Positions 1 through 64,000 are shown, numbered from the stretch's first letter. The stretch is 64,000 bases of DNA from Laetmonice hystrix (GCA_965235115.1 OZ249436.1:26104001-26168000), one strand, 5' to 3'. Numbers and translations: made by a program. Notes: generated from the sequence alone by a model not told the origin.

Positions 1-159
1 GAATATTGCCAGGGTCAGGATCCACGTTGAACGCGCTATCAGGAGAGTAAAGGAGTATCACATATTTGATAGCATTGTACCACTAAGCCTGGCAGGTACC
101 ATCAACCAATGTGGACTGTTTGTGCTCTTCTGACAAACTTCAGAGGTCCCCTTTTCTGA
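1..159 (+). pseudogene. C-terminus of a PIF/Harbinger-type (ISL2EU-like, DDE_Tnp_4) transposase, with a frameshift
   Basis: Frame from nt 2 reads NIARVRIHVERAIRRVKEYHIFDSIVPLSLAGTINQ, containing the RIHVER catalytic-E motif. The expected tail MWTVCALLTNFRGPLF* (109-159) is in a shifted frame, implying a 1-nt loss near 109. Confidence 0.85.
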
Positions 160-894
160 CTGCATCATGAAGCATTTCTCAACAAATCGATCATCCCATC
201 ACAGTGTTAGTTGCTGTATCTGACGTGATACAGTATTTGCTGCCATGTCTTGAAAAATTAAAAATTGGTTGTCGGGTTGAAATAAGTTCCTTTTAAAAAG
301 AATATGTACTTTGATGATAAAATGTTATTTACGGTACATGTGAATTCTTTTTAATAGAAAAATGGAAGTTTAAAAACTTGACAATTTTACTGTCAAGGAG
401 GGGAACATGTATTTCTTTAGATTTACCCCAGTGTAGTAACGAAAATAAAGATGAAGAATAATGGAAGACTCAAAAAATTCTTCAGTATTTTTAATTCATC
501 CTGCAATAATTGATCGATTTACAAATGGTTTACAGATGACATAAATACGGTTACATGATCTGGTCATGTAACATTTAAGTTACCTGTTATCTTACGGAGG
601 GTTCTCCTTTTTTTTCTGTAATTAGTAAGTTTACCCATTTCATTCCACTCCGAGTTCCAGAACGTGAACATCGAACGTCTTCTTCCGTCTCCAACGCACC
701 CAAGATCCTTATTTTAAAACATAATTTTACATTTCTATTGCCCTACCGTACCTACCTGACAACACAGTAGCATTAAGCAAGTTCTCACACTGTATATGAC
801 TGAAATCTTTTCCACATTAAATATTTTGCAAAGCATTACTATCATCATCATACAGTAATATTTGGTCATCATGTACAGTTTGTGTCGTCACATT

Positions 895-3800
895 TCATTT
901 CTTGGTAGATAACAAACATGGCAAGAAATGCTCAAAATAAAAGGCATCAATATTTTCTTTCATATCTGCAAAGAAAGCTTCATCAACATTAATTTTTTCA
1001 ATTATGAAATCTTCTTCACAGTAAACCATAAAGTCACACCAAGTGAATCCTGTAATGCCTAACTGTCCCATTATTTGGTAGTAGTACTCATGAGTGTGTT
1101 TCAATGTGTACTCCCCATTCTGTCTTTGCTTCAAATATTTACACTCTTTATAGGTGTTGTTCCCAGGACACTTTATCTCAAGAAGCCCCCACTTTTGGTC
1201 ATTTGCAGCAGATGGATCATATACGAGACGATCAGGAGAGCATCCCAAATGACAAGCTGTGGGATTTATAACAAAGCCAATGCTGTACACATTCACTCCC
1301 TTGTTTCTGGCGTAAACTTCTGCAGCTGTAGGTTCAAGTTCTAGCCCTCTTCTCATCAAACTGGTTTGCACAGTTTTGCCTGTTATCAGTCTTTGAGCCA
1401 GAGATTTAAAGTCTCCACGTCTACAGCAAATCTGTTTGAATTTTGATGCAGTTAGACGTGACTCGCGAAGTTTTTTCCACTCAGGGCAAGCACTTTGTGT
1501 ACGGGTTGAAAGTTCGTAATCTGATGACTCGAGCAATGAGCATGAAAGCCCATCATACAATGACTGAAGTTCATCCGTGAGGGTAGACACATCATAAATC
1601 ATAGGAAGAACAGGTCTCGGGCAAGGTGGTCGACTGGGGGCATCAGCTACCATTAGTATACGGTCTCCTGGGGTGGTTATCTGCTGCTGATGAGCAAGCG
1701 TAGAGCCAAATGGGACTGGACCAATCTCACTTGGAACAGCTACAGGCCAGTTATCCGGAAGTAGCTGCAAAATCTGGGGCTGTACAGCCTGTGTAGACAT
1801 CATGCGCGATATTTTACCAGCAAAGTTCCTCGAGACGTCATAAATCGGTTCTCTGATAGGGTTATACAGCGTAGATGTAATTCCTGAGATAAAAAGAAAA
1901 TATTAAAAGACTATGAACAATTTTTACAACATACAATGTTACAATTGCAACAATATTTATCCACTTGGGTAAAAAAACAGAAATCAAGTTTCACATGTTT
2001 TTAGCCCCAACCCCCTCGGGTTGTGGGGTAACAAGAACTGTTAGAAGCTAGAGGATGTGGTTAACCAATATTCTGGGGCTCACCTGCGCTAGATAATACA
2101 TGATAAAATTCAATGAAAATATGATGTAAAACTTATTTCATATTTAATTCTTGAAAGGTTCTTGAATTAACAAAAAATTGTTAATCAAAACAGTTTAATC
2201 AAGTTAACCACAAAAAGGAATTTAAAATCAAATAATGCTTTAATTTATGTTTATTGTTTTGTATTTGAAAAACAATTCTCACCAGTGACAATTCTTTTCT
2301 TCTTGACTCTTGGTGCACTGCTTGAGGTAGGTGGCTTGACCTTAAGGACTGACATGTCTGATATTGGTACTGGCTTAATTCCATGAGTTCTTGGGGGAAT
2401 GTGCCATTGCTGTGGAGCCGATGTTTTTGATGTGATGGGGGGAACAACTTTCAGTCCTAGGTTTTGGTAGTGCACCAGTTGATAAAGAAGAGCAAGAGCG
2501 TGATTGCACACTCCTTTACCTGCAGTGCAGGAGCAGTGACATGTGATGTCCATATCATCAATGAAGTGTAGCTGAAAGCAAAAGAAGATTATTTAGTTCT
2601 TACTGTATGTGCATCAATATATTATCAATCATAACATCGTGCAAAATATGATAAATTCGTCTCTCACTAAAGTAAAGGGATGAAGGCCTACATAGGTCTG
2701 TTTCTTTCATAAATGTAATGACTACACCTGTGATACCGATCTCAGGTTCCCGCTTCTGTCCCCCAGAGGATAATGCCAAGGCTGTGTTTAAAATCTGGTA
2801 TTTTTTTATTATTTAAATACGGTATACAACAAATGTTATCTTACCTCATAAACAGATTAACACCTCATAGTCATAGGAACTCCTTTCCTAAGGAAAAAGC
2901 AAAAACTTAAAAAAAACTTAAAAAGTTCAACATTCAGGAATTACTGAATTAGTAATATATATGCAAAACGCCAATGGTGAAAAAGAGTACTGTAACTAAA
3001 ACAATAATAACACAATGTTAAAGACAAACTTGAAAAATTACCTGCAGGTCCTTTGGTGGGTCATTTTTTTTCATTGAGGGGTAACACTGTGCTCTTACCT
3101 CCACCTGACTGCCACTCTTTACCGCGCATAAAATGTAGAGAAATGTATTAGTTTTATTGCATACATTGTGTAGGCCCTATAGTACAGTTATTCCTTTCTT
3201 AGCACATTATCATGTTATAATATCTAATTATCAAAAGACTTATATTATAATCTTTTTTTTATTTCCCACTGGCCCTGTACTATAGTATAGTATCGTATAG
3301 CTGACCCAAGACAAGTCTGTCAAAACTGACATAGGCTAGGGCCGACTTAGACAATGAAAATATTTGTTTATCATCAATTTAAGTTTATAGTCTACGAGTA
3401 TGATCTGGATTGATAACTATGAATGATTATGAATGGGTTCTTATGAATGACATTACAACACCACATATATGCCTGGGCCAGACTTGGTCTAGCCTAAGTT
3501 TGGTAGCCTAATTAAGTTCAGCCTTCAGGTGACTGTTGCAGGAGCCCGTTTCACTGACACCCTAAATTCCTAATCAAATGCCCTAATTTGTAAACGGTAA
3601 CATCCCGACTTGTTGACACCATGCACTCAAAACAAGTCAACTGTCAAGTGAAGTGTTTCACTTTCACTAAAAAAAATGTCTCTCCTTGGAATTCAATGGC
3701 AATGTTAGGCCTAATTGCAAGGATCGACATTTTTTTTGAAACGGTATGTCTCAATCAGAATCTTGGATGTCCCCACTAGGCCTACTTGACTTGTTGGGAT

Positions 3801-4346
3801 GTCCTTGCTTGGTGAAACCTAAACTAAAGCAGGCAAAGCTGGCGTAGGCCCTACGGTCATTCCGACCATCCCCCGGGCCCGGCGGCGCAACACTGCCGCC
3901 AACGCAACAGTACGTCGAGCGGTAGCCTACTCTAGTCCTGGCCCCGGTCATGGCTAAACCTCTATGTCTACGAATAGGATTACCGAAAACAAATGTTGAA
4001 AAAAAAAACAGTTTAGGCATAATCTTATTCTAACTCACTTTTAAAAACTCACTGGCACATCCACTAGCACACTAACGTAGATCTAGTCGTGACAGAGTCG
4101 TGGACGTAGGGGTCAGTGATCGTAAGAAACCGATCGTAATCTACTTCAACAGTTCAAGCATTGCTTACCTTCTACGTTGTGAACATATGATCCAGAAAAA
4201 AACGCATAGCCTCTTGTCTGCAACTTCTTTGGCACCTTGGCCTTTTCGTTGGCCCATTTCTCAATGAAGGAATGGGACAACGGAGGAACTTTTGACAAAT
4301 TCCTTGTCCACACCGTCGGCACCGTCGCCTGCTTCGCCATTGACAT
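895..4346 (-). CDS. Spliced SWIM zinc-finger + YqaJ-like (lambda exonuclease family) protein, second gene of the ISL2EU-like element; exons 4346-4169, ~3127-3042, 2571-2283, 1883-895
   Basis: YqaJ motifs W..LR..RLTASKF, RGLELEP, CSPD, LLEIKCP, YYYQIMGQL. SWIM-like CHCSCTAGKGVCNH in exon 3. GT donors at 4168, 3041, 2282 and AG acceptors before 2571 and 1883 join in compatible phases (1,0,1). The exon 2 acceptor reads AT rather than AG. Confidence 0.8.
3541..3820. mobile_element. Degenerate Harbinger-like MITE in intron 1 of the YqaJ gene
   Basis: GAGCCCGTTTCACTGAC ... GGGATGTCCTTGCTTGGTGAAAC resembles both ends of the MITE at 24291-24440. Confidence 0.35.
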
Positions 4347-4423
4347 GTTGATCCCGCCCCAGTTTGTTTGCGTCATTAGCCTCGTTTTCGATTTTAATGG
4401 CCGCTCCGTGATACACGACTATT

Positions 4424-4622
4424 AGAGATATCATTAATTCCACCTTAATTTTTGATATCTCCAATTCATTTAATGATATCTACAATTGTATTTTTGATAT
4501 CGCTAATTCAATTTCTGATATCTCCAATTCATTTAGTGATAATTATCAAAAATTCTAAGAATTAGAGATATCAATAATTGAATTGGAGATATCAGAAATT
4601 GCATTTCTGATATCTGTAATTA
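4424..4622. repeat. AT-rich ~22-bp GATATC-centred minisatellite with inverted halves
   Basis: Repeated (A/T)GATATC...AATT units in both orientations. Confidence 0.6.
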
Positions 4623-5254
4623 GCCATGCGTATCCCTTCTTCGAAATAATTACTGCTCCCCATGGTGGGAATATAGATCTCTACCGAAATCTACCGAAAT
4701 CTACCGGAATCTACCGGAATCTACCGAAATCCAGACACCCCATGACTAATTACCGAAATCGACCCCCAAACTTACCGAAATCGACCTCTAATAGTGTTGG
4801 GAAGGCCCCAGATTTACCGAAATCGACCTCTAATTGGGGTTGGGAGCCCAAGATTTACCGAAATCGACCTCTAATTGGGTTTGGGAGTCCCCAAACTTAC
4901 CGAAATCGACCTCTAATAGTGTTAGGAAGCCCCGAGACTTACCGAAATCGACCTCTAATAGTGTTGGGAAGGCCCTAGATTTACCGAACACTATTAGAGG
5001 TCGATTTCGGTAAGTTTGGAGGCTCCCAAACACAACTAGAGGTCGATTTCGGTAAGTTTAGGGCCTTCCCAACACTATTAGAGGTCGATTTCGGTAAGTC
5101 TGGGGACTCCTAAACCCAATTAGAGGTCGATTTCGGTAAGTTTGGGGGCTCCTAAACCTAATTACCCAGCCTGCACGCACCACTTAATAAGCGCTGCTGG
5201 ACGATGCATTTTTGCTGCCAGCGCAGCCAGCTGTCAGAAGCTGGTCAGGAAACG

Positions 5255-6260
5255 CTGCTGACCACTGCCTGACCGACGCATTGAGTGCAGCGCTGGCAGC
5301 ACACAGTAGCCCTTCAGACAACGTTGCCTAACCACTGCTCATGCAGCGTTGCATGAGGCACTACTCATGCAACGTTGCTGAAGCCCTGCTGACCACTGCC
5401 TGAGCGACGCATTGAGAGCAGCGCTGGCAGCACACAGTAGCCACTCAGACAACGTTGCCTAACCACTGCTCATGCAGCGTAGCATGAGGCACTACTCATG
5501 CAACGTTGCTGAAGCTCTGCTGACCACTGCCTGAGCGACGCATTGAGAGCAGCGCTAGCAGCACACAGTAGCCACTCAGACAACGTTGCCTAACCACTGC
5601 TCATGCAACGTTGCATGAGGCACTACTCATGCAACGTTGCTGAAGCCCTGCTGACCACTGCCTGAGCGACGCATTGAGAGCAGCGCTAGCAGCACACAGT
5701 AGCCACTCAGACAACGTTGCCTAACCACTGCTCATGCAGCGTAGCATGAGGCACTACTCATGCAACGTTGCTGAAGCCCTGCTGACCACTGCCTGAGCGA
5801 CGCATTGAGAGCAGCGCTAGCAGCACACAGTAGCCACTCAGACAACGTTGCCTAACCACTGCTCATGCAGCGTAGCATGAGGCACTACTCATGCAACGTT
5901 GCTGAAGCCCTGCTGACCACTGCCTGAGCGACGCATTGAGAGCAGCGCTAGCAGCACACAGTAGCCACTCAGACAACGTTGCCTAACCACTGCTCATGCA
6001 ACGTTGCATGAGCCACATCTCATGCAACGTTACAGACGCACTGCTCAGGCAACGTTGGCGAACCACTGCTCATGCAACGTTACAGAACCGCTGCTCAGCC
6101 AACGTCGCCCAACTGTTGATCAGGCAACGTTGTTGAAGCACTGCTCAGGCAACGTTGCTGAACCACTGCCCATGCAACATTGCTGAACCGCTGCTCAGCC
6201 AACGTTGCTGAACCGCTGCTCAGGCTACGCTGCTGAAGCAGTGCTCCTGCAACGTTGCTG
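5255..6260 (+). repeat. Left subterminal array: 131-bp unit (~6 copies) made of ~22-bp subunits, then degenerate subunits
   Basis: GACCACTGCC recurs at 5260, 5391, 5522, 5653, 5784, 5915. Confidence 0.9.
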
Positions 6261-6269
6261 TGGTCTAAC

Positions 6270-6790
6270 ACTGTCATATCATGGGTAGACCTCAGAAATA
6301 ATGAGGTCACAGTGGTGTCACGAGAACCTCATGTATGTGACACCTTGTCTGTGAGCTAATAGTGACCTCACTGTGATATCACGGCAATGACCTCACAAAT
6401 GATGAGGTCACAGTTATGTCACAAGAACCTCACGTATGTGACACCTTGTCTGTGAGCTAATCGTTACCTCACTGTGAAATCACGTACAGTATTGATCTCA
6501 CAAACGATGAGGTGACAGTGATTTCAAAGAACCTCACGTCTGTGACACCTTGTCTGTGAACTAATACAAGGTGACCTCACCATGATATCACGGTAATGGC
6601 CTCACAAATGATGAGATCACAAGAGCCTCACGTATGTTTGTGGGCTAATAGTGGCCTCACTGTGATATCAAAGTAACGACCTCACAAATGATGAGGTCAC
6701 AATTATTTCACTAGAACCTCATGCACATACGTGACATCCATGATCCACTGTCTGCTATCTAACAGTGAGATAACTGCATCAAGGTAATGA
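6270..6790 (+). repeat. ~102-bp degenerate tandem repeat (GTGACCTCAC/GAGGTCACA-rich)
   Basis: GTGACACCTTGTCTGTGA recurs at ~6337, 6438, 6542. Confidence 0.75.
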
Positions 6791-7987
6791 TTATCACAAC
6801 CAAGTTCCTCTGGAATGCTGAAATACTGCTAAACCTTTTTTTAATAGAATCCCAGGCCAATGTGAATTTCTTGCTGCTCGGTCCCGTTTTCCTACTTTAA
6901 GATCACGTTTTTTACCAAAAAATAAAAAAAAGGTTGGAATGGATGGGGTTGAACATTTAGCTCAATCAGGAAGCTATCGAATGTATAGGGCACTGTTGCT
7001 CTATTGGCCGAGAAACCACTGCCCAGTATCTTGAACCTTTATTTCCGACGACAGCTTTAGTTGCTTACATTCCCACTGTCCTAAACAGGAGCCAGTGGGA
7101 TTGTTAGATGCGGACCGGTGCACATCTGGCCGCATCCTGTCACTGACCAGGCCATTTGGTGCTTGTAAAACGATGGTTCCCGCTAAAACCGTTACAGGAC
7201 CCTGCATACTCACCAATTGATGCCATCCACACCGAAGGAAGGGAGGTCAGGGGGTCGCGGCTTGGGGTAATTCCCCCAAGGTAACATCTCTACGAAATTT
7301 GGTGGTTTAAAAACTATAAATCTAACACTAATTTCTTAGCCCAAAATTAATTCTTACCATGCACAAACCGCGGTCCCCAGACTTCTCCAACCCCTACATA
7401 CTTGGCTACATGTATGATTGACCCTGACATACCTCACATTTTGCGGGTGTGTTACCATGGAGAATAACCCAGCTACATTTGTGAGGATATATATATATAT
7501 ATATTTGTCGTCCAGTTCAGGTTACAAGTGGGGGTATTAAGGAGACAACCAACGGCCGCTTTCAAATAGCTGAGCTCAAACTTATTGGAATTATAATGTA
7601 TATAGCAGTATATTATATGTATACCGCACATACACACATGCACACACAACCTATACTAGGCTATAAAGTACAAATGCAATATGCCTACATGTATATTACA
7701 CAAAGATAGCCATAGGCCTATACATGTACATATAGTAAGCCTACATAAAATAATAAAACTACGGCCTACGGTCAGATAAGTATACCCAAGATCAGAATCC
7801 AGTGGGCCTATAGTAGATCTATATCACGATCGACGTGTGTAAGATTATGTTCAAAGTAGAAATAGACTGACAGCCTAAAGTGCAGTTTGTCGGGGGCTAG
7901 AATTCTATCTATGTAATTATGTAGGCATTATGTAATTGATATCCACTCGTGCATGGAACCCGCGGTTAGATATTATGCTTTTGCAAA

Positions 7988-8238
7988 GGCGGATCCGAGG
8001 GGGGCACAGGGGGCATGTTCCCCCTTTAGCTTCACCAATTATAGGCATACACGGCTATAATAGCCTACTCAGTTTTAATTAATTTTAACACTGACGGTGT
8101 ATCTCAGGGAAACCCCGAGCTATAGGCCTATACCTCTAAAACTCTCATTCAAGAGCATGAGCTTTAATTAGTTGAGCAAACAATTATGAATTGCTTTTCT
8201 GTGCCCCCCCCCCTAGTGGAATCCTGCATCCGCCAGTG
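7988..8238. mobile_element. Short GGCGGATCC...ATCCGCC inverted-end element (family scattered through window)
   Basis: Inverted ends with G/C homopolymer tracts; relatives at ~13002, ~13177, 48150-48333 and 54524-54751. Confidence 0.5.
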
Positions 8239-10409
8239 TTTTGGTCAAGGTAGAGTTAAGGTTATATTTATAGCCGAACCTATAATTTGTAGGCTAACTG
8301 TTACCCTAACACTACTAGTATAAATAAAGGAATTGCGAAAATTGAATGTTAAATTCGTTTACGGCTAATTAACGGGCCCGAGTTCACCGTTTTATCAAAT
8401 GTTCTGGTCTCATGCATAATCAGATGTATAATGGTGGGATCAGACTTAAAATAAACATAAATTTTATATTGCCGACTTCATAATCGCCGAATGTTTGATG
8501 ATCATGATCGTATGGCCTCCCTTGTATTCTGAAGTCGTGTCGTAATGAAAAGAAAAATAGCCGCATGTCGCAGATACGATACTCACAGGGAAGAGTTGGA
8601 GACAAATTCTGAATCTCTGTCCCTTGTACGCATTTAACTGCAGCACACAACGTTGAATTCACCAGTTTTACACATGTTGACACAAGTGCAACATGTCTCT
8701 GCTGTTTGCTGGGTGACGGTCATAATAATTATAATAGGCTATTGCTCAAATCAATGGAAAAATTGTGGAAAGTACTGGGAACCCAACCCGAGCATATGAC
8801 ACGTCAGAAATGCATATACAAGGGGCAGGCAAATTGTCGGCAGCGATTCTTTATCAGTTCTGGCACCAAATTAACCTTGTCATGACGATCCCAACCGCAG
8901 CTGGCCTTATAGGCTCGAGCTCAACAGAATATTAGACACTCTAAAAGTAAATCTGGTGAAATATTATCGGACTGCGTGGGGTTTTGAAATATTTAAAAAT
9001 ATTTCAAAACCCCACGCTTCAGTGAAATTAAGATAGGAGTAGATCTAGATGTTAATATCTGGTGTCATTTTCAGGTTGATATCTCAAATAATTTGTACAT
9101 GAACTTGATTTGTCTGCACTCTATAGGCCCTAACTATACATCTATACATCTGCACTGAGTGCGGATTGACCAGTTGACATGTTGGTGGGGAATTAGGGTG
9201 GTGCTGATGAAGGGGGAGGGGGATCTCCTGTGGTAACACCCGATCAGAGCGTATCAGCTGCTGGGTCAAGAGGTCATAAAATACATCACCACAGTGGGGT
9301 ACAAAAGATAACAGAAAGCCTCAGCTTGAGGATTACTAGGACCCTTGTATCCATATACATAACTGTAATATTTGTACAGTGACCATGCCAATCTTTCGAC
9401 AGGCATGATTTTAGCATATCTTAAAATTATATAATACGATGGAGAAGACCTCTGATAATGACACAGGACCATCAAGAAGTGTTGCTGAGTGGGTCAGTCA
9501 CAAGTGAGCCGGGGAGAGGGTGCAATTAAGACTTGTGCATGGTCAGTGCTGGGCTATACTAGGTCAGTCGGTTATCTCCCCCAGCCTCCCAAACTCCATC
9601 CCTCCGTTCCGATTCGTCCTGGTCAATTAGCCGTGCCTGTTTCAACCGTTTGCGCGGGAACGCGCGTCTCCACCAAACAGTCAGAAGGAGAGGCCAGTCG
9701 ATAGTTGACAGTAGGCCTACATGGTTGGTTGGGAGCTATTCTAATCAATAGAATCCAACATATTGATACGGTAAGTAATACTGTATTTCTGAATCTATAA
9801 ATGTGCAAATTAAGGTCTTCAACCACAGCCATTAGGCCATTATAGTGCATTATTCTGAAATTGAACCCCTTTTAAGGGTAGGTAATCTTGTTTATATACT
9901 GTGAAATTAAATTTACACATGCTTTTGCGGATAAATATTTTCAGAATTCTTTGTAGAATAACTCTATACTTTCAGATGCTGAATCACTGGTGCTGCATGA
10001 TGGATGAAGGGCTACGTAAACACTTCATAGGTTGGCAGAACATATAGTCATGCAGACGCTGAATGGTGTACGTATTGTCTAATATTATCTGACTCAAAAA
10101 TCTCAATACTTCATAGTTGAATAGGCCTAACATTTACTTGCTTGGTGGTCAGAATTCAAACTTTGAGTCCAATCACGTTCAAGTATAATTCACTGTCGTA
10201 TAAGTTAGGTTAAGTACACAAATATTTTGGTCAAATGTCTTCTCTTTCCCAAAGTATATTTTATTGTACACACATAACAGAAACCCCCCTACTTTGTCGG
10301 GTAGCGTGATATTGGAGAGGTGGTTCGCCGGATTCTTCATGCGACCATGACTGACGAGGTGCAGTTGAACTACAATGGGACGGGCATACGGCCTATCAGG
10401 GTAGGTTGA

Positions 10410-10520
10410 CACTGAGGATTTTCCCCGAGTTAATCCGGGGTCAGTGGTGGTGAGCTGGTATATGTTCCCATACAGCTCATCGCCACTGAATCGGGTTTTA
10501 TCCTGGGGAAATCATCAGTG
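10410..10520. mobile_element. ~110-bp CACTG...CAGTG hairpin MITE
   Basis: Imperfect palindrome over its full length. Confidence 0.5.
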
Positions 10521-11064
10521 CAATCAATGTAATCTTCTGCATAATTTACCTGGCAAAGTATCTTTTAAATATCAGACATACAGCAACTATCACTGAGTGG
10601 GATGATACTATAGGTCCTTTGCTGGGTATATGATGCCGGATAATGTACAATACATGTAAATCATTGCGTGATTATCGTGAATAAATTATCAAATGCAGAT
10701 TCAAAACAACATGTACAGCAGCATATGTTATTTTTATTTTTAGCCACGCTACGTACATTCCACAAGGATGCGGATGAGATCAAAAGCAAGCGGGGAAAAG
10801 ATGAAGTGAAAACAACTTTGAAGGCAGAAACTAGCAGACAGCTCGAAAATTTACCGTGCAATATGCTCTCACAAGACCAAATAAAAGAAAGAATTAATAA
10901 CCAAATAAAGATATGGGTTAACCCATCATTTTTAGGATTTATTTTCAGATTTCCAACGGTTCCAGGCTGAAGTCGCAGTGGCGAGATCATGTGGTCATGC
11001 AGTGTCAGAGTGATCTGACCGTATCATATATATGCCAGTGATCCCACCATGTGATCTCACCACA

Positions 11065-11620
11065 TGCAGTGTTGAATAAGCGCTGCACATGCAGGCAGTG
11101 TTGATTAAGCGCTGCACGGGCAGTGTTTATGAAGCTCTGCTCAGGCAGTGTTGAATAGACCCTAAGCGTTGCACAGGCAGCGTTTATAAAGCTATGCTCA
11201 GGCAGTGTTGAATAAGGGCTACACCGCCAGTGTTGAATAAGCGCCTCACAGGCAGTGTTTATGAAGCTCTGCTCAGGCAGTGTTGAATAAGCGTTGCACA
11301 GGCAGCGTTTATAAAGCTATACTCAGGCAGTGTTGAATAAGGGCTACACCGCCAGTGTTGAATAAGCGCCTCACAGGCAGTGTTTATGAAGCTCTGCTCA
11401 GGCAGTGTTGAATAGGCGTTGCACAGGCAGCGTTTATAAAGCTATGCTCGGGCAGTGTTGAATAAGGGCTACACCGCCAGTGTTGAATAAGCGCCTCACA
11501 GGCAGTGCTTATGAAGCGCTACTCAGGCAGTGCTTATGAAGCGCTGCTTCATCAGTGCATATGAAGCGCTGCTTCACCAGTGCTTATGAAGCTCTGCTCA
11601 GGCAGCGCTTATGAAACGCC
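11065..11620 (+). repeat. Right subterminal array: ~125-bp unit made of ~21-bp GGCAGTGTTGAATAAG subunits
   Basis: GAAGCTCTGCTCAGGCAG recurs at 11131, 11263, 11388. Confidence 0.85.
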
Positions 11621-12794
11621 GCATCTGCAACGTTTCCTACACCTTTTTTTTAGCACTTCCCTAGCTGCTTCGGAAGCGCGGCAGTGCAGCGCTTCCAAAA
11701 CGCTTCAGAAGCTCTTTTGTGCACGCTGGGTAGAGGTCGATTTCGGTAAGTTTGGGGGCTCCCAAACACAACTGGAGGTCGATTTCGGTAAGTTTGGGGG
11801 CTCCTAAACCCAATTAGAGGTCGATTTCGGTAAATAATGGGTCCTTCCCAACACTATTAGAGGTCGATTTCGGTAAGTCTGGGGGCTCCAAAACCCAATT
11901 AGAGGTCCATTTCGGTAAGTTTGGGGGCTCCTAAACCCAATTAGAGGTCGATTTCGGTAAGTTTGGGGGCTCCCAAACACAACTGGAGGTCGATTTCGGT
12001 AAGTTTGGGGGCTCCTAAACCCAATTAGAAGTCGATTTCGGTAAGTTTGGGGCCTTCCCAACACTATTAGAGGTCGATTTCGGTAAGTCTGGGGGTCGAT
12101 TTCGGTAATTAGTCATGGGCTATGGTGTCTTGATTTCGGTAGATTCCGGTAGATTTCGATAGATTTCGGTATATTCCGGTATATTCCGGTAGATTTCGGT
12201 AATTAGTCACACCGGTCAGGACGTGATCGCAATGCACGAGTGCATCTTATACACGAAGGATTACAGTAATATTTTTTCTCTCCTGTAACATGTCATTTTA
12301 ATGTTTGTGAATCACTTCTTTATTGGAGAAAACTGAAGACCAAGGCGTCAACTTACACCCTTGTTTTATTCAATACGGGTGTTCAACATCCTTATAAAAT
12401 GAACATGTTGAACATGTAAAATGAACATGTCTGAGCACAGTATATCTGCTACACCTGACTTTTCTGTTTAAATTAGCACTGAACCTTTTCCATACCATAA
12501 GTATTGGTAGTCACCCTTCTTCTCAATGTTAACATGCAATCACAACATATTTAAAGGCACCGTGAGTAAATTTACTTACACACATGCTGTAACAAAGTAT
12601 TTAAAGTTCTTAAATAAGTTTTCTCTTTAAAAAAAAAACCATCTTCAATAGTAGTAAAACCTGAAACGGTAGGACACTGTGAATGAACTCCTTGCCGCCA
12701 TCTTCGCGCAAAAGCTGTCCTTTTAATATTGTACGCATGCGTGCAAGAAATACATCGGAAGCCCTCGGCCATTTCCGTAAATGCCGAAGTCGAA

Positions 12795-15700
12795 GGGCCG
12801 TATTTTAGAACCATCCTTAAGGCAAAGGATTTCCTTTTGTCTATTGAATTGCAATAATAGACTAAAGGAAATCCTTTACCTTAAAGGAACACTCTTCTCC
12901 TGCTTATTGAGTTATCAGATGTTAACTTGATAGTACTAGAGCCCGTCTATACCATATCGATCAGGCCCGTAGGCTGGTCTGAAAATGGGTGGGTTACCTA
13001 TCAGGGGCGGATCCAGGATTTTCAAAACGGGGGGGGGGGTGCTATGGAAAAAGGGCACTTTCTCACCCCCCCCCCCAGTGAGTATAGCCTAAACAGTCAA
13101 ATAAAAGTGGCATAGGCTAGGCCTATAGACCTATGCACATATCAACAGGGCCGTATGTCTGTGTGTGGGGGCAGTCAGGGGCGAATCCAGGAATTTGGTA
13201 AAGGGGATGTCCCCCATGGGTGCGAGCGCCAAAGGCGCGAAGCCATGAAGGGGGGTCTGGGGGCCCTCCCCCCGAAAAAAATTTAAATTACAGTGCCAAA
13301 TACGCGATATAGACCAGCCTTTAGGGCTATAATAGGCCTAGACAATTGGACATTTAGATTTTAAATATCGTTCGTAAAAATAAAAAAGGGCACTTGAGGG
13401 GGAGAGAAAAGGGGTGCACTGCTTATAGTGAAATGAGTTCCATAAATTCGCATGGGGTGGACCCAGAACTGTTTCTTGACCATGCACTGATATTGAAACT
13501 GGTTTCCAATACCAGTGGTTCCAACGTTTAAGAATGTGAAATGCAGCAGCAAAGCCACTGTAGGCACGAACTGTTTGTAGGGTGGTCCGGGGGCATGCTC
13601 CCCCAGGCAGGAATTTTTTTAAACTAGGAGTGAACTGGTGCATTCTGGGGGCATTTTGGCCATGTTTCAGAAATCTAAGAGCAATTACAGAGGCACAGTA
13701 GGCCTACAAGGAATCTCTTTAGATTTTTAGATTGGGAAGTAACCCCCCCCCCCCCGGTGGTTCTCGCCCCTTCTGAGATACCAGTGGCAGTGCAGTTCTG
13801 CCCCTGGTCAGGTCATATTGAATATGGGCGTGCTAGGGGGGTCTGCATCTGGGTTCCGGGACATGTTCCCCCAGAAAAAAATGAAAAATTGGAGGCCTAA
13901 CAACCATACATCTGGGGTATTTTCAATTGGCAGGGCATATTTGTGCCCCCTCCCCCAACTGAAATATCGGCCCCACGCCCCCGGGCAGACCTTTTTATCT
14001 TGACTAGGCGGACCTTGGCTGGCTCTGCGGGTAGGTTACGAGTAACCCAAGTAACCCCCCCCCCCCAGCCTACGGGCCTGCATATTCATATTTTTAGACT
14101 GCACTTGTAATTAATGATTGTTAATCAAAAACGGGACTTAGTAGTTGATAGTCTTTTCGCCATCTTGCAAAAAGGACGCATGCTAACGCCTTGCGGAAAT
14201 CTACAGAACTATAGCTGCCACCTGGCAAAATGCTGGTAGTGACGTCACGAAGGGACAACAACTTTGGTAGGCCTAGGCCTACAGCGTAGACTGAAGGCGT
14301 AGACTAGCTAAACTTACCGCGAGTTCGGCCCACAACAAGGAGTATTCCAGGACTTTGTGCGGCAGTGGGGTTGTAACAACCGAAAGGTTAAGAATTTGGA
14401 TCAACAAAGGAGCTTTCATGCTTTCCCCTCTAAAATAAAACCTGTACCTGTAGCAGGCTGTAATTCTGAAGAGGTGGGTGCACAACATGCGTCGAGGTAG
14501 GCCTAAACTATAGGCTAAGCTAAAGTAAAGTGGATTTGTTCCAACAGCGATCCACCTGCTGTGCTCAGACTATTTATTAATATTATTCTACCCGCATAGT
14601 GTGAATGTCTCGATTTTTTTCTGTGACTAACTAAACTTAGGCCTAGACTCCGTTTCTGCTGTGACTAGAGTCGAGATTGCTAGTCTAGGCCCCGTAGATC
14701 TACTATTACTAGTATTAGTACTAATCTCATTCTAGTATTTCTACTGCGTCCAGTCACCAGTGCAGTGGCAGTGATTAGTAAATTGGCTGAAGGAGGAGGC
14801 AAACGGCCCAATATACCACCAATTTACACTTTGAAAATTCTGAGGGGGGGGGGAGTATTTACCAAAGACCGGTTTTCCGAGACAACCCGTGGGCGTGACC
14901 GGCCTGTAGCAGGCCTACTTTGTAGTGTAGCAAGCCGCCCCCGCCAACTCCGTCGCCAAGCTGCACGCCGGGCTCAGGCACTGAGTGAGCCGAGGACAGA
15001 CACCCATACTAAGTCTAAGGCCATTGAGGGGGGGGGGTGATCCAGGATTTTGCAAGTGGGGGGGGGGGGGGCGGCTCGACCTAGCTAGGTGCGCCGTAGT
15101 CTGACATAGACACACTGCAAAATGATAACCCTCAGCCAGGCTGGAGTTAGCCGGGGGGGGGGGGGGGCTTAGGGCCTACTAGTAGTAGCCTACTGCTACT
15201 GCTGCCCCCCCCCTCAGAAATTTCTAGATACGGCCCTACAATACGTGTAGGGCCTACCTCCATAGCTTATATTATCTTGGAAACCGGCTAGGGCATATTT
15301 TCGGCCTACTTCCTTAGGCTAATGCTAGATGGCTATGCCTATGGATGATGGATGTAGCCGGGGGAGGGGGCGGGGGTTCCGAGGGTTCTGACGAACCCCT
15401 CTCACTTTTGTGGGGCACTATTAAAATAAATACACTATAGTATAGAACTAGATATCATTGCCGAGACTTATTAACAAAATGGTCCCTATTTAAACTATCA
15501 GGTCGCTACATGAGCAGACCGCCTACTTGTCAACACTTGTTTAACGAGGGCCGAGGCATATCCAGGGCTGAGTGAGTCCCTTCGTGACGTAGTCAAAGAT
15601 GTAGCCAAGTCATTGCTATTATTGCCGCAAGAGGGCGCGCGGTGCGCCAATGGCGGCGACTATGAATCTGCATTAAAGTTCTTTTTGACAATATAATATA

Positions 15701-15814
15701 AACTGTTTGATGTTAAAAAAATAACATGGGTTGTAGAATTATGCCTTCTTCAATTCTAAATATGATTTAGCTCAAGAAAAGCATTCCTTTAAGGATAGTT
15801 CTAAAATACCACCC
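12795..15814. mobile_element. Small palindromic MITE (GGGCCGTATTTTAGAA...TTCTAAAATACCACCC, GAA TSD) split by a Kolobok-like insertion
   Basis: Arms 12795-12884 and 15789-15814 rejoin into a hairpin; GAA at 12792-12794 and 15815-15817. Confidence 0.65.
12885..15788. mobile_element. Kolobok-like non-autonomous element (TTAA TSD) carrying further nested repeats
   Basis: TTAA|AGGAACAC ... GCATTCCT|TTAA. The same right-end sequence recurs inverted at ~58996-59028. Confidence 0.65.
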
Positions 15815-15835
15815 GAAGTCACATGATGAAGGGCT

Positions 15836-15955
15836 AAGTGAAAGTGCAAGTGAAAGATGAAACCGAAGTGTAAGTGAAAGTTAAAGTGCAAGTGTATGTC
15901 TAAGTGAAAGTGAAAGTTGAAGTGCAAGTGTATGTGTAAGTTGAAGTGAAAGTCG
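15836..15955 (+). repeat. AAGTG(A/C/T)-type 6-bp microsatellite
   Basis: Direct inspection. Confidence 0.8.
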
Positions 15956-16319
15956 AATTTCGTCACCCGTATTCCATACCTAAGCTTGTTCCCGGCTCAC
16001 TCGCTACTCGCAAGATGGCTCTGGGGTTGACGCGAGTAGGAGCCGGTAACGCCTGCCATCTTTGTACGCTCTGGCCGTACATCGTGGGGGGTCTGAGAGT
16101 GGTTGGTAATGACGTATTTCCGGGATTCCCATAGCCTGGTCCCCTGCCTACCAGATGCATTCACGTAGTCAATATAGACCAGGCTAGGATATCCAGGCAA
16201 CGCTCCCTTACGTGAGAACTGCATAGTGTGGGAGGAGTGAAGAGTCTCACGGCCAGCACAGCACCTGGCACTGGCAGGCATGGGTCGCTGTCACTCAGGC
16301 AGCTGCACAATCAATTTCA

Positions 16320-17946
16320 ACCCAATTTTTCATACACGTGACATGTAGCCTATGTATGTGCTACGAATAGATACGTTACCAAACTTGCCACACACAAAGG
16401 TTCATAAATTATGGGCCATTTTTTCTAGGAATGTACAAATCCCATCCCTGGCACTCTTGCAAGTGGATTTTTATAAAACTAAAACAAACTAATTCACTTG
16501 TATATATTCTGATAGAGCAAGCTATTGGCTATCTGGAACTTTTTATTATACTGAGAAATTCCAAGGGGTTCAGTTTTTATAGCAATTCAAAATAAGCACT
16601 CTCTTTTCATGGAACGTCCGTAAGATTTCTGGCTCCCTTTACTAAGTCTAATCAGTTTGCTCTATGTTAAAAATAATATCTAAACCTAAAACTTTGTACA
16701 TTACATAATTACTATGTATGCAAGGCATGGGAATGAATATCTAAGAATTTGATCCATGAGAAATATTTGATTCAGGTTGGCAAATATTGGTCAAAAATGC
16801 TGGGCGGTCGTGCCGGAGAGGAAAAAATATCAGTAACTTTTGCAATTTTGATTGATAATAGTGGAGATTAGATATGAAAGGTAAACGTTGCCCTGTAAGT
16901 TCTCTAACATTTATATTTTTCTAATAAATAGATTGAATGGCCAGTCTTTGGGTCTAACATGGATCAGCAATGCTTAGAAAAGTTCATGTTTTCCTTACGG
17001 ACGTTCCACAAAAAAGTTTCGGACGTTCCTTCAGGTGCTAAGTTTGTACAAAACCAAGTTACATGATATATTCTCAACCAAAACTGTCAAAAATCGACAT
17101 GCAAGCAGCAAAGATGTAACATTACTGGAATATAACCTTAAAATCCCTCTCCTGTGCCATCTTATTTGTTAGGATAATGCTAAAATTAGGTGAAAATACA
17201 TAGTTCAGATTAAATGAAATCATCCATGAACAACTGCATCACATGCAATACCCAAAAAATTGAAGTTGTAGAAATCATTTTTTCTTGCCAGATTACATAA
17301 ATTATATACCTAGCCCCATCTGAAGACAAAATATTAGGGTGGTAGGAGCACTGCTTCTACTAGTTCTAGTTTTTTTCTTTGTAATTATTGACAGATGGAA
17401 CGTCCGAAACATTTCTTGGGCATGATTTTGGACAGATGTAGTAGATCCAGACCTAAATTTCACCACCACATATCGTGGACAGCCCTATTCAACTCTGATT
17501 AAGATGAAACGTGGAGCCCTACATCCACAGTTGGTCAGTTGTGGCCTCACGAGGAACGTCCGAAACTTTCCTTACGGACGTTCCGCTTTTACGTTTTCCC
17601 CCAATTTTTTTGCATCAAACACACGTTCTCGCGTATATATTGTACTTATTATGACAAACCCAACATGTAGCTCTAATTCTGGATGAGAAACATTCCAGAA
17701 AACATGAAAGGATAGACAGAACATGCAGGTTTGTGACGCCTGATACACGGTTGGAACGTCCGTAAGATGAATTTCTCAGCCCTGCCGGCACACAAACCAT
17801 GTGGCTTCGATACCCATACATTGCAATGACATTTTCAAGTGTTTTACACATTTTCGAAGCACAGAAAGGATCAAAATATGTCAGAACCTTTAGCAATTGG
17901 TTTTTTTAAAACTCGGGATTTTTCATTACGGACGTTCCACCCCCCT
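16320..17946. mobile_element. Unclassified DNA-element fragment with a dispersed GGAACGTCCG motif
   Basis: Motif in both orientations at ~16611, 16995, 17020, 17397, 17553-17584, 17753, 17927. Apparent end ...GGACGTTCCACCCCCC; left boundary uncertain. Confidence 0.45.
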
Positions 17947-20864
17947 AAACTGGGAAAAACTTTTTTCAAACCTGGGCCTTCTTCAAGGTAAAAATCACTT
18001 ATGGCTGCCTAAACCAAAACCACGCCAGAGTTCAGATTTTGAATTTTTCTCTAAAACCCTGCAAATACTTCAAACCACTGTTCAAATTTTTGCCAGGGGA
18101 GGCCGAAGTCACCCATCTTACCACTTAACATACTCTGGAATACATATATACACCCCTACATACTTTAAAATTAAAGCAAATCATTTTGAATTCTCAAGAG
18201 CACCTTCGCGCCGGTCTACGTAGAGAGTTTTTTTTCGCTTGACAAAAAAGGGCGCGCCGACACTGATCTTTAGCCTTGGCTGGACGGGAGCACGGGATTG
18301 TGTCGCCGCCTACCGATAACTAGGTCAAGACGGCCCGGCTGCTGTGCCAGTAGAGGCCCGGGAGAGAGGCCGCCACATACCGTGCGTCACAAGCGGGAAG
18401 CGGTCTAAATTGTATGCTGTGGTTAGAGTCAAAACATCTGGCGCATTTTGGGGGGATGTTCAGCCCCTACCTAAACTATTACAGCCTTGAAAGCTTGGGG
18501 GGGGGGGGGGCTGACAGATACAACAGTGGTGATGGGCCTCACTGAGACTCTCAGTACTGCCAAGCTTGGGCAGGCTGCCTGATTCTGTTTTGGCCACCTG
18601 CATGTTTCCAACACTATGAAGAAAGCAATTTTAGCCCCCCCCCTAAAAGAATGTGATTTTTAACAAAAATATGGGGTTTCCTTAGGAAAAGGTTCAACAC
18701 TTTTCATACTTGAGCAAGTTTAAATACTACACGTCGGCTGTATAGGCCTATACCTCTCCATGCAGATCTTGGTCTTAGACCTAAGCCTAGGCTAAGGCTA
18801 AGCTAGGCCTACAAAATTAATTCCCCCCCCCCTTTTTTTCCTTTTTATGACCCATATTTCATATTGATGAAACTCTCCTGGCATCTAAAACCAATCAAAT
18901 AACATTGAATAGCATGAAATCGGTTCAAATAGCCACAATAACGCGAATGTCAGTAGCAAACATTCTAATTTTTGTTAATTTTATCATTGGAAATTTTCAC
19001 ATTTTGTGAAAGTTTGAGAGCCCCCCTTAAAAAGGGGTTGGATTATCTGAATAACTTTAAGCTAGTTGCTTAGTACCTTTCATCATCAAACAGCCTTCCA
19101 AATTTCAGGCAGATATATTATTTACTTTTTTAAATATCAGTCTTTGAATATTGGCAATTTCACATGTTTTCGACAGCGGACCGCCGTAAAAATGACTAAG
19201 TCCAACAATTTTTCAAAAGTTTTCATTGAATAAAAAAATAACCTTTTTTTAGCTCAATATACTTCAGATCTTTTTTTAGATCATATTTCATATAATATAT
19301 TGAGTATCTAAAGAAGAAACCTCCTGCAATGGAGGATTTTAATGTTATCGGCTTCCAAAATTGGCAAATTTTGGGATTGGCAACCTTTCCGAAATCTATG
19401 TCTCCGAGCGGCCTATACCCACGAATCACAAAATTGGCCATAACTCTAAAATTTTTTAATATTTTTTCAAAATTCTTTTTTTGTTGCCTTTCTCAAAGTG
19501 GACTCTTTGATATAAAGAAAGAAATGAAGGGTTATATCAAATTTAAAATTTTCATTAAAACGCCCTACCAAGATCTAATTTTAATTAGATTGAGCAGGGC
19601 CCACACTGACGCGAAACTCCTTAGGCGGGCAGAAAAAAATCTTCCGCGCATGGAAATTGCACTTCCGCATGAAGCCTACATCCGCACCAGTGTGTTTGTG
19701 TCATGTTCGGAAAAATGGACCTATGCGGAATCGCGTGGCATATCTAAATATCTAAAACATTAGATATTTCCGCCTGTCGCACGCGGAAATTTTGTCGCGA
19801 AGCCATGAAATTGAATGGGGGCCTGGGGGCCCTCCCCCGGAAAGAAAAAGAAAATTACAGTGCCAAATACGCGATATAGACCAGCCTTTAGGCCTATAAT
19901 AGGCCTATAGGCCTAGACAATTGGACATTTAAATTTTAAAAATCTTTTGTAAAAATATAAAAAGGGGCACTTGGGGGAGAGAAAAGGGCACTAGGGGCAC
20001 ACTGAAACACACCCCACACCCCCCCCCCCCGGATAAATTCACTCCCACCAATCAGTGTGGGCATTATTTCTGTCCCGCTTAAAAAATCATTCGTGTTCTG
20101 TGTGGGCTACTTTTGCGCCCCTTCACGCAGGCGAAAATGTTTAGCAAATTCGCGTGCGGATGTATTAAGGTCATGTGCTACACTAAATCAAACCCATATC
20201 GATACTATGTATAGGAACAAGTTTTTCTGATTATAAAAATGTATATAAATATCCATATGTCGCCATGCTAACTTTTGTGTGCCAGGATGTCTATAGAAAA
20301 TCCATGTTTTGTCTACTTTGAGTGCTTCTTACACTCATCTGGGGGCCTTCAAGGTAAATTCAAGGCTTTGCACAGGCATACATTTGCTATAAATCCAGGC
20401 TGGCCGGTCTCCTATGACTCTCCTTGGCTTGGGCCATGATCCAGCCGTGTATGACCTGCCTCCAGAGCTAGGGTTAGGCATCCCTTGGCATGCCTTGCGC
20501 CCTGGCCCTGGCTCACAGTGGAACTCCAGCCGGTAGAGGCAGGCAGGGAAGTCACACTATCCACCAATCCCAACGGCCATCTGCACCTGTGACCCCTGTG
20601 GCCACTGGCTACAAGTTGGAGCCCGTCTGTCTCATGGCCTCCCCATCCCTATTGCCCTGCCGGCTTCCGTGTCCCTGGCTCTGCCAACCAACCCTAACTT
20701 ACAGTGAGACCCCCTGTGCAGCTGCCGCCCTGCCGGCCACCCTATCCCTGCTAATGCTATACAACCAAAGCTACGAGTATTACTAGGCCTATCACAGAGG
20801 CAAAGCTACCAGCGGCACCTTGGCCACCCTCCAGGCCTCCAAACCCTAACCAGCGTCCATATTA

Positions 20865-21583
20865 TATCGGGTGGATAAAAAAAAACGCCCCGAAATTTAA
20901 ACTTTAATATTTCAAAAACTATGCATTATAATTCAATACAATTTCTCTTAATATCACTACATGATATTATCTCTGGTATGTTAAAGTCTCAGCTCAATAG
21001 CTTTGATATTATTCCCGTGGCGCTAAAAACAAAAATCAGTGTCTAAAAATGCAATGCCGGAATTAGGTCAAATATCATGCAGCTGCCAGGTGTCCAATTT
21101 GACACCTGTTTGATCCACCGCATTGTACCTTGGGTAAAAAAAATCAGTATTTAGTTTTTGCATGTTTTACAATATGTATCATGTTGTGGACCACTAGATA
21201 TAATAAAATATGTGCTATTCCTAGTACTTTTAGAGAAAAACAGATGTTTAATGTGCCAAACTCTACACAGAAACTGCAACATTAGGACGATATGGCTGTA
21301 ACGAGAAGTTTAAGGGAAATCGTATCATTATCACGTTTAGAAACACGTTCAGAACGTTGCGTATTTCCCAATCTTGCGAAGATATCTCCTATCAGAGATC
21401 AGGAAGTGCATTGGCTCATGGAAAAAGAGCTGAGAGCAGTATGAAGTGAAAACGGGGGACCGATTGACCACCTACTCTAGTGTGAGGCCAGGGACTCTTA
21501 AGAAAAATTTCATTGAATTACAATCATTACTTTTTGAAATATTGAAGTTTAAAGTTCGGGGCGTTTTTTTTATCCACCCGATA
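20865..21583 (+). mobile_element. Tc1/mariner-like MITE copy 1 (internally deleted by ~140 bp)
   Basis: TIR TATCGGGTGGATAAAAAAAAACGCCCCGAA, TA-flanked. Confidence 0.9.
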
Positions 21584-22357
21584 TATCCCCAGCCCTGCCC
21601 CCCAACCCTGGCTAGCTTGGCAGACCAACCTCCCCCCCCCCCCCCACCCCCGGGCCCTACTGCCCTACCGCCTCATGCCCTACTGGTCATGTCTGGCTGT
21701 CGGGGGACCTCGTCAGCCGCTCCCCAGGCCAACAATGGGCTGCCTCAGGCCCTGCTGGCCAATCCTTTCTGACCATGCAAGCAGGGGCAGATGACCTGTC
21801 CCCCGGCCCACCTACCTCAAGCCCTGCCAGCCTTAATTAGACAAGTTCCAGTACTAGCTCCTTCCTAGGGTATGACCTAAATAGCATCCGGCACGACCAC
21901 AGGTTGGGGGGTCAATCGGGTCAGTATGGGGGAGGGGGTCGCTCCAGACTGACCCCCAAACTGACCCTTGACTGACCTCCCCCTGGACTGACCCCTGGAC
22001 TGACCCCCGTTTGACCTTAGACTGCCACCCAGACTGATCCCCGACTGACAAGCCCAACTAACCCCAACCCCACCCACCCACTGACCCCTGGACTGACCCT
22101 CACCCCAACTGACCGCCCCCGAACACCCCCAAACTGACCCCTCCCCACCCACTGACCCTGCTGGCCAATCCTTTCTGACCATGCAAGCAGGGTTAGACGA
22201 CTGTCCCCCAGCCCACCTGCCTCAAGCTCTGCCAGCCAAATTATTAAAATTAGACAAGTTGGAACCCTAGTCTAGCCTAGGGCAGTTCTCCAGTTCGCTC
22301 CTACCTAGGGTTTGACCTAAATAGCATTCGACACGACCAAACTAGGTTGGGGGTCAG

Positions 22358-23768
22358 CAGGGCTTCTATAGAGCACACCTCTTTCTATATCGAATTCTCT
22401 ATTCTGAACAGCCTATTGGGTTCAATTTTGGGCTGGAAAGAAGAGTTTAAGGTAAGAAGCACATGTACAGACAGCTGAAAAGCTAATATTTTGCCTTTCT
22501 TTAAATTACGGACCAGTGTACCTCGGGAGGTACTGGTCCGTACTGGCCAGCACTGGTCCGTATATTTACAATATCTGGCTTTGAGTCGCTGATTTACGCA
22601 TATTTACATTAATTAAGATTTATTAATTACACCAACCTAGATAGTGCCAAATCCCCTGATTTAAATAATTATTTGACTAATAGCACAAAGGTTTTACGGA
22701 TAGAGGTAGGCCTAATTATTCTCATGTCACTAAAGGCCCGGTCCCACTGCACTTACGGATGCAAAGAGTATGTAAAAGTATGTATGTATGCAAAAAGCTT
22801 TGAGCTGCACAAAACTTTTAGAACGGATGAACTTTCCGCCGTGTACGATGTAAATCCGCGACATATACGAGCAACAAACGTTCTATGTCCGTTATCATCC
22901 GTTAAACGTCCGCTGTATCCTCTCTGCATCCTCTGGGCATCCTCGCAACTCACATCCACTGCAGCTGAAAACGGAAAGAGGGAGGAAAGATAAGGTACAT
23001 GGAACGTCTATACATCGTTAGTAGCACGGAAATAGAAAGGATGTAAGCGTATGCATCTCGTATATATACCCCCTTCGGAGCTGTCATCCACTTCTATCCG
23101 CTTTCATCCGCTAGGCTTCCGATGAACATCCGTTTAACATCCCCGCTACATACTACCCACGTCCACGTCCAAATTTTCGCCAATTTTGTCCATTTCTGGA
23201 GCGGATGAAAACGGATGGAGCCACCCCCGAAATTTTGCTCGTCCGCTGTGTCCTTTATGCATACGTTTTGTGTCCATCGGCCAGTGGGACCGGGCCTTTA
23301 TAGAGAGAACTTCCTCCACTCCCCTCTAGTCATTTAGATGAGATACCTTGCAGATTTCAGTCAGGCCAGGTGTTTTTAGGGTACCTAAAGTTTTTTTGCC
23401 CATTTTTGGCACTCGCTAGCACGGACCAGTGCACCGACTTGGGTACTCGCCCGGTGCACTCGCCACTCGCATTTTGCAAGTAGCGAGCGCCCGTTTTGCA
23501 CCCTGGGTGATATACCGTTAATATCCCTCTCAAATGCCACCAAAATGCACTCAATTAATGTCAACATTTTCAAATTTTCCTGCCGAGGAAGGGGGATGCT
23601 CCCCTCCCTTGACCCTCCCCCTCCAAGCTCAATAGAATTATTGTTGTTTCATATATTGTCCCTAAAATCCTATAATTTTTTGCATGCGCCCTATATTGGC
23701 CCTATATTTTTGTCACAATCGCCCTATATTTATCCCTATATTTTTGCAAGAGGGCACTTGAAGCCCTG
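22358..23768. mobile_element. hAT-like non-autonomous element (CAGGGCTTC...GAAGCCCTG)
   Basis: 9-bp perfect TIR; GGTCAG duplicated at the flanks, inside a repeat unit. Confidence 0.6.
22734..23297. mobile_element. PIF/Harbinger-like MITE
   Basis: Perfect TIR AGGCCCGGTCCCACTG, flanked by TAA/TTA. Confidence 0.8.
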
Positions 23769-24290
23769 GGTCAGTCGGGATCAGTATAGGGGAGGGGTCA
23801 GTCGGGGATCGCTCCAAATTGACCCCTAGCTGACCGACCCCCCAACTTACCCATGACTGACCTCCCCCTGGACTGATCCCCGATTGACCCTAGACTGCCA
23901 CCCAGACTGATCCCTGACTGACAAGCCCAACTGACCCGAACCCCACCCACCCACCCACTGACCCCTGGACTGACCCCCCCCCCGACACCCCTGACCTCCT
24001 GCCCCCTCGACTGACCCCTACCCCCCACCCACTGACCCTGCTGGCCAATCCTTTGTGACCATGCAAGCAGGGGCAGATGACCTCTCCCCCGGCCCACCTG
24101 CCTCAAGCCCTGCCAGCCAAACTTAATTAGACAAGTTACCCTAGCCTAGCCTCTAGGGGGTAGTTTTACACTTCGCTCCTTCCTAGGGTTTGACCGGAAT
24201 AGCATCCGACACGACCATGACTGGAGTAGTGGTCAGTCGGGGGGGGGGGGGAGAAGGTCGGGGTCAGTCGGGGTCAGTATGGAGGAGGGT

Positions 24291-24440
24291 GGGCCCGTTT
24301 CACTAACGGTGACATCCCCGGGACATCCCTGATTTGGGGACATCCCCACTCAAAGTGTTCCACCAACATGTCCCTCCCTGGGGACATCCCCAATTCAGGC
24401 AATGTTACTTGGGGATGTCCTCGCTTAGTGAAACGGGCCC
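24291..24440. mobile_element. 150-bp Harbinger-like MITE
   Basis: TIR GGGCCCGTTTCACTAA / TTAGTGAAACGGGCCC. Confidence 0.75.
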
Positions 24441-25559
24441 CAGGGAGTCAATCCAGACTGACCCCTGACTGAACCCCCCTGGACTGACCCCCTGACTGAT
24501 CCCCGACTGACAAGCCCAACTGACCCCAACCCCACCCACCCACTGACCCCTGGACTGACCCCCCCCCCCCGACACCCCTGGCCTCCTGCCCCCCCCCCCC
24601 CGCCGGAACTGCTTCCCGATACCCCTGACCTCCTGCACTCCCCGGACTGTCCTCCTCCCAAATGAGCCCTGGACCGACTGATCCCCGACTGACCCACACA
24701 CCCCACCCTGACCCCCGACTGTCCACTACTCACGTCATGGTCGTGTAGGATGCTATTCCGGTCAAACCCTAGGCAGGAGCGAAGGGGAGAACTGCCTAGG
24801 GTGCCGACTTGTCACAGTAAGACCCCTACGGACACAACCCGGTACACCCCCCCCCCCCAACCTTGGCTTTGGGGACCCCCAAGGCTTCCAGCAGAGGCTA
24901 AGACCGGGAAATCGTGAAAACTCCAACAATTTTATATTGAGACCTCCCAGGCTGGGAAAAGTCTGAGAATTTATCAATTATATGTACTCAAGTCCGGGAC
25001 AAGTTCAGGAATTTGACGAAAATACTCAAATTCTAGCTGGCTGATTCAGAGTCAGGGTACCAGTCTTTATTCATTGTCGATATCCCATACTGGAAAAAAT
25101 GGAAGGAGAACACGGTCCTGGAAAAATTAATAAAGAACCGGGAAAAGTCTGGGAATTTTGGAAAGCAGATAGCGTGGGAGCCATAGTTAAAGCAATGGGC
25201 CAAAATGTACAACATCCCTCCCCCAACAGGCCTATTGCAAAATTATTAATTTCCAACTTCACCCAGGTTATTTTTGGCACTAAATAATAAGTCAAAATCT
25301 AACCTAAAAATAACTCTGCTTATATCTTCACATGCTGCCATTCTTGAGATGTTTCAAACTATTCAAAACTAGATTGATTGGGGCGTGATAAACATGGTCT
25401 CTTGCTAACCATCTTGGATTATTCACAAATGTAAACTTTTATTTATTGCCAGTTTTCGTGACCTTGAATGACCTAAGGTCTCAAGTAAAGGTAAAAGGTC
25501 AATTAAGGTCAGATAGTTTTAGTGGCCTGGATGTCAAAAAGTTGAATGACGACAAATAA

Positions 25560-26023
25560 GCCCTGAACCCACTCTGCGATTTCTGCTTGCAGTTGCAAGC
25601 ATGGCGACAAAGCTCGTCGCAAGGCTTGCGACGAGCCTGTCGCAAGCCTTGAGACTTAGGGACCCGAACCCACTTTGCGACCAATTCTTGCTATCAGCGT
25701 CCCAGGCTTTGCAACTGAAAGCCTACGTACGGACATATTTTGGTCACATGATTTCATTGCTCGCCATCTGATTGGTCATTGCCTAGCGACGAGTCTGGCG
25801 TTGGTCGCAAGCCTTGCAACAAGAGGGGGAAATATCAAACATGTTTGATATTATCGCAAGCCATGCAACTCAATTCTTGCGACCAAGGGCTGAGTTGCAA
25901 GGCTTGCAACAAGGGAACCCACTTTGCGATTGATGCTTGCAATACCAATTGCAAGCCTTGCGATTGGTGTTGCAAGGCTTGCAACTCGTGTTGCAAGCAG
26001 AAATCGCATAGTGGGTTCGGGGC
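25560..26023. mobile_element. Harbinger-like MITE (TTGCAA/TCGCAA-rich), copy 1
   Basis: TIR GCCCTGAACCCACT..GCGATTTCTG, TAA/TTA flanks; related copy at 37435-38074. Confidence 0.8.
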
Positions 26024-26102
26024 TTAACTTTGATCATCGACATGAACTTTAGTCTGCCATTTTCCATGACCTTCCATGACCTATAATATAAAGGCTAAAC
26101 AA

Positions 26103-26756
26103 GTGTCACTTTCGGTTGGGCAACCCACGTTACTGTGGTTGGCTGACATTACGTATGCGTAGTGTCTAGGAACCGTGGTAAGAACCAAAGTTGAACTGAA
26201 CACTAAATAGTGGTCACAACAACTTACACTTGTTCTGTCTTCGCCACCATATCAGTGGTTAGAGCACGGGACCTTTGATCCAAAGGTTCTGGGTTCGAGC
26301 CGCGGCCGCGCCGGACTTTCCTGCATAGCAGTGCTGCCGACTGCTTTGGGAAAGGCCGGCCGTGTCACGATATGTCTATGTGGAGGGGCATGTTAAAGAT
26401 CCCTTGGCACCTATCGATAAGAGTAGGGGTTCGCCCCGTTGCCGGGTTTCCTCCTATCATCTCATCATTATCACCCAATGGATTTCACCGACTGAGTTAG
26501 TTACCTTGTTCTCACCCTGAAATAGCTGAAATACTGCTGACTGGGCGTTAAACACCAACTACTCACTCACTCACTCACTCATTCGCCACCATATTGAATG
26601 GCGTTCCTGGCCACATGCAGTGACCACGCTCAAACCGTGGGTCGCTGTGGTCTGGTAAGTATGACGTCATATCGACCAAACTAGGTCAACAAATTGCACT
26701 TTCGATTGGAACTAGAGCGACCATTGCGACTACGGTCGCCCAACCGAAAGTGACCC
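26103..26756. mobile_element. MITE with TIR GTCACTTTCGGTTGGGC, hosting a SINE
   Basis: Inverted ends at 26105-26125 and 26734-26755. Confidence 0.65.
26253..26581 (+). mobile_element. tRNA-derived SINE, slightly 5'-truncated, with (ACTC)n tail
   Basis: Partial A box CAGTGGTTAGAGC, B box GGTTCGAGCC, core ATGTTAAAGATCCCTTG, tail GGCGTTAAACACCAACT(ACTC)n. 13-bp TSD TTCGCCACCATAT at 26240-26252 and 26582-26594. Confidence 0.85.
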
Positions 26757-29700
26757 TGATAATGCATGCTTTTAACTGCTCATATCTAAAAAGATATGTG
26801 AACATGAATGGGAAGTCGTATAAGATTTGTTTAGCACAAAATCTTTGCCTCAAATGTTGTTAAAAGGTCGGTCAAGATCATACATTTTTGCAATGGTTCA
26901 TATCTCTAGAACTGTCTGAGGGAAATAATTACAATAGAATAGATGTTGACAAACATTGGTGACGTAGGCGGCTAAGCCACCAATCGGAAACTTCAGTAAG
27001 GTTTCCGACAGGTGGCGGGACCGCCAATTTTCTTTGGTTTTTTTTGGCACTCAAGCTGCGCACGCATCATGTTGCTGACGTCACGTGCAAGGGGTCTTAA
27101 AAATACAAAATAAGAATTGTTCCTATAACCACAGCCGACAATCCCTGTCTACTAGGGAACGATGGCAAGGACTGGTTTTACTAACTCTGCCATGGAGCCC
27201 CGTCTACTGTCTTGTTCCAAAGGGTATGCGCTGTACTCAAACAAGTAACGTGTGCTTTTATTTGGTGGTTTGGTAGCTTCAACATCTATGGTGTGAGAGA
27301 AAGAAAGATCCAAAACCTGGCGACAATGAGTCGGGTGGTGTCCGATGATACCCCTGCATCAGAAGCAGATAATACAGGTTTTCCATTAATGAGAAAACCT
27401 GGGGGACCAGGTACCATGGTGTGAACGGGAGATCTTTGACAAATTGTTAAGAACCTGAATAAAGTGTCACTAGTTAGTATCTTCACTATCCTGTAATCCA
27501 AGCGTTTTATGTTTCGACGGCCGGGAAAAATGCGTTGTGCTTTTATGGGTGTCGGGACGACTTCTCTCTGCTTTTGAATGAATAATTTTGTATACAGACT
27601 GCGAAATATACAAGTTTATAATCTCATATCTGTGGCTTGGGTAAAGATAGGTCTACCGCGATGACATGTCCCATTATGGTGAATAAAACAGAAAAATTAG
27701 TAAAATCAATGACAATTCCGGTGAGAATCCGCCATTGTGGCATCCATCAAAATCCCGCTAAACAGTATAAACCGGTGCTCTGGTCCCTGCTAAATTGTAC
27801 AGCGTGCATCACGCTTTATTTGTAGACCATTTTTATAAAATAAGCGTTAATACCACCCAAAGGTCTAAACATCAAATGAAAAAAGGTAAAACAAGAATAT
27901 TATGCATCGCTACACCTGCGAGATCTGAATTAAACGCATACGGACGCCGCGGATGCCGAGCTTATGAATGATTCAGAATTAATTATGCGAAATAAACTTG
28001 GATTCTCTAGCTTTGAGACCCAACAAACTGATTATGTTTTCTTTACATGTTTACACACATGTATTGTTCTACGTGTTATCTCTCCTACTAAACCTTTTAG
28101 AACATGAATAAAGTAGGCCTATATATCCTGTTGAGCCTAACAACACTTTGGAATTAGCGCAGTCATGTAAAATGGACCCGATCTAGGTGTGTTTAGACTT
28201 GTAACCTGACCGCCCCCCCCCCGCCCGCCAATTGTATTCCCAAAGGAGGTAGGGAGAGGATGCTCACGACTAGCCATCTCGGATCTCCTAAACTCGAGCT
28301 TAGGGAAGTTAGGGAGCTTAGGGAAAGATGAATAGCACATCAGCACGTCTGTCATAATGTATTGCATTGAAGGAACCTTTTCGGAAAAATACGAATGCTG
28401 AAAAAAAACATTGCTGATTATTACCTAGAAGAGTGTATTAAACACTATCATTAGCTGTAATCCAATATATATACGTATGACAATAGTGCCCCCCCCCCCA
28501 AAAAAAAAACAAAAAAAAAACAAAAAAACAAAAAAAACTATTATTTAACCTTGGCACCAATGCAGTCCCGACTCTCATCGCCCCCTCCTTAACCAGGTTG
28601 CATTTCAGAATGTTCTCCTACGGTGTTTTGAAGCTCCGCCATTTCAAGTATATTTATTTGCAATATTTTTATTTGCATACTATTGAAACAACCTAAAACG
28701 TTCTCAAATGGTCCCAAAATGTGGTCGGCCTACAGGGATATTTTTATCAAATCTACAAGGCGGACATTTGAGATTTTGGACTTTTTCTAAAACAAAATTG
28801 GACCTTTTTTAAAGGGAGCCTCCGAGGTGGTTTGGACCTCCAGATATTTCACAAAACATCCAAAATTGTGGACCTTTTTTGTAAGCCACTGGGTCAGAGG
28901 TCCAGATATTTTACAAAAGATCCAAAGTTATGGACCTTTCTCTCGGGCGCATGGCTCAGAAGTCCATGATAGGCCCTATTTCACAAAGCATCCAAAATTG
29001 CGGACCTTTCTTTCCGACATATCCCTTCCAGATTCCAGACATTTTGGGGTTGTCAAAATTCAAGGGGGGGATGCCCCCTGCCCCCCCCCCCATAAAAATA
29101 TCTCTTGGCCTTGGTTCTACGTTTTTCTGCATACCCGACGGCCCAGTGCAAACAATTCTGCGGATTTTACCTATTTGTAGGCCTATTATACTGGGCTCAC
29201 CCTGGCGCAGCTCTCATGAACACAATAAAAGCGAAATCCCTATCGGTTACATGAGTATTTTTAGCATGTATGATCAGGCGTATTAGGTGCACAATGCTGG
29301 GCGAGAAATCTGACCATTATGATTTTTTGTACACTTGAAAAGCGTCTGAATAAAGATTTGACAACCCTCACTTAGGCCTGTAGGCCTAGGCCTACATCTT
29401 CAAAATCAAGATAGAATGCTATTTTTTTAAATACAGGTACTTCATCCTTCTTCTACCAGGCCCTGAGAAAAACTTTTCGCTACTTCAAATACCGACTGGT
29501 TGATTAACTGTCGACCGAGGCCTTAATTTCGGGTATTTTTGCGAAAAAAAAGCAGAAACCCGCATCTTGGCCGGGGCCTATTTTATTATCTTTTTCTCCA
29601 AAACGGGTCAAAATGTATAGATACAATCGATACCCACTAGTACTATCGATTTATTATACATTGAGACCATTTTCCCCCCTATTTTTGGATTTTTGACGTT

Positions 29701-30669
29701 TTACCGCAACTTCGGGTTAAATACCTCCTTCCAGTGCAACTCTTTAACAGCATCTGGGCGGGCCAGAAAATTGAAATAGTCGATTTCCTTATTTACGCAT
29801 GAGTTTATTTAATTCTTTGTGTACACCTTCTCTGTCGCCTAAAAACACGGTCTGTGGTGTTTTTTTCCTCGTTTAAAATTGCGCGGGGCACAGAAACCCC
29901 GATTAGTCACCCTGGGGTGCGTTTCTGTAAGGAAAGATGTCTTTGCGCAAAGAGTCTTTCAAAAGAGTCTTTTCGAAACCAGTGTTAAATAATAAAGTGT
30001 TATAGAAACACCACGTCGCCGCAAAGACTCTTTGGGTTCAGCGAGGGTCTCAAAGAGTCTTTTGGGATTTATACGGAAACGCACCCCAGGCCCCTAAGCG
30101 CTTGTGCTGCCACCTATCGTTAAACGTGCGTACCCGTCATGTAAACAGAGGCGGCAGGTGCGGCGGTGACCCCAATTAATTGTCTTTTAATTAATCGCTG
30201 ACCTTGCCCATCAGAGTTTTTAATATTAATTAGGATGGCCTTTCTGTAACTTCTTAAATGTAAATGGACCCATCGCTCCTATATCATCCTACCGATCAGG
30301 ACCGTGATTCACCTCACTTCGTCGGTACGGCTGGCGGCGGTTGACAGCCGCACTCAGCCGCCCGCCGGGACAAGCCGGAGGGGCCCAGTCGTAATCCTGA
30401 GAAGGGGGAGGGCGGGGGGGGGGGGGCAGTTTCTCACCCATTGTAACTCCAGTTTTTAAAACACATTCCGGATGCCCCTCCCCCTTTCAGGCTTTGACTC
30501 CCTCCCACCCCGTAGCACGGGGTGGGAGGGATTTATGGGCTATAGGCTTACTCTATACTGTCTATGGCTTAGGCCTATCTATAGTGGCTGGTCAACAGTC
30601 TGCGCAGAGTTATAGGGACACGGTGGGGGGTCACGCATTGTAACCCTGGGCAGCTTTTTTACAGATTCT
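26570..30669 (+). repeat. Tandem segmental duplication, copy A
   Basis: Near-identical to 30668-35168 along its length. Confidence 0.9.
29912..30089. mobile_element. Harbinger-like MITE (GGGGTGCGTTTC...GAAACGCACCCC); duplicate at ~34396-34573
   Basis: Inverted termini and internal AAAGAGTCTTT repeats. Confidence 0.65.
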
Positions 30670-33600
30670 CACTCACTCATTCGCCACCATATTGAATGGC
30701 GTCCCTGGCCACATGCAGTGACCACGCTCAAACCGTGGGTCGCTGTGGTCTGGTAAGTATGACGTCATATCGACTAAACTAGGTCAACAAATTGCACTTT
30801 CGATTGGAACTAGAGCGACCATTGCGACTACGGTCGCCCAACCGAAAGTGACCCTGATAATGCATGCTTTTAACTGCTCATATCTAAAAAGATATGTGAA
30901 CATGAATGGGAAGTCGTATAAGATTTGTTTAGCACAAAATCTTTGCCTCAAATGTTGTTAAAAGGTCGGTCAAGATCATACATTTTTGCAATGGTTCATA
31001 TCTCTAGAACTGTCTGAGGGAAATAATTACAATAGAATAGATGTTGACAAACATTGGTGACGTAGGCGGCTAAGCCACCAATCGGAAACTTCAGTAAGGT
31101 TTCCGACAGGTGGCGGGACCGCCAATTTTCTTTGTTTTTTTGCACCCAAGCTGCGCACGCATCATGTTGCTGACGTCACGTGCAAGGGGTCTTAAAAATA
31201 CAAAATAAGAATTGTTCCTATAACCACAGCCGACAATCCCTGTCTACTAGGGAACGATGGCAAGGACTGGTTTTACTAACTCTGCCATGGAGCCCCGTCT
31301 ACTGTCTTGTTCCAAAGGGTATGCGCTGTACTCAACCAAGTAACGTGTGCATTTATTTGGTGGTTTGGTAGCCTCAACATCTATGGTGTGAGAGAAAGAA
31401 AGATCCAAAACCTGGCGACAATGAGTCGGGTGGTGTCCGATGATACCCCTGCATCAGAAGCAGATAATACAGGTTTTCCATTAATGAGAAAACCTGGGGG
31501 ACCAGGTACCATGGTGTGAACGGGAGATCTTTGACAAATTGTTAAGAACCTGAATAAAGTGTCACTAGTTAGTATCTTCACTATCCTGTAATCCAGGCGT
31601 TTTATGTTTCGACGGCCGGGAAAAATGCGTTGTGCTTTTATGGGTGTCGGGACGACTTCTCTCTGCTTTTGAATGAATAATTTTGCACAGACTGCGAAAT
31701 GTACAAGTTTATAATCTCATATCTGTGGCTTGGGTAAAGCTAGGCATCCATAGGTCTACCGCGATGACATGTCCCATTATGGTGAATAAAACAGAAAAAT
31801 TAGTAAAATCAATGACAATTCCGGTGAGAATCCGCCATTGTGGCATCCATCAAAATCCCGCTAAACAGTATAAACCGGTGCTCTGGTCCCTGCTAAATTG
31901 TACAGCGTGCATCACGCTTTATTTGTAGACCATTTTTATAAAATAAGCGTTAATACCACCCAAAGGTCTAAACATCAAATGAAAAAAGGTAAAACAAGAA
32001 TATTATGCATCGCTACACCTGCGAGATCTGAATTATACGCATTACGCATATGGACATACGGACGCCGCGGATGCCGAGCTTATGAATGATTCAGAATTAA
32101 TTATGCGAAATAAACTTGGATTCTCTAGCTTTGAGACCCAATAAACTGATTATGTTTTCTTTACATGTTTACACACATGTATTGTTCTACGTGTTATCTC
32201 TCCTACTAAACCTTTTAGAACATGAATAAAGTAGGCCTATATATCCTGTTGAGCCTAACAACACTTTGGAATTAGCGCAGTCATGTAAAATGGACCCGAT
32301 CTAGGTGTGTTTAGACTTGTAACCTGACCGCCCCCCCCCCCCCCCGCCCGCCAATTGTATTCCCAAAGGAGGTAGGGAGAGGATGCTCACGACTAGCCAT
32401 CTCGGATCTCCTAAACTCGAGCTTAGGGAAGTTAGGGAGCTTAGGGAAAGATGAATAGCACATCAGCACGTCTGTCATAATGTATTGCATTGAAGGAACC
32501 TTTTCGGAAAAATACGAATGCTGAAAAAAAACATTGCTGATTACCTAGAAGAGTGTATTAAACACTATCATTAGCTGTAATCCAATATATCGGGTGGATA
32601 AAAAAAAACGCCCCGAACTTTAAACTTCAATATTTCAGAAAGTAATGATTGTAATTCAATGAAATTTTTCGTAATATCACTTCATGATGTTGTCTCTTAG
32701 TTGTTAATGTTACAACTCAACAGCTTGGATAATATTTCCGTGGGGCTAAAAACAAAAATCATTGTACAAAAACGCAATGCCGGGCTAAAGCGAGTTGTAG
32801 TCGCACCCAGAGTGCCTAGCCTCACACTAGAGTAGGTGGTCAATCGGTCCCCCGTTTTCACTCCATACTGCTCTCAGTCTCTTTTTCCATGAGCCAATGC
32901 ACTTCCTGATCTCTGATAGGGAAATATCTTCCCAACATTGGGAAATACGCAACGTTTTGAATGTGTTGCTAAACGTGAAAATGATACGATTTCACTTGAA
33001 CTTCTCATTACAGTCATATCATCCTAATGTTGCAGTTTCTGTGTAGGGTTTGGCACATTAAACATCTGTTTTTCTCTAAAAGTACTAGGAATAGCACATA
33101 TTTTATTATATCTAGTGGTCCACAACATGATACATATTGTAAAACACGCAAAAACTAAATATTGAATTTTTTTTTACCCAAGGTACAATGCGGTGCATCA
33201 AAAAGGTGTCAAATTGGACACCTGGCAGCTGCATGATATTTGACCTAATTCCGGCATTGCATTTTTAGACATTGATTTTTGTTCTGAGCGCCACTGGAAT
33301 AATATCTAAGCTATTGTGCTGAAACTTTAACATACCAGAGATAATATCATGAAGTAATATTAAGATAAATTTTATTGAATTATACTGCATAGTTCTTGAA
33401 ATATTAAAGTTTAAAGTTCGGGGCGTTTTTTTTTATCCACCCGATATATACGTATGACAATAGTGTCCCCCCCCCCCCCAAAAAAAAAACCTATTATTTA
33501 ACCTTGGCACCAATGCAGTCCGACTCTCATCGCCCCCTCCTTAACCAGGTTGCATTTCAGAATGTTCTCCTACGGTGTTTTGAAGCTCCGCCATTTCAAG

Positions 33601-35168
33601 TATATTTATTTGCAATATTTTTATTTGCATACTATTGAAACAACCTAAAACGTTCTCAAATGGTCCCAAAATGTGGTAGGCCTACAGGGATATTTTTATC
33701 AAATCTACAAGGCGGACATTTGAGATTTTGGACTTTTTCTAAAACAAAATTGGACCTTTTTTAAAGGGAGCCCCCGAGGTGGTTTGGACCTCCAGATATT
33801 TCACAAAAGATCCAAAATTGTGGACCTTTTTGTAAGCCACTGGGTCAGAGGTCCAGATATTTTACAAAAGATCCAAAGTTATGGACCTTTCTCTCTGGCG
33901 CATGGCTCAGAAGTCCATGATAGGCCCTATTTCACAAAGCATCCAAAATTGCGGACCTTTCTTTCCGACATATCCCTTCCAGATTCCAGACATTAATTCC
34001 AGGCCTTAATTTCGGGTATTTTTGCGAAAAAAAACCAGAAACCCGCATCTTGGCCGGGGCCTATTTTATTATCTTTTTCTCCAAAACTGGTCAAAATGTA
34101 TAGATACAATCGATACCCACTAGTACTATCGATTTATTATACATGGAGACCATTTTCCCCCCTATTTTTGGATTTTTGACGTTTTACCGCAACTTCGGGT
34201 TAAATACCTCCTTCCAGTGCAACTCTTTAACAGCATCTGGGCGGGCCAGAAAATTGAAATAGTCGATTTCCTTATTTACGCATGAATTTATTTAATTCTT
34301 TGCGTACACCTTCTCTGTCGCCTAAAAACACGGTCTGTGGTGTTTTTTTTCCTCGTTTAAAATTGCGCGGGGCACAGAAACCCCGATTAGTCACCCTGGG
34401 GTGCGTTTCTGTAAGGAAAGATGTCTTTGCGCAAAGAGTCTTTCAAAAGAGTCTTTTCGAAACCAGTGTTAAATAATAAAGTGTTATAGAAACACCACGT
34501 CGCCGCAAAGACTCTTTGGGTTCAGCGAGGGTCTCAAAGAGTCTTTTGGGATTTATACGGAAACGCACCCCAGGCCCCTAAGCGCTTGTGCTGCCACCTA
34601 TCGTTAAACGTGCGTACCCGTCATGTAAACAGAGGCGGCAGGTGCGGCGGTGACCCCAATTAATTGTCTTTTAATTAATCGCTGACCTTTCCCATCAGAG
34701 TTTTTAATATTAATTAGGATATATGGCCTTTCTGTAACTTCTTAAATGTAAATGGACCCATCGCTCCTATCATCCTACCGATCAGGACCGTGATTCACCT
34801 CACTTCGTCGGTACGGCTGGCGGCGGTTGACAGCCGCACTCAGCCGCCCGCCGGGACAAGCCGGAGGGGCCCAGTCGTAATCCTGAGAAGGGGGAGGGCG
34901 GGGGGGGGGGGGCAGTTTCTCACCCATTGTAACTCCAGTTTTTAAAACACATTCCGGATGCCCCTCCCCCTTTCAGGCTTTGACTCCCTCCCACCCCGTA
35001 GCACGGGGTGGGAGGGATTTATGGGCTATACTCTACTGTCTATAGGGAGGGATTTAAAGGTCTATAGGCCTACTTATCTATAGTGGCTGGTCAACAGTCT
35101 GCGCAGAGTTATAGGGGCACGGTGGGGGGTCACGCATTGTAACCCTGGGCAGCCTTTTTACAGATTCT
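30668..35168 (+). repeat. Tandem segmental duplication, copy B (extra MITE; lacks 29044-29517 of copy A)
   Basis: Junction ...ACAGATTCT|CACTCACTCATTCGCC with CT microhomology. Confidence 0.9.
32588..33446 (-). mobile_element. Tc1/mariner-like MITE copy 2 (~859 bp, opposite orientation)
   Basis: Same TIRs as copy 1; absent at the paralogous site 28461-28480. Confidence 0.9.
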
Positions 35169-36362
35169 AGATCCACATCGAACAAGATTTACTGAAGGCC
35201 GTAGATAAAGTACAGTTTCAGGCGTCGACCCCAACCCCCCACCCCCCGGGTGGTGGTGGTGGTGGTGGTGGTGGGGGGGGGGGGGCACGCATTGTAACCC
35301 TGGGCAGCTTTTTCAAATACGGATTCTAGATTCACAAGGAACAAGATTTACCCGGTACTGAAGGCCGTACAGTACAGCAGGCCTATTAAACAGCGGAGGG
35401 GGGGGGGGGGGGGGGGGCGTTCTATGCTAAGTTCTATGCTGTGGCTGGTCCAATAAGGCAAGTTTTCAAAAGTTAATGGAAAATAGATTACACCAAGAAT
35501 GTAGGCGCCATATAGGGTCTCAATGTCATGTCATAATCAAAACCTCGTTAGAATTTCTTCAAATTTGCTACATGTTGGCCCATGTAATATCTGTTTCTAA
35601 TATGTTACTAAATTTATGAGGTCAAACAGGCCTACTTGTTAGGCCTTCATTGGAAATATTTATGGAGGATTATAACTACCATAAGGTTTTCCTCGAGAAT
35701 TTCACCTTTGGGGGTTGGGAGGAGGGGGAGTTGAAAAATGTTCGTCTCATCACCCTAGAGTTAAATATAAAGAAAGTTTTGGGCTTGGGAGGAACTAACT
35801 TTTGGATGAGCCTAACACCCCATACACGTCACACTAACGCGATCTTTCACAGAACAACTCAAGACAGGTGTCGTAATAGGGATGCTTCACAATAATTATT
35901 TATTCTTCTCGGGATGCTTCACAAATATTTAATTTGTTCTTCTACATCACTTTGGGATCGTCCTTAACGATGACACACGGATACATTAAATCTTCAATTT
36001 TAAAGTGGCATGAAAAACTCTCCAGATACTTACCTTTCAACCCTAGGGATACCATGTTAAAATTTCAGGTTCGAACCATAAGCCAAAGTATGTCAAAAGA
36101 GGAAGGGAAAAATATGTCTGGGCGGCTTTCCTCCATAAACCATGCCAAAATGAGGTAAAGAAATTACTCATTAGGCCTACTTTATTGAGAGGGGGAAACT
36201 GTTACTTACAGTATACTGACAAATGGAGTAAATCTTTACTGAGTACAGTACTGATAAAAATAATGACAATACCACCATTGTAAAACAGAGAGAAAAAAAG
36301 TCTAACTGGGTCCCTATCCACCTATTAATGTTTTAACCTTGCCTTTTACAGGATCAGGCCAG

Positions 36363-36706
36363 TGTCACCGTTATGATTGTTGGTTTTCCCAAACGTTCGT
36401 AACGATAACTAGTTGGTTGCTGTGTTGACGATGGTTTACTATTCTCCTTCTGTACTGGTACAATATGGCAAATGGTAGAGCAATTGGGATTCCAGCGGAC
36501 TCTATTCCAAGTTGCTAGCTGACTGACAGTGGTTGTCCAACAGTGGTTTACCAACTTCCCAACTGATTGCCAACTCAAACTTAACTTGACTCTTATATAG
36601 TCCAGAGCTAGATAACATTACATAGAGAGACAGTCCTAACAATAAACAATACATTACAACAATACGGATTAAAGTTAAACATAGAAAGCTGACTGTCATC
36701 ATTACA
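36363..36706 (-). mobile_element. Possible isolated LTR
   Basis: Minus strand TGTAATG...GTGACA with internal TATATAA and AGTAAA, followed by C-TGG. No matching TSD. Confidence 0.3.
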
Positions 36707-37434
36707 AGTATGGGTGGAGCCAGAAGGCATTCACACCCTTAACAGTTCAAAGGTGTCCGCCTGGCCAGACGTGGCCAGGGGTTAGCGGCTTTATCACAGA
36801 CACTAATCCGTCCATATGGGCTTGTTAACAAACAGAAGATGAAAGAACATACAATAAGAAAACACATGACTTATCAGAAACATAAATATATACATCCTGT
36901 AGATATGAAATATAATTATGTGAGGATCTATCCGTAACACCAGACGTACTGACATGACGACACAGCATTATTATTTGTCACCCACTCACTCAACCTCTTC
37001 ATCAATCAATCAACCACCGAAACACCAACTTTCATTGTTCTATTCCGTTTTGTGTTGCCATGGCATAGGTTACGCAAATACATGTCTGCGAATTTCCTGA
37101 AGGGGTGGGGCATCACTGTTAAAGATTTTAAGGAGCAGCTCGCATCTAAGACGGTGATGTTGTGTTACAAATCTTGTCCTGATGGTCCTTTCCATATTAA
37201 TGGATGTCCTTCCTTTCTCCTGGTCTGGCTGAGATTACTCTCTAGCGCGTGATGCAAACCTAAAATAATAACATACAAATGAAAAATCAGTAATTAACAC
37301 ATAAAATAACACTCATTACCTATAATGAAAGGTTGTGAATACAAACAATTAGAAAAGAGAATGCAACCATCAAAAGTTACTGACCAAAAAGTATAGGTAA
37401 TTAGGCTATTCTAGGTAAACATTCCTGCCTGTAA

Positions 37435-38074
37435 AGCCTGAACCCACTATGCGATTTCTGGTTGCAACACCAGTGCAGAGCCTGTCGCAAGCCTTGAGAC
37501 TCAGGGACCCAAACCCACTTTGCGACCAACTCTTGCTATCAGCGTCCCAGGCTTTGCAACTGAAAGCCTACGTACGGACGTATTTTGGTCACATGATATC
37601 ACTGCTCGCCATTTGATTGGTCATTGCCTAGCGACTGATGCTTGCAATACCAATTGCAAGCCTTACGATTGATGTCGCAAAGTGGGTTCCCTTGTTGCAA
37701 ACCTTGCAACTCAGCCCTTGCTCGCAAGAATTGAGTCACATGGCTTGCGATAATACCAAACATGTTTGATATTTCCCCCTCTTGTCGCAAGGCTTGCGAC
37801 CAACGCCAGACTCGTCGCCAGGCAATGACCAATCAGATGGGGAGCAATGACATCATTTGACCAAAATACGTCCGTATGTAGGCCTAGTATATGACGCAAT
37901 AAAGGGCTTTCAGTTGCAAAGCCTGGGACGCTGATAGCAAGAATTGATCGCAAAGTGGGTTCGGGTCCCTGAGTCTCAAGGCTTGCGACAGGCTCGTCGC
38001 AAGCCTTGCGACGAGCTGCGTCGCCATGCTTGCAACGGGTGTTGCAACCAGAAATCGCATAGTGGGTTCAGGGC
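37435..38074. mobile_element. Harbinger-like MITE copy 2
   Basis: Same TIRs as 25560-26023; long inverted arms. Confidence 0.8.
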
Positions 38075-39210
38075 TTAACCCTGATCACAATCTTTTAGCT
38101 TTGTTTACTCACTGGCTTCACACAAGGGTGATTTACTTGTCGCATTTTGTTACAATCAAAGAAACATCCAATAATTCCATGGAAGTATCTATTTTCATGG
38201 TTTATGTACACATTTTGTCATTTTCTTGACGGATTATTGGCCTGTCATACCGAAAGTAGGCTGTGCAGTGTCACTAGGCACTTGCTCCTTCAAACGCCTG
38301 ACCAGTAATGAAGGTCATGATTAAGATTGTCCATACAACACATTATCATGCAGTGTTTCCAGATGGACGAACGGACGTTCATATAGGCCCAAGTGGGTAG
38401 GCCTATGTGTTTACAAGAGATCCAAGTGATCAAACGAATCTCATGCTTGAAAAGGATATGGTACTTGTATTAAAGATCTGTAGAAAACTGTTTATAACTA
38501 CAACAATTTATCGAGTCCTCCAATTTGGTTAGCAGAAATACCTTTACTGGTATACTACTGAAGAGGCGAATGGGGGTTTTAGAAAGCGGGAAGGGATTTA
38601 TCCTCGATTCATGACTACCGGACTGCTTTTATGAATTTTGACTTTTGAGGCTTATAACGCTCTGCGTAGCCTGGTTGGTCCCCGGTGCCTACCCGTGGGG
38701 AGCATTCGGGAACCCTCGGAAAAGTCCGCATGATCTGCCATCTGTCGAGGTAGCGCCGAGTGCCGTGGGGAGGTGTGTGTGTGTGAGGGGGGGGGGCAAT
38801 CCCACGAACAGCACCCAGACCAGCAGTGGGGGGGGGGGGGGGGGGGGCACTCCCAAGATTTAAAGGGAGTCGTGTCCCGGCATGAACAGCACCTAGAAGG
38901 CCTGCAACCCCCTGCAAAGGGGCCTGCAACCCCACCTCCACACTCCTTGGGTGGTGACCCAAGGAGTGTGGAGGTGGGGGTTGCATGGTGGGGGGGGGGG
39001 GAGTCCCACGCGCAGCACCTAGAAGGGGAGGGAGGGGGCCGGTGTGGCGGTCCGGACCGGCCGGCGTGCCAGACGGGCCGGTTCCGGTAAGTGCTCATGC
39101 GCCGAAACGAAGCCACTACACCCTGCCCTTCTGGCACGTTGTAGGCCTATGTAAGTGCCAGAAGGGCCGGGCAGTCTGAAAGTACCGTGCCACAAGGGCC
39201 AGTGGTTTAA

Positions 39211-39551
39211 AGGTGCTATTCGTGAAAAAAAAAGTTCAATTTTTTATTTTTAATTTTGTTGACGTTTATGTGATCCCACCTATCATGGAAATAGATTTAC
39301 AACAAAGGAAATCAGAATTTTTCATGGATAACGGCACAAATGGGGCTCTCTCAGAAGGCCTGTGGAGACCCTGACACGCCCCACCATAGCAAATGGCTCT
39401 ATCTCGGTGCGCACCGAGATAGGTTTCAAATGCTGCACACAAACTAATAGAAGGTTTATCAGGCCAATGGTATCGGCAGGAATTTTTTCTAGTACTATGT
39501 GCACAATGTATGATAGGAGAAATGCCATTCTGTGCGAGACGAATAGCACCT
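39211..39551. mobile_element. Kolobok-like MITE
   Basis: Perfect 13-bp TIR AGGTGCTATTCGT with TTAA on both sides. Confidence 0.8.
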
Positions 39552-40216
39552 TTAAAAGTTTTAGGTCTGAAAGTAGGTCTAGGTCGATATTTATGCATGC
39601 CTTCAGCGCTCCTAATCTCCTAATGTGGGGCTTTGTCCGCAACATTGTCGACCATTGGGGTGGATGTATGAGCCACAGAGATGGGCATCTCCGAAGTGGT
39701 CAAGTGCTACACACAGTCATAGCCTAGAACCACCCCTTCTTGAGCTGTTATAAGTTCATCCACTTTCTCTTCAGGGTTTCCTCTTTTGGTATAGAGAAAA
39801 GAGACACTCCATCTGGACATGACTGGCTACAATACTTCAGACAACTCGCTTCACCATTTTCTCTTGACATTCTTGTCGGCATGTAAGCCGGTGTCTTCAC
39901 TGCGCTATCATGGTTGTCATAGGCTGATAGCGCGAGGCATGGCTTGGGTTTATCTGGGTCATCCCATTACCAGTTTGTGACTCATATAATGATATGCAGT
40001 GTTAATGGACCTAGATCGGGCCGTTTGGGAAAGGGGTGAGGAATGCCACTTAGAGTGTCCCTATAAAATATGTTTTCTTTGTAAACCGGCACTTATATTC
40101 AGGAATTGGGCTCGAAACTATTCTATTTCAATGATATTTAATGGAAACAACTTAAAATTATTATGACCCCCCCCCCTCTTTAAATGTATAACTTCTTCAT
40201 ATACGATTATGGGCCT

Positions 40217-40414
40217 TGTCGTGGACTGTACTGGACGGTGCTGCCCCCTAGCGGGAAAACGAGGTATCACCATTATGTAAATCTCCTCGGGTGGAGGACA
40301 AAAAACGAAATAAAACGGTCGTCGCCATATTGAATCGTACTCTACACGTTTCCAGTATTTGTGTGTTAGCAAATCTCATTTTGCTGTCGTGTTAAACGAC
40401 CGGGGAACACGGCA
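40217..40414 (+). repeat. 5' LTR (198 bp)
   Basis: TGTCGTG...CACGGCA termini, internal AATAAA, directly followed by the PBS. Confidence 0.75.
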
Positions 40415-40415
40415 T

Positions 40416-40433
40416 TGGTGCCCAGACCCGGGA
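40416..40433 (+). promoter_or_regulatory. Primer-binding site, tRNA-Phe-like
   Basis: TGGTGCCCAGACCCGGGA versus the canonical tRNA-Phe complement TGGTGCCGAAACCCGGGA (16/18). Confidence 0.7.
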
Positions 40434-40568
40434 AACGGTGTAGAGACAATAAGTGGACAGTAACTGGGACAAAATTCGGTGTCTGAAGGCTGTGTGGGGC
40501 GATCGACTCAGCCGAAGCTGTTAGCGGCAGCAGCGAGCACGTGGGACGGTAACACGTTATTATAGAGA

Positions 40569-43500
40569 ATGTCAGCGGCGAGTAAGGCTCGGGCGGCGGC
40601 CCGTGGGTGGGTTACCCGCGCAGCGGCCAGGCTAGCCACCCTGACGAAGGCGGAGTCAGTCGATCAGGAGGAGCTTCGGGATGCAATAGAGGAGTTCGAC
40701 AAGCGGCTCGGGAAACTGGACGATGTGCAAGGTGAGCTAGAGCTAGAGCTGACCGAGGAGGAATTGACGGCTGACATTAATGCTGCAGCTGACTTTCGTG
40801 ATGGTGCTCGGCGGGCCAGGCGGGCAGCCGCTAAGAGGGTGACGGGGGTAGCTCCGAAACAGAGTGACAGGCAGCCGCTCAGAGTCAGCACCGGTGTCGG
40901 TGAGTGCACCGAGGCTAGGCTACCTAAATTAGAGCTACCGTGCTTTGGTGGGGAGCCACTTCTCACTGGGGAGGCCAAGTGCTCGGTCCAGGGACTTTCT
41001 CTCACGGGGACCAACTATGGTGTCGCATGTAACCTACTGAGGGGGCGCTATGGACGGTCTGAGCGGATCATTTTCGCCCATGTGCAGCAGTTGTTGAACA
41101 TTGTGATACCCAAGCAGGCGAAGGTACCACTGCTGTGGACGGTGTATAATGAACTACAGGCCCACGTGAGGAGCTTGGAGTCCTTAGGGGTGTCAGGGAC
41201 CCAATATGGAGTCGTGCTTTGCCCTTTGATTTTGTCACGACTTCCCCCTGAGATGAGACTCCTCCAGTTCCTCCAGAGTTCCTCCAGCATGAGATAGAGA
41301 GGAGAGAACGGTCACAAACGTTTGGAAACTCGGGCTTCGAGGCAGCGGCAACTGAGAGGAAAAAACCTTCCGTCTCCATCCCTACTGCGGCGGCTCTACA
41401 TGTGTCTGCAGGAGGCTGTGTGTTGTGTGGACTCAATAGTCATCAGCTGTCTCAGTGCTACAAACTCACCAAGGCGCCTGTGAGGGAGCACAGGGAACTA
41501 CTACGCAGTAAAAATGTTTGTTTCAAATGTCTGCGTTTCGGACCAACTCACAGCTTTCGTAAATGTAAAGCGAAATGTAGCAGATGTAAAGATTTCCATC
41601 ATGTATTGTTGTGTGAAAATGATTCCAGACAAGATGTACCCCCTGTACCTGTACTTGTGACCCCCAATGAGTCTGAGCTTGTGAACCCTGAGGGTGTGAG
41701 TAGTCAAACAGGTGTGTCTTGTGAAAGTCACGACAGATCCAGAGTTATGTTACAGACCAGGCGTGTGAAAATCAGTGGGGTAAAGGGTGTCATGGAGGCA
41801 GTGGTGTTATTTGACAGTGGGTCACATAAGACGTACGTATCACAGAGAGTTGTAGAAAGGGTTGGCCCACAATGGCGTACTCGTGAGCCAGACGCGTATT
41901 CTTCCTTTGGTACTGTTGAGTCTAGTCGATCACAGGTGCGAAATGTGTACAATGTTCAATTGCAAGGTGTACAAGGTAACATTGAGAGTGTTGTGGCAGT
42001 AGAGATACCCGTGATATGTGCCCCCTTGGTTTGCCCCGCCATTCCCCCTGGAGTGTTGACCTCATTTGAGGGTAGTCTGGATGTGAGGGAGGTCTGTGCT
42101 GGGGAAAAGGTGGTGGTTGATGTGTTAATCGGGATGGACCACTATTGGAAGTTGATGACCCGCCGGGTTGTGGATTTGTCTCCAGGGTTGGTAGCCCAGG
42201 AGTCCCGCTTGGGATGGGTGGTGGCTGGGACCTTACCAAATGGGAATGGGGCCCCCCCTCCATCTTTCTCCCACCAGTTGTTTTGTGTCACGGAATCGTT
42301 GGACTCTGCCGTCAGGAATTTGTGGGAGCTGGATTCTCTCGGTATCAATGGAGGTAGTCTTCCTATAGTGGACCCGGTGATGTCCGAGTTTGAGGAAAAG
42401 GTTGTGTACGCTGATGGCAGGTATCAGGTGTCTTTGCCGTGGAGGAAACCCCGACCCCCCCTCTTGCTAGACAATGAGAAAGGAGCCATGTCCCGGTTAG
42501 AGCGGTTGTCCCTAAAGTTGTCAAAGGACCCTAAATTGGACAGGCAGTATCATAGGGTTTTCAAGGACTACTGGGAGGAGGGATTTATTGAGGAGGTTCC
42601 TCTAGAGGAGATGTCTACTGAACGGCGTGTCTATTACTTGCCGCATCGGCCAGTGGTTAAGGCGTCCAGTGAGACAACAAAGGTGAGGCCGGTGTTTGAT
42701 GCCTCTGCCCCTGGATACAACGGGGTGTCGCTGAATGATTGTTTGGAGGCAGGTCCGAGTCTGATCCCCAGTCTGGCAGGGATTTTGTTGCGCTTTAGGC
42801 GTTGGAAGGTAGCTGTGTGTGGTGACGTGACGAAGGCTTTCCTTCAGGTTGACGTATGCCCTGAGGATAGGGACGTACACCGATTTTTGTGGAAAGACGA
42901 AGGGACTATTCGGGTCATGCGGTTCCGAAGACTGCCCTTTGGGAATAAGAGCAGTCCCTTCCTTCTCAATGCTACGGTGAAGCACCACCTTGCTAGGTTT
43001 CCCCGTTCAAGGGTCATTGAAGAGTTGTTGGACAATCTCTACGTCGATGACTGGTTGTCAGGAGGGGACGATGAGGCTGAGGCCGGTTCTGCTGTGCGTG
43101 AGTCATGCGAGGTGATGGGTCAAGCAGGGATGACTCTGTCAAAATGGTGTTCTAACAGTCAGTTAGTTGGGGAGTTGGCGTCGTGTGAGTTCGCTGATGG
43201 GTCTATGGGATGTGAGGTTCATCGGATCTTGGGTCTGCGTTGGTTGGCGGGTGAAGACTGCTTCACTGAACTGCACTGAAGGCGTGTCAGTGCCTTATCA
43301 GTTGTGCATTATCAAACGTGTGATGCTCGGGTTTATTGCCCGTCTGTTCGATCCACTTGGGTTCCTCACCCCCTTTGCCATACATGCTAAGTGCATGTTT
43401 CAGGAGTTATGGCGGGAATGTGTTGGTTGGGATGAGGTGGTTCCTGATGGTATTCAGACCCTCTTCCTGGAGTGGGTTGAGGGACTGGAGGTTCTGCGTA

Positions 43501-45315
43501 CGTGGAAGATTCCACGTCGATACAGCGACATCTGCTGGAGAGATGTAGCTGACTTCCGGCTCCATGCCTTTGGAGATGCCTCTGAGGCGGCGTATGGAGC
43601 ATGTGTCTACCTCTGTATGCGAGGTTCTGATGGTAGGTGGCAGTCCTCTCTGGTCATGGCGACGGGCAAGGTCGCTCCTTTGAAGAGAGCTACACTGCCA
43701 CGGCTAGAGTTGTTGGGCGCTCTTTTGTGCGCAAGGCTGGTTATCTTCGTTCGCGAAGCCCTTCGGTTACCATACAGTATTGAGTATTGTTGTTGGACAG
43801 ATTCCACAATTGCCTTGTCTTGGATTCAGAGTTCTCCAAGCAAGTGGAAAGCGTTTGTGGGCAACAGGGTTGCTGAGATCCAAAGCTTGACGGACCCCGG
43901 TCGCTGGCTTCACTGCCCAGGCAAACAGAATCCGGCTGATCTTGTGACCAGGGGGATCTCTGCACAGGAGCTTGTCTCCTCCGATATGTGGCTGCAAGGC
44001 CCCGAGTTCATTCGTGAGTGTCAGGTTGTTTCGGTCGCGCCCCCCATGGAGATTGTGACGGTAGATCAGGGGGAGTCTTTGTCAGAGTCAGATCTTGTCC
44101 TGGTTGCTGTGGGAAAGGGGAGTGAACCGCCCTGGGAGTTGAACCGTTAGAGCAGTTTTCTTAAGGCGATCAGAGTCGTAGGTTGGGTGTTGAGATTCAA
44201 GGATAGCCTCCGGCGGTCAAAGGGCAGTAGGTGTTCAGGTGATTTGACATGGCAGGAGTTGTGTACCGCCAAAAGCACTCTGCTACGGGCTACTCAACAG
44301 GAGTATTATGGTGAGGAGTGCAGACGTCTAAAGACTGGCATGCCAATTTCCCGCGAGTCTCCCATCTTCAAGTTGAGCCCATTTGTTGATGATCAGGGGG
44401 TTTTGCGTGTTCAGGGAAGGCTTCACTTTGCTGAGCTCAGTTATGAGTCCAAACACCCCATCATTCTCCCCAAGTGTCACTTGAGTTTGTTGTTGATCCG
44501 CCACCTACATTGTTTGTTCAAACACGCTGGGGTGAATGCTCTGCTGGTCAAACTCCGAGATGATTATTGGGTTGTTGGAGCACGACGTATGTGCAAACGT
44601 GCCAGGCGTGAGTGTGTATCGTGTAGACGCCAGGATGCGGCTGCGGGTACTCAGACTATGGCCCCACTCCCCAAGGTAAGGGTCACACAGGCCCCAGTGT
44701 TCTCGGTGGTAGGACTGGATCATGGGGGGCCCTTGTATTGTGGTGATGAGGTGGGGAAGAAGTGGTATGTGCTGCTCTTCACATGTGGAGTTGTGAGAGC
44801 CATTCATTTGGAGTTGGTTGATTCCCTGTCGGCGGAAGCCACGTTGTCGGCAGTGCGCCGGTTTGTTGCACGTAGGGGTTTGCCATCGGTCATTATGTCA
44901 GATAATGCCCGTGGATTTGTTGCAGCCAAAGAGTTGGTTCTGAAGGTCTATGGTCCAGATGGGCCAGATTGGCAGTTCATTGTCCCCCGGGGCCCTTGGT
45001 GGGGAGGCTGGTGGGAACGTCTCATAGGGAGTGTGAAGTCAGCCTTGAAACGGTCAGTGGGCAGGAGGTCGCTTACGCGTGTTGAGCTGGAGACCTTCCT
45101 TCATGAAATTGAGGCTCTGTTGAACTCTCGGCCCCTCACGGTTGTCAGTGATGAAGTGGAAGATCCCAACCCGTTGACTCCAGCACATTTTCTGATAGGG
45201 CGTCCCTTGATTGGTGGTTCCCCTAAGGTGGATTCAGAAGATGTCGGTGTTCAGGCTCCTGATTTGGTGCCTCTGCGAGCACATCAAGAGCAGTTACTTG
45301 GGCTGTTTTGGGACC
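40569..45315 (+). pseudogene. BEL/Pao gag-pol polyprotein, disrupted
   Basis: ARLPKLELPCF gag; three Cys/His knuckles; protease LFDSGS; RT RLPFG and NLYVDD; RNase H FGDASE, LPRLEL, WTDS, NPAD; integrase GLDHGGP, MSDNA, WWERLI. Frameshifts near 41280 and 43270, in-frame TAG at 44148, apparent gag deletions. Confidence 0.92.
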
Positions 45316-45530
45316 TGATTGGCCCATCGAAAACATGGACGCAAACGAGGTATAGTTCCGTACCCTCCGTATTTCTCCAACAAGACACAAATATTTTCGT
45401 CAATCCCTTTAAAATACAAGTGTTAAATGTCCTCGCTTTTCTGGATGTAAACATAGCGTCAGCAGTCCCCACACCTGCTACGGTCTGCATACGCAGGGGC
45501 ATGTTGCTATTGTTGGCCACTCCCGGCCAC

Positions 45531-46232
45531 GGACTCGTACTTAAAGTCGACCTCTCAAGTGGCACCAAGAGAGTCAGGCTGCCCCCAGGGACCCCCTATG
45601 GGAGGGAACCAAACCAAAACCATCCCATCACCTCCCCCTTGACCTAGGCTAGGCCTAGACCTAAGATTGTCCCCATCTAATCATTTCTAGGTAGGCGGAC
45701 TCGTACTTAAGGCCGACCTCTCAAGTGGCACCAAGAGAGTCAGGCTGCCCCCAGGGGCCCCCTATGGGAGGGAACCAAACCAAAGCCATCCCATCACCTC
45801 CCCCTTGACCTAGGCTAGGCCTAGACCTAAGATTGTCCCCATCTAATCATTTCTAGGTAGGCGGACTCGTACTTAAAGTTGACCTCTAAAGTGGCACCAG
45901 GAGAGTCAGGCTGCCCCCAGGGGCCCCCTATGGGAGGGAACCAAACCAAAACCATCCCATCACCTCCCCCTTGACCTAGGCTAGGCCTAGACCTAAGATT
46001 GTCCCATCTAATCATTTCTAGGTAGGCGGACTCGTACTTAAAGTCGACCTCTCAAGTGGCACCAGGAGAGTCAGGCTGCCCCCAGGGGCCCCCTATGGGA
46101 GGGAACCAAACCAAAACCATCCCATCACCTCCCCCTTGACCTAGGCTAGGCCTAGACCTAAGATTGTCCCAATCTAATCATTTCTAGGTAGGCGGACTCG
46201 TACTTAAACATCGACCTCGTCAGGCTGCCCCC
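45531..46232 (+). repeat. 166-bp satellite, ~4.2 copies
   Basis: GGACTCGTACTTAA at 45531, 45697, 45863, 46028, 46194. Confidence 0.95.
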
Positions 46233-47061
46233 AATCATCCTGCACAGATGTAGTGAAATAGTTGCCTATCAGTGACCAGTCTTTGGCCTCACTGTTGATT
46301 CTATAACCGGTGCAGTTAATCCCTCTGGCAATAAGTGAGGTAGGGCCTATGGATATTTGACATGTAGCTCAGGTCTTTCTTATTTTTTGTTTTATGTTGC
46401 AATGTAACTATTTTTCTTTACACTTTTCTGGTTATCTGAGCTTTTTCGCCTAGATGTGTAATCTGCGTCGATACGCAAAATGTTTGATTTTTTTCGCCAC
46501 TTAGATACACACTCAAATACAGTAAGACCGGTACCATCTTTTTTTACACTTTTAAACTTTGTAATACTCCCAGTATTTTTTGCTTTGACTGGTAGATGAT
46601 TTCATTGAAATTTCGCTCTCTCCGATTTCCTCTCAAAAATTCTTATATCACTGTACAGAAGAAAACCGTGCAGGTGTATACTTGATTTAGACAAATATAA
46701 ATTTTCAAATTATTAGGAAATCAGTATAACAAGATGTATTTCGATTTCATACACTTGACCTTATAAAAAACAACCGCTTGATTTTTTCCTGCTCAATAAA
46801 GAGAACAAGTATTAACGTATTTTGTGTTTTTTGAATCACTCATTTCCCATTTTGTGATCTATACATTCGTCAAGATTCATCCATAAACTGGAAATTGGTC
46901 ACTCCGAGAGCGCAGACCTCCGCCCTACCTGCCCTCATTGTTAGTGATGCTGATATTTTATGCAGATCTAGGCTTCATGCGACCCTGTTACATAATGGGA
47001 CACGTTAAGTAGGCGGGCGAAAAGCGTGGGTGGCTTGACTCTCGAGGCTTGACTCTCGAGA

Positions 47062-47392
47062 GGGCCACTTGGGAGGTCGATTTTTAAGTACGACTCCGCC
47101 TACCTAGAAATGATTAGATGGGGACAATCTTAGGTCTAGGCCTAGCCTAGGTCACGGGGGAGGTGATGGGATGGTTTTGGTTTGGTCCCCTCCCATAGGG
47201 GGCCCCTGGGGGCAGCCTGACTCTCTTGGTGCCACTTGAGAGGTCGACTTTTAAGTACGAGTCCGCCTACCTAGAAATGATTAGATGGGGACAATCTTAG
47301 GTCTAGGCCTAGCCTAGGTCAAGGGGGAGGTGATGGGATGGTTTTGATTTGGTTCCCTCCCATAGGGGGCCCCTGGGGGGTAGCCTGACTCT
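47062..47392 (-). repeat. Inverted copies (~2) of the 166-bp satellite
   Basis: Reverse complement of the 45531 unit. Confidence 0.9.
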
Positions 47393-48649
47393 CGAGCGAC
47401 CAGAGTCAATGTATACGGTATAGTAGGCTACCCCCGAAATATTAATAATGGTCTGCTCCTCTAACCGCTGTACTGGCACCTCCCAGAAGGCGCTCTCGCA
47501 CGCGTGAGAAGGGCCAGTCCCAGCGGCTGCGCATAACGAGTGGACAGTTTCCGGTCTAACGTGGCTACGGATCCAGCAACCAGCTTTGGTTTGGGGCCTC
47601 ACTTCGACCGAACAAAGGACCGACTAACTGTTCAGCAGAGCCAGAGCCGGTCGTATATCGCCGGAAGAGTCGTATATTGCCAGGCAGATATCGCCGGAAG
47701 ACTGTCGGGGACTATAAAGCTTTCTGATGGACAAAGGTGGCGTGGCTACCAGTCGCTTACTCGTGTAGAATGCCTATTTGCCTACGCCTAGCCTACCTAC
47801 CGTACAATCAATACGGTACCATAATTATAGCCTAATTCTCTTGGATTCTAGGGCATTTGCCCCCCGTACATCTGCCCCCGGAGTCCAATATTTGCCCCCG
47901 GATTTTTTCCCCCGGACATTAAATTTGCCCCGGTAGGACTTCTGCCCCATAGCCTAGGACATCTGCCCCCACACATTCACCCCCCCCCTTACATTAGGCC
48001 TAACCCCTAACGTTAGAGGCTATAGGCATAGATCTACGAGAGGACTTAGCCCCTAGCCTAGCCCTCCTAGGACATATCTGCCAATGCCCCCCAGATATTC
48101 ACCAGCCCTGCTCCCGGTTTTTAGATCTAACCTGATCCCCCGCGCAGCACTTGGCAGATCCAAGGGGGGGGGGGGGGTGTCGGCGACGTCCGGACCCCCC
48201 TCAAATTTGCCAAATTTAATTTTTTATAACCAAAATGCCTTTTGTTTTCACAACGGACCCCCCTCAATTTGCCCTTTTTATGCTGGACCCCCTAGGACCC
48301 CCCCCCCTGAATATAGACCCTAGATCCGCCCCTGCCGCCCCCAGTAGAATGTCACCATTTTCTCGGGGTAAATTGACAACTCATCATGTAGGCCCTATAT
48401 AGGCCTAGCCTATAGGCCCCTATGTAGCCTATAGGCCTAGCTAGATCTACACAAATCATGTCAAATGTAGGCTACACAAAACGCAAGAAAAACGATAAAT
48501 AGGCCTAAATAATATTTGGACAATAATTATTGTAAGTTTAAATAGAAAGAAAACATAATTTTGAGTATGGTTAAGTAGGTAGGTATAGCATATGCAACGC
48601 AGGAAAATTATAGATAGGCCTAACCAACGTCTTCAGCTCCACTTATAGG

Positions 48650-49990
48650 CCTATGCTTAAATCTAGCGAAAGTAGGCTTAATTTTTATTTTATTCGTCCA
48701 CAAGCAGGATGTCTCTCAGTGGCTACGCGAGCATGTTCATATACAACTGGCTCCCGCGCGAGACAAGTCTCCAGGGTAGGGCCTAGAGAGATGGCTGGAC
48801 AAAGACTCCGTCGTCTCTATCATCTAAGTGACGGGTTGTTTTCCCTTTTGACCACTTCGATGGATAGCCAAGGTCTTTAGCTTCCCCTTCTCTATACCCT
48901 TGAATCAAATTACATATTTTATTTCCATTTTATCCCATCACAAAGAAAGGTCTACAAGTGGATGCGATATAGTTCTGTACTGTAATGGACACGGAGTCGA
49001 GGTATAGATGGCATATGGACAGTGACTCCGCGTGGCCTGTATAATAGATATCATCTAAGTAACGTTGTGTCTTCACCTCAATTGATAACTTAGGTCTTTA
49101 GCTTCGCTTCCATATCGTTAAATCTAGCGAAAGTAATTTATGTTTTACCCGACCATATTAAACAGGGTGTCTCTAAGTGGCCACCAGCATGTTCATATAC
49201 GACTGGCTCCGGCGCCAGGAAAGTCTGCAGGGCGATATAAGGACACGGAGCCGAGGGAGATGGCATATATATATGGACAAAGACTCCATCGCCTCTATCA
49301 TCTAAGTAACGTGTTGTGTCTTCCCTTTAATCACATCAATAGATAACCAAGGTCTTTAGCTTCCCTTCCATATCCTTACATTTAGCGAAAGTATATTTCA
49401 TTTCTATTTTATCCGACCACAAACAGGATGTCTCTAAGTGGCTACCAGCATGTTCATATACGACTGGCTCCGGCGCGAGACAAGTCTCCAGGGCATATAT
49501 GGACACGGAGCCGAGGGAGATGGCATATATGGACAAAGACTCCGTCGCCTCTATCATCTAAGTGACGTGTTGTGCCTTCCCTTTAATCACATCAGTAGAT
49601 AACCAAGGTCTTTAGCTTCCCTTCCATATCCTTACATTTAGCGAAAGTATATTTAATTTCTATTTTATCCGACCACAAACAGCTATAGGCCTAGGTGTCT
49701 TTAAAGTGGCTACCAGCATGCATGTTCATATACGACTGGCTCCGGCGTCAGGAAAGTCTGCAGGGCCATATAAGGACACGGAGCCGAGGGAGATGGCATA
49801 TATGGACAGTGACTCCGTGGCCTGTATCATCTAAGTAACAGGTTGTATCTACCCGTTGATCACAATGGATAACAAAGGTCTTTAGCTTCGCTTCCATATC
49901 CTTAAATCTAGCGAAAGTATACATAATTTCTATTTTATCCGACCACAAACAGGGTGTCTCTCAGTGGCTACGGCGTTCATATACGACTGC
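48650..49990 (-). repeat. ~260-bp satellite, left arm (~5 units)
   Basis: ATACGACTGGCTCC-like motif at ~48740, 49197, 49457, 49730, 49981. Confidence 0.85.
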
Positions 49991-50567
49991 ATGGGTATCC
50001 GGGTCGGGGGCAGTCGTAGGCCTATATGCCTGCCACATGCCACTTCTCTAGTTTCGAAGTTTACCACCAGGTAGCAGCACGTCTCGGAACTATCTGTGCC
50101 AGGGCCTGTCACATCAACATGTCGGCATGCATGTTAACTGAATACCTGCCACTTCCTAACTCAATATTCAAGGGACCCACATATTAGGAATAGAACTTCC
50201 TCACTCAATATTAAATATCAAGGACCCCCCCCCCCCTGCCACATATTGGGGCTATATATAGAACTTCTTCAGTCAATATTAAATATCAGTGACCCATACT
50301 ACCTGCCACATGGGACTACAACTTCCTAACTCAACCCCTACCTGTCACAAACTAACTTCCTCAGTCAATATTAAATAAATAGTGCAATTCTCGGCGTTGC
50401 TAGGAATACCAATTCTTTAATAAGTCCTCCATTTCTAATCCATTATGTTGAAGAAAAACTGGCCAATTAATGATCTGAATAATTAGGGCTTAAGTGAGGT
50501 GTTCAAAGGGAAGCTACAAAACGTTGTATACTTATAATACAGGCCGCAGACTCACTTAGTCTCTATA

Positions 50568-51425
50568 TATCGGGTGGATAAAAAAAAAACGCCCCGAACT
50601 TTAAACTTTAATATTTCAAAAACTATGCATTATAATTCAATAAAATTTCTCTCAATATCACTTCATGATATTATCTCTGGTATGTTAAAGTTTCAGCTCA
50701 ATAGCTTTGATATTAATCCTGTGGCGCTAAAAACAAAAATCAGTGTCTAAAATCGCAATGCCGGAATTAGGTCAAATATCATGCCGCTGCCAGGTGTCCA
50801 ATTTGACACCTGTTTGATGCACCGCTTTGTACCTTGGGTTTAAAAAATCAAAATTTAGTTTTTGCATGTTTTATAATATGTATAATGTTGTGGGCCATTA
50901 GATTTAATAAAATATGTGCTATTCCTAGTACTTTTAGAGAAAAAGAGATGTTTAATGTGCCAAACCCTATACAGAAACTGCAACCTTAAGACGATATGAC
51001 TGTAAGGAGAAGTTCAAGGGAAATTGTATCATTATCATGTTTAGCAACACATTCAGAACGTTACGTATTTCCCAATGTTGGGAAGATATTTCCCTATCAG
51101 AAATCAGGAAGTGCATTGGCTCATGGCAAAAGAGACTGAGAGCAGTATGGAGTGAAAACGGGGGACCGATTGACCACCCACTGTAGTGTGAGGCCAGGGA
51201 CTCTGGGTGCGACTACAACTCGCTTTAGCCCGGCATTGCGCTTTTGTACAATGATTTTTGTTTTAAGCCCCACGGAAATATTATCCAAGCTATTGAGTTG
51301 TAACATTAACAACTAAGAGACAACATCATTAAGTGATATTAAGAAAAATTTCATTGAATTACAATCATTACTGTTTGAGATATTGAAGTTTAAAGTTCGG
51401 GGCGTTTTTTTTTATCCACCCGATA
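50568..51425 (+). mobile_element. Tc1/mariner-like MITE copy 3
   Basis: Same TIRs; TA-run flanks. Confidence 0.9.
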
Positions 51426-52973
51426 TATATGTCATCTACCTCGGCTCCGAGTCTATACAGTATACAGACCCATAGCATCCACTTTTCTTTTCCTTGTAGT
51501 GGGATAAAATGGAAATTAAATTTGTAACTTACAGATTTAAGGGTACGGAAGGGAAGCTATAAGGACCTTTGCTATCCATCAAAGTTGTCAAAAGGGGGAA
51601 ACAGCCTGTTACTTAGATGATAGACGCGACGGAGTCTTTGTCCATATGCCATCTCCCTCGGCTCCGTGTGCCCTGGATCGAGACTTGTCTCGCGCCGGAG
51701 CCAGTCGTATATGAACATGCTCGTAGCCACTTAGTGACACCCTGATGTTTGTGGTCGGATAAAATAGAAATTATATACTTTCGCTAGATTTAAGGATATG
51801 GAAGCGAAGCTAAAGGCCTTTGTTATCCATTGAGGTGGTCAAAGGGAAGACACAACACGTTACTTAGATGATACAGGCCACGGGGTCACTGTCCATATAT
51901 GCCATCTCCCTCGGCTCCGTGTCCTTATATATATACATGGCCCTGCAGACTTTCCTGGCGCCGGAGCCAGTCGTATATGAACATGCTGGTAGCCACTTAA
52001 TTAGAGACACCATGTTTGTGGTCGAAAAAATAGAAATTAAATATACTTTCGCTAAATGTAATGTTGAAGGGAAGCTAAAGACCTTAGTTATCCATTGAAG
52101 TGGTCAAAAGGAAGACACAACACGTTACTTAGATGATACAGGCCACGTACGGAGTCACTGTCCATATATGCCATCACCCTCGGCTCCGTGTCCTTATATG
52201 GCCCTGCAGACTTTCCTGGCGCCGGAGCCAGTCGTATATGAACATGCTGGTAGCCACTTAGAGACACCCTGTTTGTGGTCGGATAAAATAGAAATTAAAT
52301 ATCCTTTCGTTAAATGTATAAGGATATGGAAGGGAAGCTAAAGACCTTGGTTATCTATTGATGTGATTAAAGGGAAGACACAACACGTCACTTAGATGAT
52401 AGAGGCGACGGAGTCTTTGTCCATATATGCCATCTCTCTCGGCTCCGTGTCCATATATGCCCTGGAGACTTGTCTCGCGCCGGAGCCAGTCGTATATGAA
52501 CATGCTGGTGGCCACTTAGAGACATCCTGTTTGTGGTCGGATAAAATAGAAATGAAATATACTATCGCTAAATGTATTAATGGAAGGGAAGCTAAAGACC
52601 TTGGTTATCTAATAATGTGATTAAAGGTAAGACACAACCCGTCACTTAGATGATAGAGGCGACGGAATCTTTGTCCATATATGCCATCTCCCTCGGCTCC
52701 GTGTGCATATATGCCCTGGATCGAGACTTGTCTCGCGCCGGAGCCAGTCGTATATGAACATGCTCGTAGCCACTTAGTGACACCCTTAATTGTGGTCGGA
52801 TAAAACAGAAACTATATACTTTCGCTAGATTTAAGGATATGGAAGCGAAGCTATAAAGCCTTTATTATCCATCGAATTAAGAGATCAACGGGAAGATACA
52901 ACCCGTACGTTACTTAGATGATAGAGGCCACCGAGTCTTTGTCTATATATGCCATCTCCGCTCCGTGTCCTTA

Positions 52974-53832
52974 TATCGGGTGGATAAAAAAAAACGCCCC
53001 GAACTTTAAACTTTAATATTTCAATAACTTTGCATTATAATTCAATAAAATTTCTCGTAATATAACTTCATGATATTATTTCTTGTATGTTAAAGTTTCA
53101 GCTCAATAGCTTTGATATTAATCCCGTGGCGCTAAAAACAAAAATCAGTGTCTAAAAACACAATGCCGGAATTAGTTCAAATATCATGCAGCTGCCAGGT
53201 GTCCAATTTGACACCTGTTTGATGCACCGCATTGTACCTTGGCTAAAAAGTTTTCAATATTTAGTTTTTGCATGTTTTACAATATGTATAATGTTGTGAA
53301 CCACTAGATATAATAAATTATGTGCTATTCCTAGTACTTCTAGAGAAAAACAGATGTTTAATGTGCCAAACCCTACAAAGAAACTGCAACATTAGGACGA
53401 TATGACTGTAACCAGAAGTTTAAGGGAAATCGTATCATTATCACGTTTAGCAACACGTTCAGAACGCTGCTTATTTCCCAATAATGGGAAGATAATTCCC
53501 TATCAGAGATCAGGAAGTGCATTGGCGCATGTAAAAAGACACTGAGAGCAGTATGAAGTGAAAACGGGGGACCGATTGACCACCTACTCTAGTGTGAGGC
53601 CAGGGACTCTGGGTGCGACTACCACTCGCTTTAGCCCGGCATTGCACTTTTGTACAATGATTTTTGTTTTTAGCGCTACGGAAATATTATCCAAGCTATT
53701 GAGTTGTAACATTAACAACTAAGAGACAACATCATGAAGTGATAGTAAGAAAAATTTCATTGAATTACAATCAATACTTTTTGAAATATTGAAGTTTAAA
53801 GTTCGGGGCGTTTTTTTTTTATCCACCCGATA
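52974..53832 (+). mobile_element. Tc1/mariner-like MITE copy 4
   Basis: Same TIRs; sits in the TA run of a satellite unit. Confidence 0.9.
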
Positions 53833-55350
53833 TATACATGGCCCTACAGACTTTCCTGGCGCCGGAGCCAGTCGTATATGAACATGCTGGTAGCCACTTA
53901 ATTAGAGACACCCTGTTTGTGGTCGGAAAAATAGAAATTAAATATACTTTCGCTAAATGTAATGTTGAAGGGAAGCTAAAGACCTTAGTTATCCATTGAA
54001 GTGGTCAAAGGGAAGACACAACACGTTACTTAGATGATACAGGCCACGGAGTCACTGTCCATATATGCCATCTCCCTCGGCTCCGCGTCCTTATATGGCC
54101 CTGCAGACTTTCCTGGCGCCGGAGCCAGTCGTATATGAACATGCTAGTAGACACTTAATGATTAGAGACACCCTGTTTGTGGTCAGAAAAATAGAAATTT
54201 AATATACTTTCGCTAAATGTAAGGATGTGGAAGGGAAGCTAAAGACCTTAGTTATCCATTGAAGTGGTCAAAGGGAAGACACAACACGTTACTTAGATGA
54301 TATATATACAGGCCCATCTCCCTCGGCTCCGTGTACGATATGGCCCTACAGACTTTCCTGGCGCCGGAGCCAGTCGTATAGACCCTCTATGAACATGCTC
54401 GTAGACATGTCCTGTTTGTGGTCGGATAAAATAGATATTAAATACTTTCGCTAGATTTAAGGAAAGGAGGTAAAGACCTTGGCCTAGGCAACTATAAATT
54501 TTTACTTCTATAGATCTACCTTTCAGGGGCGGATCTAGGGTAGGCTATTCAGGGCCGCGGGGGGGGGGGGGGTCCTAGGGGGGTACGTCCAGCATAAAAA
54601 GGGCAAATCGAGGGGGGCCCGTTGTAAAAACAAAAGGCATTTTGGTTATAAAAAAATTAATTTGGCAAATTTAAGGGGGGGTGGGGGGGGGGGGGGTGGG
54701 GGGGGGGGGTGTGTCCGGACGTCGCCGACACCTCCCCTGGATCCGCCACTGCCTTGTCTCCAAATTCAGTAGAAGAAACTCCTGTCCACTTGTACTCGGA
54801 ACCCGCGAATCCAAAGGGGTGGTGCAGCCCTGGGCGCACGCCCCCCTTTTATGAAGAAGTGACAAAAAATATTGGTAGGCAATATACTTTGAGAAACTTT
54901 TGCATTCCGTCACAATTTCTATCTCCAGAGGCCAGGAAATTCTTTTGCCTTTCAAATTCAAAACTATACGCCCCTCGGGCCTATAGGCCCTTTTTCTCGC
55001 CTGATATAGGCCTAGGCCTAAATCGGCCTAGGGGCCTAACCTATGATATAACTGAAGCTGCTTTGAAAACACTGTACCATCTCCCTCATGAAATATAATG
55101 GGGAAAAAAAATTGGCCAGGCAAACTCATTTGATTTGGCGAGTAGCCCTACCAATGCCAACCAGGCTACCCTATAGTGTAGCAGGACACTACGGTAATTT
55201 TAACAAGTTTGTAAAAAAACACCCAGATCTATTCTAGGTCTGGTCAGGAAGATGCATATCGTAGGGCCTACGTGTTGAATATGAAGATGGACACAATGTG
55301 CTGGGACTCAACGAGGCTTGGGGTATACTATAGTTCATCTAGAGTATACT

Positions 55351-55377
55351 ACTTCCGGCAATATATGACTTCCGGCA
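55351..55377 (+). promoter_or_regulatory. Tandem ETS-type motifs (ACTTCCGG x2) ~70-95 bp upstream of the MED9 ATG
   Basis: TACTTCCGGCAATATATGACTTCCGGC. ETS/GABP motifs are typical of animal housekeeping promoters; function is inferred. Confidence 0.45.
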
Positions 55378-55444
55378 TATTCGACTGGCTCTTAACGGAG
55401 TGAAGGTCAGGTGGACTAACCGGTCGATCGTAGCCGTAAGGGTC

Positions 55445-58400
55445 ATGGCTAATGTGGATTTGAGCTTCTTACCTCTCGTGTATGATATATTGAAGGGGTA
55501 GGTTGTATTGTGGCGAATCACGTTTTCAATGTAAACATGTTTAGCCCCCAAACGGGGGGCTTGTAATACTGTATTGTAATATGATGTAGGTGCCAGGGTT
55601 GGACAAATTATTTTACGAGTCACTGGGTCCGCACTACTTCTACTAGTCCAAAAATCCACAAATTCATGGAGTGTTTATGGAAATGTTAAGATTGCCATCA
55701 TCACTGCCATTAGCATTACTGGCCACAGACCTCCAGGTTCCTTGGAGGATGGAGGTTTGTGACCTGCTACAAGCCGGTGTCGCGGTCTCAGATCTCCGTT
55801 GGTCTCAGAACTCCGGGGGCATGGTTTCCTATTGTTTAGATGCTGAATCTGACTAAAGGCTAACACACACACTGCGACTGCTTGCAACTCCTTGCAACTC
55901 CTTGCGACGCGACCGTCGTGACCCAGTTTTTGACCCGAGCTCATCTACACAGGACGGAATGGAGTCTTGCGACCGTCGCAGAGGTTCTGGCACTGTCAGA
56001 ACGTCTGCGACGGTCGCAGGCTGTTGCAGGCCACTCATTGCCATAGCGACGGACCGTCGTGAGACCGTCGTGCGACGGGTAATCGCATTGTGTGTGTTGG
56101 CCTTAAGTGAGCACGCGCGAGTCGCTGTTTGGGCTCACACCTCCGGTCGTCTGCTAGCTGATGGGCGGTGGAGTTTTCTTCCAAACAAGACTAAAGGACA
56201 GTCTGGATAGGTAAACTGTAAACCAAGTATTGTAGAGGAGATGAGAGTTATTACGTGTGACTCAACTGAGAGCTGATATTTCGGATAGTTAACGTTAGAC
56301 TAGAACACACGGCGATGCAGCTAACCTCCCGGAGTTCTGAGACCACGGAGATCTGAGACCGCGACACCGGGGCCCAGGTTTTTTTGTTTTGTGCTCACCA
56401 TGAGCTGAGCTGAGCAAGGTTGAGCATAGTCCGGCGGGTTGCACTAACGGTCCTACAGGTTAGGACTGAATTTAGGACAGGTCCTACTGAGTGTCATGCC
56501 CCCTAAGCACTTCATATCTATTTGAGTTTGAATAGCCCTTGAGATATAAAAGTTGACGAATTACATTTAAATTATGGATATTGGCCCCTGTTGAATGTAT
56601 GACTGGTCCTAAATTCAGTCCTAACCCGTAGGACCGTTACCACCCCAGGAACCTAGACCCTGTTCTGCGGAACAGTCCTATTGTCATCACTCAGATACTG
56701 TGACGTCACAATACTTTTGGAACTCTTCTAGATTTAAAGAGACGCGTCACTTTTCTCAGTGGCGCCACCTCGTGGCAATTGACGAACTCTATTTTTACAC
56801 GTTGCAACGCGTTTTTTACGTCACTCATGCTGTCAACAACACGGCAATGCAGAGGCAGAGTCAAGTCTGGCCGCTTCGCATCCCAGAAACAGTTTGACAA
56901 AAGGCTTCACGATGCCAGAAAAATGTACTTGACTATGTGTTTTAACATTGGAGTCTATGGGACCGATAAGACCCTTGGTAGTGAAAATGTCGATATCTCA
57001 TGAATTTCCATGGTGACATATGATTTTTTTTAATCTAAAGTGTTCAAAACAAGTCATGCAACAATTCTGAGAAGTATTTTCAGAATCTCTGGGTTAGAAA
57101 TGTCTGAAAAAAATCTTCTCTCTTCTAATTCGAACCAAAAATTTCACGTATCTCTCTCTACTGTAGACTGTAGTAGTGCGAGTTGAAGGCCTATCTTCAA
57201 ATGCTCATAACTCAGGATCCGATATGGTGACCTGCCATTTTCTTTGCACCAAAATACTCGAAAAATGTAGAATTATTTTATGTGAAAGTAGCCTGAAAAT
57301 CTCTGGGTCAGAAATTTTTGGCTTATTGGTGTCGAGTCCCTTTAATCAAGAGTGCCTCATTTCTAACGTCACAATAGTGGCAGACATGCCTTGTGCCAGT
57401 GGCCACAGTGTCACAATGGCATGGGACACAGTGGACATTGTCAACGTTTTTTTAAGCAACAGGCTCTTCTAGAAATCTTTTTTAATTTCAGAAACGATAT
57501 TTGCACGCTTGTGGAGATCAACATTCCACTTCCCGTGGTCAAAATAAGTAACAGAAAGGAAGAAAAAAATTATGTAAATTTGACTGAAATTCTCCCTTGC
57601 TCACCACACCTTGAGACAGGTTCTTAACTTGCTCAGGCTGACATGCTCACTGTCAGCTTGCTCACCGTGAGCACACCTCACGGAAAAAAAAAACAAACCG
57701 AAACCGGTGAGCATGAGCTCATGCTCACCCTTGCTCACGTTGGAAAATTTTATAAACAAAAAAACCGGGCCCTGGTCCTGACAGTGACAGATCTATACCA
57801 CCTGTCAATGACAGTAGGTTTAACCAAGAGTGGGCAAGAGTCCGTCGGACTACCATTGATATATTTTCACAAGTCTGAAGCAATAATAGGCAGGTCCCGG
57901 ACCTCGGGCTAGTGGATTTGTCCAACCCTGGGTGCTAGAGGGCGAGCCCAGCAATGGGAGGCCTACAATATATACTATAAGTATAATATAACAATGTCAG
58001 GACTGGTCACTTAGCAGCACGGACGTCGGGATATTGTGGCGTCACAGTGAATAAACACTCACTGTGACGTCACAAATCACACACGCTCTGCAAGGGTCAC
58101 ATGACCCTCCATGGAGAAAGTTTCTCCATGGATTTGCTCCATGGTTTTTCCGGTTCCGGTTTTACGTGACGAATTTTTTTTGTGAGACGGTATGTGTCAC
58201 CTTGGCTACCCTTTCACGCGTGTTGTCAGAGAGCTTGCTGCGCGGCTCGCTGCGCTCGCTATAACATAACATGCTGTAACGTCATAGGACCCTAATTCGC
58301 CACCAAAAACAATATATTTACCGATACTCATAATTGAACAATTATTTAAGTCATGATTGTTGCACCCTCAAATGTAAAAATTCCGTTAAATGTAAAAACA

Positions 58401-61400
58401 CAGGACTTCATATGTAACAAATATTTAGGACAAATGTGAAAACGTCTGTCAAATGTGAAAAAATCTACCGCATAATGTAAAAACTACCTTACGTCAAATG
58501 TAAAAATAATTTACGCTAAATGTGAAAAAAATATTTTACTACATATGTGCAAAACTTTTATGACAAATGTAAAAAAGGACTTTTTACTTCGATTACCAAA
58601 GATCTATAGGTTATTACTTTATATACTCCCTCGATATATACAGTCGGCCCAGAAAATATGAATGGAAGCTGCATATTTCAGATCAGTCCCACAGAAATTT
58701 GAACTTCACCCACATCCAAATGTTAAACTAAGGAACTTAGTGGGAGGTTTCTGTTGCTGCAGTATATTGTGGTATACAGTATAAATAAGACTGAAATGAA
58801 AACAAACTTTCTTTTATGTTTAACTTTCAATATAATTTATATTTAAATATCAACAAATAATACATCAGTGCAAGTCTCGACAATGACTACATGTACTTAA
58901 GAATAAGAGTGTTAAAAGCAATTAGATAAGAAATTACCTTTGCAAGTGAACACTTGCATTTTAAAATAAAGATCAACTTATCTAACCTGAGGCCATTAAA
59001 GGAATGTTTTTCTTGAGCTAAATCATATAACTGACTGTTTTTTTCTTTTGAAATGCACGGGCATCAGGGGTAACCCAATTACTTTGACAATGTCCCTAAA
59101 GAGAAAAGTTGTATCCTCTACAGGAATCGAACCCAGGCCCTAAGATTACTGCACCCATTCGCATAGCATAAGGTGTCGACATCCATGCCCACTAGGCCAC
59201 CGCCACTCCCCTAAAAAAAGGAGCTTTGGTGGTCGAGCAGGACAATGGACCCTCCCCCCTACACACATCTTTTTGAAATGAGACGGAATCCATATTTTCC
59301 TAGTTAGAGCTACACATGATTTCTACCGAACATTGACTGTTAAGGTAATCCTGGCACTGGCGTAGACTGTATTTTTCTTTTGAAATGCACGGGCATCAGG
59401 GGTAACCCAATTACTTTGACAATGTCCCTAAAGAGAAAAGTTGTATAGTCCTCTACAGGAATCGATCCCAGGCCCTAAGGTTACTGCACCCATTCGCATA
59501 GCATAAGGTGTCGACATCCATGCCCACTAGGCCACCGCCACTCCTCTAAAAAAAGGAGCTTTGGTGGTCGAGCAGGACAATGGACCCTCCCCCCTACACA
59601 CATCTTTTTGAAATGAGACGGAATCCATATTTTCCTAGTTAGAGCTACACATGATTTCTACCGAACATTGACTGTTAAGGTAATCCTGGCACTGGCGTAG
59701 ACTGTATTTTTCTTTTGAAATGCACGGGCATCAGGGGTAACCCAATTACTTTGACAATGTCCCTAAAGAGAAAAGTTGTATAGTGTACCGCACCTGACTA
59801 GTGATTAGGCCCCTATATACCCCTCCTGACTGTACTGATTAGGCCCCGAAAATATCCCACCTCACTATTGATTAGGCCTATATACCCCACCTTACTGTAG
59901 TGCTTAGGACCTTATGTACCGCACCTGACTAGTGATTAGGTCCCTATATACCCCTCCTGACTGTTTTTTTTCTTTTGAAATGCACGGGCATCAGGGGTAA
60001 CCCAATTACTTTTGACAATGTCCCTAAAGAGAAAAGTTGTATAGTCCTCTACGGGAATCGAACCCCGGCCCTAAGATTACTGCACCCATTCGCATAGCAT
60101 AAGGTGTCTACACCCATGCCCACTCGGCTTATATACCCCACCTGACAGTAGTGCTTAGGACCTTATGTACCTCATGGACCTCATGTTAATAGCATTTAAC
60201 GGTTAGTAGCATTTTGTGGTGAAAATTTTAGGCAGATAGGCCCAAAACTCTTTTATGTGGAAACAAATCAAACATCACATGTCGAAAAAAGGCAATGCCG
60301 GAGAGCTATGCAAGTGTCACCCACCTATTTCAGTTAAAAAGGAAAAGGTGATCGATGTAACCCCCATTCTGTTCACTGTTCACACACAGCCCTTAGTCTC
60401 TTCTGGAATATCCCGGCTGACTTCCTGACTTCTTCTAGAGTAATTCCCTCCCACCTTTCCTGAATTTTCTCCTTCAGTTCATTCTTGGCGAATTTTTGTT
60501 TGTGACCTTTATAGACTTTTTCAGACAGGGAATCCCAAATGGTGCCCATGGGGTTTAAGTCGGGATTGGCCACCAGTGTTTGGCAGGGGGCATTTCATAC
60601 ATTTGACGTCACGTCATTAAGACAAAGTGGCAACAACCCTGCCTTAATTGGGACACACACCAAGAAAACTGGGTCATTAAACGCGACGGGAGGGCAGTTT
60701 TTCAGGGCAGTTCCCTGCTTAAAAGACATGCAGCTTCACGCTAATGACCCTGGTCCGGCATTGCAATTTTTGACACGAATTTTTAGAAATGGCACTATTT
60801 GTAGACGTTTTGACCCATTTATCTGAAATTTGTACCACAGACCCCAAATAACTAGCTGATATCATGTTACAAATATTATGACATTGGGGTAACAATTGTA
60901 GAAATTACAGTCAAGAAAAGAGTGTTCCAAAATTTTTAGGCCCACCTTTGACCTTGTGACGAGGTTACGACAACATCACATTGTAACCAGCACAGTGGTT
61001 AAACAGAGGATCTGGTTGGGGGTACAGGAGAGGCAAAGCTCAAACGTGACAAACCCCCAAGCTTAGGTAATTTAGGCTATTTTAGAGCCTTATCTCTTTT
61101 TTTTAATTTAAAAAAAAAAAAATTACCCTGCCTCCCTGGGGTTCATCGGCACCGCTGGTTTTCTTTGATCCCCAGCTCAATGTTGGGCAATGCTGGGCAC
61201 TGTCTGGATGCGGTCCGCCGCCCACAACCTGTTGCCTGAGCCTGTCCGCTAAGCGCTTGCCGGGGAGCTGATAGAATCAGCAGTCGATCTAGAGTAGAGT
61301 CTAGAATAAGATCTAGGGCCTAGACATCCTAAAAACAGGATCCTAAGTAATGTATAGTTTTGATCTAGGCTAATCAGTCTAGTAAAACTGACCTTGGCTT

Positions 61401-62516
61401 GACTGTACTGTAGACAGTCTGTAGACGTAGCAGTAGAGTACAGTAGCCTGGATAGTTGTACACTGCCCAGTGCAATCCTCTGTAAAATCATGTCGTGCAC
61501 ACAGCACACTTCGTCCACACTACCACAGTGTGTTCTTTCCTTGTCCTTTGGCCATTCAAATATTGTTTACTGCTAGAATGGCTGCAAAACATAGCCACAC
61601 ACCGACTCGGCATGTGGGATCTGGTAGGTCCTGACAGCAAGCGTGCCGAGCGGTGTTCTGACTATGTCGTCATGCGCCGAAGTTTGCCGAAAAGAGCCGA
61701 TTAATAGCAACCCGTATCTAGGGGCCTGTTGCTATGGAATATCAGTGCTATTTTTTGCAATATCTCAGAAATAGTGCAATGTATTTTTAAAATTCCAACG
61801 CCAACATTGTTAGGAATAGGATCTGAATTTTATTACATCAGAAAAACGACTCTGCACAAGCGCTTTAAATGCAATTTGCATGCAGTTAGTCTAAATCAAA
61901 GGCATAGCTAACGTCCGGCACTGCCCCGTATGTAGTGGCCACTTAACGTTTCAGTCCAAAACAAAGCTGACGCGCATGCACGCAGTATATATGTCAAAGT
62001 ATCACATCAGTAAACACTTGCCACATTCCTTCAGTAAGACAAGGAGCTGTCAAAAGGTTTCTGAATCTTGTGGAAATTGGTAGTTATATGTCTCTACGGT
62101 AGTGTTAAAAGTTTTGAATGTGCACTATCACATTAGTCACCTTGCAATATATGTGGACAGTCATATCATCATCATATTCAAGATGGAAAGGCCATTTCCT
62201 TTGAGAAAATGAAAAAAACCTTCATATCTAATGGTGACCCCCCTTAATAAGAAAATACCTTTTCTACAAGTCTCTTCAGTACATGTTTTCTCCCAATTTC
62301 AGTGTGGAACGAGAGCCGCATGAGGTAACACAAAAAGTAAATGATCTGAGGAACAAGTTGGACCGAGCCAGGGAACAGGTGAAGAAACTCCCAGGAATTG
62401 AGCACAGTCAGGAGGAACAGGAACGGCAAATAGAAGTCCTGCGTAAACAGTTGGTCTCAAAAACAGACCTACTGCGCCGTTATAAAAACATGTGCAACTT
62501 TGACATACCTAAGTGA
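55445..62516 (+). CDS. MED9: Mediator complex subunit 9; join(55445..55497, 62303..62516), 88 aa
   Basis: Exon 1 MANVDLSFLPLVYDILKG|GTAGGT, phase 2, joins TTTCAG|T-VEREPHEVTQKVNDLRNKL...LPGIEHSQEEQ...KTDLLRRYKNMCNFDIPK*. Matches MED9 motifs (FLPL, PGI..S.EEQ, LL..YK..C.F.IPK). Confidence 0.9.
55778..56366. mobile_element. Ginger1-like MITE with CCGG TSD (MED9 intron)
   Basis: CCGG|TGTCGCGGTCTCAGATCTCCG ... CGGAGATCTGAGACCGCGACA|CCGG; ~40-bp TIRs. Confidence 0.8.
55857..56103. mobile_element. Harbinger-like MITE nested in the Ginger1-like MITE
   Basis: TAA|AGGCTAACACACAC ... GTGTGTTGGCCT|TAA. Confidence 0.75.
56370..57772. mobile_element. Harbinger-like element (GGGCCC..GGTTTTT termini, GCTCACC repeats) with nested inserts
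   Basis: Inverted ends GGGCCCAGGTTTTTTTGTTT / AAACAAAAAAACCGGGCCC; includes a hairpin MITE at ~56436-56647. Confidence 0.55.
56738..57341. mobile_element. Kolobok-like MITE
   Basis: TTAA|AGAGACGCGTCAC ... GTGTCGAGTCCCT|TTAA. Confidence 0.65.
59037..60130 (-). repeat. ~333-bp tandem repeat containing a tRNA-like (A/B box) module
   Basis: GAAATGCACGGG at 59050, 59382, 59717, 59977. Minus strand carries TGGCCTAGTGG and GGTTCGATTCC followed by TTTT. Confidence 0.75.
60343..60573 (-). pseudogene. Tc1/mariner transposase C-terminal fragment
   Basis: NPDLNPMGTIW (cf. SPDLNPIENIW) ...ELKEKIQERW...RLRAVCEQ. A 7-bp duplication breaks the tail NGGYIDHLF. Confidence 0.8.
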
Positions 62517-62597
62517 ATATTTAACGGTATTTGCACTTCATTAACAGTTTTTCTGATTTTGTTCCCGACTTGTATCTTCACGAATTCTTAATTTACT

Positions 62598-63137
62598 ATG
62601 GATGTCAAATGTGGCGAGGATCAGCATTCTATTTTTAAAAAGGATCCTAAAGAGTGGATGCAGTATGTACACAAGGAAGTTTTGGTAACAACCACCAGAG
62701 GCATTGAACACAGTGGTTGGGTTTACACAATCGATCCTGTCTCAGAGACAGTTATACTAGTTAATTTCTGCCACCAAAATGAAAGGAAAGCCAAACTGGA
62801 AATGGTCATAGGGCATGCCATTCTTTCAATCACAGTGACAAACGAGGATGTAGAGAGGCATCGAGGGGAGATGGAAAAACTGTTCCAAGCAGAAGACATG
62901 CTCAGTATGTCGCCAGATGAACTCAAGAAGAAACGGCACCAGGTGAAATCTTGGCTGATCAAGAACAGGGTGCCTGTAGAACTATGTGGGAGGAATGGAG
63001 ATGTGCTCAACATCTCTGATGCTTTGTTCATTGAACCCCCTTATGGCTCTGACAGCTGTCGAAGTTCAAACGAAATTATTCTCGGCAGAATTCAAGGTCT
63101 TCTAAAAAATATGCCGTCCGATGTTGAGGATTGGTAG
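62598..63137 (+). CDS. GEMIN6: Gem-associated protein 6 (SMN complex), intronless ORF, 179 aa
   Basis: Motifs KDPKEW..YVHKEV, GWVYTIDPVS..VILVNF, GHAI, WLIKNRVPV, IEPPY...CRSSNEIILGRIQGL match Gemin6. Confidence 0.92.
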   Translation: MDVKCGEDQHSIFKKDPKEWMQYVHKEVLVTTTRGIEHSGWVYTIDPVSETVILVNFCHQNERKAKLEMVIGHAILSITVTNEDVERHRGEMEKLFQAEDMLSMSPDELKKKRHQVKSWLIKNRVPVELCGRNGDVLNISDALFIEPPYGSDSCRSSNEIILGRIQGLLKNMPSDVEDW

Positions 63138-63233
63138 GATTGAAAGTCAGTCTGGACAGTTGCATGTAAAATGTGTGATTTTAAGAAAAGGTCATCTGTT
63201 AAGGCATGAACGTGTTTTATGTGTAAATGAGGA

Positions 63234-63239
63234 AATAAA
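63234..63239 (+). terminator. Polyadenylation signal AATAAA downstream of GEMIN6
   Basis: AATAAA about 100 nt after the GEMIN6 stop. Confidence 0.55.
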
Positions 63240-63616
63240 AGTGATGAGTGAGCTTGGTCTTTATCACTATTAAATGTATTAACAAGGGATATTATGAAGT
63301 TTAGGGTTGTAATCTTTTTCTGTTTCATTTTTTAACCCTGGATCCATTGTTATTAAATGATGTGTTGGCGGAATTCAAGTAAAATATAGTATATATATAG
63401 GGGTTGGGGAGAAAAATTGGACTGACAGAGGTTGACCTGCAAGTGCTACCCCCTTGATCTGGCAAAAATGTATTTTTCGGGTGGGCCTTAAAATTTTGGA
63501 ACACTCTTTTCTTGACTGTAACTTCTATAATTTTTACCCCAATGTCATAATAATGATGGAACATGATACCATCTTGTTAATTGGAGCATGTAGTACAGTC
63601 TAAAAATAGGGTCATT

Positions 63617-63803
63617 TTAAAAACTGCATGTCAAATATTGCAATGCTCGACCATGCGTTTTCGGCAGAGTTGGTCCTGCTGTGTCTGGCACACGCTTTGC
63701 TTGACTATAGCTTTTTAGTCCAGTCATTCTATCGCCAAATGGGCTGGACATGGAACAAATTGCAACAGAATTTCTTTTTGTAGAAATGACATCTACATAC
63801 ACC
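63617..63803 (-). CDS. Putative terminal coding exon of an unidentified convergent gene
   Basis: Polypyrimidine acceptor TTTTTTTTCTGTGCTACTAG, then an open frame VYVDVISTKRNSVAICSMSSPFGDRM...LQYLTCSF* in non-repetitive sequence. Confidence 0.4.
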
Positions 63804-64000
63804 CTAGTAGCACAGAAAAAAAAGTCGAAAAAAAAGATGGGGAAAGAGTTTTTAAAATTGAGTTGAAAATTTGTCTATTTTATCACTTTTTGCAGCTGTT
63901 TTGAGGGGTGCTTTACCTTGTATTTCTTATTTTGTAGGCTCTGTTACTCCTATTTTAGACCAAATAATGCTCAGTCCCAATAAAACAAATCGTTGTCCCA

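Follow-up and report, generated by a model that had tools for sequence, protein, structure and literature searches.

The closest described counterpart of the locus reported here is found in Drosophila. In File S1 of the FlyBase 6.04 survey (PMC4528330) MED9 is listed as the first ORF of a transcript shared with CG42518, classed as "di/polycistronic only" and with a stop-to-start gap of 28 nt. Gemin6 was reported as lost in Drosophila (PMC6385987). In mammals SNURF-SNRPN, RPP14-HsHTD2 and CERS1-GDF1 are described as bicistronic mRNAs (PMC4705651), and the small and large subunits of MOCS2 represent a further bicistronic case (PMC4528330). Bicistronic genes of green algae use leaky scanning; in Auxenochlorella the first ORF has a median length of 291 nt, the spacer has a median of 40 nt and no conserved structure, and the output of the second ORF goes up with a weak start of the first ORF and down with added upstream AUGs (PMC11291117). 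The spliced-leader operons of nematodes, tunicates, rotifers and chaetognaths bring together same-strand housekeeping genes less than 250 bp apart (PMC12460157).

Here we analyze a stretch of 64,000 nucleotides from Laetmonice hystrix (the window, positions counted from its first letter), in which MED9 is followed by GEMIN6, a pair that links Mediator to the SMN complex, two core machines that are unrelated. To our knowledge, cellular dicistronic mRNAs conserved over animal phyla are rarely documented. We consider it likely (roughly 65%) that the two genes share an old lophotrochozoan dicistronic mRNA, with translation of GEMIN6 depending on reinitiation once the short MED9 ORF has been read, and perhaps on leaky scanning as well.

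Organization of the MED9-GEMIN6 locus

The features of the locus are as follows:
55351-55375, + strand: two ACTTCCGG motifs (at 55351 and 55368) just upstream of exon 1, likely the shared promoter
55419-55497, + strand: MED9 exon 1, part of the 5' UTR and coding sequence (55445-55497), phase-2 GT donor at 55498
55498-62302, + strand: MED9 intron (6.8 kb), GT...TTTCAG, repeats inside
62303-62516, + strand: MED9 exon 2 coding sequence with TGA stop, opening the shared last exon; Pfam Med9 match, covered by the contig of run X4
62517-62597, + strand: inter-ORF spacer (81 nt), U-rich, ATG-free and unstructured; the X4 contig passes over it without gaps or other letters
62598-63137, + strand: GEMIN6 ORF, 179 aa, intronless, Pfam Gemin6 and Gemin6_C
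63234-63239, + strand: AATAAA; the shared mRNA probably ends near 63248 (hexamer and X4 contig end)

The spliced MED9 coding sequence comprises 267 nt (88 aa) in two exons with a single terminal stop, TGA at 62514-62516. Its second exon alone matches Pfam Med9 (PF07544) with E 6.9e-20 and 71.3 bits, above the curated cut-off of 26.9, and is the one Med9 match in the genome (G000) after 12 candidates were scored. Searches of prokaryote and viral collections found no relatives of MED9. The second ORF matches Gemin6 (PF06372; E 1.9e-14, 53.9 bits, cut-off 23.9) and Gemin6_C (PF20417; E 9e-22, 77 bits, cut-off 33.4). Both domains are present in 48 out of 48 homologues, the closest of which is 70% identical over the full length. 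Since GEMIN6 has a single match in the genome, the protein must come from this locus. Coordinates and Pfam matches agree with the first-pass annotation, which had placed the ATG of an intronless GEMIN6 81 nt behind the MED9 stop on the same strand.

The spacer has a T content of 38 out of 81. As had been claimed, a scan of it found no ATG and no AATAAA or ATTAAA, and none of 10 variant hexamers was present either; the first AATAAA/ATTAAA downstream of the exon-2 acceptor (62303) is the one at 63234, behind GEMIN6. The sole AG of the spacer is at 62546-62547. No structure or IRES-like fold of the spacer was detected (folding z = -0.03 for 62480-62640), and an Rfam search of the window gave no match.

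The arrangement of frames bears on the idea that MED9 and GEMIN6 are made as one fused protein, the stop being either read through or spliced out, as gene models of Bugula and Ridgeia would have it. Both Pfam families occur together in two database models (KAF6028202.1, 276 aa; KAK2180125.1, 247 aa), and the two ORFs of the window are in the same frame (gap 81). They are, however, separated by two in-frame stops, the TAA at 62589 inside the spacer being in frame with MED9 as annotated before, and the X4 contig retains the spacer. The gaps across the linked loci of other animals occupy all three frames. Moreover, the Ridgeia model is without the last 11 MED9 residues, which are present in Lamellibrachia, and without the nearly invariant H-x-x-F of GEMIN6; the Bugula and Ridgeia fusions differ in the position of the joint; and a MED9 profile match was found in 0 out of 193 other GEMIN6 proteins. 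A fusion is therefore very improbable, in line with the earlier exclusion of a single read-through product, and we regard the two public models as an annotation error mode.

Transcript contigs, splicing and promoters

Assembled contigs from four runs (X1-X4) of one sample cover the region. None of the four is recorded as RNA, the library type being absent from the records, and X4 is termed RNA-like only on account of its spliced contig. This contig (1,025 nt, depth 251.5) consists of exon-1 letters followed by 62302-63248, free of mismatches, with 0 other letters and 0 gaps. It joins MED9 exon 1 to exon 2 and continues past the spacer and GEMIN6 to a point 9 nt beyond the AATAAA. Thirty letters of its 78-nt 5' part equal exon 1, and 55419 is the 5' end only if the remaining 48 are colinear. 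Runs X1-X3 gave unspliced contigs that extend from 61840 to 63504 or 63506, beyond the X4 end at 63248. In a second species (L002, one sample) a contig of 1,104 nt holds an uninterrupted 88-aa MED9 and then GEMIN6.

In the sense used by FlyBase for dicistronic genes, the locus has two non-fused, conserved and unrelated ORFs on one strand, and a spliced transcript over both ORFs is seen at contig level only (X4, and the intron-less L002). While one must keep in mind that contigs omit rare variants and short 5' tips, and that a two-gene contig does not equal proof of a single molecule, the single mRNA bearing both ORFs proposed by the first-pass annotation is supported at this level by the spliced X4 contig and by the very short gaps kept across phyla.

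A minor splice variant might break the MED9 ORF and thereby yield a functionally monocistronic GEMIN6 mRNA. This is annotated for fly CG42518, downstream of MED9, the monocistronic form of which is given in File S1 as "splice variant disrupts 5' CDS" (PMC4528330). Candidate sites in the window would be 62547, the AG of the spacer, or else a donor 4 nt past 55497 after which MED9 would stop following 18 codons; the exon-1 donor reads GG-GTAG-GT, and rare isoforms drop out of contigs. Against this, the canonical junction of the X4 contig is unbroken, and all seven X4 records over the region are devoid of any other join in exon 2 or the spacer. Splicing of exon 1 to 62548 is out of frame, as previously stated, and opens a 47-codon ORF that overruns the GEMIN6 ATG. 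A conserved in-frame acceptor is absent: none of 20 AGs in the window qualifies, and in relatives the positions are scattered. Such a variant is in our judgement improbable. A shared first exon leading to an in-frame exon-1-GEMIN6 protein was also considered and ruled out, as 0 out of 20 window AGs are in frame and stop-free.

The same spacer AG belongs to the TTAACAG (62541-62547) at which an operon could be resolved by spliced-leader trans-splicing, with MED9 cleaved just upstream. It is the single AG of the spacer, contig assembly would clip a short leader as a tip, and the comparison with exon 1 covers 30 of the 78 letters at the X4 5' end. A poly(A) signal for MED9 is missing, however, between 62303 and 63234, and gaps in relatives amount to 2 or 11 nt or give way to an overlapping stop and start. 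For an annelid, trans-splicing and operons were reported as missing, "similar to other annelids" (PMC7854359), and their distribution in animals as patchy (PMC12460157). None of the seven X4 records contains a join at 62548, although contigs drop short tips. We therefore hold an operon to be hardly probable. The earlier suggestion of an operon or alternative splice at TTAACAG is not borne out by the out-of-frame ORF, the 0 out of 20 usable AGs, the unbroken contig and the 2- and 11-nt gaps in relatives, bearing in mind that rare or short variants escape contigs.

A hint towards transcriptional control arises from the pair of ACTTCCGG motifs, which we take to be an ETS-type housekeeping-promoter element and which, judging from the sequence, likely forms the shared promoter. 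At one linked locus (L039) the reverse complement of ACTTCCGG is found 60 nt ahead of the MED9 start. The main rival reading is an internal start site: the long mRNA would be real but yield only MED9, with GEMIN6 in its 3' UTR, and GEMIN6 would be made from a shorter mRNA with an internal promoter in MED9 exon 2 or the spacer. A nested internal start leaves the contig unbranched and is hence invisible in contig data, and the strong MED9 start together with the lack of ATG depletion (see below) would make the long mRNA a poor template for leaky scanning. In flies, 114 out of 159 dicistronic loci have at least one monocistronic alternative (PMC4528330). On the other hand, the ACTTCCGG motifs occur only at exon 1, and an independent promoter would not require gaps of 2-56 nt in 11 out of 13 loci. 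Two weaker arguments point the same way. The CpG observed/expected ratio is 0.27-0.58 over 62000-63200 compared to 0.81 around exon 1. The first-pass annotation had named GCGCATGC as a possible site of a separate GEMIN6 start; it is indeed present at 61972, but X4 depth is 0 across the intron part 61909-62211 that includes it, absence in contigs being weak evidence. On balance we consider an internal start unlikely.

Conservation across animals

MED9 is located directly upstream at 13 out of 60 GEMIN6 loci, corresponding to 10 out of 18 sequence clusters (65% identity). The stop-start gaps of the 13 linked loci are 56, 31, 32, 255, 11, 56, 40, 718, 2, 11, 28, 28 and 28 nt, and thus 2-56 nt in 11 of them. 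As order, strand and short gaps repeat in these loci of other animals, the adjacency exceeds chance. The comparison of synteny and spacer length recommended by the first-pass annotation therefore favors the pairing.

Linked cases that could be named or placed are from annelids (Paralvinella, Ridgeia), bryozoans (Bugula) and one mollusc-clade locus. In Paralvinella, MED9 and GEMIN6 bear consecutive accessions (KAK2169424.1/KAK2169425.1), the gap being read from L017. At L017 and L055 the MED9 stop and an in-frame ATG of GEMIN6 overlap in the string TGATG. The spacers of L002, L039 and L056 contain one ATG each, and the 255-nt gap of L007 contains three. At L041 a predicted intron, with its GT donor 16 nt past the MED9 stop and its acceptor 24 nt ahead of the GEMIN6 start, would cut the gap from 718 to 40 nt. 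AATAAA or ATTAAA is found within the GEMIN6 part at L003, L004, L017, L024, L054 and L056-L058, so that MED9-only 3' ends are possible in those relatives.

At 47 out of 60 GEMIN6 loci no MED9 was present upstream in the 4-kb flanks. Here 31 open segments upstream of GEMIN6 were scanned, leading to 1 match, a retroelement domain, and none to MED9. The linkage was not seen in an insect clade and one unplaced clade of a GEMIN6 tree, which was computed in a quick form and leaves many forks open. Judged from distribution rather than from a rooted test, annelids, bryozoans and molluscs, at the least, probably inherited the arrangement from a common ancestor, and some lineages probably lost or loosened the pairing. 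Our literature searches found no report of MED9-GEMIN6 linkage. The main text of PMC3514665 contains no di- or bicistronic terms, and its supplements list conserved gene pairs that could include MED9-GEMIN6; a search of PMC7986045 found no passage on annelids, bryozoans or molluscs.

Access to GEMIN6 and comparison with known systems

On the dicistronic reading that we prefer, a single promoter upstream of 55419 would give rise to one pre-mRNA. Removal of the intron and cleavage past the AATAAA at 63234 would leave a roughly 1.0-kb mRNA in which MED9 precedes GEMIN6, an arrangement that has contig-level support. MED9 would be made by cap-dependent scanning at its strong AUG, and small subunits retained after the MED9 stop would restart at the next AUG over the short unstructured spacer. 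Alternatively, some subunits may bypass the MED9 AUG and traverse four out-of-frame ORFs of 2-3 codons within MED9. Reinitiation is the route we put forward, if tentatively and with less than even confidence; hopping over such small ORFs after a leak appears rather unlikely. The SMN-complex subunit would thereby be produced at a lower, fixed level that is coupled to a Mediator subunit.

The start contexts in the window are AGGGTC-ATG-G for MED9 and TTTACT-ATG-G for GEMIN6. Measured against the vertebrate consensus, which may not suit this species, position -3 of the MED9 start is a purine in 6 out of 6 loci seen and position +4 is a G in 5 out of 6, and this strength favors reinitiation over pure leak. 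A weak first-ORF start context of the algal leaky-scanning type was not observed. Upstream AUGs are not few, six ATGs occurring from the MED9 start through the spacer in the window, and compared to synonymous recoding no depletion of out-of-frame ATGs in MED9 was found in eight models (17 observed, 11.1 expected). Internal Met content did not separate linked MED9 from arthropod MED9. In 8 out of 8 models no out-of-frame ORF begun inside the MED9 coding sequence covers the GEMIN6 start, where chance would give 70%. From the initial proposal of leaky scanning or reinitiation on a short first ORF, simple leaky scanning has become less favored, and reinitiation is the route we prefer.

Internal ORFs in MED9 were also shorter than in GEMIN6 (median 3 versus 13.5 codons, p 2e-4), an observation that was dropped with p 0.10-0.17 against synonymous MED9 recoding. 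The restart codon lies at variable distances from the stop, with the TGATG overlap at L017/L055, 2 nt at L054, and as much as 81 nt for the window itself and 255 nt at L007. Viral reinitiation systems use UGGGA as an upstream 18S-pairing motif; of 13 loci, 1 has TGGGA no more than 120 nt from the GEMIN6 start, and the window is without it. A predicted 55-codon limit for reinitiation in one viral mRNA, cited in PMC4705651, is exceeded by MED9 with 88 codons.

The natural spacer series (stop-start overlap, 2, 11, 28-56, 81 and 255 nt, one with a predicted intron), together with lineages in which the genes are separated, provides a ready test of second-ORF access after an 88-codon first ORF. A bolder proposal, which we offer as possible but doubtful, is that the MED9-GEMIN6 mRNA has been obligately dicistronic since the last common ancestor of annelids, bryozoans and molluscs or earlier. 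Reinitiation after termination on a functional ORF of 88 codons, in the absence of a motif of the viral type, would then be the only source of GEMIN6 and would tie snRNP assembly to the supply of Mediator. In its boldest form fly CG42518 would be the same slot refilled, or a diverged Gemin6 that has escaped recognition. MED9 would then have been dicistronic as early as the ancestral protostome, and whether Drosophila lost Gemin6, as reported, would be open to question again. Protein-atlas look-ups revealed no fly-specific Gemin6-like cluster.

MED9-GEMIN6 would join the known dicistronic mRNAs, fly MED9 being already known as a dicistronic first ORF with CG42518. In both cases MED9 is the first ORF with another protein second, which raises the question why MED9 repeatedly heads two-gene mRNAs. 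The fly differs in its second gene, CG42518, and in its annotated monocistronic splice variant. As in the mammalian bicistrons, a single processed mRNA would carry two conserved proteins that are unrelated or act separately, and the translation of those bicistrons is attributed to leaky scanning and/or reinitiation; SNRPN and GEMIN6 are both Sm-fold proteins. Genes and lineage are different, however, and the MED9-GEMIN6 pair was traced over three invertebrate phyla. MOCS2 is a deeply conserved precedent, but its products together form one enzyme, whereas MED9 and GEMIN6 act in different complexes. Like the algal genes the locus has a short first ORF (267 nt compared to the median of 291) and a short spacer without conserved structure; unlike them, it combines a strong MED9 start, at the loci seen, with internal ATGs that show no depletion. 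Spliced-leader operons resemble it in their close same-strand housekeeping genes, but these are cut into single-gene mRNAs, while the MED9-GEMIN6 contig holds both ORFs with no poly(A) signal between them.

Gene structure and transcript of the locus

Both genes lie on one strand of the window, with the following parts:

55445-55497, plus strand: MED9 exon 1 coding sequence, from reading of the sequence
62303-62516, plus strand: MED9 exon 2, giving a two-exon coding sequence of 88 aa
62598-63137, plus strand: GEMIN6 open reading frame, 179 aa, both Pfam domains matched

MED9 matches the Med9 Pfam domain with E 6.9e-20. In the 81-nt spacer (62517-62597; 47% T) a search for ATG, AATAAA/ATTAAA and ten variant hexamers yielded zero of each. 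A TAA lies in frame between both genes at 62589, and the first canonical poly(A) hexamer 3' of the exon 2 acceptor is the AATAAA at 63234. All sequence features listed in the first-pass annotation are present. The exon 1 donor GTAGGTTG (55498-55505) is followed 4 nt downstream by a second GT, whose use would stop MED9 at a TAG after 18 codons. Locus, GEMIN6 and Med9 each gave a single match in the genome assembly (627 Mb, 35 contigs), in searches which scored best candidates only and which a very diverged second copy could escape. Among named homologues, scallop, Owenia and other lophotrochozoan proteins come closest (53-57%).

A 335-bp tandem repeat in the MED9 intron (59033-60174; 2.3 copies, 98% alike, and a further partial copy) has tRNA-like A and B boxes on the minus strand and is probably a tRNA-derived SINE. 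Several inverted-repeat pairs (55774-57794, 60874-60946, 63480-63552), with the arm at 63480 being very high-copy in DNA-like runs, are probably miniature transposons. We also observed a Pao/BEL-type LTR retrotransposon in several frames (40566-45647, plus strand; DUF1759, reverse transcriptase, Peptidase_A17 and integrase zinc-binding matches), a YqaJ-like nuclease reading frame of 335 aa preceded by a Cys/His-rich segment (895-2592, minus strand; E 8.3e-22), probably a DNA-transposon gene, and, just downstream of the window on assembly contig C1 (L064:2147-3214), a Ty3/gypsy capsid-like reading frame with a zinc knuckle.

Four sequencing runs from one sample, none recorded as RNA, contain the stretch, and their contigs were compared with the window over 61000-64000. 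Contigs of three runs (X1-X3) are unspliced and cover 61840-63504/63506. The fourth run (X4) gave a single contig of 1,025 nt at a depth of 251.5, of which 947 letters equal 62302-63248 with 0 other letters and 0 gaps, and the 78-nt loose part terminates in letters of MED9 exon 1 (30 of 78 letters compared; exon 1 lies outside 61000-64000). We take X4 to be a transcriptome and the main MED9 mRNA, at the contig level, to hold the entire GEMIN6 and to terminate 9 nt past the AATAAA. The initial proposal of one mRNA with both reading frames is supported, at contig level, by a spliced contig spanning them. The depth of X4 is 0 across 61909-62211 and 63323-63423, and none of its 7 records has an alternative join in exon 2, spacer or GEMIN6. 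In contigs, individual molecules and their start sites and strands are not visible, nor are rare isoforms. We regard a nested internal start yielding a GEMIN6 mRNA as rather unlikely and a splice variant disrupting MED9 as improbable.

Occurrence of the pairing in other animals

Metagenome contigs were scanned with a 38-sequence GEMIN6 alignment, leading to 60 loci, to which a MED9 profile built from 120 homologues was applied. In 13 of the 60 loci MED9 lies immediately 5' of GEMIN6 in the same orientation, which amounts to 10 of the 18 clusters formed at 65% GEMIN6 identity; 12 matches reach E 3e-10 or better, and the one in L024 (2e-3) is truncated by the contig end. Stop-to-start gaps are at most 56 nt in 11 of the 13 linked loci, with all three frames represented (in nt: L002 56, L003 31, L004 32, L007 255, L017 11, L024 56, L039 40, L041 718, L054 2, L055 11, L056-L058 28).

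L017 is Paralvinella palmiformis, being 100% identical to the named MED9/GEMIN6 pair of that species (KAK2169424.1 and KAK2169425.1). L054-L058 are closest to the Bugula neritina cluster, and we take these loci as bryozoan. L007 falls within a 24-row clade (SH-aLRT 96, quick tree) containing all named bivalve and gastropod proteins. Five further MED9/GEMIN6 protein pairs have partners from equal-sized contigs (140,994; 5,048,976; 130,565; 1,104; 1,103); the 1,104 pair is L002, and the other four are circumstantial evidence of adjacency. L002 carries an uninterrupted MED9 of 88 aa, without the intron found elsewhere, and then GEMIN6, which suggests that this contig is another spliced transcript. 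L041 has a predicted donor 16 nt past the MED9 stop and a predicted acceptor 24 nt ahead of the GEMIN6 ATG; this splice would shorten the gap to 40 nt, taking out both AATAAA together with the ATGs that lie between. GEMIN6 introns 3' of the MED9 stop occur in L007, L041 and L054-L058, and would expose a shared mRNA to junction-dependent decay unless GEMIN6 is translated.

The pairing is not universal, because the profile search of upstream sequence found no MED9 in 47 of the 60 loci. These are an unplaced clade of 29 loci and a clade of 8 loci, represented in the tree by a member that falls with insects (in each clade, up to 4 kb was examined), 3 loci with a 31-residue match only, and 7 loci with less than 700 nt ahead of the first matched piece. 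Inspected members of the 29-locus clade have a splice acceptor closely 5' of the ATG. In L040 and L043, with a short upstream stretch without MED9, GEMIN6 starts in the context A[AC]ATGGCGG, typical of promoter-proximal first exons, and may be monocistronic. Features against a shared mRNA are AATAAA/ATTAAA inside the GEMIN6 part of several linked relatives and spacer ATGs in four. A homologous ATTAAA/AATAAA (G-L/I-N codons) early in bryozoan-like GEMIN6 (L054, gap +16; L056-L058, gap +45) could lead to MED9-only 3' ends.

Fusions of MED9 and GEMIN6 are annotated in Bugula (KAF6028202.1) and Ridgeia (KAK2180125.1). Their joints differ, and we read both models as gene adjacency plus annotation error; with the in-frame stop and the three frames, a fusion protein is very improbable. 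Bugula has an additional separate GEMIN6 model on another contig.

Proposed translation of GEMIN6

What is shown here is how the two genes are built, that no poly(A) signal separates their reading frames, that one spliced contig covers both, and that short gaps are conserved. We give a probability of roughly 65% to GEMIN6 being translated from the mRNA that it shares with MED9, by a route that we deduce. Where it could be seen, the MED9 start has a strong context (purine at -3 in 6/6 loci, G at +4 in 5/6), the window has six ATGs ahead of the spacer, and out-of-frame ATGs in MED9 are not depleted (17 observed versus 11.1 expected, 8 transcript models). This argues against simple leaky scanning as in algal bicistronic genes (PMC11291117). 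Of the two routes that a short first reading frame would permit, simple leaky scanning is less favoured; reinitiation after the MED9 stop would fit the short gaps, the overlap of stop and start as TGATG in both L017 and L055, and the spacer, which is unstructured by folding. For reinitiation 88 codons is a long first reading frame (PMC4705651), and a shared UGGGA motif was not found across the linked loci. The four out-of-frame reading frames in the window MED9, of 2-3 codons each, would allow leaking subunits to carry on; their shortness is not significant versus recoding.

Comparison with known systems

Human MED9 and GEMIN6 are not known to be linked. A spliced-leader operon is highly improbable here: such operons are reported absent in an annelid (PMC7854359) and patchy in other lineages (PMC12460157). 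With two non-fused conserved reading frames on one strand and a spliced contig across both, the locus behaves at the contig level like a dicistronic mRNA, from which both products would be translated. No published report of the pair was found in the literature searched, which consisted largely of open-access papers and, of the microsynteny survey PMC3514665, the main text. Binding of eIF4E is reported for yeast Med9 (PMC13467561), a possible route to feedback. In the fly, the annotation gives MED9 as dicistronic only; CG42518, for which a monocistronic splice variant is annotated as well, starts 28 nt 3' of it (PMC4528330). CG42518 is listed there as an uncharacterised second reading frame (File S1), its product is not stated in the available text of PMC4978919 or 10.1101/2024.05.17.594696, and Drosophila is reported to have lost Gemin6 (PMC6385987). 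Dicistronic mRNAs as such are already known; the MED9-GEMIN6 pair is notable for its conservation across phyla.
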